A DNA stretch of 64,000 bases from Candidatus Gastranaerophilales bacterium (lineage in GTDB: Bacteria; Cyanobacteriota; Vampirovibrionia; Gastranaerophilales; CAJFVJ01), in assembly GCA_944323485.1 (NCBI GenBank), contig CALUSR010000001.1, positions 482,123 through 546,122 on the forward strand, in the 5' to 3' direction. Positions 1 through 64,000 of the stretch are shown here, in pieces. Within the stretch, counting starts at the first letter, position 1; every line of letters starts with the position of its first letter. A model generated the notes under the pieces. That model saw nothing but the letters and a program-made list of their open reading frames with translations. It made no database searches and was not told where the DNA came from. A program made the position numbers and the translations under genes.

Positions 1-438
1 AGAACTGCAAGCAGTTCTGCGGGACGTTCTTCTTCATCAGGTCAGGGAAAAGCAAATTCGCCATATTCTTTGGGAAGCGGTAATATAGGAAATCCCAGTC
101 CCGGTAACCCGAATGGAAGACCCGGTATTGATGCGATAAAAGAACCTGATTTCGGTCCTTATATGAGAGATTTGCAGGATCGTATCAAAAGAAGATGGGA
201 ACCGCCGAGAGGAAATGAAAGCAAGCGTGTTGTTCTTTTGTTCAAAATAGCAAAAGACGGAAGATTGTTGAGCGTTTCTATGGTGAAAAGTTCAGGGCTT
301 CCGGCTGCCGATAAAGCAGCAATATCCGCGGTTGAGAATGCTGCTCCGTTCAAACCGCTTCCGCCTGAATTCAGAGGCTCTAATGTAGAAATTCAATTTA
401 CATTTGACTATAACGTATTTGGAGCATCAAGATACTAA
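1..438 (+). CDS. TonB/TolA family energy transducer, C-terminal part (5' truncated by the window edge)
   Basis: The frame is open from base 1. A Gly/Ser/Pro-rich linker is followed by a TonB_C-like domain (YMRDLQDRIKRRW..P..., F.I.KDGRL..., SSG...D.AAISAV..AAPF.PLP). It lies upstream of exbB/exbD homologs. Confidence 0.8.
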   Translation, partial: RTASSSAGRSSSSGQGKANSPYSLGSGNIGNPSPGNPNGRPGIDAIKEPDFGPYMRDLQDRIKRRWEPPRGNESKRVVLLFKIAKDGRLLSVSMVKSSGLPAADKAAISAVENAAPFKPLPPEFRGSNVEIQFTFDYNVFGASRY

Positions 439-476
439 TGATTAAGGAAATAATTACGTAAGCGAGGTATATATTT

Positions 477-1133
477 ATGGAACTTTTATTACATTCTATT
501 AAGCTTGACTGGCCTGTATTGCTGCCGATTTTGATTTGTTCTATTTTGGTGGTGGCTGTAGCTATTACAAGAATATCTTTTTACAACAACAACAAACGTG
601 ATGTTGTAAAGTTCATTCAACGTCTTCAAAAAGAACTTTCAAAAAATAATTTGGAAGCAGCGCAAACTCTAAGCGAACAACTCGGCGGTGTTATCGGTGA
701 AGTTTCTGAAGAAGGCATAAGAATTTTATCAGAGCAAAAACATGATTTTTCAAGATCTTTTGATATATCAACCAGCCTTGCAGTCAGAAAACTCGAAAAA
801 CACCTGACCATTCTCGGTACAATAGGCGGTGTTGCTCCGTTCTTAGGTTTGTTCGGTACTGTTGTAAGGATTCTTTATACATTTCAGGATCTCGCAACTC
901 AGGGTAACCAGAGTGCAGCTGTTGCAATGGGTATTGGTTCTGCTTTGATAGCTACCGCATTCGGTCTTGGTGTTGCTATCGTGGCCGTTATTCTTTACAA
1001 CACATTCCAAAGCATTGTAAAACGCTATGAAGATGACTTCCAACTTTTGAAACTATTGTTCCTTAGTTTTTGCGATTCCGAACAAAAAGCAAAATCAGAT
1101 GACTTTGTCGTTCAGTCAGTAACTCTTGATTAA
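477..1133 (+). CDS. exbB: MotA/TolQ/ExbB proton channel protein
   Basis: LGTIGGVAPFLGLFGTV and ALIATAFGLGVAI motifs; three TM segments. Confidence 0.9.
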   Translation: MELLLHSIKLDWPVLLPILICSILVVAVAITRISFYNNNKRDVVKFIQRLQKELSKNNLEAAQTLSEQLGGVIGEVSEEGIRILSEQKHDFSRSFDISTSLAVRKLEKHLTILGTIGGVAPFLGLFGTVVRILYTFQDLATQGNQSAAVAMGIGSALIATAFGLGVAIVAVILYNTFQSIVKRYEDDFQLLKLLFLSFCDSEQKAKSDDFVVQSVTLD

Positions 1134-1161
1134 TCAATTTTCTGAATAAGGTGAATATAAA

Positions 1162-1626
1162 ATGGCTATGAAATCAGGCGATTCTAAAGATAAAGGTTTG
1201 TTTACGGAGATAAATATTACTCCGTTGACGGATATATTCCTCGTTTTGCTGATTATTATGATGGTTGTTGCTCCTATGTTCCAGAGCATTGACAAACAGA
1301 TAGAAATTCCTGAGATTAACAGCGGAATATCTATTGAAGAAGGAAAGACAGTTTTATCCGTTTCAAAAGAAGGACATTTTTATATTGACGGGCGTGAGAT
1401 TAATCCTGCTTTTTTGAGTGATGAGCTGATTTCCGTTGCATCAGAAAAAAAACAAAAAGAAATTGTTCTTAAAGCTGATGCAATGGTGAAGAGCAAAGAA
1501 ATAATGAACATAATGAGAGCGTCTGAAGAAGCCGGTTTTGAAAAACTTGTTGTAGCAGGAGAGCCACTGTCGAAAAAAGACCAGCGTGAGCTTGCTGAAC
1601 AAAACAAAAATTTTTCCGAGGAATAG
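1162..1626 (+). CDS. exbD: ExbD/TolR biopolymer transport protein
   Basis: EINITPLTDIFLVLLIIMMV signature. Confidence 0.9.
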   Translation: MAMKSGDSKDKGLFTEINITPLTDIFLVLLIIMMVVAPMFQSIDKQIEIPEINSGISIEEGKTVLSVSKEGHFYIDGREINPAFLSDELISVASEKKQKEIVLKADAMVKSKEIMNIMRASEEAGFEKLVVAGEPLSKKDQRELAEQNKNFSEE

Positions 1627-1632
1627 AATAAG

Positions 1633-2016
1633 ATGAAAAAACGTGATTCTTTTAATGAAATAAACATAACACCTTTAACGGATATATTTCTCGTATTGTT
1701 GATTATAATGATGGTCATAGCCCCTATGCTTGACCAACAGGGACTGAATTTGATGGTTCCTCAAAGAGTTGAATCAGAGAATCAGGATCAGCCTAAAACA
1801 ATTAATATTCTTGTATCCAGCAATGGTACTTATTCTATTGATGACCGTCAAATTTCCGAGGACAGACTTTTGTTTGAGATTCAAGATAGAGCAAAACATT
1901 ATAAAGACGGCGTTCTGATAAAAACCGAAGATGATGCTACCCATGGTGCTGTTGTAAAAGTTATGGACGCTGCAAGAAATGCCGGTGTGACAAATGTTTC
2001 TCTTGTTGAACTTTAG
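1633..2016 (+). CDS. exbD: ExbD/TolR biopolymer transport protein, second copy
   Basis: EINITPLTDIFLVLLIIMMV signature; C-terminal HG.VVKVMDAARNAG. Confidence 0.9.
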   Translation: MKKRDSFNEINITPLTDIFLVLLIIMMVIAPMLDQQGLNLMVPQRVESENQDQPKTINILVSSNGTYSIDDRQISEDRLLFEIQDRAKHYKDGVLIKTEDDATHGAVVKVMDAARNAGVTNVSLVEL

Positions 2017-2059
2017 TAATTTTATTAGTGGTTGTTGTTAAAAATAAGGATTTGAAAAA

Positions 2060-4183
2060 GTGAAAAGGAGCGGTTTTTTATTTGCCTGTGCACTAAGCGG
2101 CTTCATTGCATTAAATATGTGTTCTTATGCGGCTAATAACTACAATTTGTTGTTAGACCCTCAGCAAACTTATTCTTCTGAAATATTCCGTCTTGAAAAA
2201 AATTTGAAATCAAACTCTGCAAACAAACAAACAAGAGATAAACTCATAAAAACTTATTGTGATAAAGCAAATCAGGCAATAAACAACGATGGAAACCTTG
2301 ATGAAGCTCTGAATGATTATCGAATGGCTGTATATTATCTCAAATATTATATTCCGGTAGGGCTTACTTATGACGATAATACAAAAGCCTCGGAAATTGA
2401 CTCAAAGATAAAAGAAATTCTTGCTAAACAGCAAAAAGGCGTATCTCCGGATGCACGTTTTAAAGAAGCAAAACGTTTGAGAGGGATGGGGTATTTCCCT
2501 CAAGCTGTTGTTGAATATAAAGAAGCAGCAAAGAGCCAATCTCTTGCCAAGTCATCCTATGAAGCAATCGGTGACATAATGATGGTTATGGCGAAGCCTG
2601 TTGAAGCTGCAAAGAATTATGATGAATGTCTGAAAATTAATTCTAAAGACGCCAAAATGCATTTGAAACTTGCACGTGCTCTGCATAAAACAGGGAATAT
2701 GGAGTCAGCTCTGCAAGAATATACGCTTGCTTTAAATGACCCGTCTTTGCAGGAAGAAGTCGCACCTGTTGTAGAAGAACTTTCTCTTGATAAGATTAGC
2801 AAAAACCCTGAAGATCCGAATTCATATATTGATCTCGGGCGTACTTATGAAAAACGCGGAAAATACAATGATGCAATGACATATTATACAAAAGCGAGGG
2901 ATGTTGACCCGTCAAACAGGACAGCCCTTGTGAATATTGCTGCTGTGCAGGCGAAACAGGGGGATTATGCAAAAGCTATAGAAGCTTATGATAATATTCT
3001 TGCCGCAAATCCTAACAATGAGGTGGTTCACTATGATAAGGCTGTGGCGCTGCGTGGTTTGAAACAATATAAACCTGCAATGGACGAGCTTGTGTATGCT
3101 TTGCGAATTGATCCGAATTATGAAGAAGCAAAGATTCTTCTGCTTAAGATAATTGACGAAGATTTGGCAATGGACGAATCACTAAATATGCTTTCTATGC
3201 TTGTTGGTGCTAATCCTCAGGATGAAACTGTGATTATGGTCTATGGAAATAAATTATATCGGGCAAATAAAGATTTTGAAGCAATTAAACAATATGATAA
3301 GGTTATTGCAATCAATCCGAAAAATGCCGATGCTTATATTAATAAAGCAAGATTGTATGAACGAAATAACGACATCAATAATGCGATAGCTGCTGCAAAA
3401 GCAGGCATGGCGGCAAATCCCGGTAATACTGCGCTTGAAAAAGTTTTGAAAGATGTTTCTGCAAAGCAGAAGTATGCTCAGCTTGATGAAGCTTTGAAGC
3501 TATATGAGCAGGGAGATTATCAGGGGGCATTGAATATTTATCTCTCCGATAAAAATCCTTCCGAAGACACGTTGATGAATATAGGCGGGTGTTATTACGG
3601 CATTCAGGATTATGATAAATCTATAGAATATTATAATAAAGCGTTGTTAAAAAATCCGAAAAATGACAGAGCTCTTTTGTATATCGGCGGCAGCTACTAT
3701 TCAAAAGGAGATACTCAAAAAGCTGTTGAATATTATAAAAAAGCTCTTGCTCTGAAACCAAACGATAAGGATATAAAAGAAGCTCTTAGTATAGCTAACC
3801 AAAATCTCGGGGATGATATGCTTGAAAAAGCGCTTGCTCTATACAATGAAGGTAAGTTCAATGAAACATACGGCATGCTAAACCAAATACTTAAGCTGAA
3901 TCCGACTAGCGCTTATGCTTATTATTATCGTGCGCTGATTTATGATGAATGGAAGAAATATCCTCAAGCAATTGCTGACTACAAAAAGACAATCAGTTAC
4001 ATGCCCGAGCTTGATACAGCTTATTACTCAATAGCTGTTGACTATGACACATTGAATGATTATGCTAATGCAAGGTCGAATTATCAGAAATTTTTATCAA
4101 TGAATCAGGGAAAAAACGATACATATACTGATTATGCTAAATCAAGAGTATCTGAATTGAACAGAATTCTGACGAAAAAATAA
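2060..4183 (+). CDS. Exported tetratricopeptide repeat protein
   Basis: N-terminal signal-like segment and many TPR units (e.g. SYIDLGRTYEKRGKYNDAMTYYTKARDVDP). Confidence 0.85.
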   Translation: MKRSGFLFACALSGFIALNMCSYAANNYNLLLDPQQTYSSEIFRLEKNLKSNSANKQTRDKLIKTYCDKANQAINNDGNLDEALNDYRMAVYYLKYYIPVGLTYDDNTKASEIDSKIKEILAKQQKGVSPDARFKEAKRLRGMGYFPQAVVEYKEAAKSQSLAKSSYEAIGDIMMVMAKPVEAAKNYDECLKINSKDAKMHLKLARALHKTGNMESALQEYTLALNDPSLQEEVAPVVEELSLDKISKNPEDPNSYIDLGRTYEKRGKYNDAMTYYTKARDVDPSNRTALVNIAAVQAKQGDYAKAIEAYDNILAANPNNEVVHYDKAVALRGLKQYKPAMDELVYALRIDPNYEEAKILLLKIIDEDLAMDESLNMLSMLVGANPQDETVIMVYGNKLYRANKDFEAIKQYDKVIAINPKNADAYINKARLYERNNDINNAIAAAKAGMAANPGNTALEKVLKDVSAKQKYAQLDEALKLYEQGDYQGALNIYLSDKNPSEDTLMNIGGCYYGIQDYDKSIEYYNKALLKNPKNDRALLYIGGSYYSKGDTQKAVEYYKKALALKPNDKDIKEALSIANQNLGDDMLEKALALYNEGKFNETYGMLNQILKLNPTSAYAYYYRALIYDEWKKYPQAIADYKKTISYMPELDTAYYSIAVDYDTLNDYANARSNYQKFLSMNQGKNDTYTDYAKSRVSELNRILTKK

Positions 4184-4195
4184 AAAGGATTTATT

Positions 4196-5176
4196 GTGGG
4201 CGGTTTGAGAGTCAGGGATATTGAGTTTGATAGTAATGTTTTTCTTGCGCCTATGGCGGGAATTACTGATACCGTATTCAGACAGCTTATCAGAAAATAT
4301 GCCCCAAAAGCTCCTCTTTATACTGAAATGATTAGTTCAGAAGGGCTTGCGGTCAAACAGGATATAGTGTTGGTAAAGGCTGAAAAAAACGAGTACCCAG
4401 TTATTTATCAAATTTCGGGTCATAAGCCTCATCTTATGGCAGAAGCAGCAAAAATTTTAGAACCAAGAGCAACAATGATTGATATAAATATGGGATGTCC
4501 CGTAAATAAAGTTGTGAAAGGTTCTGATGGTTCCGCTTTGATGAAAAATCCGAAGCTTGCATCTGAGATTATTACAGCGGTCAGGGAGGCTGTAAATATT
4601 CCGGTAAGCCTAAAAACCCGCCTCGGATGGGATATGAAATCAAAGAATTATCTTGAATTTTCAAAGATGGTCGAAGACTCGGGCGCTGATATGATAATGG
4701 TGCATGGACGAACCCGCTCCCAGATGTATGCGGAAACAGCAAACTGGGAGGAAATCGGAAAGGTTAAGCAAAATGTCAGCATTCCTGTTATTGCAAACGG
4801 GGATATTGTATCTGTTGAAACAGCAAAAAAATGCCTTGAAATTTCAGGCTGTGACGGAATAGCCGTCGGACGCGGCACTCTGGGTGATATGGAACTGATA
4901 GGTAGAATAGAGAGCTATTTGAAAGACGGTGTTGTTAAACCACCGCCGACAGTTGAAGATAAGCTGAAGACGGCGCTTGAACATGCAAGAATGGAAATTG
5001 CGCTGAGAGGAGAGAGAGTCGGGTTAAAGTTTATGCGCAAATTTTTTGCCTGGTATGTAACAGGCGTAAAAAATGCGGCTAAATATCGTTTTGAACTTGT
5101 GCGTGTTGAAAAACTCAGTGAAGCTGAGGAAATTTTTGAAAGAATTCTGGAGGAGCAGAAAACAGGTGTGCTCTGA
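4196..5176 (+). CDS. dusB: tRNA-dihydrouridine synthase B
   Basis: LAPMAGITD, IDINMGCP, GSALM, VHGRTR and VIANGDI motifs. Confidence 0.93.
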   Translation: MGGLRVRDIEFDSNVFLAPMAGITDTVFRQLIRKYAPKAPLYTEMISSEGLAVKQDIVLVKAEKNEYPVIYQISGHKPHLMAEAAKILEPRATMIDINMGCPVNKVVKGSDGSALMKNPKLASEIITAVREAVNIPVSLKTRLGWDMKSKNYLEFSKMVEDSGADMIMVHGRTRSQMYAETANWEEIGKVKQNVSIPVIANGDIVSVETAKKCLEISGCDGIAVGRGTLGDMELIGRIESYLKDGVVKPPPTVEDKLKTALEHARMEIALRGERVGLKFMRKFFAWYVTGVKNAAKYRFELVRVEKLSEAEEIFERILEEQKTGVL

Positions 5177-5468
5177 TAAATTTTATACTTATATTCTGTT
5201 GACTGAGCGAAATACTTTTTACTGCGGCTATACGAATGATATTAAAAAACGCTTTGAACAGCATAAAAGCGGACATGGTGCAAAATATACAAGAGTGTTT
5301 AAGCCTGTTGAAATTGTTTATTTTGCGGAGTTTGACACAAAATCAGACGCCATGAAACATGAAGCTTTTATAAAAAAAATGAACAGAAAACAAAAAGAGT
5401 TTCTTATATCACAGTTTAATAGGGATGAATTATCACGATTAAGTTTACAAAAAATTAATATACAGTAA
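5166..5468 (+). CDS. Stand-alone GIY-YIG nuclease family protein (UPF0213-like)
   Basis: YTYILL...FYCGYTND..KRFEQH..G.GAKYTR motif. I reassign the start to GTG 5166, with GGAGG at 5149-5153, overlapping the dusB stop. Confidence 0.8.
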   Translation: MCSDKFYTYILLTERNTFYCGYTNDIKKRFEQHKSGHGAKYTRVFKPVEIVYFAEFDTKSDAMKHEAFIKKMNRKQKEFLISQFNRDELSRLSLQKINIQ

Positions 5469-5630
5469 AAATTTTTAACAACATAAATTCTGAAAATCCT
5501 TTCTTTGAAATGGTTTTAAAATTGCAGTCAAAATTTAAAAAAATATCTGAAAAAAACATTTGCCATCAAAAATAATTTTATTATAGAATTAATAGCTCAT
5601 AACGGTAAAACAAGGAAGATAAGGATTTTT

Positions 5631-5804
5631 ATGGATGTTGTCAAACTCTACCCGGATTATATAAAAACGGACAGGAGACAGGAATTTAAAGAAATTTTTG
5701 TAGAAAAAAGAATCAGAAAATTTGACAGGCGTAAGAAAAAACGTCTCGTTTTGTTAAATAAAATATTGAGAGATATAAGAAAAATCAAACATTTATTCGA
5801 CTAA
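5631..5804 (+). CDS. Small basic hypothetical protein, 57 aa (not in the ORF track)
   Basis: ATG 5631 with AAGGA 5 nt upstream; MDVVKLYPDYIKTDRRQEFKEIFVEKRIRKFDRRKKKRLVLLNKILRDIRKIKHLFD; stop TAA 5802-5804. Confidence 0.55.
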   Translation: MDVVKLYPDYIKTDRRQEFKEIFVEKRIRKFDRRKKKRLVLLNKILRDIRKIKHLFD

Positions 5805-5819
5805 ATATTACCTAAATGT

Positions 5820-5849
5820 TTTACACTTTTTTTATTTACGATGTATAAT
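5820..5849 (+). promoter_or_regulatory. Sigma70-type promoter of the atp operon
   Basis: TTTACA-18 nt-TATAAT, 43 nt upstream of atpB. Confidence 0.5.
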
Positions 5850-5892
5850 ATTTGTTGTGAGAATAACAATTATTATTTAGTCGAGGATAAAA

Positions 5893-6585
5893 GTGGAAAT
5901 TAGTTTCGGAGAGCATTGGATAGAACATATCGGACCTCTGCAGGTTCATGTCGATACTATTTTGACAGCCTGGTTGGCTATGGCTTTTTTGATAATAGTT
6001 GCCCTTATAATCAGATTTAATTTGGATAGAATTCCGTCAAAAATTCAAGCACTGGCAGAGATGGCGCTTGACTTTATCAAGAATATGGCAACAGGTCAAA
6101 TAGGCAAAGACGGACGAAAACATATTGCCCTGATAGCATCTTTGTTTTTGTTTATCCTGACTGCCAATTTGATGGGGCAGCTCCCATGGAAACTGATACA
6201 CCTGAAAGAGGGAGAGTTTGCTTCTCCTACAAATGATATAAACACAACGGCAGCATTAGCAATAATTGTTCTTATCTATTATCTCGGTGCAGGTATTATG
6301 AAAAAAGGTCTCTTAGGACATATAAAACACTATTTCCAGCCTGTGTGGTTTATGGCACCGATGAACCTGCTAGAAGATGTCACACGACCTTTTTCTCTGG
6401 CATTGAGGCTTTTTGCGAATATTCTTGCCGGTGAAGTTATTATAATGGTTTTGGTAGCTTTGATACCTGTAGGTTTGCCTATACCTATGGTGTTATTTGA
6501 ATTGTTTGTGGCATTTATCCAGGCATTTATCTTTGCCATACTTGCCGCATCTTACATAGGCGCAGTTACTTCAGAAGAACATTAA
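5893..6585 (+). CDS. atpB: F0F1 ATP synthase subunit a
   Basis: PT.DINTT.ALA and FSLALRLFANILAGE motifs; first atp gene. Confidence 0.95.
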   Translation: MEISFGEHWIEHIGPLQVHVDTILTAWLAMAFLIIVALIIRFNLDRIPSKIQALAEMALDFIKNMATGQIGKDGRKHIALIASLFLFILTANLMGQLPWKLIHLKEGEFASPTNDINTTAALAIIVLIYYLGAGIMKKGLLGHIKHYFQPVWFMAPMNLLEDVTRPFSLALRLFANILAGEVIIMVLVALIPVGLPIPMVLFELFVAFIQAFIFAILAASYIGAVTSEEH

Positions 6586-6619
6586 ACATTAATTTCAGTA
6601 TTATAGGAGAAATTTAAAA

Positions 6620-6853
6620 ATGGAAACAAAAGCGATCGCATTATTGGCAATGGGTTTGGCAATCGGTTTAGGAGCTATCGGGCCTGGTCTCGGAATGGGA
6701 CATGCCGTAGCATCTGCTATTGAAGCAACAGCCCGTCAGCCGGAAGCTGAAGGAAAAGTCAGAACATTGATGTTTATCGGTCTTGCATTCCTTGAAGCGT
6801 TAGCTTTGTATGCATTGGTTATCGCTTTCATCATTATGGCTCAAATAGGCTAG
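6620..6853 (+). CDS. atpE: F0F1 ATP synthase subunit c
   Basis: GLGAIGPGLG, ARQPEAEG and FLEAL motifs. Confidence 0.97.
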   Translation: METKAIALLAMGLAIGLGAIGPGLGMGHAVASAIEATARQPEAEGKVRTLMFIGLAFLEALALYALVIAFIIMAQIG

Positions 6854-6883
6854 TTTTTAAGAAAGATAATTACGGGTTAAATT

Positions 6884-7339
6884 ATGTTAGAGTTTGATGC
6901 AACAGCTATAGTCATCGCAATTAGTTTTATAGTATTTATGCTTATAATGAATGCTATTTTCTATAAACCTCTTTTGAAATTGCAGGATGAACGCGAGGAT
7001 TACATCGCAAATAATAAACAGCAGGCTCAAAACTATCAAAATGAGGCGCAGGGTTTGCTGTCTGAGCATGATGAGATTATTAAACAAACAAAAAAACAGG
7101 CAAAAGATATAATCTCTGATGTCCTTGAAAAAGCCAAAAACGAAAAAGGTGAAAAAGTTGCTGAGGCTAATCAACAAGCTTCAGAAAGAATCCGCAGTTT
7201 TCATGATGAGATGGCTGTTGCAAAAACTCAGCTTAAAGACTCTCTTTCAAATGACATGCATGAAATAGCCCGTCAGATTTCTTCAAAGATTTTAGGGGAG
7301 GAAGTTCCTCTTATTGTTAACAATCAGGATAAAAGGTAA
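6884..7339 (+). CDS. F0F1 ATP synthase subunit b'
   Basis: N-terminal TM (FDAT...F...LN..FYKPL) plus coiled coil; first of two b-type genes, as in cyanobacteria. Confidence 0.85.
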   Translation: MLEFDATAIVIAISFIVFMLIMNAIFYKPLLKLQDEREDYIANNKQQAQNYQNEAQGLLSEHDEIIKQTKKQAKDIISDVLEKAKNEKGEKVAEANQQASERIRSFHDEMAVAKTQLKDSLSNDMHEIARQISSKILGEEVPLIVNNQDKR

Positions 7340-7348
7340 AAAATAGTC

Positions 7349-7843
7349 ATGAGTGATTTTATCGGATATATTCTACATTCAAATATTATTAACCTGCTTG
7401 CCGTTGCTGTTTTTCTTGTGTGGCTGGTTAAGAAGTTTAATTTGGTCGGGATTATAGACGGTAAAATTGAGCAGATAAAATCTTTTGTTAAAAACGCCGA
7501 ACAGGAAAGAGAACAAGCTATCGCTGAACTTAAAGAAGTTAAAAACAAAGTGAAGAATATCTCTGAAGAGAAAAAAGAAATTACTCAAGAAGCTCATAAA
7601 ACAGCCGATATGTACAGAGAAAAAATAGAAGCAGAGACAGTACAATCACTGCAGGAAATAGAAAAAAACACTGAAAAATTTCTTGATGCGGAACAAAAAA
7701 GTCTCAAGGAATCAATCAGCAGAGAGGTAGCTCAGGACGCCCTTGAGATAGCAAAAGAACATATAAAACAGGCAATAACCGATGATATGCAAAAAAAATA
7801 TATAAATGATTTCATAGATAGTCTTGATGGGATGAAGGTGTAG
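7349..7843 (+). CDS. atpF: F0F1 ATP synthase subunit b
   Basis: SNIINLL...LV TM plus coiled coil; position before delta. Confidence 0.88.
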   Translation: MSDFIGYILHSNIINLLAVAVFLVWLVKKFNLVGIIDGKIEQIKSFVKNAEQEREQAIAELKEVKNKVKNISEEKKEITQEAHKTADMYREKIEAETVQSLQEIEKNTEKFLDAEQKSLKESISREVAQDALEIAKEHIKQAITDDMQKKYINDFIDSLDGMKV

Positions 7844-7847
7844 GATT

Positions 7848-8402
7848 ATGAAAGAAGATTTGGCATTTAACAAACTTATACTTGTATCTCAAAGATATTG
7901 CGATGCATTGTTTGAAATATCAAAGAGTGATGAAGACCTGAACAGTTTCAAACATGATTTGAATGTCGTAGAAGAGACATTTAAGGAAAATAAAGAATTT
8001 TTGGATGTTATGGAACATCCTACCATCTCAAAAACCGACAAAAAAGATATTTTGAATGCGGTTTTTGAAGGGAAAGTTTCTCAAAATATTTTGAACTTTT
8101 TGAACTTGTTGATAGATAGAAACAGGATGTTTGCGTTCTTTGCAATAGTTCATTTGTTCAATAATAAATTCAATGAAAAACGCAATATAATGTGCGTGGA
8201 AGTAGTCAGCTCAATAGAGATTGATGATGAAATAAAGAACAGGCTGATAAGAAAGCTTGAAGCAATTTATCAGAAAAATGTTTGTCTTGATGTTTCAACG
8301 GATAAAGATATTATCGCAGGCATGATTTTGAAAATCGGTGATAACGTAATCGATGGCAGTGTCAGGACAAAATTGGAAAAGATGAAAAGGCAATTAATAT
8401 AA
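7848..8402 (+). CDS. atpH: F1 ATP synthase subunit delta
   Basis: [15 protein letters not shown] and [19 protein letters not shown] motifs. Confidence 0.93.
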
Positions 8403-8415
8403 AGAGGAAATTTGT

Positions 8416-9939
8416 ATGAGTGCAATAAGACCGGATGAAATAAGCTCAATAATCAAATCAAAAGTCGAAAACTACAAAAACACTCTTGAAGTATCAAATA
8501 TCGGAAGTGTTCTTGAGGTAGGCGACGGTATTGCAAGGGTTTACGGGCTTAGAAATGTAATGTCAGGGGAGTTGATTGAATTTGAAGACGGTCATAATAC
8601 CCTCGGTATTGCATTGAACTTGGAAGAAGACAACGTCGGTGTTGTAATCTTCGGTGAATATAAGTTTATTAAAGAAGGAACAACCGTTAAAACAACAGGA
8701 AGAATTGCTTCGGTGCCGGTAGGCGATGCTCTCCTCGGAAGAATAGTCAACTCTGTCGGTGCTCCTATTGACGGAAAAGGTCCTATCGAAACAGACAGAA
8801 CAAGACCTATTGAGAAAATTGCTCCGGGTATTGTAAAAAGAAAATCAGTTCATCAGCCTCTTCAAACAGGTATCACAGCAATTGATGCATTGACTCCTAT
8901 CGGTAAAGGGCAACGTGAGCTGATTATCGGTGACAGACAAACCGGTAAAACTGCCATCGCTGTTGATACAATCATTAACCAGAAAGGAAAAGACGTAATT
9001 TGTATCTACGTTGCAATCGGACAAAAAACAAGCTCCGTAGCCCGTCTTGCAAAAACTCTCGAGGAACACGGCGCTATGGACTACACAATCATTGTATCCG
9101 CTGCAGCAAATGAGTCTGCTCCTTCTCAATATATCGCACCTTTTGCAGGAACGGCAATGGGCGAAGAGTTTATGGAACAGGGAAGACATGTTCTCATCAT
9201 ATATGATGACTTAATCAGACACGCTCAGGCATACCGTGCGATGTCACTTCTTCTTAGAAGACCGCCTGGTCGTGAAGCTTACCCCGGTGATGTTTTCTAT
9301 CTTCACTCACGTCTTCTGGAACGTGCTGCGAAACTGTCCGATGAACTTGGCGGCGGAAGCATGACTGCACTTCCGATTATTGAAACACAGGCAGGTGATG
9401 TCAGTGCATACATTCCGACAAACGTAATCAGTATTACTGACGGGCAAATCTTTCTTGAAACAGATTTGTTCAACTCAGGCGTAAGACCGGCTATTAACGC
9501 AGGTATATCTGTTTCCCGTGTCGGCGGTGCGGCTCAGACAAAGGCAATTAAATCGGTCGCAGGCAACTTGAGATTGGGTCTTGCACAATATCGAGAACTT
9601 GAAGCATTTGCCCAATTCGCAAGTGATCTTGATAAAGCAACTCAAGACCAGCTTACAAGAGGTTCAAAACTTGTTGAAGTTCTGAAACAACCTCAATACA
9701 AGCCTTTATCAGTTGCTCAGCAGGTATCAATTTTGTTTGCCGTAAATAACGGTATTCTTGATGAAGTTGACAACAAACTGATTGCTGACTTTAAACGTCA
9801 GTGGCTTGAGTACTTCAGTGCAAATCTCCCCGACCTTGAAAACACAATGAACGTAGGAAACAAACTCGGTGAAGAGCAGGAAAAAACACTGAAAGAAGCA
9901 TTGGTTAAATTTAGAGATACCGTTTTTTTAGCTGACTAA
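8416..9939 (+). CDS. atpA: F1 ATP synthase subunit alpha
   Basis: [37 protein letters not shown]. Confidence 0.98.
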
Positions 9940-9953
9940 TCGGAAGGTAGCAT

Positions 9954-10874
9954 ATGTCTAACTTAAAGGATATAAAACAGAGAATAAAGAGTATTCAAAA
10001 TACCAAGAAGATTACTCAGGCAATGAAGATGGTGGCTGCTGCAAAGGTAAAAAAAGCCGAGAATGCGGTAAAATCAGCAAGACCATACTCTCAGAACATC
10101 AGAAATGCTTTTGCAAAAGTCTTGAAGAGTTCTCCATCTTTTGATACATCGAGCATGAAATTTGCCCACGCTATCGAAAACTATCCTGAGTTGATGAAAC
10201 ACCGTGAAATAAATACGGTCGGTATCCTTCTCATTACTTCTGATAAAGGTCTTGCAGGCGCATACAACGCAAATCTCGTAAGGCGTACAATTCAGAGAAT
10301 AAAAGAGTTGAAATCAGAAGGTAAAGATGTAAAACTCTTTATCGTCGGGCAAAAAGGATTTGTCGCTCTGAAACGTGTTGTAGAGCAGGAAAATGTGGAA
10401 ATTCTTGGAACCTACACAAAACTTCCTCCGCTGATTACGGTTTCAAATGCAAATGTAATAGCTGAAGACATTGCCCACAGCTATGTTGAAGCACAAATAG
10501 ATAAAATTGAAATCATTACAACCCGTTTCAAATCAATGCTCTCATTTATTGTTGAAAACTGGGATATTCTTCCTGTTCTTGCTGTCGAGGAAGAGAAAAA
10601 ACATGAGCTTGAACCCGAGATGATGTTTGAACCATCAAGCGAAGAAGTCTTGAAAAAGATAGTTCCCATGTATGTTTCAAACAGTGTCTATCAGGCGCTT
10701 CTTGAAGCTTCTGCAAGCGAGCTTGCTTCCCGTATGGCTGCTATGTCAAATGCGTCAACAAACGCTGATGATATGATTCGCTCACTCACTGTTGACTACA
10801 ACAAAGCACGTCAGGCAGCGATTACACAGGAAATTTCGGAAGTCGTCAGCGGAGCTGATGCCCTCAAAGGCTAA
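9954..10874 (+). CDS. atpG: F1 ATP synthase subunit gamma
   Basis: KITQAMKMVAAAK; SELASRM.AM.NA..NA; RQAAITQEISEVVSGA. Confidence 0.97.
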   Translation: MSNLKDIKQRIKSIQNTKKITQAMKMVAAAKVKKAENAVKSARPYSQNIRNAFAKVLKSSPSFDTSSMKFAHAIENYPELMKHREINTVGILLITSDKGLAGAYNANLVRRTIQRIKELKSEGKDVKLFIVGQKGFVALKRVVEQENVEILGTYTKLPPLITVSNANVIAEDIAHSYVEAQIDKIEIITTRFKSMLSFIVENWDILPVLAVEEEKKHELEPEMMFEPSSEEVLKKIVPMYVSNSVYQALLEASASELASRMAAMSNASTNADDMIRSLTVDYNKARQAAITQEISEVVSGADALKG

Positions 10875-10892
10875 ATTTCAAAAACTAACTGC

Positions 10893-10926
10893 AAAAAAGA
10901 CGGATATTCATCATCCGTCTTTTTTT
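10893..10926. terminator. Bidirectional intrinsic terminator
   Basis: AAAAAAGACGGAT-ATTCATC-ATCCGTCTTTTTT between convergent genes. Confidence 0.85.
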
Positions 10927-11380
10927 AGTCAACAAGCTCGTCTTGTTTTTCACATGTTTCATATATAAAATATTTTGCTTTTTTATTCTGCAAAAGCATT
11001 TTGTTCAGCATTTTTCCGTCTTTCAAATATACATAAGCAAGAAGCCGTCCGTAAGAGTCCCTTTTGTTTTCTTCAAATTCGAGGTATACCATATCATCTG
11101 GCTTAAGCTCTTTTTGAACATAATACTTTGCAAGTTTTCCGAGTTCCACAACTTTTTCGACGGTAATTTTTTCAGTGTAAGCCTGTTTGTATGCTCTGTT
11201 GTTCGGATATGTTTCATAGCAGTCGACCCCGAGAAGCCTTACAGTTTCCTGTTTGTTGTCTATCAAAACTTCTATCGTGTCGCCATCTGTGACTTTAATG
11301 ACCTGAGCTTCTATTTTCTCAGCTGCGAATGCTGGAGAAAAATATAGAAGAATTAATACTATTAGAAATATTTTTTTCAT
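10925..11380 (-). CDS. Secreted thermonuclease (SNase-like) family protein
   Basis: Signal peptide; V.KV.DGDTI.V, VRLLGVD..E and D.YGRLLAYVYL.DG.MLN..LL motifs. The C-terminus looks shorter than in typical members. Confidence 0.85.
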   Translation of the reverse strand: MKKIFLIVLILLYFSPAFAAEKIEAQVIKVTDGDTIEVLIDNKQETVRLLGVDCYETYPNNRAYKQAYTEKITVEKVVELGKLAKYYVQKELKPDDMVYLEFEENKRDSYGRLLAYVYLKDGKMLNKMLLQNKKAKYFIYETCEKQDELVD

Positions 11381-11397
11381 TAATTAACCCTTTAATA

Positions 11398-11423
11398 GTG
11401 CTTATTTAGCAGTGGTGCTTATT
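11398..11423 (+). promoter_or_regulatory. Conserved 26-bp upstream motif, copy 1 (putative operator/promoter)
   Basis: GTGCTTATTTAGCAGTGGTGCTTATT, 24/26 identical to 11679-11704 and at the same distance from the following ATG. Confidence 0.6.
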
Positions 11424-11447
11424 AAGTATACCATATACCCTAAAATT

Positions 11448-11666
11448 ATGGAAATAGATGAAATATATAGAAAAATTGGAAATAATATAAAAAAATATCG
11501 TTTGTATGCAGGGTTAACGCAAGAACAGCTGTCAGAAAAAATTAATGCTAACCAAAAATTTATTGGGCATGTTGAAAGAGTTGAAAGATATATTGGTCTA
11601 AAAAAAATAATAAAAATTTCAGAAATATTGGGTGTTCCTCTAAAAAAATTTTTTGATTTCGACTGA
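11448..11666 (+). CDS. XRE-family HTH regulator (controller-protein-like), 72 aa
   Basis: IG.NIKKYR..AGLTQEQLSEKI...FIGHVER HTH_3 pattern. I chose ATG 11448 by alignment with the paralog. Confidence 0.85.
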   Translation: MEIDEIYRKIGNNIKKYRLYAGLTQEQLSEKINANQKFIGHVERVERYIGLKKIIKISEILGVPLKKFFDFD

Positions 11667-11678
11667 GTATTCTGTATG

Positions 11679-11704
11679 GTGCTTTTATAGCAGTGGTGCT
11701 TATT
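11679..11704 (+). promoter_or_regulatory. Conserved 26-bp upstream motif, copy 2
   Basis: GTGCTTTTATAGCAGTGGTGCTTATT. Confidence 0.6.
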
Positions 11705-11728
11705 TATCAGAAAATATACTCTTTATTT

Positions 11729-11944
11729 ATGGAATTGGATGAAGTATACAGGCAAATAGGCAAAAAATTGAGACAATACAGGCTTGAGGCAGGTATGACG
11801 CAGGAAGAACTTGCTGAAAAAATTGATGCAAATTCTAAGTTTGTCGGTCATGTTGAGCGTTTTGAGCGGTGCATAAGTTTAAAGAAATTAGCCCAAATTT
11901 CAAATGTTTTGTCCGTTCCTTTAAAAAATTTTTTTGATTTTTAA
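11729..11944 (+). CDS. XRE-family HTH regulator, 71 aa, tandem paralog
   Basis: 46/71 aa identical to 11448-11666 by manual alignment. Confidence 0.85.
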   Translation: MELDEVYRQIGKKLRQYRLEAGMTQEELAEKIDANSKFVGHVERFERCISLKKLAQISNVLSVPLKNFFDF

Positions 11945-12080
11945 ATTAACATTTGAGATAAACATTAAAGCTCAAATGGATAAAAAATGAAAAAACAAAG
12001 TCTTGATAGCCTGCATACAAGCATAGGTACAAAGTTTAGTGAAATAAAACTCTTGGACCTGTGAAGGCTCCTCATTTTGA

Positions 12081-12106
12081 ATCGCTCTGAGCGTAGGCGA
12101 AGAGCC
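12081..12106 (+). repeat. REP-like palindromic unit (degenerate CGTC type)
   Basis: atcgctctgagcgtaggcgaagagcc matches the window consensus GTCAyTyTGAGCrnAGCGAArwrTCT. Confidence 0.55.
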
Positions 12107-12108
12107 AT

Positions 12109-12274
12109 TTTTTGTTCATTTCTTTCTTTTTGTTGCGAGCAAAAAGAAAGAAACGCAACCAAAGAAAGAAAAACCGCAATCAAAACGAAATCTTGAATTT
12201 TTTTACTGAAACTTTGAAAAGTCGCTGCGCTCCACAAAGTTTCGACAAAAAAATTCTGCTTTCGTAGCCATTAG
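12109..12274 (+). repeat. ~165-nt structured dispersed repeat, copy A (candidate ncRNA or non-autonomous element)
   Basis: Colinear with 27558-27721; two hairpin domains and a purine mirror repeat. Confidence 0.8.
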
Positions 12275-12305
12275 AACAATCTACATTTTGAGTTAATACA
12301 CCATC

Positions 12306-12388
12306 CGTCACTCTGAGCGAAACGAAGAGTCTTTTGCTCGCAAGAATTCTTCCGTCACTCTGTTCTCTTGGAATGATGTGGGGTTATT
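12306..12388. repeat. Inverted pair of CGTC-type REP-like units
   Basis: CGTCACTCTGAGCGAAACGAAGAGTCT ... AGAATTCTTCCGTCACTCTGTTCTCTTGGAATGATG. Confidence 0.65.
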
Positions 12389-13970
12389 TGAGCTTGTTAT
12401 AAATCTCATTAATAACGCTGTGCCAATTCCCTTCTTCTTTCTGCCTGAAGAGTTCGATGCTTTTATACCATGGTGTTGTCTTTGCGTTGTCGAACCACCG
12501 CCATTCATTTGCATAAGGAAGCATAAGAAATGTTCTTACTCCTAAAGCTCCTGCAAGATGAGCAATACCGCTGTCTATTGTGATTAAGAGGTCAAGATTA
12601 ACAAGAGCAGATGCCGTATCTGAAAAGTCGTCAAAGGTTGCACCGAGGTCAGCCAGCTCTTGTCTGAATTGTTCGAGTTGGTTTTCTTCGTCGTTTTTCT
12701 GGAACGAATAAAATTTGTATTTATCAAGAGAAAAAAGCGGTGACATTTCTTTCAGAGGTATTGAGCGATTTTTGAAAACATTCTGGTTACCTCTAAAGAA
12801 AATGCCTATTTTTTGTTTGTCAGTGTTGAAATATTTCTCTTTGTATCCGGCTGCTTTGTCTTTGTCATGGATATATTTGATATCCGGAATGTTGTCGATG
12901 TTCATATTCAGCAGGTATGGTAAGTCAACCATGCATATAGATTTGTTATAGACAACTTCTTCTTTATCAGATGAGGTTTTGAAATCAGGGAAGTTCATAT
13001 TGACTAATTTTTTCAGCTCTTTTGGTACCTGTAGAATTATTTCTTTGAAATAATTTTTCAGCATAGGGAGATAACGTGAAAACATGATGTAGTCGCCGAA
13101 ACCTCCGCCGCAATAAACCAGTGCTGTTGCGTCATTGTAGGGTTTTCCGTCCCAGTCGTCGTGATAGTGCCGTTTGAGTTCCGGTCGTTTATTTCTGTAG
13201 TGGGAAAATCCGTTTTTGAAGTCTTTAATAATCAGATAAGACATGCCAAGGCTTAGTTCTGTTTTCGGGTCATGAGGTTTGAGTTTTAGTGCTTGTTGCA
13301 GGCATGATATTGATTCTTGGTACTTTTTTTGCTTACGCAGTAATATTCCGAGGTTGTGGTATGCTTCATAGTTTGGTTTTAGTTTGAGCGATTTTTTATA
13401 AAATTCTTTTGCTTTATCTGTATCAGCCAGCTTTTCGTAGAGGCTGCCGAGGTTTGTACAGGCTATATAATCTTTTTTGTCCAGCTCAAAGCTTTTGAGA
13501 TAAAATTTCAGAGCGTTTTCGTTTTCTTGTTCGGAGTTATAGAGTGTTGCAAGTTTTCTTATGTATTCGAGGTTTTTCGGGTATTTGCTGTTTAGTTTCA
13601 GATAATAGAGCAAAGCATTTTTGATGTCATTTGCTTTTTCGTAGCATGAAGCAATTTGTTTGATGAGGTCTGTATCGTTTTCATCTTCGATTGACTGTTC
13701 GAAGTATTTTGCGGCGTTTAGGAAGTCTGATTTTCCATAGCAGATGAGTCCGAGATTGTATGCGGTATTTGTGTTTGGTTCAAGCTCCATTGCTTTTTTT
13801 ATAAATTTTTCGGCTTCGTCATATTTTTGTTGTTTCAGATACAGCACGCCAAGGAGATTCAAGACTGTTGTTGAGTTTGAATTTTCTTTGAGCAACTCGA
13901 GGTAGATTTCTTTTGCTTTATCGAGTTGTCCCGTTTTGTGGTAGCTGATTGCTTCATCGATGTTTGTCAT
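12384..13970 (-). CDS. TPR repeat protein with C-terminal glycosyltransferase (GT9-like) domain
   Basis: N-terminal TPRs, then W.G......LV...GGFGD.I.F.RY and DL.ITIDSGIAHLAGALG..T..ML....WRW...T.WY. Confidence 0.88.
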   Translation of the reverse strand: MTNIDEAISYHKTGQLDKAKEIYLELLKENSNSTTVLNLLGVLYLKQQKYDEAEKFIKKAMELEPNTNTAYNLGLICYGKSDFLNAAKYFEQSIEDENDTDLIKQIASCYEKANDIKNALLYYLKLNSKYPKNLEYIRKLATLYNSEQENENALKFYLKSFELDKKDYIACTNLGSLYEKLADTDKAKEFYKKSLKLKPNYEAYHNLGILLRKQKKYQESISCLQQALKLKPHDPKTELSLGMSYLIIKDFKNGFSHYRNKRPELKRHYHDDWDGKPYNDATALVYCGGGFGDYIMFSRYLPMLKNYFKEIILQVPKELKKLVNMNFPDFKTSSDKEEVVYNKSICMVDLPYLLNMNIDNIPDIKYIHDKDKAAGYKEKYFNTDKQKIGIFFRGNQNVFKNRSIPLKEMSPLFSLDKYKFYSFQKNDEENQLEQFRQELADLGATFDDFSDTASALVNLDLLITIDSGIAHLAGALGVRTFLMLPYANEWRWFDNAKTTPWYKSIELFRQKEEGNWHSVINEIYNKLK

Positions 13971-13992
13971 ATTTTCTCCGATAGGGGAAATA

Positions 13993-14066
13993 TGTCCACG
14001 ACAGGAGTCGAACCTGCGACATTTACCTTAGGAGGGTAACGTTCTATCCTTCTGAACTACGTGGAC
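13993..14066 (-). tRNA. tRNA-Arg (anticodon CCT)
   Basis: GTCCACG acceptor stem, anticodon arm TTACC-CTCCTAA-GGTAA, GTTCGAC T-loop. CCA is not encoded. Confidence 0.95.
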
Positions 14067-14069
14067 ATA

Positions 14070-14903
14070 TTATGAAAGAAGTTTGACTACTTCTTCAAGA
14101 AGGCTTTTATTTGAACTTACCAATTTGTTTGCTAAGTCCATTTGCATTTTTGCCATCCGATAGTATGTAATATTATCATCAGTGCTTACATTTGACAACT
14201 CTATAAGTCCGCTTCTGATATCACCGCGTCCTGCTACAGGTTTTCCTGAGGCAACGGTTTCAACGTATTCACCGGGTGCTGATTCAGCAAGTCCGCTCGG
14301 GTTATGGAAGTTCATGACCGCTATTTTGTAGAGAGGAACTGTGACTTTTCCATCATCTGATTTTACATAGAGTATGCCGTCTTCTTTGATTTCAAATTCT
14401 TCGTATTTACCGAGATATTTGCCGTTGTTCGGGTCTATCCATAGTTTTATGGAAGTTGTCGGGACTCCGTCCACGCCGCCGTTTGTCGGGTCACCTGATG
14501 CAATGTCCTGACCTGATGCTGAATTAGCGCCCATTATTTCTCCGTTTTCATTGAGAATATAACCCTGAACTTCTTTACCGTCCGCTGTTTTATAGACGCC
14601 TTCTTCATCAAATTTGAATTCTCCGAGGCGAGTGTAGACCATTTTATTTTCATCGTTTTTTACAACAAAGAAACCCTGACCTTCGAGAAATACGTTTTCA
14701 GGAGATGTGCCGGGTGTTGATTTTCCCTGATCCATATTTATGTAAAGGTCATCGAGTGTTGAACCGTTCAGGAACGAGTTGAAGTTGGTTTTTACTTCTC
14801 GAAATCCCGGAGTATAAATATTTGTCAGGTTTTTGCCAAGAGCGTCCATCCAGTTTTTGGTATTTCTTTGCAAGTTTACTGCTGTGATAAAAGAGTCCTG
14901 CAT
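14070..14903 (-). CDS. Flagellar hook/basal-body rod protein (FlgE/FlgG family)
   Basis: NL.NI.TPGF, LEGQGFFVV, YTRLGEF..D..G...T.DG..VQG and G..ELSNV motifs. Confidence 0.85.
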   Translation of the reverse strand: MQDSFITAVNLQRNTKNWMDALGKNLTNIYTPGFREVKTNFNSFLNGSTLDDLYINMDQGKSTPGTSPENVFLEGQGFFVVKNDENKMVYTRLGEFKFDEEGVYKTADGKEVQGYILNENGEIMGANSASGQDIASGDPTNGGVDGVPTTSIKLWIDPNNGKYLGKYEEFEIKEDGILYVKSDDGKVTVPLYKIAVMNFHNPSGLAESAPGEYVETVASGKPVAGRGDIRSGLIELSNVSTDDNITYYRMAKMQMDLANKLVSSNKSLLEEVVKLLS

Positions 14904-14905
14904 TT

Positions 14906-15691
14906 TTATTCTCCTTTGTTTCGTTGTTGTCTTTGTTGTTGTTCGTCTTTTGGCTGATCTTTATAGTAGATATCCTTATAGGGAACGCCTTCTGAGTCGA
15001 GTTTGTTTCTTAGAAAAGGAATATTGCTTTTTAACATAGCTTCCATAGCTTTATCAGAAGAGAGAAATTCTGCCGAGAGCTGTCCTTCTTTGTCTATTTT
15101 CAGGATAACAGATGAGTTTCCCGTCATTTCAACTCTTACAGGCTTTTGTGAATTGAAAGCGTATTCTACTATATTGAACACTCCTTTTGAAAAATTTGTT
15201 GTTTTATAACTTATGTTTGTGCCGTCTTTTGTTTGTATTTGTACTTCATCAGAATTTTGAGAGGCAATCATTTTATCTATTACTGTTGTTGTATTTGATG
15301 ATAGCATTTTGAGAAATTTTTCGTCTTCAGATGTCATAGGGTCGAGTTTGAAAGTTCTTGGCTGGTAGCTGAACATTGAAGAAGATAATTTCGGGTCTAG
15401 TTTTTGTTCGTCGTTGTTTTGTATTAGATTTGTATCTTTAAGGTTTAAGCTTATGAGATTTTGTTTGAATATTATGTCGTTGTAAGCCTGGAAAGGTGAT
15501 TGGTCGTTTTGTTGTTGTTTTTCTGTTTTGAATTTTTTTGTATTTGAAAGAGATTCTGTTTCTTTTTTCTTCACAGAATCAACAAGTTTTTCAAAGCCGT
15601 CTTTTTCGTCTGTTTTTTTTGTATTTTGAGATTTTTGAGACGTTTGAGGCGATATATTTGTTTCTGTTTTTTCTACATTTTCAATATTCAT
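14906..15691 (-). CDS. fliK: Flagellar hook-length control protein FliK-like
   Basis: Low-complexity N-terminus; C-terminal L.A.F......L..NIP.LR.KL...G and a Q-rich tail; lies between fliJ and the hook gene. Confidence 0.55.
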   Translation of the reverse strand: MNIENVEKTETNISPQTSQKSQNTKKTDEKDGFEKLVDSVKKKETESLSNTKKFKTEKQQQNDQSPFQAYNDIIFKQNLISLNLKDTNLIQNNDEQKLDPKLSSSMFSYQPRTFKLDPMTSEDEKFLKMLSSNTTTVIDKMIASQNSDEVQIQTKDGTNISYKTTNFSKGVFNIVEYAFNSQKPVRVEMTGNSSVILKIDKEGQLSAEFLSSDKAMEAMLKSNIPFLRNKLDSEGVPYKDIYYKDQPKDEQQQRQQRNKGE

Positions 15692-16169
15692 CTATATCTA
15701 TACCCATTTGTTTTAGTTCTTCGAGTTCTTCTTCATGTTTGTTTTTAGTGTTTGTAAAATGTCTTTGAGAGCCTATTTCATTTAACATTTTCATTTCTTT
15801 TTGTTTTTCTTCTTCTTTGTATTCTTCGAATTTTTTTTCTTTGTGTTTTTCGAGAACTTTGACTGCTTTTTCCAGTTCTACAAGTTTGAGTTTTTCTTCT
15901 TCCAGTTTTTGGAGTGCCTCCTGTTTTTTTTGTTCCAGTTCTTCTCCTACTTTGTAGAGGTGCTGGAGAAAGTTATCATATGCCTCGAGCATAATATGTT
16001 GTGCATGGCGCATATCTTCACTTGTTTTTGATATTGTCTGGTTGTTTTTTTCGATTTCATTTTCGATTTTGAGTACTTCCATCTGGGCGAGTTTGACAAC
16101 TTCCAGTTGTTCATCTCTTTTGTTCATTCTGTAGTTGAGTACTTTATCGAGTCTGTAACGAAAAGGCAT
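15681..16169 (-). CDS. fliJ: Flagellar export protein FliJ
   Basis: F.YRL.KVL.YR start, coiled coil, K.LEKHKEK...EY...E...E.K.L.E. Confidence 0.8.
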   Translation of the reverse strand: MPFRYRLDKVLNYRMNKRDEQLEVVKLAQMEVLKIENEIEKNNQTISKTSEDMRHAQHIMLEAYDNFLQHLYKVGEELEQKKQEALQKLEEEKLKLVELEKAVKVLEKHKEKKFEEYKEEEKQKEMKMLNEIGSQRHFTNTKNKHEEELEELKQMGIDIDEY

Positions 16170-16530
16170 GTTATTACCTGTATTTGGGGATATTACGCCA
16201 TAAAATATTATCGTTGTTTCATCGAGAAAATAGCACCACTATTAATATGATTTTTATTATTTAATGATGGAGTTTGTTTTTTCAACATAGAAAAATTTGT
16301 GTAAAAAAATGTTTCGATTTCAAATAAAAATGAAATGGGGTTTATGCTTTTTACTTTATATATATATCAGGATAAACGGAGTTAGTTTTTCCTTGATGGA
16401 GTAAAAATTTTTTTTAGATATTGAATATTTGTTTTGTTTGGTTAAATTTGCCGTATATGGCAGACATTTGCAGAAAAAATCGTGTTCTTTTTCATATCTC
16501 CTTTCTTTCTAGCTAAAAACAAACACGATA

Positions 16531-16563
16531 AAAGACCGCCATTTATTTTCAATGGCGGTCTTT
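16531..16563. terminator. Intrinsic terminator downstream of the pilO-like gene
   Basis: AAAGACCGCCATT-TATTTTC-AATGGCGGTCTTT. Confidence 0.8.
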
Positions 16564-16580
16564 AAACATAATTATATTTT

Positions 16581-17150
16581 TTATTCTTGAATATACAGAC
16601 TCAGAACAAGGCTGACTTCAAGAAGTCCTTCTTTATTTTTTCTGTTTCCTTTTATATTCATCGAATCGACTTCAATCAGATATTTATAGTCAGCTATTTG
16701 TTGAACAAATTTTGTTAGCTGAGAATAAGTGGTAATCATTGTCATTGATAATTTCATTTTTGAACAATTTGCTTTTTGGAGTTCATTTGTAGAGGAATCC
16801 ATTTCATAGCCGATTTTGGTGATAGCTATTTGATTTTCTCTAATAACCAAAACAATATCATCTATTAGTTTTACAAAATTATCTTCAGGAGCCAGTTTTA
16901 TTCCTTCTACTTTGTATATTTCTTTAGGAGCTTCGTCGCTTGAGCCCGGTTCAGCCATTGTTGTATCAATAATATTATTCATTTCTATTTGCTGTTTCAT
17001 ATTTGCTACATCAGGCTTTATGGTTTTTATTTGGTTCATAAACTGAACGCTTTGAAGGCCGAAGTATCCTATGCAGAATAATAAAGCACAAGACACGACG
17101 ACTGCGGCTATTAAAACTATCAATGTTTCTTTTTTTGCTTGGTCTAACAT
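16581..17150 (-). CDS. Type IV pilus assembly PilO-like protein
   Basis: N-terminal TM and coiled coil; C-terminal ...YSQLTKFVQQI......I.VDSM.I.......L...L.L..Y; follows the pilMN-like gene. Confidence 0.6.
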   Translation of the reverse strand: MLDQAKKETLIVLIAAVVVSCALLFCIGYFGLQSVQFMNQIKTIKPDVANMKQQIEMNNIIDTTMAEPGSSDEAPKEIYKVEGIKLAPEDNFVKLIDDIVLVIRENQIAITKIGYEMDSSTNELQKANCSKMKLSMTMITTYSQLTKFVQQIADYKYLIEVDSMNIKGNRKNKEGLLEVSLVLSLYIQE

Positions 17151-17151
17151 A

Positions 17152-18855
17152 TTATTTTTTGTTTCCTATGATAAATTCATAACAGGGTTCATTAGGTATA
17201 TCGTTTATATTTGTTATTTGCTCACCTATAGATGGCGCTGCCGTAACGCCGCCTTCACCTTCTAATCCGGGGAGAGTAGGAAGTGCTGATGGGTCAGCTG
17301 AGGCTTGTTCTGTTGGAGCGGATGTATTTGCCCCCATATCATCTTCGCCTGTTTCGTAGTCTATATTTGAGTTTGTAGAGTCTCTTCCTTCTCCTGCTAT
17401 GAGAATTTGTGTGATTGTCAAGTCTTTAAATTTTGAAAAAGTTTTCAGAGCTTTATAGAACTCGATGATATCGGGTACATTATAAGAATACCCTCTCATA
17501 TATACACTCAAATCAGAGTAGATGTTGAATTCTTTTATCCATAGGTTATCAGGAATAACATCAGATACAAGAGCCAATGATTTTGAAATATCTTTGTCTT
17601 TTTCATATAACTTTTTGATGCTTAATGTTGCATCAAATTCGTTGGTATCTTTTGGTTTAATGTTTTTCAGCTGGATTTCGAGGTCGCTTTTTTCTGCAGT
17701 AAGTCTTTTGAGTTCGCCTTGTTGCAGAAAATAGAACAACCCGGTTCCGATAGCCAGCAGTATAAGTATACCGCATACAACCGGAGATATGCTCATTATG
17801 AATTTTCTTGTTTCTCTGCCTTCGAGGAGGTTGTTTACTACATCAAGAAATCCTCCTGCGCTGATTTGTAATTTGACGTTGTCAAATGCAAAATCAAAAC
17901 CGAGTTCAAAATAATCCTGATACAATGCCGTACCTACAACATATGGTGATATATTAAGCGCTTTATCTGCGTCAACAGTTTCTTCATCAATGTCATATAC
18001 AGGAGCTGTTGCATTTTCGTTTATATCTAAACAATGAACAGGGAAATCAAGTGCCATACGATTTGCCAGTTCTTGAGAAGAAATACCCGGTACGGTATTT
18101 ACTATAACCATATTTGAAATCCACAAACTCTCTACCGCCGGCATGATTACATCAGCGATTTTGTTGTATATTCCGACTGTTCCGTCATAAGACAGAGATT
18201 CCTGAGTTAAAGATGTAATTGATTTACCCGTGAGGGCAATCATTTCGTATTGATCTTGAGTCAGTGAAAGAATGGCCCATCCTTCGCTGCCAATAATATC
18301 AAGGTCATCTTCAGTAATAAATCCCGTGCCTATGACACCTTTTATCAAAGAAAAAGAACTGTTGTCAATGGCAATCAGCTCCATGCCGAGACCTGTTATT
18401 ACGTTTTTGAACAGTTCAACGATATCTTCTTTCATTCCGGAATAAAGAACGGTTTGAGTGTCTTCGTCTTCATCTACATTCAGTTGTTTCCATCTTGCGA
18501 CAGGGTTGACATCGTCGAACAGATTTGTGTTGACCAAATCCTGTTTAATTTCGGTTTCTATTTGTGTTTCAGACATTCTTGCCGAGAGAAGTCGCTGAGA
18601 AATATAAATATCCGGAAGAGAAACAAATATAGGCGTACCGGGCATTATTGTCATATGAGTAAATATTTCTCTCAAAGCTTCTTCAAGAGCTTCAGGATCG
18701 TCTATTTTTCTTTCATTTTTGTTATAAGAAACTACTGTATTTTCATATTTCAGTACTTTCTTTTGTATTGTATCGTATTCAACTACTTCGAGATATGAAT
18801 CGAGGTTCAACGAAATAGCAACTACTACACTATATTTTTTTGCGGTTTTCAACAT
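17152..18855 (-). CDS. PilM/PilN-like fusion protein (type IV pilus alignment complex)
   Basis: PilM-like N-terminal region, a single TM near aa 355-375, then PilN-like L..VS..IPDNLWI.......G.S......I.EF..AL. Confidence 0.6.
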   Translation of the reverse strand: MLKTAKKYSVVVAISLNLDSYLEVVEYDTIQKKVLKYENTVVSYNKNERKIDDPEALEEALREIFTHMTIMPGTPIFVSLPDIYISQRLLSARMSETQIETEIKQDLVNTNLFDDVNPVARWKQLNVDEDEDTQTVLYSGMKEDIVELFKNVITGLGMELIAIDNSSFSLIKGVIGTGFITEDDLDIIGSEGWAILSLTQDQYEMIALTGKSITSLTQESLSYDGTVGIYNKIADVIMPAVESLWISNMVIVNTVPGISSQELANRMALDFPVHCLDINENATAPVYDIDEETVDADKALNISPYVVGTALYQDYFELGFDFAFDNVKLQISAGGFLDVVNNLLEGRETRKFIMSISPVVCGILILLAIGTGLFYFLQQGELKRLTAEKSDLEIQLKNIKPKDTNEFDATLSIKKLYEKDKDISKSLALVSDVIPDNLWIKEFNIYSDLSVYMRGYSYNVPDIIEFYKALKTFSKFKDLTITQILIAGEGRDSTNSNIDYETGEDDMGANTSAPTEQASADPSALPTLPGLEGEGGVTAAPSIGEQITNINDIPNEPCYEFIIGNKK

Positions 18856-19074
18856 AAGAAATCAGTTCCGAAATAATATCCATCCAAACGTTATTGTAAT
18901 TGTAACTACATAAATTTATAATACAATAAATTGCCGATGTGTGGCAAATTAACGAAAATATTTTAAGGCGTTTTTTATTTTGCGGGAACAGACTGAAAAG
19001 TATAGAGCATAAAAAGTCTAATTTTGAATAAAAATAAGCTGAAACATAACTTGTTTTTTTAGGAGTAAAACATA

Positions 19075-19812
19075 ATGACTGATTATATTTACGGGAAGAA
19101 TTCCATAGAAGAAACCATAAGTAACTCTCCTCACCGGATTAATAAAATTTTGATTTCCGAGAATAACAAATTTGATAAAAAAATTAACTATATGATTAAT
19201 TTTTGTAAAGAAAATAAAATAAAATTTCAATTTGTTCCAAAAGAAAAAATCGATAAAACTGTTCCTAATACGGCTCATCAGGGTGTAGTCGCTTTTATTT
19301 CTCCGATAAAATATACAAGTTTGGATGAATTTTTGGTTTCTTTGAAAAAAACAAATGCTCTTGTAGTTATGCTTGATAGTATAGAGGATGTTCACAACTT
19401 AGGTGCTATTATTAGGACATCGGTATGTGCGGGGGTTGATGGAATTATTATCCCTGATAAACGTTCCGTAAGTGTTACATCTGCCGTTGAGAAAATAAGT
19501 GCGGGTGCGGTTAATAAAATTCCTATAATCAGGGTATCAAATTTATGCAATTCAATCTTAAAATTAAAGAAAAACGGCTTCTGGGTTGTTGGTGCAGAAG
19601 CTGATTGTGACAAATATTATTTTGATATTGATTACAACATGAATTGCGTAATTGTTTTAGGAGGAGAAAATCAGGGAATAAGTAATATTGTAAGGAAAAA
19701 TTGTGACTACATGGTAAAGATACCTATAATAGGAGAATTCAATTCTCTCAATGTTTCAAATGCCGCAAGCGTGGTTATCTATGAGGCAGTGAGACAAAGA
19801 CTATTGAAATAG
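19075..19812 (+). CDS. rlmB: 23S rRNA (guanosine-2251-2'-O)-methyltransferase RlmB (TrmH family)
   Basis: [30 protein letters not shown] and SLNVSNA motifs. Confidence 0.92.
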
Positions 19813-19837
19813 ATACTCAAAAACAAGGGGGAATGTT

Positions 19838-20836
19838 ATGTCTTTCGAAAAAGATATATACTATGACAAAATGAACGAAAAGGACGAAGTGTTAGACGAT
19901 GATATGAATCTTCTCGATGCAGATGATTCAGAACTTGATAATATTGAAGAAGAAAAAAACGACTTTGAAAATGAAAAAAGCCAGATAGCCGATGATTCAG
20001 TGAAGATTTATCTCCAGCAGATTGGCAGAATACCTCTTTTGTCTTCTGAAGAAGAGCTTGAGGTTGCTAAAGAAATAAAAGAAAAAAACTCGCAGGAAGC
20101 AAAAGAAAAATTGGTGAATGCCAATTTGCGTCTTGTTGTGAGTATTGCAAAAAAATATATCGGAAGGGGTTTATCTTTCTTGGACTTAATACAAGAGGGA
20201 AATCTCGGACTTATGCGTGCTGCAGAAAAGTTTGATTATACAAAAGGATACAAATTCAGCACGTATGCGACATGGTGGATACAGCAGGCAATCACAAGGG
20301 GGATTGCCGACAAATCGAGAACGATTCGTCTGCCTGTTCATATGATTGAAACAATCAGCCGTATAAAAAAAGTTTCATCTGATTTGACAACTAAGATGAA
20401 CAGAACACCTTCAAAAGAGGAAATCGCCAAACAACTCGGTATTTCTGTCTCGAAGCTGACGGCTATCATGAAATCTACCCAGCTGACAGTCAGTCTTGAA
20501 ACTCCTATAAACCAGAAAGAAGATAACTCAAAAGTCGCAGATATTCTGGTTGATTCATCAACACTATCTCCGGATACAAAAGTTACGCAGGAAAATCTTC
20601 TTGAAGAAATCAGGTCTATTTTGAACCAGCTCAGCCAGAAAGAAAAAGATGTAATTATAATGCGTTTCGGTCTTGATGATGACGGTGTGAAGAAAACCCT
20701 TGAAGAAATAGGCGCCAGATATGCGGTATCAAGAGAACGTATCCGTCAAATCGAGAACAGGGCAATAAGCAAACTTAAAAAAATGTGCCGAAACAACAGA
20801 GGTGTAAAAAGTTTGAAGAATTTTATCAACAGTTAA
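19838..20836 (+). CDS. RNA polymerase sigma70 factor, RpoD/SigA-like
   Basis: [55 protein letters not shown]. Confidence 0.93.
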
Positions 20837-20853
20837 ACCAGTAAACTCTGACT

Positions 20854-20879
20854 GACAGACCTATATGGTCTGTCTTTTT
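20854..20879 (+). terminator. Intrinsic terminator
   Basis: GACAGACC-TATAT-GGTCTGTC-TTTTT. Confidence 0.75.
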
Positions 20880-20882
20880 CTT

Positions 20883-21614
20883 TTAGATACAAGTGTTACA
20901 TATTTTTTTAAATAAAGAAACATCAACTATACAGAAAGCTTCAGCAAAATTTCTGTTTTTTTGCAACCCTCTGTATTCATTCAGCGCAAGAGCTTTTTTG
21001 GTGTAGTTTTTTTGTTCTACCTGTGACCTGTGGGAGTTTATCAGTATTGCTTTTTTGTCTTTGACTGATGTTATATCAACGAATGCATTTGGCAGGGCAA
21101 GAGTTGTCCATACTTCGTAGAAGGCGATTTTCAGGTTTGGTTTGTGTTTTTTTTCATCAATAAGCCGGTTTAATAGCAAAGATACCGCTTTATGGTCAGG
21201 GTGCTGGTCAAGCATATTCGGGATAAAGATGTAGTCATATTTTTCTACGGGTATAGTCCTAAATTGTTCATAATATTCAATAAGATGTTTGTCTTCCGCA
21301 TTGAATATTTGAAATGAGTTGATACATGCAGCAGTCATTGCATTTGAAAATTCATTTTGTCGTATTTTTATTGCTTCATCAGCAGATACTGATTTTATAC
21401 CCTTTCTCCCGTCGGTAAGACAAATTACATCGAAGTTTTTTGGATATAAACTCAATATTCCCCCGCATCCTATGCTTTCATCATCTGCATGAGGAGCAAG
21501 ACATAAACATTTTTCATTTTCTTGAGGAGAAAATTCTGTTATTTTGAGATTGACCGAAAGATAAAACTTATAAATTTTGGGTATTATACTGTTGAATAGG
21601 ATTTTTTTTATCAT
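20883..21614 (-). CDS. PIG-L family deacetylase
   Basis: LAPHADDESIGCGG, R..EF..A and D.HPDH motifs. Confidence 0.9.
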   Translation of the reverse strand: MIKKILFNSIIPKIYKFYLSVNLKITEFSPQENEKCLCLAPHADDESIGCGGILSLYPKNFDVICLTDGRKGIKSVSADEAIKIRQNEFSNAMTAACINSFQIFNAEDKHLIEYYEQFRTIPVEKYDYIFIPNMLDQHPDHKAVSLLLNRLIDEKKHKPNLKIAFYEVWTTLALPNAFVDITSVKDKKAILINSHRSQVEQKNYTKKALALNEYRGLQKNRNFAEAFCIVDVSLFKKICNTCI

Positions 21615-21622
21615 ATTTCCTC

Positions 21623-22732
21623 TTACAAATTGTTTGCTATAGAGTCGGCAAAATTTTTCCAGGAATATTTTTGCGCTGTTTCATGGGCATTTTTTTGAAC
21701 TTTTTCAAATTCATCAGGTTTTTCTTTTTTCAGGTTGATGACTTCTTTCATTTTTTTGAACAGATTTTTTTTACGATTATTCTTCATAGAGAACAGGAAG
21801 CCGTTTTTTTTATCTAAGATTATCTCTGATACCCCTGATGTCGAACTGACAATTGATGGTGTCGAAAAACTTGCCGCCTCAAGAACAACAAGCCCGAAGG
21901 CTTCAGAAAATGATGGTAATAAAAGGCAATCTATTGAGTTGTAGAAGTCTGTCATATTTTTTTGGAATTCTAAAATTTCAACTTCATCTTCAAGCCGGTT
22001 TAATTTTAGATAAAATTTGAAAAAAGAATCATTATTATACTTCGGATAAATCAATTTTAGTTTAAATGGAATTTTGGTTCTTTTTAATAGTTTTAAAGAA
22101 CTTATGAGGGTATATATTCCCTTGTTATAACCACCGCTGTTAACAATGCCGAAGGTGAAGACGGAGTTTTTTTTCTTTTGATAATCTTGCATAGGCATTT
22201 CAATTCCCGGGTAAGCCGTGAAAATGTTTTCGTAAGGTATGCCGAAATTCTTTGCATAATCTTCTTTTACAATATTTGATACTGCAAAAAATTTTCTGTT
22301 TTTATTTTGAAGAAATCTTTTTTGGACAGCTATTTTTTTTCTTTTTAAAAATTTCAATATAATTGATAAGAGAAAATTTTTACAGTTGCTATATCTATAA
22401 GGAAGGGAATTGCAGTTTAGAATCAGGTGCCCTTCTTCTGCAAAAATATCATTGAATATAACAGCATCATAATTTTTGCCGTTTAACAACTCTTTTAGTT
22501 GAGAGAAAAATTGTTCTCCTTCTCCATAAAGATGCCAGTCCGAATTAATAATTTCCCTGACTCCATCAAGATTATTTACGGATGATTTGCTTGAGTAAAC
22601 ATCAAGATTTATCTCTGGATTTTTTGCCCACTCCAGAACCAAATGGCGAGAAACTTTGTTTCCGCCGCCTTTTATGCCTTCTTCTGAAAAAGATTTATCA
22701 AGGGAGTCTATTATTAGTGCTATTTCTTTCAT
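21623..22732 (-). CDS. Glycosyltransferase family 4
   Basis: D..LLPSFSEAFGLVVLEA.....P.IVS..SG..E.I....NG motif. Confidence 0.9.
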   Translation of the reverse strand: MKEIALIIDSLDKSFSEEGIKGGGNKVSRHLVLEWAKNPEINLDVYSSKSSVNNLDGVREIINSDWHLYGEGEQFFSQLKELLNGKNYDAVIFNDIFAEEGHLILNCNSLPYRYSNCKNFLLSIILKFLKRKKIAVQKRFLQNKNRKFFAVSNIVKEDYAKNFGIPYENIFTAYPGIEMPMQDYQKKKNSVFTFGIVNSGGYNKGIYTLISSLKLLKRTKIPFKLKLIYPKYNNDSFFKFYLKLNRLEDEVEILEFQKNMTDFYNSIDCLLLPSFSEAFGLVVLEAASFSTPSIVSSTSGVSEIILDKKNGFLFSMKNNRKKNLFKKMKEVINLKKEKPDEFEKVQKNAHETAQKYSWKNFADSIANNL

Positions 22733-22776
22733 AAAAACAAAATGATGATTATGCTCAATACAGAATTAAAATATAA

Positions 22777-22806
22777 AAAAAGCACTTTGTACATAAAAAA
22801 GTGCTT
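22777..22806. terminator. Terminator-like hairpin
   Basis: AAGCACTTT-loop-AAAGTGCTT, with a T-run on the minus strand. Confidence 0.45.
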
Positions 22807-22961
22807 AGAGATATGTGTCTATTTGTTTGTTCAGTATATCTTTAATATTTTCATCTGTTTAAAATCTTCAAAAGAAACAAATTGAATAACTCTCTCTTCC
22901 AAGTTTTACAAATATTAACAAAAATTTAAAATATAATTATATAGAAACAAAGGGATACAAG

Positions 22962-24038
22962 ATGGGTGATGAAGATAAGCAGTTTGAGGCTTCGCAGCAG
23001 AAACTCGAACGTGCGAGAAAACAGGGTCAGATAGTTAAGAGTAAAGATTTTTCCATGGCGATATCTTTACTTGTTATGTTTCTTGTTATCTTCAAAATAG
23101 CGCCTATTTTGTGGGATCAGGTATCGAGGCTTTTTGTCCTTTTGTATGAACAAATTCCTAATATTCATCTGGAAGAAGTCGGGATGCCTTATTTATTTAC
23201 TATAACAATTGTTCCCATGATGTTTATTATTGCTCCGATATTGATTTTGGCTGCGTTTATTGCAATTGTCGGAGATTTAATCCAGGTAGGACCTCTATTC
23301 ACAACCACACCTCTTATTCCGAAGCTTGATAAGTTTAATCCTACGAGTTATTTCAAGAATCTTGTGTCAGTTAAAACTCTTTTCGAACTTGTAAAAAATA
23401 TTGTGAAAGTTGCTGTTCTGGGGTATGTCGGATATCTCGTCTATAAAGACCATCTGCCTGCTATTTTGTCACTTGTTGCAAGAGAGAACAATTTCTCCGT
23501 TCTTTACGAATTCGGCAGTCTTGTATCAGATTTTGTCATGAAAGCGGGAATTATATTTCTTGTTATTGCTGCTGCTGACTACGGCGTTACAAGATGGAAA
23601 TTTATGCAGGATCAGAAGATGTCTTTCAAAGAAGTGAAAGATGAATATAAAAACTCTGAAGGTGATCCTCATGTGAAAGCTGCCTTGAGGCAACGACGCC
23701 AGCAAATGCTCCAGCAAAGCATGCGGGATGCAGTGCCTGATGCCGACTTTGTCGTCACAAACCCTACCCATGTTGCGGTTGCAATCAAATACGACAAAGA
23801 AACCATGCAGGCTCCTAAGCTTTTGGCAAAAGGTACAGAGCTTTTTGCCAAACAGATTATTGAAATAGCAAAAAAACACTCTATTCCGGTTATAGAAAAT
23901 CCTCCTGTCGCAAGAGCTTTATTCAGACTTGTTGAAGTTGATGCCGAAGTACCTCCTCAGCTTTATAAAGCTGTTGCAGAAATTTTACTCTTTGTGTATG
24001 ATTTGCGAAAAAAGCAAAATTTGAATAAAATAAGATAA
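22962..24038 (+). CDS. flhB: Flagellar biosynthesis protein FlhB
   Basis: KLERARKQGQ..KS.D, KDEYKNSEGDP.VK and the VVTNPTHVAVA autocleavage motif. Confidence 0.96.
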   Translation: MGDEDKQFEASQQKLERARKQGQIVKSKDFSMAISLLVMFLVIFKIAPILWDQVSRLFVLLYEQIPNIHLEEVGMPYLFTITIVPMMFIIAPILILAAFIAIVGDLIQVGPLFTTTPLIPKLDKFNPTSYFKNLVSVKTLFELVKNIVKVAVLGYVGYLVYKDHLPAILSLVARENNFSVLYEFGSLVSDFVMKAGIIFLVIAAADYGVTRWKFMQDQKMSFKEVKDEYKNSEGDPHVKAALRQRRQQMLQQSMRDAVPDADFVVTNPTHVAVAIKYDKETMQAPKLLAKGTELFAKQIIEIAKKHSIPVIENPPVARALFRLVEVDAEVPPQLYKAVAEILLFVYDLRKKQNLNKIR

Positions 24039-24061
24039 GAAGAATAAAGTATAAAAAATAG

Positions 24062-24727
24062 ATGGCTGAGAATAATTTAAAAATTAAAGAATATATAGAG
24101 GTAATCGAAAAAGTCGCTAAGGTTGAACAGCGCCGTATTCCTTCTCATATGATAGAATACGAAGAACTGGTCAGCATAGGACTGATTGCCGTACAAACTT
24201 TGATAAAAGATAAAACACAAGAACAGCTTGATAAGTACAACAATTCTTATATTGCAACTGCTGTTAGATGGGCAATCAGAAACGAACTGAGAAATCGCTA
24301 CAAATGGTATTCTCTCAAACACTCCGTCAAAGATGATGAAAACAAAGAAGACTCGGGGGAAAATGGTATCAACCTTGCTCCTGATAAAGTCAGAGAAGCA
24401 GTCTATGAAACAATCCTCTCAATAGACGGACTTGCAGAAGCAGCGTCAGACAACGACTCGCCGTTTGACTTTGTCAAAGATACATCCATTCTGCCTGATG
24501 AAAAACTTGAAATCTCTGAACTCGGTCGTGTGATAAGGGAAGCTATCGCATCTCTTTCTCCAAAAGAAAGAACTATTGTGGAATATCGTTTCTATAGAAA
24601 TATGCAGGTAAAAGAAATCGCTATGCAGGTAGGCTTGTCTTCATCAAGAATTACCAGAATTGTGCAGTCATCTCTCAACCATGTCAGAGATTACCTAAAA
24701 AAAAGAGGCCTGAACGGCCTGGATTAA
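24062..24727 (+). CDS. fliA: Flagellar sigma factor (FliA/WhiG, sigma28)
   Basis: EELVSIGLIA, YIATAVRWAI.NELR, AI..L..KER.IV..RFY.....KEIA..VGLS.SRI.RI; follows flhB. Confidence 0.75.
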   Translation: MAENNLKIKEYIEVIEKVAKVEQRRIPSHMIEYEELVSIGLIAVQTLIKDKTQEQLDKYNNSYIATAVRWAIRNELRNRYKWYSLKHSVKDDENKEDSGENGINLAPDKVREAVYETILSIDGLAEAASDNDSPFDFVKDTSILPDEKLEISELGRVIREAIASLSPKERTIVEYRFYRNMQVKEIAMQVGLSSSRITRIVQSSLNHVRDYLKKRGLNGLD

Positions 24728-24774
24728 AGTTTTTAAACAAGAGAAGATATTATAACGTTGTTGGAGTTAATTTT

Positions 24775-25185
24775 TTAGATTTCACCTGCTGCATCCGGCA
24801 TGAATGCCTGGTTGAACATCTCAGCTGCCACTGTCAGTTTTCCTTCATCTGACATATTTTGATATTCGGGAATATCTCCTAATTCTTTGTCCATCTCAGA
24901 AAGAAAGGTCGTAATTGATTCTTCGAAGGAGTTCATAAATCCTGCGATTCTTTCTTCAAGACCTACTGAAAAATCAGGTTTTGTCTGGATTTGAGAAACA
25001 ATGAAGTTCATATTTCCGGCATTTGCAAGACCATTCAGAATTTCATCTCCTGATTTTGGCTGCAGTTGAGGTGCTGCTTGTTGAGGAGCCTGCTCAACTT
25101 CTTTTTCTGGGGCTTTTTGTTGCTTTAAATACTGCATACGATCTGTAATATTGTGGTTAGAGATGTTGTTAAAATAGTTATCCAT
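24775..25185 (-). CDS. Hypothetical protein, probably sigma28-dependent
   Basis: 136-aa ORF with AAGGAG RBS and a sigma28-like promoter upstream. Confidence 0.75.
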   Translation of the reverse strand: MDNYFNNISNHNITDRMQYLKQQKAPEKEVEQAPQQAAPQLQPKSGDEILNGLANAGNMNFIVSQIQTKPDFSVGLEERIAGFMNSFEESITTFLSEMDKELGDIPEYQNMSDEGKLTVAAEMFNQAFMPDAAGEI

Positions 25186-25228
25186 TTATCTTCTCCTTTT
25201 TTGACGACTTATTTTCTCTATACTTTTT

Positions 25229-25255
25229 TTATCGGAATTTTCATGGATAACTTTA
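25229..25255 (-). promoter_or_regulatory. Sigma28-type promoter
   Basis: TAAAGTTA-N11-TCCGATAA versus the consensus TAAAGTTT-N11-GCCGATAA. Confidence 0.7.
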
Positions 25256-25378
25256 GATTTTAAAGTCATAAATTTACAAAACTTTATACTTTATAATTTT
25301 TAAAAAGCAATCGAATTTAAATTTTATTTTGTTGATGATAAAATTTATCAAGAGTATGTAAAAAGAGGATTTTTAGAC

Positions 25379-26881
25379 GTGACTCAACAAAAGACACAGC
25401 CGCAATCGGCTCAAGAAAATATAAGAAATACAAGATTGCAAAAACTCACTGATTTGGCTGACAAGGGAATAAATCCTTATCCTTATTCTTTTGACCGTAC
25501 AGCATCAGCAGCCGAACTACAGGAGAAATACAAAGACCTCGAAGCAGGTGTCGAAACAGATGACCACTATTCAGTAGCCGGTCGTATTATGGCAATGAGA
25601 AATACAGGGATGTTTATCGATTTGCTCGATAGCTCGGGTAAAATTCAGATTTTCTGCCATAAAGAATTTATGGATGAAGAGCAGATTAAAAATTTGAAAC
25701 TTCTTGATGTAGGAGATATCATAGGCGTCCATGGCACAATCAGAAGAACTCCGAGAGGAGAGTTGAGCATAAAAGCTCATGATTTCAAATTTTTGTCAAA
25801 ATCATTGCTCCCTCTTCCTGAAAAATTCCATGGATTGACTGATGTCGAAACAAGATACCGCCAGAGATATCTTGATATGATTGTCAACAAAGATACAAGA
25901 GATACTTTCAGAAAAAGAAGCGAGATAATTCAGTTTATCAGAAACTATCTTACTAACCAGGGCTTCCTTGAAGTAGAAACTCCGATGCTGCAAACTATGT
26001 CAGGCGGAGCTTCTGCAAGACCGTTTGAAACTTATCACAATGCTCTTAGCATGCCGATGTTCTTGAGAATAGCTCCCGAGCTGCATCTGAAAAGGCTTAT
26101 GGTCGGCGGTGTCAGCGAAAAGATTTTTGAACTCAACAGAAACTTCAGAAACGAAGGTATTGATACAAGACACAATCCTGAGTTTACAATGCTCGAGTTA
26201 TACCAGGCTTATGTTGACTACAATGAGATGATGGTTCTTGAAGAAAATATGATTAGCGAAGCAGCCATGAAAGTTCTCGGAACAATGAAGATTACATTCC
26301 AGGGCAAAGAAATTGACCTGACTCCTCCATGGGATAGGATGACCATGCTCGGTGCTATCAAGAAGTTTACAGGTGTTGATTTCTCAGAGATGTATGATAT
26401 GAACGAGATTGCAGAGGAAGCAAAAAAACTCGGAATAGAAACAGAAGAAAATGACAACTGGGGTAAGGTCCTTGACAAGATTTTTGAAGCAAAAGTCGAA
26501 CCGCATCTTATCCAGCCTGTACATATCATGGATTATCCAAGAGAAATCTCTCCGCTTGCAAAAATTCACAGAGATAACCCGAGACTCGTTGAACGTTTTG
26601 AGACGAGAATCAACGGTTGGGAAGTTTCAAATGCTTTCTCCGAGCTGACTGATCCGATTGACCAGAGAGGAAGATTTGAAGCTCAGGCACGCGCAAAAGC
26701 AATGGGAGATGAAGAAGCCTGCGGAATAGATGAAGATTATATCACCGCTCTTGAATACGGACTTGCTCCATGCGGCGGTATGGGAATCGGAATTGACCGT
26801 CTTGTAATGCTTTTGACTGACTCTCCGACTATCAGGGATGTCATTGCATTCCCGACTATGCGCCAGAGAGAAGAAAATTAG
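25379..26881 (+). CDS. lysS: Lysine--tRNA ligase (class II)
   Basis: RYRQRYLD, GGASARPF.T.HNAL, YLRIAPEL-like, RNFRNEG...HNPEFTMLE, GIGIDRL. Confidence 0.97.
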   Translation: MTQQKTQPQSAQENIRNTRLQKLTDLADKGINPYPYSFDRTASAAELQEKYKDLEAGVETDDHYSVAGRIMAMRNTGMFIDLLDSSGKIQIFCHKEFMDEEQIKNLKLLDVGDIIGVHGTIRRTPRGELSIKAHDFKFLSKSLLPLPEKFHGLTDVETRYRQRYLDMIVNKDTRDTFRKRSEIIQFIRNYLTNQGFLEVETPMLQTMSGGASARPFETYHNALSMPMFLRIAPELHLKRLMVGGVSEKIFELNRNFRNEGIDTRHNPEFTMLELYQAYVDYNEMMVLEENMISEAAMKVLGTMKITFQGKEIDLTPPWDRMTMLGAIKKFTGVDFSEMYDMNEIAEEAKKLGIETEENDNWGKVLDKIFEAKVEPHLIQPVHIMDYPREISPLAKIHRDNPRLVERFETRINGWEVSNAFSELTDPIDQRGRFEAQARAKAMGDEEACGIDEDYITALEYGLAPCGGMGIGIDRLVMLLTDSPTIRDVIAFPTMRQREEN

Positions 26882-26909
26882 TTTTTTCTTCATTGAGAGA
26901 ATAAAAAAC

Positions 26910-26936
26910 AAAAAGCCCCAAAGAAGGGGCTTTTTT
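26910..26936. terminator. Bidirectional terminator
   Basis: AAAAAGCCCC-AAAGAA-GGGGCTTTTTT. Confidence 0.8.
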
Positions 26937-27132
26937 ATATTTTGAAGATTCTGCCTATTTGTTCGTTTAGTTTTGATACTTTGTTTGCAATGTTGTTTGA
27001 AAGATGACCGAGAGTTTGGGTGTTTGCTATATTTGTTTCATCAGAGATATAGTTCGTCAGAAGCTTTAGCTGATTGAGCAATCTCATCATCTCTGACCTG
27101 ATGTAGTAGAGTTGTTCTATTTTTTCTTCCAT
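26935..27132 (-). CDS. Small helical hypothetical protein (65 aa), paralog of 54279-54566
   Basis: GAGG RBS; 18/60 ungapped identity to the 54.3 kb ORF. Confidence 0.7.
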   Translation of the reverse strand: MEEKIEQLYYIRSEMMRLLNQLKLLTNYISDETNIANTQTLGHLSNNIANKVSKLNEQIGRIFKI

Positions 27133-27171
27133 GTGTACCTCTTAATTATTTATGAATATAATAACAAAAAA

Positions 27172-27218
27172 ATGAATTATTATTCATGTATATTATAAAT
27201 ATATCGAAAATTTGTCAA
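27172..27218 (-). promoter_or_regulatory. Sigma70 promoter with downstream palindromic operator
   Basis: TTGACA (27218-27213), 17 nt, TAATAT; palindrome ATGAAT-TATT-ATTCAT at 27172-27187. Confidence 0.55.
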
Positions 27219-27237
27219 TATATAATATATTTAAGAA

Positions 27238-27465
27238 ATGGAAATAAATAATTGGTCAAACAAAGAAATAATAAAATTATTAACGGCAAGAGCAGGTATA
27301 ACTCAAAAGAAGTTGTCAGAGCTTTTGTGTGAGAAGTTTTCTAAAGAATATTCTTCAAGTAATTTTTATCATAAAATTTTAAAAAATAATTTAAAATTAG
27401 AGGAACTGCAAGCTATCTGTGAAGTGCTCGGGTATAACCTTCTTTTGGAGAAAAAAGAGAAATAG
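27238..27465 (+). CDS. Small HTH (XRE-like) DNA-binding protein
   Basis: IKLL..RAGITQKKLSELL.......S..N...K..KN.LK.EEL..IC..LGY.L pattern. Confidence 0.75.
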   Translation: MEINNWSNKEIIKLLTARAGITQKKLSELLCEKFSKEYSSSNFYHKILKNNLKLEELQAICEVLGYNLLLEKKEK

Positions 27466-27477
27466 TCTTTATTTATA

Positions 27478-27503
27478 CGTTACTCTGAGCACAGCGAAGA
27501 GTC
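27478..27503 (+). repeat. REP-like palindromic unit
   Basis: CGTTACTCTGAGCACAGCGAAGAGTC. Confidence 0.65.
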
Positions 27504-27557
27504 TTTTGGATTAATGTCATATAGAGCTGTCTTTTTAGAGGACAAATCTTGATGAGG

Positions 27558-27721
27558 TTTTGTTCATTTCTTTCTTTTTGTTGCGACCAAAAAGAAAGAA
27601 ACGAACAAAAGAAAGAAAAAGCGCAGCCAAAACGAAATCTGGAATTTTTCTCCTGAAACTCTGAAAGTCGCTGTGCTCCACAGAGTTTCAACAAAAAAAT
27701 TCCGATTTCGTAATCTGTTAG
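27558..27721 (+). repeat. ~165-nt structured dispersed repeat, copy B
   Basis: Colinear with 12109-12274; compensatory change in the GAAACTCTG/CAGAGTTTC stem. Confidence 0.8.
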
Positions 27722-27748
27722 ATGATTTTTGCCTTAGAATGCCTCTCT

Positions 27749-27830
27749 CCGTCATATAGAGTGCAGGTGAAATATTTCTTTCAACAACTACAAAAAGATT
27801 CTTCGGTCACTGCGTTCCCTCAGAATGACG
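27749..27830. repeat. Inverted pair of CGTC-type REP-like units
   Basis: CCGTCATATAGAGTGCAGGTGAAATATTT ... AGATTCTTCGGTCACTGCGTTCCCTCAGAATGACG. Confidence 0.6.
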
Positions 27831-27838
27831 GTGGTATG

Positions 27839-28879
27839 TCATTTTATGAACATGCAATCTCCGTAGCTGTAAAATCTGTATTTCATCTCAATTGCCTGTT
27901 TGTAAGCTTTAAAAATTTTATCCCTGCCAGCAAGAGCTGATACAAGCATCAAAAGCGTTGATTTTGGCAGGTGGAAATTTGTGATTAGTTTATCGATGAC
28001 TTTGAATTCATACCCGGGGTAGATGAACATTTCACTTGAGTCATGGCAGGCTTTTATTTCGCCGTATTTTTGATATGCGCTCTCAAGAGTTCTGACAGTT
28101 GTTGTCCCGACTGCGACGATATTTTTTCCCATGGCTTTTGCATTGTTTATCAAGTCGGCTGTTTCCTGCGTGATTTCATAGGTTTCTGAGTCCATTTTGT
28201 GGTCGAGGATGTTTTCGCATTTTACCGGTCTGAATGTGCCAAGTCCTACATTCAGTGTTATATAACCTATTTTTACTCCTTTGTTTTCAAGTTTTCCAAG
28301 AATCTCCGTTGAAAAATGCAGCCCTGCCGTTGGTGCTGCAACAGATCCTCTGTTTTTTGCATAAACAGTTTGATATCTTTCATAGTCGAGGTGCTTTATT
28401 TGCTCATCACTCAGTTTTCTTTCGATATAAGGCGGAAGAGGGATGTTTCCGACTCTGTCGAGGATTGAATAGAAGTCGCCGTCATAGACAAGCTCGACCA
28501 TCCATTTATCATTAGGAATTCGTTCAATAATTTCTGCTTTCAGCTCTTCGCTGAATTTTATGATGGTTTCGTTTTTAACCCGTTTTGATGGTTTTATGAG
28601 TGCTTCCCATTTTTTGCCGTCAGTATTTTTGAGCAGGAAAACTTCTATTTTGGCTCCTGTATCTTTCTCGCCAAGAAGACGAGCCGGTATAACTTTTGTG
28701 TTGTTGAGTATCAGAACATCGTCTTCGGAAAGAAAATCGACTATATCGTAGAAGTGTTTATGTTCAATTTTGTCTGATTGTCTGTCAAGGACAAGCATAC
28801 GGGACAGTTCCCGTTTTTGAGTCGGGAACTGTGCAATCAATTCTTCCGGAAGATTATAGTCAAATTCGCTTATGTTCAT
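27839..28879 (-). CDS. queA: tRNA preQ1(34) S-adenosylmethionine ribosyltransferase-isomerase
   Basis: FDY.LPEELIAQ.P, PLPPYI.R, RYQTVYA...GSVAAPTAGLHF, TNFHLPKSTL, YRFYSYGD. Confidence 0.97.
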   Translation of the reverse strand: MNISEFDYNLPEELIAQFPTQKRELSRMLVLDRQSDKIEHKHFYDIVDFLSEDDVLILNNTKVIPARLLGEKDTGAKIEVFLLKNTDGKKWEALIKPSKRVKNETIIKFSEELKAEIIERIPNDKWMVELVYDGDFYSILDRVGNIPLPPYIERKLSDEQIKHLDYERYQTVYAKNRGSVAAPTAGLHFSTEILGKLENKGVKIGYITLNVGLGTFRPVKCENILDHKMDSETYEITQETADLINNAKAMGKNIVAVGTTTVRTLESAYQKYGEIKACHDSSEMFIYPGYEFKVIDKLITNFHLPKSTLLMLVSALAGRDKIFKAYKQAIEMKYRFYSYGDCMFIK

Positions 28880-30351
28880 ACCAGTTGCGGCTGTTTGTGT
28901 ATATTAACTGCCTGCTCAAAGTTGTAAGCAAGGTTGAGCATTTTTTCTTCCGATAAGACAGGACCGACTATTTGAAGCCCTATCGGCATATTTTGTTTAT
29001 CAAATCCGCAAGGCAAGCTCATTGCGGGTACACCTGCCATGTTTGCAGTGATTGTACAGATGTCCATCAGATACATGCTAAGCGGGTCTGCTGTTTTTGA
29101 ATTCAGTTCAAATGCGGTAGTCGGGCATGTCGGAGAAATCATGAAGTCGACTTTTTCAAATGCTTTATCAAAATCCTCTTTGATAAGAGTTCTGATTTGC
29201 TGTGCTTTTTTGTAGTAAGCATCATAGTAACCCGAGCTGAGGGCATAAGTTCCGAGCATTATACGTCTTTTTACTTCATCTCCGAAACCTTCTGCTCTTG
29301 TTTTCATATACATTTCGATGAGGCTTTTGGCATCTTTGTGGCGGTAACCGTATCTTACGCCGTCGTAGCGTGCAAGGTTCGAGCTTGCTTCCGCTGTTGC
29401 GATGATGTAGTAGGTTCCGATTGTATATTTAACATGCGGGATAGAAATTTCGATTATTTCAGCGCCCATTTTTTCGTATTCTTTGAGGGCATTTGAGATG
29501 CTTTCCTGAACTTCAGGCTGGACTCCTTCTCCCATAAGCTCTTTGATGATGCCGATTTTTGTTCCTTTGATATCTTTACCGAGGGCCTGTGTGTATTTCG
29601 GAACTTCGAGGTTGATAGATGTAGAGTCCATTTTATCGTATCCGCAAATTACTTCTAAGAGAGCCGCCACATCTTCGACAGAACGTCCCATCGGACCTAT
29701 TTGATCCAAACTGCTTGCAAAAGCCATAAGTCCATATCGTGATACTTTGCCATAAGTTGGTTTTAATCCGACAATGCCGCAGAAACTTGCCGGAAGTCTG
29801 ATACTTCCGCCGGTATCTGAGCCTAGAGAAACGGTTGCTTCAAGAGCGCTTACCGATGAAGCGGAGCCTCCTGAGCTGCCACCGGGAACTTTATTCAAGT
29901 CCCACGGGTTTTTTGTTACTTTAGTTGCGCTGTTTTCTGTCGAGCTGCCCATTGCAAATTCGTCCATATTTGCTTTACCGACGATAGGGATGAGGTTTGC
30001 TTTCAGTTTTTTTACAACAGTTGCATCATAAGGAGATACGAAGTTTTCGAGAATTTTACTGCTTGCTGTTGTCGGGTAGTCTTTTATGACCATATTATCT
30101 TTAAGAGCAAGCGGAATACCTGCGAGAGTCGGGAGCTGTTCTCCTTTTGAAATTTTTTCATCAACTTTTTTTGCTGTTTCGTAGGCAAGATCTTTTGTCA
30201 GGCAGTTATAAGATTGTACTTTCGGTTCTACCTGTTCGATTCTTTTATATGTTTCATCAAGCAATTCTTTTGCTGAGATTTCTTTATTCAAAAGTGCCTG
30301 TGTTTGCTCTTTTGCTGTTTTTTCTATTATACTCACTCTCATATGCTCCAT
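28876..30351 (-). CDS. gatA: Asp/Glu-tRNA amidotransferase subunit A
   Basis: GKANMDEFAMGSSTE, PGGSSGGS, GSDTGGSIRLPA, SSNLARYDGVRYG, EVKRRIMLGTY. Confidence 0.96.
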   Translation of the reverse strand: MEHMRVSIIEKTAKEQTQALLNKEISAKELLDETYKRIEQVEPKVQSYNCLTKDLAYETAKKVDEKISKGEQLPTLAGIPLALKDNMVIKDYPTTASSKILENFVSPYDATVVKKLKANLIPIVGKANMDEFAMGSSTENSATKVTKNPWDLNKVPGGSSGGSASSVSALEATVSLGSDTGGSIRLPASFCGIVGLKPTYGKVSRYGLMAFASSLDQIGPMGRSVEDVAALLEVICGYDKMDSTSINLEVPKYTQALGKDIKGTKIGIIKELMGEGVQPEVQESISNALKEYEKMGAEIIEISIPHVKYTIGTYYIIATAEASSNLARYDGVRYGYRHKDAKSLIEMYMKTRAEGFGDEVKRRIMLGTYALSSGYYDAYYKKAQQIRTLIKEDFDKAFEKVDFMISPTCPTTAFELNSKTADPLSMYLMDICTITANMAGVPAMSLPCGFDKQNMPIGLQIVGPVLSEEKMLNLAYNFEQAVNIHKQPQLV

Positions 30352-30455
30352 TGGTGTAGTTTATTTACAATATTATTTTAAAAAAAAGTTTTACCAATGT
30401 CATCCTAAAAATTTTATGATTTAATAAAGAGTAGATTGAATACGGGGCGGAAGCT

Positions 30456-31688
30456 ATGAAAGAGAAGTCATTTGAAATAATTAAACAAGCTGAAAATAAG
30501 TTAACAAAACAATTTGAGAGAGCGGCGCATATTGCGTTCGTCAATCAGGAAAAAGTGCTGAAAGCCTTTCAAGAAGTAAAAATAGGCGAAGAGCATTTTT
30601 ATTCTGTCAGCGGATACGGGCATGATGATTTAGGGCGTGAGGCGATTGATAATATTTTTGCGAAAGTTTTCCATGCCGAAAAAGCTATTGTCAGAAACCA
30701 TTTTGTATCAGGCACTCACACTCTTGCATGTGTTTTGTTTGGTAATTTGCGCTATGGAGAGGAACTCGTGAGCATCGCAGGTGCACCTTATGACACGATG
30801 GAGGAGGTCATCGGGAAAAGAGGGAATATAAGGGCTTCCTTAATCGGGCATGGTGTGAAATACAAGGAAATTCCTCTTAAAGACGGAATGGATGTTGATT
30901 TGGAGGCGATTGAAGATTATATTACAAAAGATTCAAAAGTTGCTTTGATACAACGTTCGAGGGGGTATAGCCTTCGAAAACCTCTTACTGTTGAGATGAT
31001 TGCAGAAATAGTGAAGAGGGTAAAAGCAAAAAATCCTGATTGTATTTGTTTTGTAGATAACTGCTACGGAGAGTTTGTCGAAGAATTGGAGCCTACTGAT
31101 GTTGGTGCTGATATTCTTGCCGGTTCGCTCATTAAAAACCCCGGCGGCGGTATTGTTGAAACAGGCGGGTATATCGCCGGAAAAGAAGAATTTGTTGATA
31201 TGGCGGCAATGAGGCTGACTGCTCCCGGTATAGGGTCAAAAGGCGGAGCTATGTTGAATCAGTCACGTTTGATTTTGCAGGGTATTTTTATGGCGCCTGC
31301 GATTGTTGCTGAGGCTGTAAAGGGTGCTTTGCTAGCTGCTGAAGTTCTTGAGATGATAGGGTTCAAGACATCTCCTCTCGTAGATGAGAAGAGGACAGAT
31401 ATAATCCAGACAATTGAGTTTGGTTCACCTGAGCCGTTGATTGAGTTTTGCAAAACTCTGCAGTCGTATAGTCCTGTTGACTCTTATTTGACGCCGATAC
31501 CTGATGAAGTTCCCGGGTATGATGACAAGTTGATTATGGCGGGCGGAAGTTTTATTGAAGGCTCGACAATTGAGTTGTCTGCAGATGGTCCTCTTAGAGC
31601 TCCTTATGTTGCTTATATGCAGGGCGGGCTGAATTATTCTCATGTCAAACTTGCTATAGGCGGTTTTTTGGATTCTTATTTAAAATAA
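30456..31688 (+). CDS. Methionine gamma-lyase family / aluminium-resistance (YnbB-like) PLP enzyme
   Basis: GYG.DD.GR, FVSGTH, IQRSRGYS.R, FVDNCYGEFVE, AGSLIKNPGGG. Confidence 0.9.
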   Translation: MKEKSFEIIKQAENKLTKQFERAAHIAFVNQEKVLKAFQEVKIGEEHFYSVSGYGHDDLGREAIDNIFAKVFHAEKAIVRNHFVSGTHTLACVLFGNLRYGEELVSIAGAPYDTMEEVIGKRGNIRASLIGHGVKYKEIPLKDGMDVDLEAIEDYITKDSKVALIQRSRGYSLRKPLTVEMIAEIVKRVKAKNPDCICFVDNCYGEFVEELEPTDVGADILAGSLIKNPGGGIVETGGYIAGKEEFVDMAAMRLTAPGIGSKGGAMLNQSRLILQGIFMAPAIVAEAVKGALLAAEVLEMIGFKTSPLVDEKRTDIIQTIEFGSPEPLIEFCKTLQSYSPVDSYLTPIPDEVPGYDDKLIMAGGSFIEGSTIELSADGPLRAPYVAYMQGGLNYSHVKLAIGGFLDSYLK

Positions 31689-31828
31689 TAAAAACCGAAG
31701 CGTTTTGTTGTTTTGGCGCTTCGGCGATGAATAATATAAATATGGATTATATTATTATTTTATTGTATTTGATGAAATGAATGCAAATATAAATATATCA
31801 TTTTTACAAATTGATATTATATATTTAT

Positions 31829-33439
31829 TCAGGCATTTGTTGAGAGTTTTTGATTTGATTCTTTGTCTTTGTTTTTCGGTTCATCAATCAGACGAACAAA
31901 GCCTTTTTTGCCTGTGAGTTTTTCTGTTATGAAATATTGGGTTTTGGGAATAATTGTTGAGAGGAAAGCAGCTGATATGACCATTCCTATTCCCCAGAAA
32001 CCTACTTTTGTGATGAAATTTCGGTTTTTCATTTTTTGAAGAAAATCAGGCGTGATATTTTTGAGATTTTCTTTTTTTGCTTGTTCGATTATACTTTCGC
32101 AGTAGTCAAAAATTTGTTTTCTTGTTGCGTCAATTTTCTTTTGAGATATGAATTTTGAATGGTTAAGAGCTCTTCCTCCGGTTGCTGTGTTAATGAGATT
32201 GTTAATTGTATCTCCGTCATTGAGCAATCCGTTTTTGAATACACTTTTAATTTGTGATGGAGTCAGGATACTCTCATTTGCTTTTTGTGGCTGTAGTTTT
32301 GCAAGTTTTTCAGCATTTTCTTTTATTGTTTGGGCTGTAGTTTTGTCTGTTATGTTGTCGTCAATGAATTGCGACAGATGTTTGAGTGTAATAATTCCGT
32401 TTTCTTCCAGTTTTGCGGCCTGTTTGACCAGTTGTTCATCCGTAAGATATGAACCAAAAAGACCTTTTTGAAATTCTTCGAGAGGAATTTCATCCATATT
32501 TCTCCAATCCAGAACTTTTTTGTTTACGGGATTTTTTATGAGATTTGTGAGGCTGTCGACTGTGGTCGGATCCAGTTTTGAATTTTTGCCCTGCAGCGGG
32601 TCTATTTTATTTAACAGTGCAACTATAAGAGGAGTTGACCCAACATAGAAAAAGCTTGAGGATAAGTCTCTAAATATACGTTCAATTTTTTCATATTTAT
32701 TAGGTGCATTATATACTCTGCCTGCAAACAGTCCTGCGTCTACGGTAAGCAGATTTACAATGTGGTTATTTTCCATGTTGTATAAGATAGTGTTTGCTAT
32801 GCTGTCAAAGCCTTTGAAAGAAACATTCCGGCTGTTGTTTTGTTTTGTTTCATTAAGAAATTCTTCCATGGACTGAGGTCTGTGGGCTTTGAACATTTGT
32901 GAGTCCTTTTTTGGAAGACGGTTTTGAGAGGTAAGAGTGGGAGGGTTTTGTTTTGCCTTATCTATTCTTTTTTGAGTCTGGTTTTGGACAATTTTCGGAA
33001 GAACCATGCCCATAAAATACACTGTAGCAAACGAGCTTGCGAGAATTTTTCCGAGTTTCAGCCCCATGAGTTTATTTTTTTGTTTTTGGGGAAGGTGTCC
33101 TATTGCGTCCTGCATAGGGTATCTTATGTTGTCTTTCCCCATATCAAACTGAAAGTTTTTGACTTTAAAGACTTTATTTATGAGAAAATCAGTTCCTTTG
33201 TTGAGAGCAGGGATGCCCCATAACCAGCCTATAGAGCTGATGGATTCTTCTGTTGCCCGTTCTTTTGCCTCGAGTGCTCCTCCCCGTTTGTATGCTTGGT
33301 AGGTTCTTCCTGTCAGGACGGAGCCTTCGAGTATTACGACAGGCATAAGCGCCGCACCGGTTGTAAGAGCCGTTGCGGTCTTTTGTATGTTTTTGTTATT
33401 TACGATATTTGTTATTATTTTGTTTGCAGATATAGGCAC
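31829..33439 (-). CDS. Hypothetical multi-pass membrane protein (536 aa)
   Basis: Long ORF with several hydrophobic segments; no family recognised. Confidence 0.75.
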   Translation of the reverse strand: MPISANKIITNIVNNKNIQKTATALTTGAALMPVVILEGSVLTGRTYQAYKRGGALEAKERATEESISSIGWLWGIPALNKGTDFLINKVFKVKNFQFDMGKDNIRYPMQDAIGHLPQKQKNKLMGLKLGKILASSFATVYFMGMVLPKIVQNQTQKRIDKAKQNPPTLTSQNRLPKKDSQMFKAHRPQSMEEFLNETKQNNSRNVSFKGFDSIANTILYNMENNHIVNLLTVDAGLFAGRVYNAPNKYEKIERIFRDLSSSFFYVGSTPLIVALLNKIDPLQGKNSKLDPTTVDSLTNLIKNPVNKKVLDWRNMDEIPLEEFQKGLFGSYLTDEQLVKQAAKLEENGIITLKHLSQFIDDNITDKTTAQTIKENAEKLAKLQPQKANESILTPSQIKSVFKNGLLNDGDTINNLINTATGGRALNHSKFISQKKIDATRKQIFDYCESIIEQAKKENLKNITPDFLQKMKNRNFITKVGFWGIGMVISAAFLSTIIPKTQYFITEKLTGKKGFVRLIDEPKNKDKESNQKLSTNA

Positions 33440-33535
33440 AGTTAATTTTTTGGTATATATATTTTTCCTTCCAAAATAATTAAATATTCCTGAAAGAAAA
33501 TTTTTAATACTTTACCAAAAAATTGTAATAAATAT

Positions 33536-33835
33536 TTAATTTAGACATTTTTGAAGATATTCTAGGGTTTTAATTTTGTTGTCATAGAGGTATTTGATGA
33601 AGTCTATGTATTGGAAATTGTTGCCTGAGACAGTGATATTTATTTCAAAGCCGTCAGAGCAAAAAGGTTCATAGTCATATACCACATAGCTGTTATATTT
33701 ACTTTTCCATTCTTTTTTTTCTATTCTGCAGTTATTTTCGTACACAATTGATTCGAACCAAAAAACGAGATCTTTTGATATGTTCTTGAATTCGAAAGTA
33801 TTCGGAGGTGTACTTCTGTAGTTTTCGGTTAACAT
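33536..33835 (-). CDS. Hypothetical protein (99 aa)
   Basis: ORF in the same orientation as its neighbours; no motif recognised. Confidence 0.6.
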   Translation of the reverse strand: MLTENYRSTPPNTFEFKNISKDLVFWFESIVYENNCRIEKKEWKSKYNSYVVYDYEPFCSDGFEINITVSGNNFQYIDFIKYLYDNKIKTLEYLQKCLN

Positions 33836-33953
33836 TTTCTTAGCTCCAGTTGCATGACAAAAAACAAGCTTACTTTTAAAGTTTAAAGCAATTTCTGTTT
33901 TTTTTTGATGTGCAAAAGTAGTGGTAAGAAAAGGCTATTTTTTGAAAACTATT

Positions 33954-34784
33954 CTAAACATTTAAACTATCAATTTCGTCAACGCCGAGGCGTCCGAGAT
34001 GTGCTGAGATGTCATCGATATGATGGAAAAGTCTTGCTTCTATGGTTTTTGGTTCTACAATAGCCCCCCAGTCGATTCTTCCGTGGTGAGAAGCAATGAT
34101 GTGGGCAAGTTTGTCGAACCCGTTGTTGTTTGCCCAGCTGAAACCGTAGTAAATATGGCTAAGCCAGCTTTGGTCAAACTTTTCGTTTCTTTGAATATCT
34201 CCTGTTTCCTCGTCTACTTCGTATTCGAACATCTTTCCGAGGTCATGGGTTATACAGGCAGCAAGAACAAGTTCTCTGTCAATTTTTTGATAAGTTATTT
34301 CAAAAAGTTTTTGAGAAATATCGAGGCATTCGTTTATATGAAGAAGAAGTCCTCCTACGTAGTTGTGGTGCATTCTTTCCGCTGCTGAAGATATTTTCAG
34401 GAGTTTTTCGTTTTTTGAGAGTTCTTCGAGAATTGCTGTTTTGAGTTTTTCGTTTTTGAAGGAGTTTGTTGTTGAGATTAGACGTTCATACAGTTTATCT
34501 CTCGTTTGAGGAGGAAGTCCTACAGGTGATTCTTTGACGAGTTTAAGTTTGGTGATGGTATAGGTGTTGAAATTTTCTTTGAATACAAAACTGATTACAT
34601 TGATGATATTACCGTTTTTTATAACATTATCTTCAAGAGAGGCAATCATATCTTCCCATATAACGCATTTATATTCTTCTCCCGTTGATAAACTGCGCAG
34701 GTAGAATCGTTTCATATTTTTGTTATCACGTGTTTTGTCAGATATAAGATTTTTTATTTTGTAGTCATGGTTTTGTTCAAGCAT
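33954..34784 (-). CDS. OB-fold plus HD-domain protein (YhaM-like 3'-5' exoribonuclease)
   Basis: SAA..MHHNY.GGLL.H, A..HDLGK, HII.SHHG..DWG...EP.T.EA...H.IDD motifs. Confidence 0.85.
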   Translation of the reverse strand: MLEQNHDYKIKNLISDKTRDNKNMKRFYLRSLSTGEEYKCVIWEDMIASLEDNVIKNGNIINVISFVFKENFNTYTITKLKLVKESPVGLPPQTRDKLYERLISTTNSFKNEKLKTAILEELSKNEKLLKISSAAERMHHNYVGGLLLHINECLDISQKLFEITYQKIDRELVLAACITHDLGKMFEYEVDEETGDIQRNEKFDQSWLSHIYYGFSWANNNGFDKLAHIIASHHGRIDWGAIVEPKTIEARLFHHIDDISAHLGRLGVDEIDSLNV

Positions 34785-34886
34785 TTTTCAGCGACCTCCT
34801 CTTTTATATAATCTTAGCAAAGTAGTAGTACATATCCAAATATTTTTATAATAGAATAATTCTGATAGTAAAAAAGAGGGAAAATT

Positions 34887-35732
34887 TTGCAAAATATTCT
34901 ATATTTAGGTCCTGTTGGAACAAATTCTCATATGGCTGCAGAGGAATTTATCAAAACAGAAAAGATAGATGATGCAAAATTGATTCCTTGCGGAACCATA
35001 AAGAGTATTATACAGGAAATTGACCAAAATTCTGATTTAACGGCAATTGTTCCGATAGAAAATTCTATAGAAGGTGTTGTTCGAGAAACTCTTGATAATG
35101 TAATCAGGACAAAAGATAAGAGTGTTGTTATTTCAAAAGAGATGGTGTTTCCCATACATCATTGTTTGATATCAAAAGCAAAAGATATTTCTGCAATAAA
35201 AACAATTATCTCCCATCCTCAGGCAATAGCACAGTGCCGGGGTTTTATTCTGAAAACTTTCGGCGACGGCATAAAGGTAATGAATGCTCCGAGCACATCT
35301 GATGCTGTTGTATCTCTTATTGAAAAAGACGGAACTTTTGCTGCAATAGGGAATGCAAAGGCTGCTGAGTTTTATGGTATACCTGTGTTGAAATCTAATA
35401 TAAATGATGAAGATGATAATAAAACGAGATTTGTTTATTTGTCTAGAAATTTGGTGCAGCCAACGGGAAGGGATAAAACATCGATTGTATTTTCGACAGA
35501 TAACAAACCTGGGGCGCTTGTCAGAATATTGGATGTGTTTAGAAAAGAAAATGTCAATTTGTCATATATTGATTCCAGACCTTCGAAGAGGGACTTGAAG
35601 GAATACGGACCTTATATCTTTTTTGTTGATTGTGATATACATTGTTCGGATGAAAAATTTCGGCAGGTTCTTTGTGAGATAAAACCTTTTATTACCTTTT
35701 ATCGATGTATTGGTTCATATCCAAGGGTATAA
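34887..35732 (+). CDS. pheA: Prephenate dehydratase
   Basis: YLGP.GT.S, VPIENSIEG.V, SHPQA.AQC, N.TRF, ACT domain N.PGAL...L..F....VNL..I.SRPSK. Confidence 0.93.
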   Translation: MQNILYLGPVGTNSHMAAEEFIKTEKIDDAKLIPCGTIKSIIQEIDQNSDLTAIVPIENSIEGVVRETLDNVIRTKDKSVVISKEMVFPIHHCLISKAKDISAIKTIISHPQAIAQCRGFILKTFGDGIKVMNAPSTSDAVVSLIEKDGTFAAIGNAKAAEFYGIPVLKSNINDEDDNKTRFVYLSRNLVQPTGRDKTSIVFSTDNKPGALVRILDVFRKENVNLSYIDSRPSKRDLKEYGPYIFFVDCDIHCSDEKFRQVLCEIKPFITFYRCIGSYPRV

Positions 35733-35904
35733 ACTTTGTTTTATGGATTTTTAAAACAGTTATTGTTTTAAAAAAGATAGCCTAAGTGGTTAATTTTATA
35801 AAAATAGTATTTTAAATAATATTATAAATAAGTTATTTCACTTATATAAAATCAGTGATTATAATTTATTGTATAAAGATAGAGATATATTAGGAAGGTA
35901 GAGA

Positions 35905-36585
35905 ATGACAGCTGTCACAAAAACTAAACCGCTAAACATTTTTATTGTCGAAGATTATAAACTGACAAGAGTAGGTTTACGTTCTGCGTTGAACGAATTT
36001 GAAGGAATTAACGTTGTAGGCGAATCAGAAACTGCTGAAGAAGGACTCGAGTTGATAAAAGAGCTAAAGCCTGATGTTGTTTTGATGGATTTGGGTTTGC
36101 CAGGCATGAACGGAATAGAAGCAACTCAGAAAATAAGAGAATTTTCAAATGATATAAAAATTATTATCCTCACATCTCATGAAAGAGAAGAAGAGGTGCT
36201 TGCTTCAATGGGGTCAGGGGCTCATGCTTATTGTCTTAAGGATATAGAGCCGATAAACCTTGTGAATGTTCTGACCTCGGTAGGCGGCGGAGCTGCTTGG
36301 TTTGACCCTGCAATTTCCAGATATGCGCTGAACTTATTCCCAAGACCTGAGTCTACAAAAGTTTTAAATTCATCTGATGTACATGATGCAAGAGCTCAGC
36401 TGACAGAGAGGGAACTCGAAGTTTTGAGATTGCTTGTGAAAGGAAAGAGCAATACAGAGATTGCAAAGGACTTGATAGTAAGTGTTCATACTGCTAAAGC
36501 TCATGTCTGCAGCATATTGCAAAAGTTGTGTGTAGATGACAGAGTGCAGGCAGCCGTTAAGGCTATAAGAGAAAATATTATTTAA
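35905..36585 (+). CDS. NarL/LuxR-family response regulator (orphan)
   Basis: REC domain (VED, PDVVLMDLGLPGMNG) plus LTERELEVL.LL..GKSN.EIA..L..S..T.K.HV..IL.KL. Confidence 0.93.
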   Translation: MTAVTKTKPLNIFIVEDYKLTRVGLRSALNEFEGINVVGESETAEEGLELIKELKPDVVLMDLGLPGMNGIEATQKIREFSNDIKIIILTSHEREEEVLASMGSGAHAYCLKDIEPINLVNVLTSVGGGAAWFDPAISRYALNLFPRPESTKVLNSSDVHDARAQLTERELEVLRLLVKGKSNTEIAKDLIVSVHTAKAHVCSILQKLCVDDRVQAAVKAIRENII

Positions 36586-36629
36586 AAAGAAAAGTGCTAG
36601 TTACCCATTCACCTATTTATTGGATAGAT

Positions 36630-36655
36630 GCGGCAGAAGTCTGCCGCTTTTTTTT
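36630..36655 (+). terminator. Intrinsic terminator
   Basis: GCGGCAG-AAGT-CTGCCGC followed by a T-run. Confidence 0.8.
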
Positions 36656-36667
36656 ATTTTTTTGCAA

Positions 36668-36697
36668 TAAAAAAACCTCCAAGGGGTTAGAGGTTTT
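36668..36697 (-). terminator. Intrinsic terminator (minus strand)
   Basis: AAAACCUCU-AACCCCUU-GGAGGUUUUUU. Confidence 0.7.
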
Positions 36698-36816
36698 AAG
36701 TCCAAAATAGAGAGTTAGAGGTCTCACTTACTTAGCTTTATACTATCATTATAGTATTTTTTTTGAAAAAGAAAAGAGTTTCAAATGTAAAAAATACACT
36801 TATTTATTTTTAATGT

Positions 36817-37479
36817 TTACTCTTTTGCTAAAATGCTTGCTAATTCTATATCTTCAGGGGTTGTAATTTTTATGTTTTTGTAACATCCCTTAACAATATA
36901 CACATTGATTCCCATTTTTTCTATCAGATAAGAATCATCTGTTGCGTTCTCTCCTTTGAATAATTCATGAGCTTTTTTGATGTCTTCAAATCTGAAAGCC
37001 TGCGGTGTTTGTATCTGATAGAGGTATTTACGGTTTGGAGTTTCCGTTATTTTTCCTTCATTATCCGCTTTTTTGATGGTGTCCTTGACCGGCATGGCGG
37101 CAACTACGGCATGCCTTTTTTGGACTTCGTTTATTGTATTATTTACAATTAATTGAGTGACAAGGGCACGTGCACCGTCATGTATCAAAACATAGTCACA
37201 ATCCCGGCATGCCTGTAAACCGTTGTAAACAGACTCTTGACGTGAATTTCCTCCATTGACTGTCTTTGACTTTAAAAATGAACGTTGTTTAATTATAGAG
37301 TTAATTCCGTCGATTGAGTTATTTGAGGCAGGAATGATTATTTCTGATATTTGGGGGTTATTCTCAAATATTTCAATGGTTTTTTCGATGACTGTTTTTC
37401 CGTTGATTTTTTCAAAGAGTTTGTTTTTTCCAAAGCGGCTTGAGCTTCCGCCTGAGGGTATAATTGCTGCAATTTTCAT
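36817..37479 (-). CDS. ispD: 2-C-methyl-D-erythritol 4-phosphate cytidylyltransferase
   Basis: G.SSRFG.NK, GG.SRQESV.NGL, VLIHDGAR, IQTPQAF, TDD, NIKITTPED. Confidence 0.95.
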   Translation of the reverse strand: MKIAAIIPSGGSSSRFGKNKLFEKINGKTVIEKTIEIFENNPQISEIIIPASNNSIDGINSIIKQRSFLKSKTVNGGNSRQESVYNGLQACRDCDYVLIHDGARALVTQLIVNNTINEVQKRHAVVAAMPVKDTIKKADNEGKITETPNRKYLYQIQTPQAFRFEDIKKAHELFKGENATDDSYLIEKMGINVYIVKGCYKNIKITTPEDIELASILAKE

Positions 37480-38444
37480 GTATTTTCTCTTTCTTCAAAG
37501 TGGTTGAAACATCTGTTTTTGATATCTTCTTCATCGAGAGTGAGGAAGGTGTTATTGTCTTTTATGCAGACATAGTGTTCTTTTTTCTCTGTCATATATC
37601 CTATTTGAGAGAGATGAAGTCCTTGTTTTTGCAGGTTTTCGAAAGATTTTTCATCGGCTGTGCCTACAAGCTGGTAGTCTTCGGCACCGAAAAGAATCCA
37701 ATTTTTGTAATTTTGGTTGAGTGTTTGAGCAAATTTTTTCATTTCTTCATCAAAAGGTACCAGTGACATATCAACATTTGCCGTCAGATTGCTTGATGAT
37801 GATATTTTGAAGAGAGCATCCCCAAGTCCGTCGCTTGAGTCCATTAAGCAGGCATTTTTTATGTTTGATACGATTTTTCGTCCTGTTTCAAGAAGCGGAA
37901 CAGGTGAGATATGTGCATTAATGAGCTTTTGAGGGACGGATATTTTATTTTCAAGAGCCAGAAAGCCTGCAAAACTTGAACCATGTACTCCTGTTGTGAA
38001 GATGATATCTCCTTGTTTTGCATTTGACCGTTTTGCGGGTGTTATTCCGTTGTTTATACCTATTGCGCAGATGCTTATTGAAATTTTATCAGAGCCTGTG
38101 ATATCTCCTCCTGCGACGGAGAGGTTAAACTCCTGGCACATTGAGTCTACGCCTTGATAGAATTCTTTGACGAAATTTTCTTGTATGTTCTGAGGAAGGG
38201 ATAAAGAAATCATCAAATATTTTGCCTGTGCGCCTGAGGCTGCTATATCACTCAGGTTTACTGCTACTGATTTTTTCCCGATATGAAACGGTGAGATTGT
38301 TGATGTCCTAAAGTGTATATCCTCGATGAGTGAATCTTGAGTGACGGTTATGCCGAGGTCATTCAGGCATGCCGTGTCATCACCAATCAACGAGTTGTTT
38401 GAGAGAGTATTTTTGATTATGTTGATGATATCGAGTTCGTTCAT
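37476..38444 (-). CDS. thiL: Thiamine-monophosphate kinase
   Basis: IGDDTA, E.IHF, G.K.VAVNLSDIAA.GA, GGD, D.SDGL, GAEDYQL. Confidence 0.93.
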   Translation of the reverse strand: MNELDIINIIKNTLSNNSLIGDDTACLNDLGITVTQDSLIEDIHFRTSTISPFHIGKKSVAVNLSDIAASGAQAKYLMISLSLPQNIQENFVKEFYQGVDSMCQEFNLSVAGGDITGSDKISISICAIGINNGITPAKRSNAKQGDIIFTTGVHGSSFAGFLALENKISVPQKLINAHISPVPLLETGRKIVSNIKNACLMDSSDGLGDALFKISSSSNLTANVDMSLVPFDEEMKKFAQTLNQNYKNWILFGAEDYQLVGTADEKSFENLQKQGLHLSQIGYMTEKKEHYVCIKDNNTFLTLDEEDIKNRCFNHFEERENT

Positions 38445-38469
38445 AGAATTATTTTAAAATAAACGTCAA

Positions 38470-38497
38470 AAAGAAGCCAAATAACTTTGGCTTCTTT
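38470..38497. terminator. Intrinsic terminator
   Basis: AAAGAAGCCAA-ATAACT-TTGGCTTCTTT. Confidence 0.75.
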
Positions 38498-38517
38498 CTC
38501 AAGAATTTAAAATTTTT

Positions 38518-38838
38518 CTATCCAAAATAATAAAGTTCTTGACCTTGTTCGGCTGTTCTTGTCTCTGGTTTGAACGGATTGCAGTTGCTTACATCAAAGT
38601 CCGCAAGACTGCCTTGGGCGAACTTGGCATATGCGTTTTGGGGTATTTCTTCGTTTTGTCTGACCTGTTGTCCGTTCCATAGCCCTTTATGGTTGACATT
38701 TTCTTCCGAACTAACTTTTCTAAAAATACCATCATCAGAATCTATTTTTTTACTTTCGGGCGGTCTTGTTGTAAATGGAAATGGGTTTCTGTTATCTTGC
38801 GGCCAGGCTCCTCCTATTGCCATGTGTTCAAAAGACAT
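38518..38838 (-). CDS. Hypothetical protein (106 aa, hydrophilic)
   Basis: GGAG RBS upstream and a terminator downstream. Confidence 0.65.
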   Translation of the reverse strand: MSFEHMAIGGAWPQDNRNPFPFTTRPPESKKIDSDDGIFRKVSSEENVNHKGLWNGQQVRQNEEIPQNAYAKFAQGSLADFDVSNCNPFKPETRTAEQGQELYYFG

Positions 38839-38927
38839 ATTAACTCCATAAAATTACTGATAACTATATACATGAAGTATTTTTTTTACCGGTAATTGCT
38901 GAAGTTATTGTTCTTTTTAAGAAAAGT

Positions 38928-39386
38928 TTACATATTGCCAAACTTGCTCATAGAAGAGCATGATGAGGACAGGCAGCTGATTTTTACGAAGCATTGATTG
39001 TTGTATGTACCGAGCACAGAGAAAATTCTGTCACCTGTGAGATTATTTTGGGCGATAATAAAACCTTTTTGAGTATCATATGAAAGAATTTTGAAATCTT
39101 TTTGACTGAGCAGGTTTATAACCTGAGGCAGCGCATCATCAAATGAGCCTGTAAGTTTTGCCATAATTGCACTTGGCTGCGGGAGTGCTGGAGCAGTCTG
39201 TGCCTGTTGAGGAACGGTTGTTGCTGATGCCGTTTTGATTGTTGTTTGTGCAGATGTTTGAGGCAGTGTTGTCGGGTTATTTTGTTTGATTATTTCTTCA
39301 GCGGGCAGTTTTATCATCCCGTAGTCTGCCATGCTTATCATAGGACAGCTTGCAAGAAGAAACAGTGATAAAATTATTTTTTTCAT
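38928..39386 (-). CDS. Exported hypothetical protein
   Basis: Signal peptide and a T/P/A-rich linker; 3 nt downstream of polA. Confidence 0.65.
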   Translation of the reverse strand: MKKIILSLFLLASCPMISMADYGMIKLPAEEIIKQNNPTTLPQTSAQTTIKTASATTVPQQAQTAPALPQPSAIMAKLTGSFDDALPQVINLLSQKDFKILSYDTQKGFIIAQNNLTGDRIFSVLGTYNNQCFVKISCLSSSCSSMSKFGNM

Positions 39387-39389
39387 AGG

Positions 39390-42293
39390 CTACACCACAA
39401 TCGGCTCTTCGTCCGTTTCCATCCAACTTGAACCTTGTTGGAAATCTACTACCAATGGTACATCCAGTGGTTGGTTCAATTCCATGGATTTTTTTACCAA
39501 TTCTATTAACTCATCTTTTTTATTTTTGCTTATTTCAAAAACTAATTCATCATGCACTTGAAGTATCATTTTGGCAGGTAAATTTGAATTTTTCAGTTTA
39601 TCATAAACATCAATCATCGCCAGTTTGATTAGGTCAGCAGCGCTGCCTTGCAGCGGGGTGTTAATTGCCGCACGCTCCGCAAATTCTCTTATGTTACGGT
39701 TGCGGCTTGAAAGTTCTTCTCCGAGGTATCTTCTTCTCCCGTACATTGTTTCTACATAGCCGTATTGATGAGCAAACTCTTTTGTCGAGTCCATGAACTG
39801 TTTTACCTTGGGATATGTATCGAAGTATTTATCTATAAACTCTCTCGCTTCAAAGGGAGTTATTCCGAGCGCTTCAGATAGTCCGAAGCTGCTTTGTCCG
39901 TAGACGATACCAAAGTTAACGGCTTTTGCCTTCCTTCTCATTTCTTTTGTCACTTCATCGACTGGGACATCGAAGACTTTTGAGGCTGTTGCCGTGTGGA
40001 TATCTATGTCGTTATTGAAGGCGCTGATAAGATGTTCGTCTTTTGAAAAATGAGCGAGCAGGCGGAGTTCTATCTGGGAGTAGTCAGCTGAGATTATCAG
40101 TGATGATGGATTTTCCGGTGTGAAACAGGCCCTTATTCTATTTCCTAGAGGGGTTCTTATTGGGATATTCTGCAGATTCGGGTTGCTGCTCGAGAGACGT
40201 CCTGTTGCCGTGATTGTCTGGTTAAAGCTTGTGTGAATGCGGTTGTCTACAGGGTTAACCATTTGAGGCAGGGCATCAATATAGGTTGTTTTGAGCTTTG
40301 TAAGGTGTCTTTGCTCAAGCATTAGTTTTGCTATTTCATAATCCTTTGCAAGAGTTTCGAGGATGTCCGCACTTGTTGAATATCCTGTTTTGGTTTTCTT
40401 TTTTCCGGGGAGGTTCATTTTATCAAACAGGATTTCAGCCACCTGTTTCGGGGAGTTTATGTTGAATATTTGACCTGCTTCGGAATAAATTTTTGCTTCG
40501 ATTACTTCAAGATTGCTTTGAAGCTCATAAGACAGCTCTTTAAGGTAGTCAGTATCAATGTGTACTCCTGTTCTTTCCATATAGGCAAGCACAAACATAA
40601 GAGGCAGTTCTATTTTGTCATGAAGATTTTTTTGTTTTTCATCGAGATTCAAGTGATAAAACTTTCCGAGTTCAAGAGTGGCAAATGCATCATCACAGGC
40701 GTAGTTTCCGACGTCTTTGATTGGGAGGTTGTCAACAGTTTGCATTTTTTTCCCTTTACCTGTTAACTCTTCAAAAGACTGCATCTCAAAGTTCAGAAGA
40801 GCGAGTGCCTGTTGTTTCAGTCCGTGTTTGAACGTCGGATTTTTGACATAACTTGCGAGCATGGTATCCATTTTTATGCCGTCGAGGTTGATGTTGCAGC
40901 GTTGGAAGATGTTTACTTCATATTTGGCATTTTGCAGGATTTTTATTTTTTGAGGTGATTCGAGGATAGGTTTGAGTTTTTCGAGAACATAATCAAATTC
41001 GAGTTCCTGATCTTCTTTGTGACCTACTGCTATATAAAAACTTTTTGTTTCAGGTTCTCCGTCAGTTATTTTGAAAGAGTTGTTTTCAAAGACAAAGTTT
41101 TTGTCGTAGGCAATGGCTATTCCTACAAGGTTTGCACTGAGTGTGTCAAGTCCTGTTGTTTCCGTATCAAGGGAGAAGAGGTTTATGTCTTTGAACTCTT
41201 CAAAAAAATTATCGAAATCTTGTTTTGTCGAGATTATTTTCTTGAATTTATTTTGATTTGACTGCAGTGGTTTTATTTCTCTTTCCGGTTCTTGTACGGT
41301 TGTAGCTGCTCCAAATAGTGACAGCTGGCTTTTTTGAGGTGTTATTTCCTGTGCATTTTCCAGCGACGGCTGTTCTTCGCAAGGGGTTTGAGTTTCTCCA
41401 AAGGGAAGGAGCAGGGAGTCAATTTGCCTTAGAAAACTGTAGAACTGGAGTTTTTTGAAAAAATCAGCAACTTTTTCAGCTTTTGGCATGGTCAAACAAG
41501 CTTTTTCAAAGTCAAAATCTATATCGACGTTTTTGTCTATTGTCGCTAAGAATTTGCTCATTTTAGCAATTTCTTCGCCGTCGATAAGTTTTTGTTTTAC
41601 GGCTTTTTGAGTTATTTTATCTATATTTTGATAGATATTTTCGAGAGTTTTGTATTCTCCGAGGAGTTTGACAGCTGTTTTATGCCCGATGCCTTTTACT
41701 CCGGGAATATTGTCAGAGGAATCGCCGCTAAGCGCTTTGTAGTCAACAATTTGTTCAGGGTAGACTTCCATTTTGCCGAATACTTTTTCGGTGTCATATT
41801 CTTCAAGACCGTTGAAAGAAGAAGGGATAAGAATTTTGATAAATCCTTCCTTATCGACAAGCTGGAAAGAGTCCCTATCACCGGTAAGAATAAAGGCATG
41901 ATGACCTGCTTCTTTTGCTTTTGTGGCGATAGTCCCTATTACGTCGTCGGCTTCGAAGTTTTCTTTTTTGTAGATAGGGATATCTAAAGCCTCAAGACCT
42001 TCGAATAAAAATTCCATCTGGGAGCGCATGGTGTCAGGCATGGATTCCCTGTTTGCTTTATAATCTTTGAATACATCAGTTCTGAATGTGTGCCTGCTGC
42101 AGTCAAAAGAAACGGCAATTGCATCGGGATGATGTTTTTTGAGTATGTCGAAAAAAGCTTTGAAAAAACCGTATACAGCCCAGGTCGGTTGGCCGTCAGA
42201 GGTTTTCATTCCTGTTCTTTCGAGAGCGAAGAACGAGCGATAGGCGAGGGCATGCCCGTCAATGAGTATTAAGTTTTTTGATTTCTCTCTCAT
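39390..42293 (-). CDS. polA: DNA polymerase I
   Basis: 5'-3' exonuclease (LIDGHAL.YR, EADDVIGT), 3'-5' exonuclease (LDTETTGL, YA.DDA), polymerase (ADYSQIELR, RR.AKAVNFGIVYG, LQVHDELVF). Confidence 0.97.
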   Translation of the reverse strand: MREKSKNLILIDGHALAYRSFFALERTGMKTSDGQPTWAVYGFFKAFFDILKKHHPDAIAVSFDCSRHTFRTDVFKDYKANRESMPDTMRSQMEFLFEGLEALDIPIYKKENFEADDVIGTIATKAKEAGHHAFILTGDRDSFQLVDKEGFIKILIPSSFNGLEEYDTEKVFGKMEVYPEQIVDYKALSGDSSDNIPGVKGIGHKTAVKLLGEYKTLENIYQNIDKITQKAVKQKLIDGEEIAKMSKFLATIDKNVDIDFDFEKACLTMPKAEKVADFFKKLQFYSFLRQIDSLLLPFGETQTPCEEQPSLENAQEITPQKSQLSLFGAATTVQEPEREIKPLQSNQNKFKKIISTKQDFDNFFEEFKDINLFSLDTETTGLDTLSANLVGIAIAYDKNFVFENNSFKITDGEPETKSFYIAVGHKEDQELEFDYVLEKLKPILESPQKIKILQNAKYEVNIFQRCNINLDGIKMDTMLASYVKNPTFKHGLKQQALALLNFEMQSFEELTGKGKKMQTVDNLPIKDVGNYACDDAFATLELGKFYHLNLDEKQKNLHDKIELPLMFVLAYMERTGVHIDTDYLKELSYELQSNLEVIEAKIYSEAGQIFNINSPKQVAEILFDKMNLPGKKKTKTGYSTSADILETLAKDYEIAKLMLEQRHLTKLKTTYIDALPQMVNPVDNRIHTSFNQTITATGRLSSSNPNLQNIPIRTPLGNRIRACFTPENPSSLIISADYSQIELRLLAHFSKDEHLISAFNNDIDIHTATASKVFDVPVDEVTKEMRRKAKAVNFGIVYGQSSFGLSEALGITPFEAREFIDKYFDTYPKVKQFMDSTKEFAHQYGYVETMYGRRRYLGEELSSRNRNIREFAERAAINTPLQGSAADLIKLAMIDVYDKLKNSNLPAKMILQVHDELVFEISKNKKDELIELVKKSMELNQPLDVPLVVDFQQGSSWMETDEEPIVV

Positions 42294-42397
42294 AATAAAT
42301 ATTGTAGTTTAGATTTGAATAAATTGAAAGAATTTGAGAAAGAATTTAAAAGAACTTTATGTTAATATGGGTTAGAAAATTTTAAGGAGAATAAATC

Positions 42398-43174
42398 GTG
42401 TTATTTGTGGCAGATATAGGAAATACGAGTACTACCATAGGAATTTATGACGGTAAAAACCTTGTGCACAGCTGGAGAGTTGCGAGTGATGACAAGCGTT
42501 CAGAGGATGAATACGGGGTTGTTTTATATAATTTTATAGAATTTGCCGGGCTTCATGGTAAGTTAGACGGGGCGATTATCTCGAGTGTTGTTTTATCGCT
42601 TACGGAGAAGTTTAAGTCTGCTATTGAGCGATATTTGTATATACCTGTTGTAAATCTGACTCACAAAACGAAAACAGGGATTATTCTTGATTTGGATAAG
42701 CCTGAAGAAACAGGACCTGATAGAATAGCAAATGCGGCTGCAGTGTATCATCTTTATAAGAAGACTTCGATAGTTGTTGATTTTGGGACTGCGACGACTT
42801 TTGATGTTGTGTTATCTGACGGAAGATTTTTGGGAGGAGTAATAGCTCCCGGGATACGTATTGGTGCGAAGGCATTGAGCAATTTTACTTCCCGTTTGCC
42901 GAAGGTAAAGATTGAGGCTCCGGCAAAGACTATCGGGAAAAATACTATTGATGCAATTTTATCTGGGCTTGTCGGCGGGCATGCCGCAATGATTGACGGT
43001 ATGGTAGACAGGATAGAAGATGAACTCGGTGAGCCTGCTATGTTGATTTTGACAGGCGGATATTCTGATATTGTTGTGGAGAGGATGAGCCATAGGTTTG
43101 ATATTCTTGATCATAATTTGACCCTTGAGGGGTTACGATTGATTTATGAAATGCAGAAGGTTTTAGTTCATTAA
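42398..43174 (+). CDS. coaX: Type III pantothenate kinase
   Basis: DIGNT.T, G.DRIAN, VVDFGTATTFD, GG.IAPG, TGG. Confidence 0.94.
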   Translation: MLFVADIGNTSTTIGIYDGKNLVHSWRVASDDKRSEDEYGVVLYNFIEFAGLHGKLDGAIISSVVLSLTEKFKSAIERYLYIPVVNLTHKTKTGIILDLDKPEETGPDRIANAAAVYHLYKKTSIVVDFGTATTFDVVLSDGRFLGGVIAPGIRIGAKALSNFTSRLPKVKIEAPAKTIGKNTIDAILSGLVGGHAAMIDGMVDRIEDELGEPAMLILTGGYSDIVVERMSHRFDILDHNLTLEGLRLIYEMQKVLVH

Positions 43175-43203
43175 TACTGTTTGATTACTAATATATATAA
43201 GAA

Positions 43204-43237
43204 AAAACGGCTTCAAGAATTTCTTGAAAGCCGTTTT
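43204..43237. terminator. Bidirectional terminator
   Basis: AAAACGGCTTCAAGAA ... TTCTTGAAAGCCGTTTT between convergent coaX and gap. Confidence 0.75.
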
Positions 43238-43260
43238 AAAATTATTTGGTTGAATACAAA

Positions 43261-44271
<1,011 letters not shown>

Positions 44272-44415
44272 TTAAGCTCCTCTTTTAAAATGTATAATGT
44301 TACTACTTAGTTATAAATAAAAAACAACTTCTTATCAAGTATTTAAAACATGTTTTGTTGATGTTATGATATTGACGACTATTTAGTTTAAATTTAATTA
44401 AGAAAGAGGGAAAAA

Positions 44416-46101
44416 ATGGCAAAAGAACTTTCTTCTCTTCAAAAAGAGAGATTGAACTATCAACCGAAGTTGCCTGGCGTTCTGGCAAACGGTGTAAAAA
44501 ACTTGTCTATGAAACAAGGTGAACCTACGGGTGCAGTAGCAGATGAAGCTGATATCAAAGCTTTATTCAAAAATTCTTTTGGTATGCCTATTGTTACTTT
44601 TGAAAAAGGCAGCAATGATGTATCTTCAAAACAGAGAAACGTTGGTGTAATCCTCTCCGGAGGACAGGCACCCGGCGGACATAATGTTATTGCCGGTCTT
44701 TATGATGCTCTGAAGGAAGCTAATCGTGAGAATAAACTCTACGGTTTTTTAGGTGGTCCATCAGGTATTATCGATGGTGAATACATCGAGTTTACTGATG
44801 AATATATTGATGCACACAGAAATACAGGTGGTTTTGACATTATCGGTTCCGGAAGAACAAAGTTGGAAACAGAAGAACAGTTCAAAAAAACCTGGGATAA
44901 CTGCAAAAAACTTGGAATTTCAGCTGTTGTAATCATCGGCGGTGATGATTCAAACACGAATGCCGCTACTTTAGGCGAATATTTTATGGCAAACAATGCC
45001 GGTATTCAGGTTATCGGATGTCCGAAGACAATAGACGGCGATTTGAAAAATGATTATATTGAAGTATCATTTGGTTTTGATACTGCAACAAAAACTTATT
45101 CCGAGTTAATCAGCAACATACAGCGTGATGTTCGTTCTGCAAAAAAATACTGGCACTTTATTAAACTTATGGGCAGAAGCGCTACTCACGTCGGTCTTGA
45201 GTGTGCTCTTCAAACCCAGCCTAATATTACATTGATTTCTGAAGAAGTTGAGCAGAAGAAAATGTCACTGGCTCAGATAGTTGATTATATGGCAGGGATT
45301 ATTGCGAAAAGAGCTGAAATGGGTAAAAACTTTGGAGTTGCTTTGATTCCCGAGGGAGTTATAGAATTTATCCCAGAGATGAAGGCTATGATTGCAAACC
45401 TAAACGATACACTTGCTGCTGCTAAAGATTTTGACAATCTTTCACAACAGGAAAAAATTGATTTTGTTGAGTCAAAACTTGATTCTGCAAGTGCTGCCGT
45501 ATTCAAATCTCTTCCTCGCCTGATTCAAAATCAGCTGTTGATGGATAGAGATCCTCATGGAAATGTTCAGGTTTCAAAAATTGAAACTGAAAAATTGCTT
45601 ATTGAAATGATTAAAGTAAAATTGAACGAGATGAAAAAGAATGGTCAGTACAACGGTAAGTTTTCTGATCAGGCACATTTCTTCGGTTATGAAGGAAGAT
45701 GTGCTTTCCCGACGAATTTTGATGCAGACTATTGTTATTCTCTCGGGTATAACGCATTTGCTTTAATCCAATTTGGTTTAAGCGGATACCTCTCTTCTAT
45801 CAGAAATTTGACAGCTCCGGCATCAGAATGGCTGGCAGGAGGTATTCCTCTTACTATGATGATGAATATGGAAAGACGTCATGGAAAGATGAAACCTGTA
45901 ATTCAAAAAGCACTTGTTGATTTGAATGGTCCCGTGTTCAAAAAATTGGAAGCAAACAGAGAGCAGTGGGCATTGAATGATGACTATGTCTTTGTTGGTG
46001 CTATTCAATACTTTGGACCGTCTTCTGTTTGTGATACAACAACCAAAACTCTTGCTCTTGAAAAAGAATGCGGCAAAAAATGTGAATGTGCTTGCAAATA
46101 G
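44416..46101 (+). CDS. pfp: Pyrophosphate-dependent phosphofructokinase
   Basis: [45 protein letters not shown]. Confidence 0.95.
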
Positions 46102-46117
46102 GGTTAACAATGCTAAT

Positions 46118-46153
46118 AAAAAAGAGGAATCGTATTTCGATTCCTCTTTTTTT
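46118..46153. terminator. Bidirectional terminator
   Basis: AAAAAGAGGAATCG-TATTT-CGATTCCTCTTTTT. Confidence 0.85.
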
Positions 46154-46171
46154 GAAAATTTTTTGTCTAAT

Positions 46172-46360
46172 CTAATCTAGCAATTCTTCAAGAATCTCAG
46201 CATTTTTGCTTGCTCTTTGAGGATTGATGATTGTTGTTTTTTTGATATAACTCCTCAGAGCTTCTCTTACGAGTTCGCTTCTTGTTCTTTGTTCTTCGTT
46301 TGCCAGTTTATCTATTCTTGATAAAAATTCTTCTGGCATTGATATAAGCACTCTAGCCAT
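46172..46360 (-). CDS. CopG/ribbon-helix-helix family regulator
   Basis: RVLISMPEEFL.RID.LA.E..RTRSELVREAL..Y; GGAGG RBS. Confidence 0.85.
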   Translation of the reverse strand: MARVLISMPEEFLSRIDKLANEEQRTRSELVREALRSYIKKTTIINPQRASKNAEILEELLD

Positions 46361-46455
46361 AACTTTTCCCTCCTAAGTCTTTTTCTAAATAACAGTATAC
46401 AGCATATAACTTAAAGTAGCAAATTTTATATATCGAAGGATTAATTATTTTTTGT

Positions 46456-48615
46456 TTATTCGACAGGAGCAGGCACTGGAAGAGGTGCTTGTTTGGCACT
46501 TTCAGATGAAGTGTTTCCTTGTTCTGATGATATATCCTGAACTTTTTTAGAGCTGTCAAACAGTTTTTCTTTCAGGGTCTTTTTCTTTTTATCACCGTCA
46601 TTATCTTTCTCGGAATTATTCTGCTTCGGGTCTATAGGCAGAGGAACATCGAGTTTTGTATCGGCGTTAGAGTCAGGTGTAATATTTTGTTCATTAGCGT
46701 TTTCTTCGTCTGATTCCTCCGTAGGTACTTCGTCTTTGTCCTGTTGTTTGATATATCTGAGAGGTTCGATATCTATTTCAGGATAGTTGAATTTTGAAGG
46801 CGGGATATCGCTCAGGGCAACTTTCATGTAGTTTGCCCAGATTTGAGCGGGAAGAGTTCCTCCGGTGACATTTCTGTGAGGTTTATTGTTGTCATTTCCT
46901 ACCCACACACCTGTGACAATTTCAGGGGTATATGCAACAATACATGCATCGCGGTAGTTATCCGTTGTCCCTGTTTTACCTGCTATCTCACGGTCCTTCA
47001 TAATAATTGCTCTTGCCGTACCGTGGTTTACAACTTCTGTCAGCATTCTTGTCATTGTTGCCGCCGTATAAATATCGAGTACTTTTTCTTGTTGTTGTTT
47101 TGCTGTATAAACTACCCTGCCTGTTGAGGTAATGACCTGTTCTACAGAGTAGGGTTTTACTTTTATACCGTTATTTGCGAGTATTCCATAGGCGGTTGTA
47201 AGTTCAGAGAGTTTTACACCGCTTGAGCCAAGTGCGATTGTCAAATCATTTTGTATCGGTGTTGTAATTCCCATACTTCTTGTAATTCTGTAGACTTCAG
47301 ATAATCCGACCTGATGTATGAGTCTTGCAGCAACGACATTTGATGAAACAGTGAGTGCGGTATGGATTGGAATTTTGCCTCTGTATTTGTTGCCGTAATT
47401 CCTTGGTGCCCAGTCACCTATTTTGACAGGCATATCATCAAATATGTCGTTTGGTTTTATGCCGTTCAAGATGGCAGCTGTATATATAAACATCTTGAAA
47501 GCTGACCCTGGTTGTCTTACCGCATCGGTTACTCTGTTGAACTGGCTTTGTACATAATTTTTCCCGCCGACATAAGCGAGGATTTTTCCGGTTGGTACCT
47601 CAAAGGAGAAAAGAGCAGCCTGATCTTCAGGTTTTGTAAATCCCCATTTATTTAATCCGTTTACAACAGCGTCTTCTGCCGCTTTTTGGTCTTTATAGTT
47701 CAGGGTTGTAATAATTTTATATCCGCCGTTGCTGATTTGTTGTTCTGTAAAACCGAGTTCTTCTAGTTCATCAAGAACATAGTCTATAAAGTAAGGCGCT
47801 TTATTCAGCGAATAAGGTGAATGATTGGGATTTAGCTGTAGTTCGCTGTTGCAGGCTTCTTTATATTGTGCTTTGGTGATGTATTTTTCTTTTAACATTC
47901 TTTTGAGAACCTGTCTTTGGCGGTTGATTGCGTTCTCTTTTTTGTAGTAGGGCGAATATCTTGACGGTGCTTGAGGCAAACCTGCAATAAGCGCAATTTC
48001 AGGCAGTGTAAGTTCATCAAGCTTTTTGTTGAAATAAACTTGTGCCGCAGCGGCAACGCCATAGGCTCCTTCGCCGAGGTATACAGAGTTAAGGTATCTT
48101 GTAAGAATTTCATCTTTTGTTAGAGTTTTTTCTATTCTGTGGGAGATGACAAATTCTTTGATTTTTCTGTCCATGGTTTTTTCATTTGACAGATACATAA
48201 TACGTGCAAGCTGCTGGGTTATGGTGCTTGCACCCTGTGCGTATCTTCCAGCCTGTATGTTTGAGAACAGAGAGCGCATAAGAGCGAGAGTGTCAAATCC
48301 TCTGTGTTTATAGAAATTTTTATCTTCGGTTGCGATGACGGCTTTTTTCAAAAGGTCTGGTATTTCGCTTGATGACGCATTGATTGATTTATATGCGCTG
48401 AAGGTTTTAATAATTTCCCCGTCGCTTGATTCAAATTGCGTGACAAAATTCGGTCTGTATTTTGCTAGATCCGGAATTGGTTTTAGCGAAGCCAAAAACA
48501 TGTTGAGTGCAATATTTCCGGCGAGGAATATTGCTATCATTATTACACCTAGAGTTATAAACAAATCAGAGAAGGAAAAATCACTGTTTTTCTTTTTTCT
48601 ACGTTTTGCCGCCAT
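46456..48615 (-). CDS. Class A penicillin-binding protein (PBP1A family)
   Basis: EDKNFY.H.G.D, GASTITQQL, RK.KE, RQPGSAFK, S.N and KTGT motifs. Confidence 0.95.
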   Translation of the reverse strand: MAAKRRKKKNSDFSFSDLFITLGVIMIAIFLAGNIALNMFLASLKPIPDLAKYRPNFVTQFESSDGEIIKTFSAYKSINASSSEIPDLLKKAVIATEDKNFYKHRGFDTLALMRSLFSNIQAGRYAQGASTITQQLARIMYLSNEKTMDRKIKEFVISHRIEKTLTKDEILTRYLNSVYLGEGAYGVAAAAQVYFNKKLDELTLPEIALIAGLPQAPSRYSPYYKKENAINRQRQVLKRMLKEKYITKAQYKEACNSELQLNPNHSPYSLNKAPYFIDYVLDELEELGFTEQQISNGGYKIITTLNYKDQKAAEDAVVNGLNKWGFTKPEDQAALFSFEVPTGKILAYVGGKNYVQSQFNRVTDAVRQPGSAFKMFIYTAAILNGIKPNDIFDDMPVKIGDWAPRNYGNKYRGKIPIHTALTVSSNVVAARLIHQVGLSEVYRITRSMGITTPIQNDLTIALGSSGVKLSELTTAYGILANNGIKVKPYSVEQVITSTGRVVYTAKQQQEKVLDIYTAATMTRMLTEVVNHGTARAIIMKDREIAGKTGTTDNYRDACIVAYTPEIVTGVWVGNDNNKPHRNVTGGTLPAQIWANYMKVALSDIPPSKFNYPEIDIEPLRYIKQQDKDEVPTEESDEENANEQNITPDSNADTKLDVPLPIDPKQNNSEKDNDGDKKKKTLKEKLFDSSKKVQDISSEQGNTSSESAKQAPLPVPAPVE

Positions 48616-48689
48616 ATTATTTGCCTTTTATTTCTATGATTTAATTATTATATATTAAGCAAGATTTTTATACGATAATATTAACAATC

Positions 48690-49094
48690 ATGAATATATT
48701 AAATCTTTTACAATCCTGTTATTATGAATTTTTGTCTTATTTTGTTCCGGAGAAGATGTATTATGTAGCTAAAGGGAAATGTAAGCAGTGTGGCAAGTGC
48801 TGCAGGTATATGTATTCTATGGGGACGTCGTCAGAAACGGATTTTCGAATAATGCAGTTTTTATTTCCGAAATACAGACGTTTTGAAATTATAGGGAAGG
48901 ATGAATACGGAAATTTGGTTTTTGCATGCCGTCTGATAGGAAAAGACAATCTTTGTCCTGATTATGAAAACAGGCTTTATATATGCAGGAGGTATCCTAT
49001 GTTCAAATATAAGAACAGGGGAAATTTTCATCCGGGATGCGGCTTTGAGATGGTTCCTGAGAAGGAGTTTAAGAGTTTTTTAGATGGAAAATAA
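48690..49094 (+). CDS. YkgJ family CxxCxxCC cluster protein
   Basis: CKQCGKCC ... C..Y..R..ICR.YP ... CG. Confidence 0.8.
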   Translation: MNILNLLQSCYYEFLSYFVPEKMYYVAKGKCKQCGKCCRYMYSMGTSSETDFRIMQFLFPKYRRFEIIGKDEYGNLVFACRLIGKDNLCPDYENRLYICRRYPMFKYKNRGNFHPGCGFEMVPEKEFKSFLDGK

Positions 49095-50036
49095 AAATTC
49101 GGCTTTTCCGATGATATCTCCGTTTAATAATTTTATATCACCGGAAACAGGTATGTTTTCTTGTTTTATCCATCCGAGCCGGCGCATTGTTTCGAACATG
49201 ACGAGAGCACGTGCGTGTTTATCGGAGTCATCGATTTCAACAACTATTGATTGTTTGTTTTGAGGGTTATAGGCAAAACACAATCCTTCTGCTCCGACTT
49301 TGGCAATAATTTCTCCTTTTGTCGATGATATTATATCTGTATCTAACCAGCCTGTACCACCGATTAAGAAAGGGTTTTCTCTGAATGCTTTGAGGAAAAT
49401 TTCATGCTCTTCAAATACTTTTGAGAGACCTATAGCTATATTTTGAAGAGGGAGTGCGATGATAGGTGCAAGACAACCATCTCTTGATTCGATGATTTCT
49501 CCTGTGTATTCGGAATATTTGAGTATATTGTTTTTAATGTCTTTTTGAATAGGGTGTTCAAAATCGAGATAAGTATCAGTGTCCCACCCGTTATGTTTGC
49601 ATACACTTAGCATTCCGCTGTGCTTGCCTGAGCAGTTGTTGTGTATTGCCAGCGGGGTAATATTTTGTTTTTTGAATTTTTCGTAGGCTTCTTCATCAAG
49701 AGGGTGGTATGGAGGACATTGCAGATAGTGTTCGCTTATTCCCGCTTTTTTCAATAAGTTTCTGACATGTAGTATATGAAAGTCAGAACCGCCATGAGAA
49801 GCACAGCATATTGCCAGGTCTTTTTCATCGAAGCCGAATGCTTCATAAGTTCCTGATAATATAATACTGAGCGCTTGAAGGGGTTTTGCGCAGGATCTCA
49901 GGTAAAAAAGTTTTTCGAGATAAGTTTTGTCGTTGCAGTATAAGGTTTTGTTCTTCTCACAAACCAAAACAGCTCCTCTGTGTTCTCTTTCGCACAGAGA
50001 ATTTCTTTTGAATTGTATAAGTAAGTTATTTTCCAT
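49080..50036 (-). CDS. L-asparaginase II family protein
   Basis: RSCAKP.QA, ASH.G, HNCSGKH-like (NNCSGKHSGML) and KVGAEG motifs. Confidence 0.85.
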   Translation of the reverse strand: MENNLLIQFKRNSLCEREHRGAVLVCEKNKTLYCNDKTYLEKLFYLRSCAKPLQALSIILSGTYEAFGFDEKDLAICCASHGGSDFHILHVRNLLKKAGISEHYLQCPPYHPLDEEAYEKFKKQNITPLAIHNNCSGKHSGMLSVCKHNGWDTDTYLDFEHPIQKDIKNNILKYSEYTGEIIESRDGCLAPIIALPLQNIAIGLSKVFEEHEIFLKAFRENPFLIGGTGWLDTDIISSTKGEIIAKVGAEGLCFAYNPQNKQSIVVEIDDSDKHARALVMFETMRRLGWIKQENIPVSGDIKLLNGDIIGKAEFLFSI

Positions 50037-50722
50037 TATCTTTTATATTTTTTCAGCTGTTCTTTGAGAGCTGCGTTTTGTGCTTTCAGAGCAGCGAGCA
50101 TTTTTGCATCTGCTTCTCCAGAAACTCTGAAGACTCTTGCCGAATCTTCTTTTACCATCAGGATTTCATCACGTTCTTTGGCACTCAGGAAGTTCATATC
50201 AACGAGAATATCAGCAATACCTTTTTCCTGCCCCATTTTTTTGAGTTTAGTCTGATGGTTTAAAGCTTCAGCAATAGCGTCGATACCTATTTTATCAATT
50301 CTTTTGCAGTATTCGCCGAGTCTTAAGTTTCCGCATAGGAAGCTTGCCAAATTGTACATAAGGTCAGACCCCGGTCTTTCAAGAAATTCGATATTGATTA
50401 GTTCCACCAGAAATTTTGCTACGTCAGTAAGAGACCAGTTGTTGTTTATGGCTATTGTAGCCATATCTGTTTCACCATCACAGCATTCCAAAAAGATATA
50501 TTGATTTTCCTGAAGTTTGTAGTACTGGTCTTTTAGTTCTTTATCCCCTCTGAAGGTTCTTTCGGGAATATAGAACTGTAGAAGATCTTCTTTATTAATA
50601 AGTTGGATGTTTTGCTGGATATTTTCTTCAATATCTTTTTGAAGAGAGTAGTAAAGAACCTGTTTTACCCATATAGGCATATTTTTAATCATTGTGTAGA
50701 ATTTTGTGTAAGCTGTTGCCAT
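50036..50722 (-). CDS. Hypothetical protein with a degenerate MshEN-like region
   Basis: RLGEY......I....I.EAL..Q.......I..IL.....LS; start/stop overlap with the asparaginase gene. Confidence 0.7.
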   Translation of the reverse strand: MATAYTKFYTMIKNMPIWVKQVLYYSLQKDIEENIQQNIQLINKEDLLQFYIPERTFRGDKELKDQYYKLQENQYIFLECCDGETDMATIAINNNWSLTDVAKFLVELINIEFLERPGSDLMYNLASFLCGNLRLGEYCKRIDKIGIDAIAEALNHQTKLKKMGQEKGIADILVDMNFLSAKERDEILMVKEDSARVFRVSGEADAKMLAALKAQNAALKEQLKKYKR

Positions 50723-50808
50723 TTTTTCCTCTCGATTATTTTTTATATATATTTATCTCAATCTGTATGTATTATAATAGTTTATAAATAATATTATTAC
50801 AACTTTTA

Positions 50809-51888
50809 GTGAGTTTTATAATGCATATAGAGCATATGAAAAGATGTATAAATTTGGCTCGTCTTGCAGAAGGGCGTACGGCTCCTAATCCTATGGTGGG
50901 TGCTGTTGTTGTTAAAGACGGAAAAGTTATAGCTGAGGGTTATCACAGACAGCCCGGTGGACCTCATGCCGAAGTTGATGCCCTCTCAAAACTCGGTAAC
51001 AAAGCTGAAGGAGCTACACTTTATGTAAATCTTGAACCTTGCTCTCATTTCGGGAAAACTCCTCCATGTGCAGATCTTGTAATTAGAAGCGGGATAAAAA
51101 AACTTATTGTCGGGATGACTGACCCTAATCCCATTGTATCGGGAAGGGGAATTGAGAAGTGCAGACAGGCAGGAATAGAGGTTGTTGAAGGAATTTTGAA
51201 AGAAGAGTGTCTTGAGTTAAATGAAGTTTTTGTAAAGAATATTACTCAAAAAAAAGCTTTTGTCGCTTTGAAAACAGCAACAACCCTTGATGGAAAAGTT
51301 GCTACAAGAACAGGGTCATCGAAATGGATTACGAATGAGAAATCGAGAGCTTATGTCCAAAAGCTGAGAAATAGATATGGCGGTATTTTGACAAGTGCCT
51401 CAACCGTGCTTGCAGATAACCCGGCTTTAACCTGCAGAATGGACGGAGGCAGAAATCCCGTGAGGATTATTCTTGATAAAGACGGGACTGTTCCTCTTGA
51501 TTATAAAGTGTTTGAAGATAACTCAACGAGAGTTGTTGTATGTCAGAAGAGCGGGATAAAAAAAACTTATCCTGATTATGTTGATGTTCTTGAGTGTCCG
51601 TTGAAAGATAATCATCTTGATTTGAAGTATGTTATTTCCCAGTTGTATGAAATGCAAATTTTCAGTGTGATGGTTGAAGCGGGAGGAACTCTTAACGGAG
51701 CGTTTTTGAAAGAAGGTCTTGTTGATAAGTTTTATCAATTTATTGCACCGAAGATTATAGGTGATGACAGAGCGAAGAGTTTTGTATCAGGTTTGAATAT
51801 AGAAGATGTATCAAATTGTATAGAATTGGTCCCGAAACACCTTCATTTTTTTGATAAAGATGTTATAATAGAAGCTTGTGTAGAGTAG
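50809..51888 (+). CDS. ribD: Bifunctional riboflavin biosynthesis deaminase/reductase
   Basis: PNPMVGAV, HAE, LEPCSHFGKTPPC, TLDGK.A, VEAGG. Confidence 0.95.
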   Translation: MSFIMHIEHMKRCINLARLAEGRTAPNPMVGAVVVKDGKVIAEGYHRQPGGPHAEVDALSKLGNKAEGATLYVNLEPCSHFGKTPPCADLVIRSGIKKLIVGMTDPNPIVSGRGIEKCRQAGIEVVEGILKEECLELNEVFVKNITQKKAFVALKTATTLDGKVATRTGSSKWITNEKSRAYVQKLRNRYGGILTSASTVLADNPALTCRMDGGRNPVRIILDKDGTVPLDYKVFEDNSTRVVVCQKSGIKKTYPDYVDVLECPLKDNHLDLKYVISQLYEMQIFSVMVEAGGTLNGAFLKEGLVDKFYQFIAPKIIGDDRAKSFVSGLNIEDVSNCIELVPKHLHFFDKDVIIEACVE

Positions 51889-51934
51889 TTTTTTGTTTTT
51901 GGTTATTTGGTTTTAGTTTAAAAAGAATGGAAAA

Positions 51935-52252
51935 ATGAACGTTCAAAAAGTGTCCATGACAGACAGTTCATCTGTTTATGCAGATGAGCATAAAAACAAA
52001 AAGCCTTCTTCTTTGAAGAAAACGTTGTACTCTGATTATTATGAGTACAAAAAGAAAGAAGAGCCTATCTCAGTGAACCATATTGTTACTGGAATTGTTG
52101 TCGGCGGTATAATAGGCGCTCTTTTTTCGGGTAACACAAAATCGGCGTTGAATATTGTATTGAGTTCTTTGCGGGGAGCCGGAATTGCTCTTTTGGGAAT
52201 AGTTTCGTTCGCTTGTGTAAGGAATTTTCTGTATTCAGGTCAGCATAAGTAG
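51935..52252 (+). CDS. Small membrane hypothetical protein
   Basis: Two C-terminal Gly-rich hydrophobic helices. Confidence 0.6.
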   Translation: MNVQKVSMTDSSSVYADEHKNKKPSSLKKTLYSDYYEYKKKEEPISVNHIVTGIVVGGIIGALFSGNTKSALNIVLSSLRGAGIALLGIVSFACVRNFLYSGQHK

Positions 52253-52274
52253 TTTTATTTCTTGTTATTAAGTG

Positions 52275-52314
52275 ATAAACTTACTTATGGATTCAGATTT
52301 ATAAGTAAGTTTAT
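52275..52314. promoter_or_regulatory. Perfect 14-bp inverted repeat abutting the zupT start codon
   Basis: ATAAACTTACTTAT-12 nt-ATAAGTAAGTTTAT then ATG. Confidence 0.6.
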
Positions 52315-53127
52315 ATGAGTAAATATGCACTTCCTTTTTTAATAACCTTCCTTGCAGGCATGACGACTGTTATAGGAGGTTTGTGTTCGTTTTTCATAAA
52401 AAGAGATAACTCAAAAGTTCTCTCTCTCGGGCTTGGGTTTTCTGCAGGGGCTTTGATATATGTATCTTTTATGGAATTACTGCGTGATTCTGAAAGAGTT
52501 TTGCATAGTGCATTTCAAGAGCATATTGGCGGGCTTATTTTGATGGTATGTTTTTTTTCGGGAATGATAATCACTGCCCTGATAGATTATCTTATGCCAT
52601 CATATTGCGGAATTGAAACGTTTGAAAAAAATAAAGACGGTCACAACCATACTCATGAGGGTATAAATAAACTTTATAAAGCCGGAATTTTTCTTCTGAT
52701 AGCAATTTCTGTACACAAACTTCCTGAGGGATTTGCCATATTTCTCGGGGCTCAAACACATATCGAAACTGCTGTTGCTCTCGCTTTTGCCGTGTCTATT
52801 CATAATATACCTGAAGGTGTGTCTATTGCTCTGCCTGTGTACTATGCCACTGGCAGCAAGTTGAAAGCTGTTGGCGCAACGTTTCTTTCAGGACTTGTAG
52901 AGCCGATTGGCGCTTTACTCGGACTTTTGCTTTTAGGACAATTCTTCAATGATATTACGTATGCCATTATGTTTGCGTTTACTGCAGGAATTATGATTTA
53001 TGTATCGTTTGATTCTCTGCTGCCTATGTCAAGAGAATATGGCGACGGGCATTTTTCAATTTTCGGCGTCGGCATAGGGATGTTTTTGATGATGGCTCTT
53101 GAGAGTTTGCATGTATTATTTGAATGA
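52315..53127 (+). CDS. zupT: ZIP family zinc/divalent metal transporter
   Basis: GFSAG.LIYVSF.EL, AI..HK.PEG, A..IHNIPEG..I..P, SGL.EP.GA, AGIM.Y.S.D.LLP. Confidence 0.93.
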   Translation: MSKYALPFLITFLAGMTTVIGGLCSFFIKRDNSKVLSLGLGFSAGALIYVSFMELLRDSERVLHSAFQEHIGGLILMVCFFSGMIITALIDYLMPSYCGIETFEKNKDGHNHTHEGINKLYKAGIFLLIAISVHKLPEGFAIFLGAQTHIETAVALAFAVSIHNIPEGVSIALPVYYATGSKLKAVGATFLSGLVEPIGALLGLLLLGQFFNDITYAIMFAFTAGIMIYVSFDSLLPMSREYGDGHFSIFGVGIGMFLMMALESLHVLFE

Positions 53128-53205
53128 AAAAGTCCTCAAAAAATAGAATTTTGATTTGCTTGTCATTAAAATAAAATATGTCATAATTCTATTAATGTAG
53201 TAAAC

Positions 53206-53883
53206 GTGAGAAATATTATGCACAAAATAGCTCTGGTACTGGCTTTTAGCCTTTTATTGACTCTGCCTCCGGCATGGGGGGCTCCAAAAGATGCGGATAC
53301 CAATATTAAACCCGCTGTTTTAACAACAAGAGAACAAAGAAAGCTGAATTCGAAACTGTCAGAAGTGACAAAAGATGAAGAAATCAAAGAAGCTATCAAA
53401 ATAATGGACAATTGTATCTCTTCACGATATTCATATAACGCAATTCTTGGTAATAATCTGACAAAAAAGCCTGTCAAAATTACTTTTAAGAATCTTGCGG
53501 AGATAAACCCTAATTATGCGGATTATGATGCTTTGGGCATGAAAAATAAGGGAAGATTATATATCTTCATAAACCAGAAACATAAAGGTGCTCCGCCTGA
53601 AGCGCTTGCAAGTCTTTTGAGCCATGAGGCAATGCATCAGGATGAGTTCAACTCTGTAAATGAAGAAACTTATGCATGGAGTCTTGAGGCTGCAGTGTGG
53701 ACGGAATTTTTGAAAACTAATCCGGATTTGCGAAAAAAAACGGAATATTCTCTTGTAAACAGACTGAACACCCTCAACTCACTGTTTGTAAATGCGAACT
53801 ATACTGATAAATATATAAGAAAAGTAATTAAGAACCATCAGGGGTACAAAGATTTGCCTTTGAGATCAGTCGGCTTTGACTAA
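53206..53883 (+). CDS. Exported hypothetical protein with an HEXXH motif (putative zinc metallopeptidase)
   Basis: Signal peptide; LASLLSHEAMHQ followed by NS..EE..AW..EA. Confidence 0.7.
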   Translation: MRNIMHKIALVLAFSLLLTLPPAWGAPKDADTNIKPAVLTTREQRKLNSKLSEVTKDEEIKEAIKIMDNCISSRYSYNAILGNNLTKKPVKITFKNLAEINPNYADYDALGMKNKGRLYIFINQKHKGAPPEALASLLSHEAMHQDEFNSVNEETYAWSLEAAVWTEFLKTNPDLRKKTEYSLVNRLNTLNSLFVNANYTDKYIRKVIKNHQGYKDLPLRSVGFD

Positions 53884-54036
53884 ATCTTTTTCTTTTTCGA
53901 AAAATTCTATGGCAGAATCAATACTCTTGATTGTATATGCAATTTCATAAGGGCAGAATTCATGAGTTTCTAACATTTCTTTTTCGATATCGAGGATAAT
54001 TTGCTTTGCTTCGTTGAGTTTTTCTGTCGGATTCAT
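53866..54036 (-). CDS. Small acidic hypothetical protein, 56 aa (not in the ORF track)
   Basis: AAGGAG RBS; MNPTEKLNEAKQIILDIEKEMLETHEFCPYEIAYTIKSIDSAIEFFEKEKDLVKAD; convergent 18-nt overlap with 53206-53883. Confidence 0.55.
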   Translation of the reverse strand: MNPTEKLNEAKQIILDIEKEMLETHEFCPYEIAYTIKSIDSAIEFFEKEKDLVKAD

Positions 54037-54104
54037 ATAAACTACTCCTTTTATTATTGCTCCTATTTTATCATGTTTTTTTATTTTGGGCTTTTGAGAC
54101 GCGG

Positions 54105-54275
54105 CCTGTCATATTGAGCGCAGCGAAATATCTTTGATAAAATGGATTCTTTTGGCTATTGTCCTCAGAATGACGGACTGAGCTCACTCTTAGCGTGAGT
54201 GAAGAGTATGTCTGAATATCCCTAAAGAAGCATGCCAGCCGCCGCCTTTGTGATAAACGAGTGCAGAATGATGAT
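54105..54275. repeat. Composite REP-like block (left)
   Basis: CTGTCATATTGAGCGCAGCGAAATATCT ... CTCAGAATGACG, plus CTCACTCTTAGCGTGAG and ATAAACGAGTGCAGAATGA. Confidence 0.65.
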
Positions 54276-54278
54276 TTA

Positions 54279-54566
54279 TTATCTTGAAGAAAAATCGGTA
54301 AAATTTCGGTTTAGAATCTTAAAAGACTGTTTATGTCTGTTTCTAGGATGTTTGCAAGTTCTATTATCTTCTATTCTTTCTAATATTTTGCCTAAATTTT
54401 CATTTATTTTAAACGCTCTTTTGGCAATTTTGTAAGATATTTCACCATATAAACAGGCTGATTTTAATTCACTTTCGTCTCTTATTTTATCAGTCAGGAA
54501 CACAAGATGTTCTATCTCTGATGTAATTTCTTGTTTTAGCATTTGAAGATGGGCTATTCTTTTCAT
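54279..54566 (-). CDS. Small helical hypothetical protein (95 aa), paralog of 26935-27132
   Basis: GGAG RBS; 18/60 ungapped identity to the 26.9 kb ORF. Confidence 0.65.
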   Translation of the reverse strand: MKRIAHLQMLKQEITSEIEHLVFLTDKIRDESELKSACLYGEISYKIAKRAFKINENLGKILERIEDNRTCKHPRNRHKQSFKILNRNFTDFSSR

Positions 54567-54776
54567 TTTTTCTCCATAATTTTTTCTATTTATAATTATC
54601 TGATTTTATATTTTTTCCCATAATTTTTCTATGGAGATATATGTATACATTTTGGATATTTATAATTATCCGTAAATTTTGATATCCGCCTTTTTTCGCA
54701 GTTTTTAGAGTTTTGGATTATATCCGAAATTTTATAATTTACCCATAAAATTGTCTGAGGCGGTTTTTTTTATGAA

Positions 54777-54915
54777 CCTGTCATATTGAGCACAGAGAAA
54801 TATCTTTTTGAAGAAAGAGATTCTTGCTTCAGATGTAGGGCTCACGCCTACATCTGGGGACACCAGCAGGGTGCCTCCCCCAGCAAACTCAGCTATAAAC
54901 AAGTGCAGAAAGACG
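54777..54915. repeat. Composite REP-like block (right)
   Basis: 31-nt direct repeat of 54105-54135 (2 mismatches), hairpin CAGATGTAGG-GCTCACG-CCTACATCTG, and a 17/19 match to 54253-54271. Confidence 0.65.
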
Positions 54916-54987
54916 ATAAGAAAAATGCCCGAAACTCCCCCTAAAGGTAAACTCGGGCATAAAATTGTATAAAGGCTTATTCTGATT

Positions 54988-55725
54988 TTAGTTTGCAGCT
55001 GCTACATAAGGCATGTTGCTGTCAGGCTGCACAATTACAAAACCGTTCCCTTCAAATTTCAGCTGGATAGAGTCACCGCTGCCTCTTCCTATGAGGGTCT
55101 TGAAAGAAATATCAGTTGCTATGCTTGTTTTGAGATTTCCTGACCATGCGATTGTTGCACTCGGGTCAGTGAAAACGGGGGTATTTGGTGTTACCTTCAG
55201 TGTCAGCGGGTCGTAAGCCGTTGTGATGGCAAGCATACCGGTGCCGTTAATTTGGATGTTTGTAAGACCTCCTGCCATCATGGAGGAGAGTTTCATCAGT
55301 TTGATATCCCATTTGAGCGAAGGTTCAAAAGCAAGCACGCTGTTGCCGTTGACGATTATGTTGTCGTTTTTCATGTTCAGTATGCTGATTTTCTTTCCGC
55401 CGTCAGCTATATAAACTTTTCCTGTTCCTTTTGCTTTGACAAGACTTCCGCCTTCACCTGATACAAATCTTTTGAACACTGTTTTTATGCCATGTTCGAA
55501 CATATTTTCGAGTTCAAATTTGACTTTTCCTGTATACGCAATCATTGCGCCTTTTTTCATCCAGGCAAGATTATCATTGAGGTTTATTTCAATGATTCTC
55601 TCCGTTTCCTGTTCAAAGAAACCTTCGTTTTTGTCTTTTTGTGATGTATTTTCAACAAAATCTTTGAGTGAATATCTTGAGATTGGTTCTGTCATAAAAT
55701 TTACTCCTACCTGTATAATTAACAA
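54988..55725 (-). CDS. AIM24 family protein
   Basis: KKGAMIAY.G...F, SGEG..L.KA.G.G.VY.AD, GG..N..I.G.G..AI, GESIQL-like C-terminus with F.G.GFVIVQP. Confidence 0.88.
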   Translation of the reverse strand: MLIIQVGVNFMTEPISRYSLKDFVENTSQKDKNEGFFEQETERIIEINLNDNLAWMKKGAMIAYTGKVKFELENMFEHGIKTVFKRFVSGEGGSLVKAKGTGKVYIADGGKKISILNMKNDNIIVNGNSVLAFEPSLKWDIKLMKLSSMMAGGLTNIQINGTGMLAITTAYDPLTLKVTPNTPVFTDPSATIAWSGNLKTSIATDISFKTLIGRGSGDSIQLKFEGNGFVIVQPDSNMPYVAAAN

Positions 55726-55843
55726 ACAAAGTATAACATTTTTTGCTTTTGTTATCTAGTATTAAGCCATAGCGCGAAAAAATTTCGTAAAAAACTACAA
55801 TAGAGCTATAATAAAACTTGATAGAATTCAAAAGTAATGAAAA

Positions 55844-57115
55844 ATGTTTATAGATAAGGCACAAATAAAAGTAATATCAGGCTCTGGAGGCAATGGAGCA
55901 GTTGCCTGGCGTCGTGAAAAATATGTGGACAAAGGAGGTCCGGCAGGCGGTGACGGCGGTCGTGGCGGTGATGTTTATTTGGTTGCATCAGAGAGTTTGA
56001 GCACCTTGTTGGATTTCAAATATAAATCAAAATTTGCCGCTCAAAATGGGGAAAACGGACAGAAAAAAAACTGCCATGGCAAATGCGGAAAAGATTTATT
56101 CATACATGTTCCCCTTGGAACGGTTGTAAGAGATATGAAAACAGGGAAAGTCATCGGAGATATCAAACATCATGATGAAAAACTCCTTCTTGCAAAAGGC
56201 GGGCGTGGTGGAAGAGGAAATGCCCGTTTTGCAACCTCAACGAGAAGAACTCCCCAGTTCTGCGAACCGGGTGAATCAGGAATAGAAAGAGATATTGAAC
56301 TTGAGTTGAAACTGATTGCTGAAGTAGGTCTTTTGGGGATGCCGAATGCGGGGAAATCAACTTTTATCAGCAGTATATCCGCAGCAAAACCAAAAATAGC
56401 TGATTATCCTTTTACAACACTTGTCCCTAATCTCGGAGTTGTTCAGAAACCTGATGGTGACAGTTTTGTAGTTGCTGATATCCCGGGGCTGATTGAAGGT
56501 GCAAGCGATGGAGTCGGTTTGGGGTATGCTTTTTTGAGGCATGTTGAAAGAACAAAATTTCTTATGCACATAGTTGATATGACGACCGAAAATCCCGTAA
56601 GGAATTTTGATGTTATTAATGCAGAACTTGCAAAATACAACGACAGGTTAGCGCATACTTATCAACTTGTTGTGCTAAATAAATCTGATGCTGTTGATGA
56701 AGAACGTATTCAAGAGCTTAAAAAAGAGTTTGAAAAAAAAGCTTCTGATGTTTTTGTTATCTCGGCAGTCACCCACAAAGGGGTAGATGAGCTGATGAAT
56801 TTTGTTTTCAGAAAGGTCGAAGAAATACCGGCTCCAGAGATAGAAGTTGAAGTAGAAGAAGATGATGCAGCTTATAATAATGATGACAGCGAATTTCATA
56901 TTTATAAAGGAAAAGATTCTTATTATGTAACGGGTGGCAAGGTTGAAAGAATAGCATCCGTGACGGATATCACGAATATTGAACAGCTTCATCGTTTTTA
57001 TAATATACTAAAAGCTATGGGCATAATTGATGCTCTTGTTGAAAAAGGAATAAAGGATGAGGATATTATACAAATAGGAAAAGTTGAGTTTGTATATTAT
57101 TCCGATGATGTATAA
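55844..57115 (+). CDS. obgE: GTPase ObgE/CgtA with C-terminal OCT domain
   Basis: MFID.A.I...SG.GGNG...WRREKY...GGP.GGDGG.GG, G.PNAGKST, DYPFTTL.PNLG, DIPGLIEGA. Confidence 0.97.
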   Translation: MFIDKAQIKVISGSGGNGAVAWRREKYVDKGGPAGGDGGRGGDVYLVASESLSTLLDFKYKSKFAAQNGENGQKKNCHGKCGKDLFIHVPLGTVVRDMKTGKVIGDIKHHDEKLLLAKGGRGGRGNARFATSTRRTPQFCEPGESGIERDIELELKLIAEVGLLGMPNAGKSTFISSISAAKPKIADYPFTTLVPNLGVVQKPDGDSFVVADIPGLIEGASDGVGLGYAFLRHVERTKFLMHIVDMTTENPVRNFDVINAELAKYNDRLAHTYQLVVLNKSDAVDEERIQELKKEFEKKASDVFVISAVTHKGVDELMNFVFRKVEEIPAPEIEVEVEEDDAAYNNDDSEFHIYKGKDSYYVTGGKVERIASVTDITNIEQLHRFYNILKAMGIIDALVEKGIKDEDIIQIGKVEFVYYSDDV

Positions 57116-57135
57116 GAAGAAAAAAGGAGAAAAAA

Positions 57136-58308
57136 ATGCAAGACAAAGAATTTTTGATGATTCCCGGACCAACACCGGTACCTCAAAGTGTTTTATTAGA
57201 TATGGCAAAACACCCGATGGGGCACAGAAGTTCGGAGTTCTCGAGTTTGCTCTCCGAAGTTTATAATGATTTGAAGTGGGCTTTTCAGACAAAAAATGAA
57301 GTGTTTGTCTACACTGCAAGCGGAACGGGCGCAATGGAAGCGGCTATTTCGAATGTTGTAAATAAAGGTGATAAAGTACTCTCTCTTGTAATCGGTAACT
57401 TTGGCGAAAGATGGGCAAAGATTGCCGCTTCTGTCGGTGCTGAAGTTGAAAAAATTCAGGTCGATCCCGGTCAGGCTATCAACCCTGCCGTTCTTTCAAA
57501 AAGATTGAAAGAAGATGTGAATAAGGAAATCAAAGTTGTCACTATGACGCATAATGAAACATCAACGGGTGTGACAAATGACGTCCAGACTCTTTGTGCA
57601 ATGGTACAGGAACATGGTGCCCTTTCAATTGTTGACGGTATTACAAGTGTCGGTTGCATGCCTGTCAAGGCTGATGAATGGGGAATTGATATTTTGATTT
57701 CAGGCTCACAAAAAGGATTTATGATTCCTCCTGGATTGTCATTCCTCACATGCAGCGAGAAAGCTATGAAGGCTTATGAACAATGCGAACATCCTTCATT
57801 CTATTTTGATTTTAAAGCATACAAAAAAGCAGTGAACGATAATTCAACACCTTATACGCCTGCTGTTAATCTTTTTGTTGCTTTGCATACAGCTTTGCAG
57901 ATGATGAAAAAAGAAGGTCTTGAAAATATCTATGCAAGACATGCAAGAAATGCTAAAGCAGTCAGAGCTGCGATGAGAGCTATGAATATGCCTCTGTTTG
58001 TTGAAGATGATGAGATAGCAAGCAAGGCAATTACTGCAGTTCTCCCTCCTGAAGGAATTACAGTTCCTCAAATCAGAAGCACAATGAAAAAAGATTTTGA
58101 TATTGTTATTGCAAACGGTCAGGGCAAACTTGTTGATAAGATTTTCAGAATGGGACATATGGGTTTTGTTTCAGACAGAGATGTCTTATCCGCTATCAGC
58201 TCTCTTGAAGCTACTATGTACAAACTCGGACATAAGTTTGAAGTCGGTGCAGGTACTGCTGCTGCTATAAAAGTATTGAATGAAGCAAAACAAAAAGCTT
58301 TAGTTTAA
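57136..58308 (+). CDS. Class V aminotransferase (serine-pyruvate / alanine-glyoxylate type; possibly supplies SerC activity)
   Basis: LMIPGPTPVP, SGTGAMEA, HNETSTGV, VDGITS, SGSQKG..IPPG, FR.GHMG; adjacent to serA. Confidence 0.88.
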   Translation: MQDKEFLMIPGPTPVPQSVLLDMAKHPMGHRSSEFSSLLSEVYNDLKWAFQTKNEVFVYTASGTGAMEAAISNVVNKGDKVLSLVIGNFGERWAKIAASVGAEVEKIQVDPGQAINPAVLSKRLKEDVNKEIKVVTMTHNETSTGVTNDVQTLCAMVQEHGALSIVDGITSVGCMPVKADEWGIDILISGSQKGFMIPPGLSFLTCSEKAMKAYEQCEHPSFYFDFKAYKKAVNDNSTPYTPAVNLFVALHTALQMMKKEGLENIYARHARNAKAVRAAMRAMNMPLFVEDDEIASKAITAVLPPEGITVPQIRSTMKKDFDIVIANGQGKLVDKIFRMGHMGFVSDRDVLSAISSLEATMYKLGHKFEVGAGTAAAIKVLNEAKQKALV

Positions 58309-58318
58309 GGAGTTTAAG

Positions 58319-59908
58319 ATGAAAGTATTAATTACCGATAAAATAAATCAAATAGCCGGTGATATTCTCAAAGACGTTGCTCAGGTTGATTTTCTTGAAA
58401 CAATGCCTGAGGATGAGCTGGCAGAGAAAATTAAAGATTATGACGCACTGATGATAAGAAGCCAGACAAAGGTTACTGCGAAAATTTTGCAGAATGCCGA
58501 TAAGTTGAAAATTGTCGGTCGTGCAGGTGTCGGCGTTGATAACGTTGATTTGGATGCTGCTACCCAGAAGGGCATAATTGTTGTTAACTCTCCTGATGGC
58601 AACACAACTGCAGCTGCAGAGCATACGATTGCCCTTATGCTTGCTATGACACGTTATATCCCCGAGGCTCATCAGTCAACCATAAGCGGAAAATGGGAAC
58701 GCTCAAAGTTCACTGGAAACGAAGTTTTCAATAAAACACTCGGGATTATCGGACTCGGAAAAATCGGTTCCCGTGTTGCGAAAGCTGCAATTGCACTCGG
58801 TATGAAAGTTCTTGTATGTGACCCTTATGCATCTCAAGAGCATATTGATGAACTCGGAGCAAAGAGAATTAAGAGTCTTGATGAATTTTGGCCTTTGTGT
58901 GATTTCATCACTTTGCATGTTCCGAAAACAAGAGAAACAATGTATTTGATAAACAAAAATACTCTCAACAGAATGAAGAAGGGTGTAAGAATTATCAACT
59001 GTGCAAGAGGAGCTCTGATTGATGAAGAAGCTCTCAAGGAGGCTATTGAATCAGGTCAGGTGGCTGCTGCTGCGATTGACGTTTATGAAAGCGAGCCGGT
59101 AAAACCTGAGTGTCCGCTTCTTCATTGCAACGGTCATATTCTGCTGACTCCTCACCTCGGAGCAAGTACAAAAGAAGCCCAGCTTAATGTTGCAATTGAT
59201 GTTGCAGAACAAATCAGGGATGTATTAGCAGGCGGTTCTGCAAAGAGTGCTGTTAATATTCCTTATTTGAAAGCTGATAAACTCGAACCTGTAAAGGATT
59301 ATATGCTTCTTGCAGAAAATATCGGTAAGCTTATTCGCCAGCTTGCTGATGGAGCAACGAAAAATATTGCAATTATTGCAAAAGGTGCACTTGCCGAGCT
59401 TGATATTACGCCTTTGAAGACTGCCGTATTGAAAGGTGTTTTGTCTTCATCTCTTGAGGGTGTAAATTATGTAAATGCTCCGTTGATAGCAAAAGCACGC
59501 AACATTAGCATAGAAGATACAAAAATCAGCGGTAACTGCAACTATAGCGGTATGATTGAAGTTAAGCTGATTACTGACTCGGATGATGTGCATACTGTTG
59601 CTGGTGCTATGATTGCTGATAATACTCCACGTATCGTGAAGATTGATGATTATAACATGAGTATTTCGTCATCAGAACATATGCTGATTATTCCTCATGA
59701 AAACAAACCTGCTATGATTGCTCAGGTTGCAACAATTCTTGGTGCTGCAAACATCAACATAAGCATGATGCAGGTTGTCGATGACAAAATTAACCCGAAA
59801 GAAAAATCGATTATGATTATAAACATCGATCAGACTGTAGGAGATGATTTGATTGAAAAAATCAATGAAATTGACGGCATTTGCTCAGCAAAATATATTC
59901 ATATTTAA
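58319..59908 (+). CDS. serA: D-3-phosphoglycerate dehydrogenase (long form with ACT domain)
   Basis: RAGVGVDNVD, GIIGLGKIG, INCARG, AA.DV...EP, TPHLGAST.EAQ. Confidence 0.96.
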   Translation: MKVLITDKINQIAGDILKDVAQVDFLETMPEDELAEKIKDYDALMIRSQTKVTAKILQNADKLKIVGRAGVGVDNVDLDAATQKGIIVVNSPDGNTTAAAEHTIALMLAMTRYIPEAHQSTISGKWERSKFTGNEVFNKTLGIIGLGKIGSRVAKAAIALGMKVLVCDPYASQEHIDELGAKRIKSLDEFWPLCDFITLHVPKTRETMYLINKNTLNRMKKGVRIINCARGALIDEEALKEAIESGQVAAAAIDVYESEPVKPECPLLHCNGHILLTPHLGASTKEAQLNVAIDVAEQIRDVLAGGSAKSAVNIPYLKADKLEPVKDYMLLAENIGKLIRQLADGATKNIAIIAKGALAELDITPLKTAVLKGVLSSSLEGVNYVNAPLIAKARNISIEDTKISGNCNYSGMIEVKLITDSDDVHTVAGAMIADNTPRIVKIDDYNMSISSSEHMLIIPHENKPAMIAQVATILGAANINISMMQVVDDKINPKEKSIMIINIDQTVGDDLIEKINEIDGICSAKYIHI

Positions 59909-59924
59909 CAGGATATAACAAAGT

Positions 59925-59956
59925 AAAAAGCCCTTCCTTTTTTGGAAGGGCTTTTT
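59925..59956. terminator. Bidirectional terminator
   Basis: AAAAAGCCCTTCC-TTTTTT-GGAAGGGCTTTTT. Confidence 0.85.
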
Positions 59957-59963
59957 GTGTCTG

Positions 59964-60134
59964 TCAATTTTTCAGCCATATTATTTTAGGCGAAGTATGG
60001 TCAATTTGATTTTGTCTTAAGGCGCTTTCAAAGTTTTTATATGTTTCCTCTGCCTCTTCTTTTGAGCTTCCTAAATAAGCAGGCGGATGGTTTGCATTAA
60101 GATATGTTGTTGTTTCACATCCTTGAGGGGTTAT
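59964..60134 (-). other. Open -1 frame extension (56 aa) of ORF 60131-60724
   Basis: Entered through A_AAA_AAA just before the TAA; ITPQGCETTTYLNANHPPAYLGSSKEEAEETYKNFESALRQNQIDHTSPKIIWLKN. Confidence 0.5.
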
Positions 60135-60724
60135 TTTTTTCTTAGTGTTTCCACTTTATTCCCGTCGCAGTCGTAAGTATTTTTGATTGTAATAATTTCA
60201 TCAGCATCTTCTTCTTTACCTCCTAAAAGATAAATCATATTGTTAAGATGCGGGCTATCAGGTATTCTCAACAATTTGTAACTTCCGGTCCATGGCTGAA
60301 GAGGATGTTTTACAACTTTATTTTCAAGCATTCCATGTTTTCCGTAGGTTGAGGAAATTGTGGTCAGCCTCATTCCATCATCATTCATATCTACAATTTT
60401 TTTTGAGCTGCCATTGGCATCTTGCCATATTATTTTTGTGAGCTTGCCCTCAGGATTAATTATTTTTGTTATTTTTGATGTTTGTTTATCCGTCACTTCT
60501 TTTCTCAGTCCGTTTGGAAGAGATGTGACTGTTACTTTGTCACTGCTTTCGAACATTTGGCGTTTGCCGAAGTTGATATTTGATTTACCGAGAGCTGCAA
60601 GATAGTTTAAAGAGTTTGTGATTCTTCCGTTGTTTTGTTGTGATACCGCAGGTATTTTGTTGTTAATGGCATCTTTTTGAGAAGGCATTTGCCGCCATGC
60701 CGTGCTAAGGGATGTGATTTTCAT
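60131..60724 (-). CDS. Hypothetical protein (possibly frameshifted at its C-terminus)
   Basis: GAGG RBS; low-complexity N-terminus and beta-rich repeats. Confidence 0.7.
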   Translation of the reverse strand: MKITSLSTAWRQMPSQKDAINNKIPAVSQQNNGRITNSLNYLAALGKSNINFGKRQMFESSDKVTVTSLPNGLRKEVTDKQTSKITKIINPEGKLTKIIWQDANGSSKKIVDMNDDGMRLTTISSTYGKHGMLENKVVKHPLQPWTGSYKLLRIPDSPHLNNMIYLLGGKEEDADEIITIKNTYDCDGNKVETLRKK

Positions 60725-60856
60725 CTTAACTTATCCTCTTTTAGTCCTATCAGAATAGGAAACATCTGAACAACAAAATTTGACAGGCAAAAGTTTTTCA
60801 TCTTAGTAAGAAGCTTATATTTGTAGGAAAAGATGTTGTAAAAATTTGTTAATTAG

Positions 60857-61519
60857 TTATTTTTTGTAGGCGATGAAAGATTTTGTCAGGCCGCAAAATT
60901 TTTCTTCAAAAATTTCTGCATCGGAAAATAAATCAGAAAATTCTTTTTTTGATAGAAGAAGTATTTCTTCACATGTTTGTCTTGCTTTTTCTTTTTCAGG
61001 TATTTTCTCAAAATTTCCCAGAGAAAAATGCTGCACCAGAAATGTTCGAAAACCAAGCGGCAAAAATTGGAAAAACGGAAAAATAAAATGAGGTTCTATC
61101 GGGAAATATTTATTCGGTGTTTGTATGAAATACCTGATTGCAAGACGTCTTATCTCTGATGCCATTCTGTGTTGGTTATCATAGTTTCCTAAGTGCTCTA
61201 TTGTTGAATTTGAAAAGACTATATCAAAATTGTTGTCGTCAAATTGAGATAAATCTCTTGCATCACCTTCTATTGAAATGAAATTTTTCGGAAGATTTTC
61301 TTCTTTTTTCAAATTTACCAGAGTAAATTCAAAATCTTCATTGTCAGCTATTCCCATCTGCTTCCAGTAGAGATAAGTTCCTCCGATATCAAGAATTCTG
61401 ATTTTCCCTTTTAAATCAGAGATAAACTCTTTGAAAAATTCAAAACGTTTTCTCCTCATCTGATTTGAGAGAGAGTTTTCATTTTTTATGTCGACTAATT
61501 TGTACAGGATATTTTTCAT
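60857..61519 (-). CDS. Class I SAM-dependent methyltransferase
   Basis: ILDIGGT, GDAR.L..F.DN.FDIVFSNS.IEH.G, QTPN.YFPIEPH. Confidence 0.88.
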   Translation of the reverse strand: MKNILYKLVDIKNENSLSNQMRRKRFEFFKEFISDLKGKIRILDIGGTYLYWKQMGIADNEDFEFTLVNLKKEENLPKNFISIEGDARDLSQFDDNNFDIVFSNSTIEHLGNYDNQHRMASEIRRLAIRYFIQTPNKYFPIEPHFIFPFFQFLPLGFRTFLVQHFSLGNFEKIPEKEKARQTCEEILLLSKKEFSDLFSDAEIFEEKFCGLTKSFIAYKK

Positions 61520-61702
61520 AATTTTAATTATAAATTAAAACTTTTAAATTCTGTTTTATTTTATTACGATTCAACCATCCGGTGCAGAGATTTTACAAGA
61601 AATAATTACTATGTAAATTTTTGTAAATTATAGTTTTTCTGTTGAAATTGGTAGGAGAAAAAAGTTTTTACATATATATGAAGTATTGAAAGGTTATATA
61701 TT

Positions 61703-63904
61703 ATGAGTGTTGAAGAATTGCGGTTAAAAAATCCAGAATTGGTCGAAGCACAGCAAAGCTCCGGTTCGAAAACGAATAATGTTTCAACAAATGAAGCAGA
61801 TACTTGGGGATATATAATTGACGGCAGTTCTACAAGTACAGCATCTCAAACGGAGAGCACTGAGTTGGTCAGCGAAGATGATGCCGTAGTAGGCGGAGAG
61901 CTGGATATTAATCCATTTTCAATGGTAGATGACAGTGCTATCAAAGCGGAATATATGAGTCTTGATACTGATAATGACGGTGTTCTGACAAAAGAAGAGT
62001 TGCTGTCATGGGATGGCATTATAGATGGTATAAACGGAACTCTTGATAATCTTAAAGCAGTTTTTACCGGTTTAGGGTTGAAAGTAGATGATGCATCAGG
62101 CAGCACTTCTGCTCCTTCCGATGATGGTGAAGCTAATGCATCAACTGATGTTCCTGTTGAAAATACTCAACCTGCAGAATCAGGAGAAGAGATTATGCCT
62201 GATGCTGTGAAGATAGACGATTTGAAAGATGCTACTAAAGATGAATTTAAAGAAGTGGCAAAACAGTCTGAAGAATTGTGGAAAGAAATAGAAAACATTG
62301 GGATGAACGATGTTTTCAAACTTATAGATACTGATGAAGACGGCAAAGTAAGCGAAGAAGAGCTTCAGGCAATAGCTGAGCTTGATAGCGAAGATAATGA
62401 AGACGGCAAAGATTCAATATCAATAGACGATTTGAAAAAAGCAGTCGAAAATGACAAGGCAGCTAAAGCAGAAGAAGCTAAGGCACAAGAAACAGCTAAA
62501 GCAAAAGAAGAGGCAAACAAAACTGATACTCAGGCAGTCAAACAAAATACTTCTACTCCACGTAGCAGCGGAGTATCAGGAGGCGGCGGAGTCGGCGGTT
62601 CATCGGGAGCAGGCGGCGGATCTTATGGCGGCGGCACATCAGGAGTGTCAGGTGCTTCAACATCAGACCTCCCGAAAGCCGAAACACTTGAGGACTTACA
62701 ACAGCAAAAAACTCAGCTTGAAACAGAAATAGCAGATAAACAATCAGAGATGTCAGAAATAAGCGCCGGTACATCCGATAAAGTTTCAGCTGAAAAACAG
62801 GCGATGGAAGATGCCAAAAAAGATATGGAAGACGCCATCAAAAATGATGACAAAATAAATAAAGAAACAAAAGACGAATATCTTGAGCTGACTAATAATA
62901 TAGAAAAAAACAATCAGGCTATTTCTGAAAACGAATCAGAAACAATGCAGACAGAAAGTTCTATATCTCAAACAGAGTCATCTATTTCGACTCTTGAAAG
63001 TTCATTAAATTCATTGACATTAAGCGGAGAAGAAGATGATGAACAAAAGGCTAAAATTGAAGCCAGAAGAAGCGAGCTTGAGTCTCAAATTTCTGATAAG
63101 AAAGCCGAACTTGAAGATTTGAAAGCTAAAAAAGAAGAACTCGAATCGGAAAAAACTGATTTAGAAAAGGAAAAAGCAGATCTTGATAAACAGAAAGCAG
63201 AATTGGAAAAAGAAATTCTTAAAAATGCTTCTCCTGAAACAAAGGCGGCTATAGAGGCTTATAACACAGCTCAACAAGATTTTGAGTCGGCAAAAACAGA
63301 AGCACTTTCAACTGCAAAAAGTGAGCTTGATACGAAAGTTAAAGAACTTTCTGAAGTTGAGCAGAAAATAAATGAAAAACAAGATCAGGAAGCAAAAGGA
63401 CCTACTTTTGATTTTGAAGAAGGCGAATATTCTGAAGCAGAGATGGCTGCTTTTGAAGCAAACTGGGCAGAAAATAAGGAAAGATATGAAGCTGTTGCAG
63501 AAAAAACGGGTGTCCCCGCAGAGTTGATAGCTGCAATTCACTGGAGAGAAGGCAGCGGTAACTTTGATACATATCTCCATAATGGAGATCCTCTCGGTTC
63601 TCCGACGACACATGTCCCTGCAGGTATCTATTTTGATAACTGGGAAGAAGCGGCAATTGATGCCATAAGTTCTCACCGTGGCGATTCAACACTGACTGCT
63701 GACAGTACCGATCTTGATGCGATGGCTGACTTTGCAGAGAGATATAACGGTCTTGGATATAGAAATCGCGGAGTTCCTTCAGCTTATGTTTGGGCAGGTA
63801 CAGACCAGTATACATCAGGAAAATTTGTAGCAGACGGTCAGTATGACCCGAATGCTGTAGACCAACAACTCGGAGTTATGTTGATGTTGAAACACATTAT
63901 GTAA
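61703..63904 (+). CDS. EF-hand / coiled-coil / lysozyme-like domain protein (733 aa)
   Basis: EF-hand loops DTDNDGVLTKEEL and DTDEDGKVSEEEL; Gly/Ser linker; long coiled coil; C-terminal IAAIHWRE..G.F...LHNGDP...HVPAG...WEEAAIDA...ERYNGLGY..RG.PS.YVWAGT.QY..GKFVADG.YDP..VDQQLG. Confidence 0.85.
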   Translation: MSVEELRLKNPELVEAQQSSGSKTNNVSTNEADTWGYIIDGSSTSTASQTESTELVSEDDAVVGGELDINPFSMVDDSAIKAEYMSLDTDNDGVLTKEELLSWDGIIDGINGTLDNLKAVFTGLGLKVDDASGSTSAPSDDGEANASTDVPVENTQPAESGEEIMPDAVKIDDLKDATKDEFKEVAKQSEELWKEIENIGMNDVFKLIDTDEDGKVSEEELQAIAELDSEDNEDGKDSISIDDLKKAVENDKAAKAEEAKAQETAKAKEEANKTDTQAVKQNTSTPRSSGVSGGGGVGGSSGAGGGSYGGGTSGVSGASTSDLPKAETLEDLQQQKTQLETEIADKQSEMSEISAGTSDKVSAEKQAMEDAKKDMEDAIKNDDKINKETKDEYLELTNNIEKNNQAISENESETMQTESSISQTESSISTLESSLNSLTLSGEEDDEQKAKIEARRSELESQISDKKAELEDLKAKKEELESEKTDLEKEKADLDKQKAELEKEILKNASPETKAAIEAYNTAQQDFESAKTEALSTAKSELDTKVKELSEVEQKINEKQDQEAKGPTFDFEEGEYSEAEMAAFEANWAENKERYEAVAEKTGVPAELIAAIHWREGSGNFDTYLHNGDPLGSPTTHVPAGIYFDNWEEAAIDAISSHRGDSTLTADSTDLDAMADFAERYNGLGYRNRGVPSAYVWAGTDQYTSGKFVADGQYDPNAVDQQLGVMLMLKHIM

Positions 63905-63943
63905 TATATCTTAATGCTTTTCAAAAAAAATTCAATTTTTATC

Positions 63944-63979
63944 AAAAACAGCCGATATCATGCATAAAGGCTGTTTTTT
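63944..63979. terminator. Intrinsic terminator
   Basis: AAAAACAGCC-15 nt-GGCTGTTTTTT. Confidence 0.7.
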
Positions 63980-64000
63980 GAAGAAAGAAGGTTTTTGCTA

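Follow-up and report, generated by a model that had tools for sequence, protein, structure and literature searches.

The window, by which we mean the whole stretch of 64,000 nucleotides, belongs to a 2.05-Mb genome (36% G+C, 8 contigs) of the Gastranaerophilales (Melainabacteria), a Candidatus Adamsella-like bacterium of the same genus as Candidatus Adamsella avium. Two copies of a dispersed intergenic repeat lie in it, which we call copies A and B, colinear on the plus strand, as the preliminary description had reported. By aligning all genomic copies with 150-nt flanks, we refined their bounds to 12110-12266 and 27568-27712. Each copy consists of two modules. Module 1 (domain 1) is a hairpin made of a pyrimidine tract (Y1) and a purine tract (R2), followed by another purine tract (R3), and module 2 (domain 2) is a long interrupted hairpin. 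The features are as follows, with positions counted in the window.

12083-12106, plus strand: REP-like unit CGCTCTGAGCGTAGGCGAAGAGCC adjoining copy A, at the breakpoint of a strain-variable XRE cassette
12110-12266, plus strand: copy A, whole conserved block (four-copy alignment with flanks; genome search)
12112-12118, plus strand: copy A stem extension, 5' arm TTGTTCA, pairing with 12154-12159 (in the C3 copy, both sides change, from G-C to C-G)
12119-12131, plus strand: copy A Y1, pyrimidine tract TTTCTTTCTTTTT
12133-12139, plus strand: copy A hairpin loop TTGCGAG, which may pair with CGCAA at 12176-12180 (TTGCG/CGCAA, 5 bp)
12141-12153, plus strand: copy A R2, purine tract AAAAAGAAAGAAA, in Watson-Crick pairing with Y1
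12154-12159, plus strand: copy A stem extension, 3' arm CGCAAC, with a single nucleotide (12160) before R3
12161-12173, plus strand: copy A R3, purine tract AAAGAAAGAAAAA, exact mirror of R2 and putative third strand
12185-12265, plus strand: copy A module 2, long interrupted hairpin (RNAfold, RNAalifold)
12222-12232, minus strand: copy A module 2 apex, reading GAGCGCAGCGA, the core of the genome's REP-like units
12307-12331, plus strand: REP-like unit GTCACTCTGAGCGAAACGAAGAGTC downstream of copy A
27480-27503, plus strand: REP-like unit upstream of copy B, core GAGCACAGCGA
27568-27712, plus strand: copy B, whole conserved block (alignment; Ca. Adamsella avium has a copy at the orthologous site)
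27577-27589, plus strand: copy B Y1
27599-27611, plus strand: copy B R2
27617-27630, plus strand: copy B R3, AAAAGAAAGAAAAA, mirror of R2
27642-27711, plus strand: copy B module 2, long hairpin, whose apex (27668-27678) complements the REP core GAGCACAGCGA at 27487-27497

Copies A and B share about 90% identity across about 155 nt, far beyond chance. The block is sharply delimited by TTTTGTTCA at its left edge and TTTCGTA at its right edge; the similarity of the flanks ends there, and the alignment showed nothing conserved on either side. In all, the genome has four full copies with 86 to 90% mutual identity, namely, A, B, C3:38927-39084 (minus strand), and C4:158846-159002 (plus strand). Four decayed copies accompany them: C1:145250 and C1:597134 retain module 1 only, C1:143753 carries an internal deletion fusing module 1 to the final 15 nt, and C3:18666 is the 3' half of module 2. 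A deletion fusing R2 to R3 recurred in C1:143753, C1:597134, and the metagenome contig L153. We set aside a protein-coding reading of the 51-amino-acid open reading frame at 12112-12267, which spans copy A, because the aligned copies differ from one another by 1-nt indels; the frame is not conserved, and the repeat is non-coding.

The preliminary description had placed the repeat just downstream of an HTH gene and between convergent genes. This holds for copies A and B but not for the other two full copies, so that a functional tie to XRE genes is not general. The XRE cassette beside copy A is swapped in strain L097 and in A. avium, copy A being unchanged in L097 and the same in all strain contigs compared. 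Short-read contigs end inside the element.

Three-way covariation in module 1

Module 1 has a constant order: a pure pyrimidine/purine helix of Y1 and R2 (12 to 16 bp), an extension of 5 to 7 bp below it, 1 or 2 nt, and R3. Its stem, TTTCTTTCTTTTTG paired with CAAAAAGAAAGAAA, was found at 12119-12132 and 12140-12153, where it had been described. Across 70 distinct copies from at least 60 loci, the extension covaries family-wide (GTTCA/TGAAC, CTTAA/TTAAG, GTACA/TGTAC, CAACA/CGTTG, and CCAGTAA/TTCTGG), and the 6- to 8-nt spacer between R2 and R3 is mostly the 3' arm of this extension.

The third, mirror-image strand is the most informative property of module 1. In 27 of 29 distinct string pairs, R3 exactly mirrored the R2 of the same copy, and all pairs together had 2 G-mismatches, whereas a direct-repeat reading fitted only 12 of the 29 pairs and left 35 mismatches. 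Permuting the R2/R3 partners gave 30.6 ± 3.7 mismatches, and none of the 2,000 permutations reached the observed 2. The mirrored pairs include A5GA3GA3 then A3GA3GA5, A5GA4GA3 then A3GA4GA5, A4GAGA5GA3 then A3GA5GAGA4, A5GA3GAG then GAGA3GA5, A4GA6GA3 then A3GA6GA4, and A5GA7 then A7GA5, and toward the junction, R2 and R3 have equal numbers of A's in every variant (3/3, 4/4, 2/2, and 0/0). Across genomes, Y1, R2, and R3 show a three-way covariation of the kind that an intramolecular triple helix would require. Mirror-symmetric homopurine tracts have one established structural meaning, that of triplex formation, and we infer that module 1 forms such a triple helix.

An attenuator-like switch, in which R3 would compete with R2 as the Watson-Crick partner of Y1, was rejected because it needs a direct repeat and a mirror was found; the asymmetric variants have 0 mismatches when read as a mirror and 2 to 4 when read as a direct repeat. 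Pairing of loop 1 with the tail behind R3 as a pseudoknot (TTGCG/CGCAA, ACGC/GCGT, CGCA/TGCG) gave a family mean of 3.06 versus 3.28 for a reversed-tail control. In individual copies, such pairing is suggestive.

Both published sets of intrastrand triplex criteria look for a pyrimidine tract, the purine tract complementary to it, and a third tract mirroring the latter, all on a single strand, which is the layout of module 1; they prescribe stems of 6 to 15 nt with at most 1 mismatch and loops of 1 to 6 nt (ITxF, Holder et al. 2015) or 0 to 10 nt (Hoyne et al. 2000). Here, the tracts have 12 to 16 nt with 0 or 1 mismatch and loop 1 has 3 to 13 nt, usually 7; the loop 1 and spacer lengths are inside the Hoyne limits and mostly just beyond the ITxF loop limit.

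Several observations bear on which strand would fold. Under published definitions, Y-R-R is class II, while Hoogsteen strand-Y-R is the class IV pyrimidine-motif design (PMC4666352). By its sequence, the given strand is Y-R-R, a putative class II purine-motif intrastrand triplex, and the complementary strand is a putative class IV arrangement that would be built of T(U).A-T(U) triplets, two or three C+.G-C triplets standing isolated among them. The tracts are 77 to 92% A with isolated G's and never GG, a composition which suggests U/T.A-U/T triplets with an occasional C+.G-C rather than the G.G-C-dependent purine motif and so favors the complementary strand. Purine-motif triplexes are not formed in RNA, whereas pyrimidine-motif ones are (PMC4666352). 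Directly beneath the tract, 21 distinct copies of many lineages have an A.C pair when read on the given strand, equivalent to G.U(T) on the opposite strand; other copies have A-T at this position, and L086:5019 and L193 have G-C. On the complementary strand, these junction pairs would form the classical U-A / U.G / C-G series, a hint that favors this strand.

The geometry may point the same way. One or two nucleotides can cross the deep groove over 6 to 7 bp of an A-form helix, as the pseudoknot rule states. On the complementary strand, the 1- to 2-nt linker would correspond to loop 1 of an H-type pseudoknot, a further hint favoring this strand, whereas on the given strand the linker would need to run 5 to 7 bp along the same strand, which is impossible. 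The argument for RNA depends on the extension and the triplex being present together; with the extension melted, its 6 to 8 nt become an ordinary triplex loop, in DNA too. Module 2 showed no clear strand preference, with 26 G.U versus 12 A.C pairs overall and 9 versus 7 when one weak helix was left out. Taken together, these observations make it more likely that the complementary strand is the one that folds, into a predicted pyrimidine-motif triple helix.

Module 2, a long hairpin with a REP core

The hairpin proposed for the second half of the repeat, ACGAAA..GAATTTTT..GAAACTyTG / CArAGTTTC..AAAAATTC..TTTCGT, lies at 12185-12265 and was predicted by RNAfold on both strands (z = -3.9 and -3.2). 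The compensatory change that had been pointed out between the two window copies, T-A in copy A (12214/12237) versus C-G in copy B and elsewhere, was recovered at alignment columns 106/129. Among ten distinct Adamsella-type sequences, RNAalifold gave 46 pairs, 3 of which carry double-sided changes; in the second, found in the C3 copy, A-U replaces G-C in the basal ACGAAA/TTTCGT stem, and in the third, C-G replaces G-C in the extension beneath the pyrimidine tract (columns 3/51). Strain-level contigs and a metagenome scan added almost no further variants, so the covariation within the genus is real but thin.

Stronger evidence came from the genomes of family f3, in which module 1 is followed by a longer hairpin of the same layout as module 2, and another covarying hairpin stands just upstream of module 1 (GGGGAC..GTCCCC, GGGTGC..GCACCC). 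A covariance model of the long f3 hairpin, R1, found 30 copies among the collected loci. In their alignment, 92.5% of the cells were paired versus 73.1% in shuffles, and 24 of 27 pairs had double-sided changes. The covariation score was 0.571, compared with 0.217 in shuffles (0 of 500 reached it) and 0.05 to 0.13 for slid partners. The stems vary freely (ACTGC/GCAGT, CCGTCAC/GTGACGG, GAGGCAC/GTGCCTC), while the bulges and the apex are fixed. Selection on structure, which the preliminary description had read from the two window copies, is therefore thinly documented in the Adamsella type (3/46 pairs) and decisively in the f3 hairpin, in addition to the three-way covariation of module 1. The covarying stems and fixed loops indicate a folded single strand, not a duplex transposase site, and we regard it as secure, from these comparisons of sequence, that both modules are constrained as such.

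The fixed apex reads AACTCGCTtCGCTCAgACA in family f3 and AAGTCGCTgcGCTCC in the window genome; its complementary strand is GAGCGnAGCGA, the core of the REP-like units GTCAyyyTGAGCGnAGCGAAGrrrTC of this genome, where the core has 81 matches against about 22 expected. In long f3 variants, an extra REP-like hairpin is nested exactly between TCGCT and GCTC. Module 2 of the Adamsella type has the same architecture and apex motif as the f3 hairpin, and the two types are probably homologous, judging from this architecture and the short apex motif; R1 scored the Adamsella type at only 5.6 bits, which is not significant.

Distribution, polymorphism, and relatives of the repeat

Among 60 relatives searched, the widespread part was the first ~68 nt alone, corresponding to module 1, with up to 26 matches per genome. 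A covariance model of module 1 found it in 168 of 301 sampled Gastranaerophilales genomes, representing 39 of 58 genera. Positive genomes often had at least 16 copies, and many matches lay at contig ends. No module 1 was detected outside the order, all 72 positives of a 301-genome sample of the phylum being Gastranaerophilales. An exact-pattern scan of 185,579 species representatives returned 38 loci, nearly all from Gastranaerophilales or Melainabacteria metagenome-assembled genomes. Searches of phage, plasmid, and viral contigs gave no match to the repeat. The repeat belongs to no known Rfam family: in a search of Rfam 15, only tRNAs passed the gathering threshold, and the best sub-threshold match, to a hairpin-like family, scored 28 bits against a threshold of 55.

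The repeat differs in its positions between close relatives. Compared with A. avium, 3 of the 4 genomic copies are at orthologous sites, copy A is absent from A. avium, one diverged A. avium copy is absent from the window genome, and two full A. avium copies match decayed copies in the window genome. Members of genus g22 have a given intergenic site empty, partly filled, or filled, and the sites are mosaics of small repeats. At the mosaic sites of A. avium and genus g22, neither a target-site duplication nor a clean filled/empty pair was definable. A candidate excision footprint in A. avium, TTTTGTTC followed by GTA, was dismissed in that the string is not repeated in the genome, and a clean empty site for the foldback element of G036 was sought in genus g22 and given up, the sites being mosaic and without duplication. 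A stronger conservation of orthologous copies relative to their flanks was not clear; these flanks, mosaic with 63 to 100% identity, permit no inference on relative conservation.

The Adamsella type has no terminal inverted repeats, its ends TTTTGTTCA... and ...TTTCGTA being unrelated. Inverted ends of the MITE kind are restricted to sister genera: in G036 and G038, elements of ~360 bp and of 540 to 590 bp carry module 1 in inverted orientation at their two ends. A 2.5-kb inverted pair in G005 was considered as an autonomous element and discarded, as it encloses ordinary genes only. No Y1_Tnp/RAYT gene (Y1 HUH, PF01797) was found in G000, G001, G016, G036, and G039 despite their 4 to 26 copies; dependence on IS200/IS605 or RAYT was rejected on the absence of PF01797, the window genome and the sister species included. 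DUF559 (PF04480) is likewise absent from G000, G001, G016, G036, and G039, and its strong matches occur in genomes with few or no repeat copies (G014, G040, and G042), so that it does not track copy number; a partnership of the repeat with this nuclease was rejected accordingly.

Among known systems, the closest in design are the BoxC, PIT, and TM_ECO elements. PIT is the intrastrand triplex motif of Hoyne et al. 2000, and this group is intergenic, without strand bias or mobility genes, and located at rearranged loci (Holder et al. 2015, PMC4666352). The present repeat shares their pyrimidine, complementary purine, and mirror purine tracts on one strand (class II, with class IV on the opposite strand), and it too is multi-copy and intergenic, without strand bias or nearby mobility genes, at variable loci. 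We tested membership in TM_ECO/BoxC proper, with the consensus CCCTCNCCC N3-6 GGGNGAGGG N3 GGGNGAGGG, and found that the repeat (TTTCTTTCTTTTT / AAAAAGAAAGAAA / AAAGAAAGAAAAA) follows the same design but is not a member by sequence. It is A/T-rich (A3GA3GA5 type) where TM_ECO is G/C-rich (GGGNGAGGG), its tracts have 12 to 16 nt instead of 9, and its 6- to 8-nt spacer is half of a covarying stem extension, unlike that of TM_ECO. While TM_ECO has been described as almost invariant and shown to use the purine motif (PMC4666352), the repeat varies between genomes with three-way covariation, and its composition favors a pyrimidine motif on the complementary strand. TM_ECO forms a triplex in vitro, and in vivo footprinting lent no support to stable triplexes. 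Unlike BoxC/TM_ECO, moreover, the repeat is fused to a second, long REP-cored hairpin module and is found in Gastranaerophilales only.

MITEs and foldback repeats (Correia/NEMIS, ERIC, RUP, Nezha) resemble the repeat in being small, non-coding, multi-copy, and intergenic, with long hairpins. Presence/absence variation between relatives and the module 1 inverted ends (~360-bp, G036, G038) are also MITE-like, whereas the Adamsella type differs from MITEs in that it has no terminal inverted repeats, that no target-site duplication was found, and that a search for Y1_Tnp genes gave no cognate transposase. With REP/BIME/REPIN, the repeat has in common conserved-core hairpins, compensating variable stems, mosaic clusters, and the core GAGCGnAGCGA; unlike REP/RAYT, it has no RAYT/Y1 gene in the genome or the sister species, and it is far longer, with a triplex-type module. 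If the complementary strand is transcribed, RNA major-groove helices (MALAT1/PAN ENE, TE-derived dENEs, telomerase, and SAM-II pseudoknots) would be similar in their U.A-U / C+.G-C triplets. In contrast to an ENE, module 1 is a fold-back of three contiguous tracts that would have 13 to 16 consecutive triplets, not a U-rich internal loop clamping a 3' A-tail; an ENE/MALAT1-type stability helix was discounted on this architecture of contiguous Hoogsteen strand, Y tract, and R tract.

Origin and possible roles of the repeat

The two stretches thus belong to an uncatalogued family of structured, dispersed intergenic repeats whose module 1 has a triple-helix design, an assignment that we consider secure. 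On balance, and with some reserve, we take both to be copies of a non-coding dispersed repeat, confined to Gastranaerophilales and selfish or semi-selfish in the manner of MITEs or REPs, rather than a gene. The element would be selected to fold as a single strand, and the fold would serve the persistence or spread of the element itself, for example through recognition by a putative protein that also reads the REP core. Any effects on neighboring genes, whether as a block to exonucleases or polymerases or as a recombination hot spot, would be incidental. Mobility is suggested by the polymorphism; given that the Adamsella type has no inverted ends, duplication, or clean empty site, it remains at the level of a suggestion. 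The copies in the window genome are old and probably immobile.

A cis-acting RNA element is an unlikely alternative, though one worth spelling out. The complementary strand, within the mRNA of a neighboring gene, would fold into a nuclease-resistant cap that stabilizes or delimits the transcript: the 5' U-rich tract would lie in the major groove of the U/A hairpin as 13 U.A-U / C+.G-C triplets, and the 1- to 2-nt linker would pass over the deep groove of the 5- to 7-bp extension like an H-type loop 1. The A-rich tracts with isolated G's and without GG have the composition expected of U.A-U triplets, and the pyrimidine motif is feasible in RNA (PMC4666352). The G.U junction on the complementary strand in 21 copies and the fit of extension and linker to the pseudoknot rule speak for it as well, and so does the placement of copies A, B, and C3, which in complementary orientation lie 120 to 270 nt downstream of the converging gene, in intergenic regions without a canonical terminator. 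The C4 copy, however, is not downstream of a gene in this orientation. Across the family, moreover, we found no orientation rule relative to flanking genes, the 56 scorable copies being divided into 18 divergent, 14 convergent, and 24 tandem, so that the element is not tied to transcript ends, and truncated copies and presence/absence differences speak against a required function. A bolder form of this idea, equally speculative in our judgment, is that a complementary-strand transcript of module 1 folds into a pseudoknot-like triple helix of 13 to 16 consecutive U.A-U / C+.G-C triplets and acts as a portable RNA-stability or RNA-end module, which a mobile repeat would carry from place to place in the genomes of Gastranaerophilales. 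To our knowledge, such a run would exceed every natural RNA triple helix of bacteria in length.

We give somewhat less credence to a DNA non-B structure, in which the R2/R3 mirror repeat would form H-DNA, or the palindrome a cruciform, in supercoiled duplex, or an intrastrand triplex would form on single-stranded DNA, pausing polymerases and promoting recombination so that the element marks and creates variable loci. The same design occurs in E. coli, where TM_ECO forms a DNA triplex in vitro and lies at rearranged loci (PMC4666352), and the in vivo footprinting that gave no support for stable TM_ECO triplexes counts against this reading. The exchange of the XRE cassette beside copy A between strains and species, the recurrent deletions between R2 and R3, and the high polymorphism of element-bearing intergenic regions in genus g22 would all agree with it. 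H-DNA, however, needs a mirror repeat alone, which leaves the covarying Y1 and extension on the same strand unexplained, as well as the strand-asymmetric A.C junction. A-rich purine-motif DNA triplets, furthermore, are weak. Least probable by a wide distance is a family of trans-acting small RNA genes, each copy being a separately transcribed ncRNA. Covarying stems with conserved unpaired motifs, in many copies and outside Rfam, are what such a family could show, but conserved flanking sequence and a promoter or terminator consensus are all absent (none was found at either window copy), the copy number ranges from 0 to at least 16 among related genomes, and truncated copies, REP units nested in the apex, and the use of the element as inverted ends also stand against it. 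The suggestion of a discrete ncRNA gene in the preliminary description did not hold up, as the repeat has no conserved promoter or terminator and no orientation rule, and its decay and polymorphism are like those of selfish repeats.

Intrastrand triplex repeats of the BoxC/PIT kind have been known for 25 years with no function assigned, and the earlier evidence came from their sequence design and from a single G/C-rich, almost invariant motif that was folded in vitro. The present family is an A/T-rich form of the same design that has diversified through a whole bacterial order, and all three strands co-change in at least 12 distinct patterns, which is comparative evidence that selection keeps the three-stranded fold itself. 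The natural triple mutants are a concrete set for biophysical work. For the annotation of gut Melainabacteria genomes, the family is useful as a defined repeat at which assemblies break and by which variable loci are marked. In the sections available of a 2026 review of RNA triple helices, ENE-like ones are placed only in plant and fungal transposons, and the bacterial cases are riboswitch and group II intron triples; if the RNA form of module 1 proved true, bacteria would have an equivalent of the ENE-type triple helices of those transposons. With the repeat, the question of whether long major-groove triple helices are used by bacteria, in RNA or in single-stranded DNA, becomes tractable.

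REP-like units and the surroundings of copy A

A family of REP-like hairpins with the consensus GTCAyyyTGAGCGnAGCGAAGrrrTC is spread genome-wide, with 36 to 84 matches according to the pattern searched. The units have a constant core, while their stems differ with compensating changes, and clusters of them surround both copy A and copy B of the element. The window contains the following features:

12083-12106, REP-like unit
12307-12331, REP-like unit
27480-27503, REP-like unit
~54114, REP-like unit
10925-12106, cassette left of copy A, with an SNase-like gene and two XRE genes of 83 to 84 aa
13993-14066 (-), tRNA gene (Rfam RF00005, 67 bits)

In a strain contig (L097) and in Candidatus Adamsella avium of the same genus (locus L050), the cassette gives way to just one XRE gene, of 110 aa, together with an SNase ORF that is shorter. 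Copy A is missing from A. avium. In L097, both copy A and the product of the TPR-repeat gene are unchanged, and the breakpoint falls at the REP-like unit adjoining the element. The cassette region resembles a recombination hot spot. The tRNA gene lies directly upstream of the TPR-repeat gene, which converges on copy A.

Element-bearing contigs with other phylum labels

The element was also found on contigs of MAGs assigned to other phyla, i.e., Clostridia (L080), Sulfurimonadaceae (L061), Bacteroidales (L068), and Gammaproteobacteria (L070, L073, and L086). Over the 110 nt compared (15 nt of flank and the element's initial 95 nt), L080 differs from an A. avium copy by one flank base and is otherwise identical. 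These six contigs are probably mis-binned.

Rearrangements of domains 1 and 2

One deletion derivative of domain 1, the triplex-type module, has arisen repeatedly and independently, with the hairpin partner R2 joined to the 3′ part of the mirror purine tract R3 (CAAAAAGAAAGAAAAAACGC):

C1:143753-143809, same genome as the window
C1:597134-597177, same genome as the window
L153, metagenome contig

This fusion is the product that slippage between the two purine tracts would be expected to leave.

In genomes of the sister subfamily f3, a covarying hairpin (GGGGAC..GTCCCC, GGGTGC..GCACCC, or AGGGGC..GCCCCT) and a C-rich run, ACCCCGCAC, lie upstream of domain 1, and outer inverted repeats, ACATAAAtTATGTTATTGGAA, delimit an element of about 430 bp (L062 3085-3120 and relatives; L078, L075, and L074).

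In L062 (3180-3327) and about 17 further f3 loci, a second REP-like hairpin (e.g., GTCATCCTGAACTCGTTTCAGGATC) is nested in the domain-2 apex, exactly between TCGCT and GCTC. It therefore seems that the REP core itself is a site where REP-like units insert or duplicate. Some f3 loci have domain-2 hairpins paired head to head:

L072, 1579-1691/1709-1857
L066, 3248-3394/3432-3579
L060, 2852-2990/3013-3117

Domain 1 is present on just one hairpin of the pair in L072 and L066 (the domain-1 copy set did not contain L060), so domains 1 and 2 recombine independently.

Follow-up and report, generated by a model that had tools for sequence, protein, structure and literature searches.

Two intergenic sites in a 64,000-nt stretch of a Candidatus Gastranaerophilales genome (the window) carry a pyrimidine tract, the purine tract that pairs with it and then a second purine tract that is the mirror of the first. 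The question raised by this locus is whether the mirror tract is an accident of low sequence complexity or the third strand of a fold, and, if a fold, which strand would form it and what it would serve. Judging from comparison of sequences, we think it probable that the tracts belong to a module selected to fold, when single-stranded, as an intrastrand triple helix, best on the complementary strand, and that this module rides on MITE-like repeats.

The repeat and its copies in the window

Both sites lie in copies of a 158-nt repeat, delimited by alignment of four genomic copies and by BLAST against their own genome. Copy A (window 12110..12267, + strand) begins with the triplex module and continues into a long second hairpin. 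The 5′ strand of a base stem, P1, together with a junction A (GTTC plus A, 12114..12118), pairs with G12155 and A12157–C12159, leaving C12156 bulged. Tract 1, the pyrimidine strand TTTCTTTCTTTTT (12119..12131), is followed by the hairpin loop G-TTGCGAG-C (12132..12140) and by tract 2, the purine strand AAAAAGAAAGAAA (12141..12153), its Watson-Crick partner. The linker CGCAACC (12154..12160) supplies the junction, the P1 3′ strand and a single C ahead of tract 3, the candidate third strand AAAGAAAGAAAAA (12161..12173), which is at once the mirror of tract 2 and the parallel complement of tract 1. The tail CGCAA (12175..12179) is complementary to the loop bases TTGCG (12133–12137) and is a candidate clamp, with a modest family-wide signal. 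The second hairpin (12185..12265) is genus-specific and lies outside the triplex module.

Copy B (27558..27713, + strand) has the same layout: GTTC plus junction A (27562..27566) pairing with GAAC at 27603–27606, tract 1 (27567..27579), tract 2 (27589..27601), the linker CGAACA (27602..27607), tract 3 as an exact mirror (27608..27620) and the second hairpin (27632..27711). Alignment of the copies showed a compensatory change in the second hairpin, CTTTG/CAAAG vs CTCTG/CAGAG. The pairing and the mirror that the first-pass annotation had read from the sequence are thus present at both sites, with tracts 2 and 3 matching as mirrors at 13/13 positions in each copy; its remark that the linkers differ (7 nt in copy A, 6 nt in copy B) while the mirror does not change also holds.

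The window's genome (8 contigs, 36.5% GC, 2.05 Mb) contains four intact and three shortened copies of the 158-nt repeat by BLAST. The module makes up the first ∼70 nt and the second long, A/T-rich hairpin the remainder. A detector for a pyrimidine/purine hairpin plus mirror tract of at least 9 nt with at most one mismatch found four modules in the real genome, all of 13 nt and all within the 158-nt repeat; ten first-order Markov genomes yielded one 9-nt module in total. The 13/13 triplet register occurs in all four intact copies. Because the copies inside this genome share descent, it is other genomes that carry the evidential weight: there the Gs stand at different positions, and the mirror changes with them.

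In the shortened copies (C1:143753-143809, C1:145250-145296 and C1:597134-597177 of the window's genome, G000), tracts 2 and 3 are merged into a single purine run, e.g. AAAAAAGAAAGAAAAAA, and two of the three also lack the second hairpin. These are evidently slippage deletions between tracts 2 and 3 by way of their common AAAGAAAG core. The architecture is lost in three of seven copies, so individual copies are not strongly maintained.

Copies A and B both lie between convergent genes, following small XRE helix-turn-helix genes and preceding a TPR gene and queA. Copy A comes after two XRE-type genes in tandem (11412-11666 and 11693-11944, 84 and 83 aa), copy B after a third and weaker one (27238-27465); the other two intact copies have no XRE neighbour. 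As candidate partners these genes were rejected: they adjoin 2 of 4 copies in this genome, but elsewhere lay within 800 bp of the module at only 5 of 138 loci. A guide RNA of a TnpB/IscB-type nuclease was likewise considered and rejected, the adjacent − strand genes being those for the TPR protein and QueA. Immediately upstream of the TPR gene is a tRNA-Arg (CCT) gene (13992-14067, − strand), beside which no integrase or island boundary was seen; the idea that the repeats are att sites of an island at this tRNA was dropped, since repeat copies elsewhere show no island logic.

Other features of the neighbourhood may be recorded here. Short REP-like units, GTCACTCTGAGCG...GAAGAGTC and GATTCTTCGGTCACTGCGTTCCCTCAGAATGAC, flank both 158-nt copies (12083-12107, 12308-12336, 27476-27503 and 27798-27830), and the same units occur in the sister species G001 at the site that is without the 158-nt repeat. 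A staphylococcal-nuclease-like gene region by copy A (window 10443-11296 against G001:C1) is 97% identical between the two species, compared with only 87% for the flanking TPR gene, and the helix-turn-helix genes in between are swapped for a different one in G001. The nuclease-like region looks like a small, recently exchanged islet.

Distribution and carrier elements

A BLAST search of 40 related genomes showed that outside the genus only the first ∼66 nt, the hairpin and mirror tract, are conserved, at 80–91% identity. The module was present in 20 of 41 genomes, with 1–34 BLAST matches per genome, a count in which palindromic copies can match on both strands. Across the class, 15 of 151 genomes carried it, representing 9 of 82 genera, and its presence varies even inside one genus. 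A pattern scan using one genome per species returned at least 120 stretches; taxa among the matches listed include Gastranaerophilales, Melainabacteria, Vampirovibrio, Megamonas, Sulfurovum and other Campylobacterota, Bacteroidales, Cytophagales, Eubacteriales, Oscillospiraceae and Peregrinibacteria. The carriers of the ∼70-nt module are gut and environmental bacteria, among them many Gastranaerophilales and members of at least five other phyla. One of the hosts is Megamonas hypermegale, a species with a named strain, ET432.

The usual arrangement is an inverted pair of modules, with hairpins outward and third tracts inward, 140–481 bp apart (23 pairs). Such pairs make up non-coding MITE-like elements of 280–620 bp with the modules near their ends. 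In genome G036, a 16-nt inverted repeat encloses each of five copies that are near-identical over ∼380 bp. Genomes G005 and G016 have one module within elements of 270–470 bp that carry 24-nt terminal inverted repeats. The interiors of these carrier elements (G036, G005 and G016) are unrelated, and the module is the sole part they share. Two side observations concern the G036 element: its interior (loci L023-L027) has five perfect 7–10-bp hairpins in series, with copies differing in the loops only, and the stretch between its outer 16-nt inverted repeat and the module is hypervariable (4–8 nt), the rest being ∼98% identical.

The repeats are mobile and patchily distributed. At the site orthologous to copy A, the sister species G001 has no element and a different helix-turn-helix gene; the copy B site is occupied in G001, at 89% identity. 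Being small, non-coding, multi-copy and differently present among relatives, the elements fall under the usual description of MITEs. No terminal inverted repeats were recognisable in the alignment of the 158-nt copies of the window's genome, and no clear target-site duplication was found around the elements. Nor did we find an autonomous element: no inverted pair encloses a transposase, and the only two wide module pairs are separate elements beside ordinary genes. The RAYT-type Y1 (IS200-like) transposase PF01797 is absent from G000, G001, G016, G036 and G039, genomes with 12–34 BLAST matches each. Both this family and DUF559 (PF04480) were discarded as partners, as both are missing from copy-rich genomes and neither correlates with the module. 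Carriage by phages was rejected, with only 3 matches among 2.9 million viral contigs. Orientation relative to flanking genes showed no bias, at 22:20 for all modules and 14:14 for single modules. Given the patchy distribution, the empty copy A site in G001, the decay by slippage and this lack of orientation bias, the repeat looks like a mobile, selfish one.

Three-way covariation

A covariance model combined with a flank-independent detector gave ∼195 non-overlapping copies of the module, 168 of them distinct. The C positions in tract 1 vary, producing at least 33 G/C patterns. These include T3CT3CT5, T4CT3CT5, T3CT3CTCT4, T7CT5, T3CT4CT5, T3CT6CT4, T6CT2CT4, T2CTCTCTCT5 and T3CT4C2T3. Tract 3 complements tract 1 in parallel orientation in every family, and hence is the mirror of tract 2 and not its direct repeat. 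In 140 parsed copies, counting positions 4 to n and leaving out the three positions fixed by the search pattern, T-A pairs were opposed by A in tract 3 in 965 of 1009 cases, and C-G pairs by G in 239 of 267.

Coupling was measured by pair-counting, with position i of tract 1 and position i of tract 3 entered as crossing 'pairs' and compared with 500 shuffles and with slid controls. At positions 4–7, 96.8% of these were complementary, against 80.7% when shuffled and 68–76% when slid; 144 cells had changed on both sides, against 47.6 in shuffles, and none of the 500 shuffles reached the observed value. At positions 8–11 the corresponding figures were 84.6% and 68.5%. For comparison, the Watson-Crick hairpin with P1 was 92.6% paired, with double changes in 14 of 16 pairs. 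The coupling of tract 1 to tract 3 is no looser than the Watson-Crick coupling of tract 1 to tract 2. Mean mismatches were 0.76 for the mirror, 2.01 for a direct repeat and 2.49 for permuted tracts, and over 49 tract-1 patterns the mirror outperformed the direct repeat in 67 modules and was outperformed in 9, with 17 ties.

We know of no mutational process that produces mirror repeats, and a protein that binds duplex DNA does not read a mirror as an identical site. A third strand folded back onto the hairpin is the natural explanation of the mirror. The three-way covariation is strong comparative evidence that fits a triple helix and rejects a two-state Watson-Crick switch. The fold-back triple helix put forward by the first-pass annotation appears to be the sole reading that explains why tract 3 tracks tracts 1 and 2 as a mirror over so many patterns; far from degenerating in homologous copies, the mirror covaries.

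The same annotation had offered the switch as an alternative, in which tract 1 would pair with either purine tract. In the window this has some appeal, because the core AAAGAAAGAAA is mirror-symmetric, so that a shift of 2 nt lets tract 3 form 11 bp with tract 1. Elsewhere the family speaks against it. Patterns with three Gs or with unequal flanks, such as TTTCTTTCTCTTTT / AAAGAAAGAGAAAA and T7CT5 / A7GA5, are unable to pair antiparallel with tract 3, and the direct repeat that a switch would need is the one that loses to the mirror in 67 modules and wins in 9, so that we give the switch next to no credence. A different view would deny any selected structure beyond that of an ordinary hairpin repeat, with the mirror arising incidentally from low-complexity (AAAG)n sequence or from shared ancestry. 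The copies in the window's genome do share one sequence, three of them have lost a tract, and Holder et al. found A/T-rich triplex motifs to be frequent in scrambled genomes (PMC4666352). The scrambled genomes of that study were, however, without stems longer than 11 nt (PMC4666352), and our ten simulated genomes had none either. A by-product of this kind should also not have kept its mirror in at least 33 patterns, nor fitted it so much better than permuted tracts do, nor have coupled tracts beyond the reach of all shuffles with a sharp fall in the slid controls; and the lack of any mutational route to mirrors known to us weighs against it as well. We regard it as very unlikely.

Base stem, linker and loop-tail complementarity

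The pyrimidine/purine stem is bracketed by P1 (4 bp, GTTC/GAAC), with an unpaired junction of 1–2 nt. P1 covaries over the family, appearing as CTTC/GAAG, GATAC/GTATC, GTCTA/TAGAC, GTACT/AGTAC and CTTAA/TTAAG. The linker from P1 to tract 3 is fixed at 1 nt in 116 of 123 copies having an exact P1. The register of tract 3 is anchored to the first pair of the pyrimidine/purine stem, 5–6 bp from where tract 3 starts. The choice between A.C and G.U at the stem junction had been considered as a guide to the strand, but the junction variants CA, CG and CGC show that the junction is simply unpaired.

Bases just past tract 3 tend toward complementarity with the hairpin loop: TTGCG/CGCAA here, GCCTTGAT/ATCAAGGC in Phocaeicola and CGGCAGC/GCTGCCG in a Peregrinibacterium. 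Complementarity of at least 5 bp was found in 20% of copies against 7% after permutation, many copies having only 3–4 bp. The mean was 3.63 bp against 3.08 bp permuted, a weak statistic that is partly due to GCG being common to loops.

Which strand would fold

The complementary (−) strand, folding by the pyrimidine motif, is the best model on present sequence comparisons, although not a settled one. It is favoured by the covarying P1, the fixed 1-nt linker and the weaker loop-tail pairing. Composition also bears on the choice: triples are 83% A.T, C accounts for 17%, and CC dinucleotides number 3 where 8.4 would be expected. T appears in tract 3 opposite T-A pairs at 7 of 1009 positions, and the purine motif permits T.A-T triples (PMC4666352). 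A/T-rich triples with the C:G ones set apart, near-absence of T from tract 3, and P1 with its 1-nt linker together suggest a Y*R-Y triplex on the complementary strand. Among variants with a mismatched hairpin, tract 3 agrees with tract 1 in 15 and with tract 2 in 7, as it should if the strand that the third strand touches is the one derived from tract 1. In the minimum-free-energy fold of the − strand, the U-rich tract remains free. Running counter to the − strand reading, wobble-type hairpin mismatches favour the given strand, with T.G in 11 variants and C.A in 3.

Geometry points to the complementary strand too. In H-type pseudoknots, the deep groove of stem 2 accommodates loop 1, which extends to the 5′ end of that stem, and 1–2 nt suffice to cross 5–7 bp. 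The order of segments on the complementary strand would, by this established geometry, have the topology of an H-type pseudoknot. On the given strand, a chain that exits the base stem at its 3′ end could return only by way of the minor groove, where one nucleotide should not be able to span five pairs.

Folding on the given (+) strand would instead make the module a purine-motif (A.A-T, G.G-C) intrastrand triplex of single-stranded DNA, class II in the scheme of Hoyne and Holder. Its Y-R-R′ order with an exact mirror fits that class, and the published BoxC/TMECO example is a class II DNA triplex (PMC4666352); the excess of T.G over C.A wobbles is also on this side. We nevertheless hold it to be unlikely. 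The tracts are ∼83% A.T, and an A-rich triplex of the purine motif is weak and fails to form in RNA (PMC4666352); T, though allowed by the motif, hardly ever occurs in tract 3; and tract 3 begins 1 nt past the 3′ end of the base stem, from where, by pseudoknot geometry, the major groove would be out of reach in register unless the stem melted. So of the R*R-Y triplex first suggested for this locus, the homopurine mirror with a 6–7-bp spacer stands, while a purine motif on the given strand has become the less likely form. That mirror and spacer are the textbook requirement for H-DNA (PMC4666352), in which the mirror of tracts 2 and 3 alone would drive a fold-back triplex in supercoiled duplex and so affect replication, transcription or recombination. 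H-DNA, however, requires no tract 1, no base stem and no loop-tail pairing. All three covary, which indicates a single-stranded fold, and we consider H-DNA quite improbable.

Proposed fold and its role

In the preferred complementary-strand model, the 55 bases spanning the tracts would form the central part of a module of ∼70 nt, in which a third strand would occupy the groove of a hairpin. The − strand would read 5′-tail′-(T/U-rich third strand)-G-GUUC-N-(pyrimidine strand)-loop-(purine strand)-N-GAAC-3′. The third strand would run parallel to the purine strand in the major groove, forming T/U.A-T/U and C+.G-C triples, 13 here and 9–17 in the family. A single nucleotide would cross the deep groove of the 4-bp base stem, like loop 1 of an H-type pseudoknot, and the 5′ tail would pair with the hairpin loop as an apex clamp.

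The molecule that folds may be single-stranded DNA or, at a somewhat lower probability, RNA, the smaller share that is left falling to both or neither. Single-stranded stages would be available to the element as DNA in replication or transposition, or as its own or read-through RNA. No promoter or intrinsic terminator was found within the element. No known RNA family was recognised, there being no Rfam match in the window, at a permissive threshold, or in 18 loci from other phyla.

The fold would serve the repeat's own propagation or persistence, its structure perhaps being recognised or processed when the element is single-stranded, or acting as a block to a nuclease or polymerase. RNA stabilisation, polymerase pausing and nuclease recognition, the roles named by the first-pass annotation, are candidate functions. 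That it serves a host gene is unlikely, and the lack of orientation bias argues against a role inside host mRNAs. A bolder proposal concerns RNA specifically. Transcripts of the − strand might form an RNA triple helix of 13 consecutive U.A-U / C+.G-C triples (9–17 in the family), with a pseudoknot as its clamp and acting as a MALAT1-like 'paperclip', the A-rich strand being shielded from exonucleases or helicases and the whole spread over at least six phyla by a mobile element. We offer this tentatively, as possible but rather doubtful. If this were so, bacteria would have their first family of long major-groove RNA triple helices. The prokaryotic cases given in a 2026 review of RNA triple helices are riboswitches and group II introns only (PMC13541005).

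Comparison with known systems

The closest precedent is the 'potential intrastrand triplex' (PIT) architecture of Hoyne et al. (2000), as cited in Holder et al. 2015 (PMC4666352), who sorted such elements into ITxF classes. Like PITs and ITxFs, the module has three consecutive homopyrimidine/homopurine blocks on one strand in a triplet-compatible register, belonging to class II when read on the + strand and to class IV when read on the − strand; like them, it belongs to multi-copy, intergenic, strain-variable, rearrangement-prone elements. The ITxF register, A-A-T and G-G-C or, on the complement, T-A-T and C-G-C, allows at most one mismatch in stems of 6–15 nt, and the four intact copies have 13/13. 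Loops are limited to 1–6 nt for ITxF and to 0–10 nt by Hoyne. In copy A the loop has 9 nt, or 7 when its closing G-C pair is assigned to the stem, and the linker 7 nt, values beyond the ITxF range yet within that of Hoyne; the linker of copy B has 6 nt. Hairpin loops of the family mostly exceed the ITxF limit of 6 nt, with linkers of 6–7 nt. The module differs further in being A/T-rich with 9–17 triples, where the tested example is G/C-rich with 9-nt stems, and in adding a covarying base stem, a 1-nt linker, a candidate loop-tail clamp and three-way covariation across phyla.

That tested example is BoxC/TMECO, the one G/C-rich 9-nt family that Holder et al. characterised as a DNA purine-motif triplex and linked to genomic instability; A/T-rich motifs they regarded as largely chance (PMC4666352). 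BoxC/TMECO, from E. coli and other Proteobacteria, resembles the module as a dispersed repeat with a hairpin and a mirror purine tail. Its consensus, CCCTCNCCC N3-6 GGGNGAGGG N3 GGGNGAGGG, is absent from the module, whose sequence is unrelated and A/T-rich and whose likely motif is pyrimidine rather than purine.

H-type pseudoknots such as those of telomerase RNA and the SAM-II and preQ1-II riboswitches share the − strand order S1a - U-rich L1 - S2a - S1b - S2b, and the module's L1 would, like theirs, occupy the deep groove of S2 with U.A-U triples. Theirs are single-copy functional RNAs with 3–5 triples, whereas the module is a mobile repeat, a putative RNA, with 9–17. In ENE/MALAT1 triple helices, too, an A-rich strand is clamped by two U-rich strands with isolated C+.G-C triples, and plant and fungal transcripts of transposable elements carry ENEs as well (PMC13541005). 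The two U-rich strands of the module would be joined through the base stem, whereas those of the ENE are the two sides of an internal loop; the module is also bacterial, lacks a poly(A) tail and has nothing that places it at the 3′ end of an RNA. MITEs and REP/REPIN repeats are similarly small, non-coding, multi-copy, hairpin-rich and patchy between species, often as inverted doublets. The module differs from them in that no cognate transposase was found and in that the 158-nt element has no recognisable terminal inverted repeats.

By its sequence, then, the module is to be placed with the known PIT/ITxF kind, and its A/T-rich, clamped form appears to be new. Intrastrand triplex repeats have been known in bacteria since 2000, hitherto from one G/C-rich example and from motif counts, without comparative proof of a selected fold. 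The A/T-rich family gives such proof, in dozens of independent variants that change all three strands jointly. Its predicted architecture, in which one nucleotide crosses the groove of a base stem and a clamp closes the apex, is undescribed for such repeats in the accounts cited here. The module is also a defined, short and easily synthesised object, with which long natural triplexes in bacterial RNA or single-stranded DNA, the strand that folds and the benefit to a mobile element can be studied.
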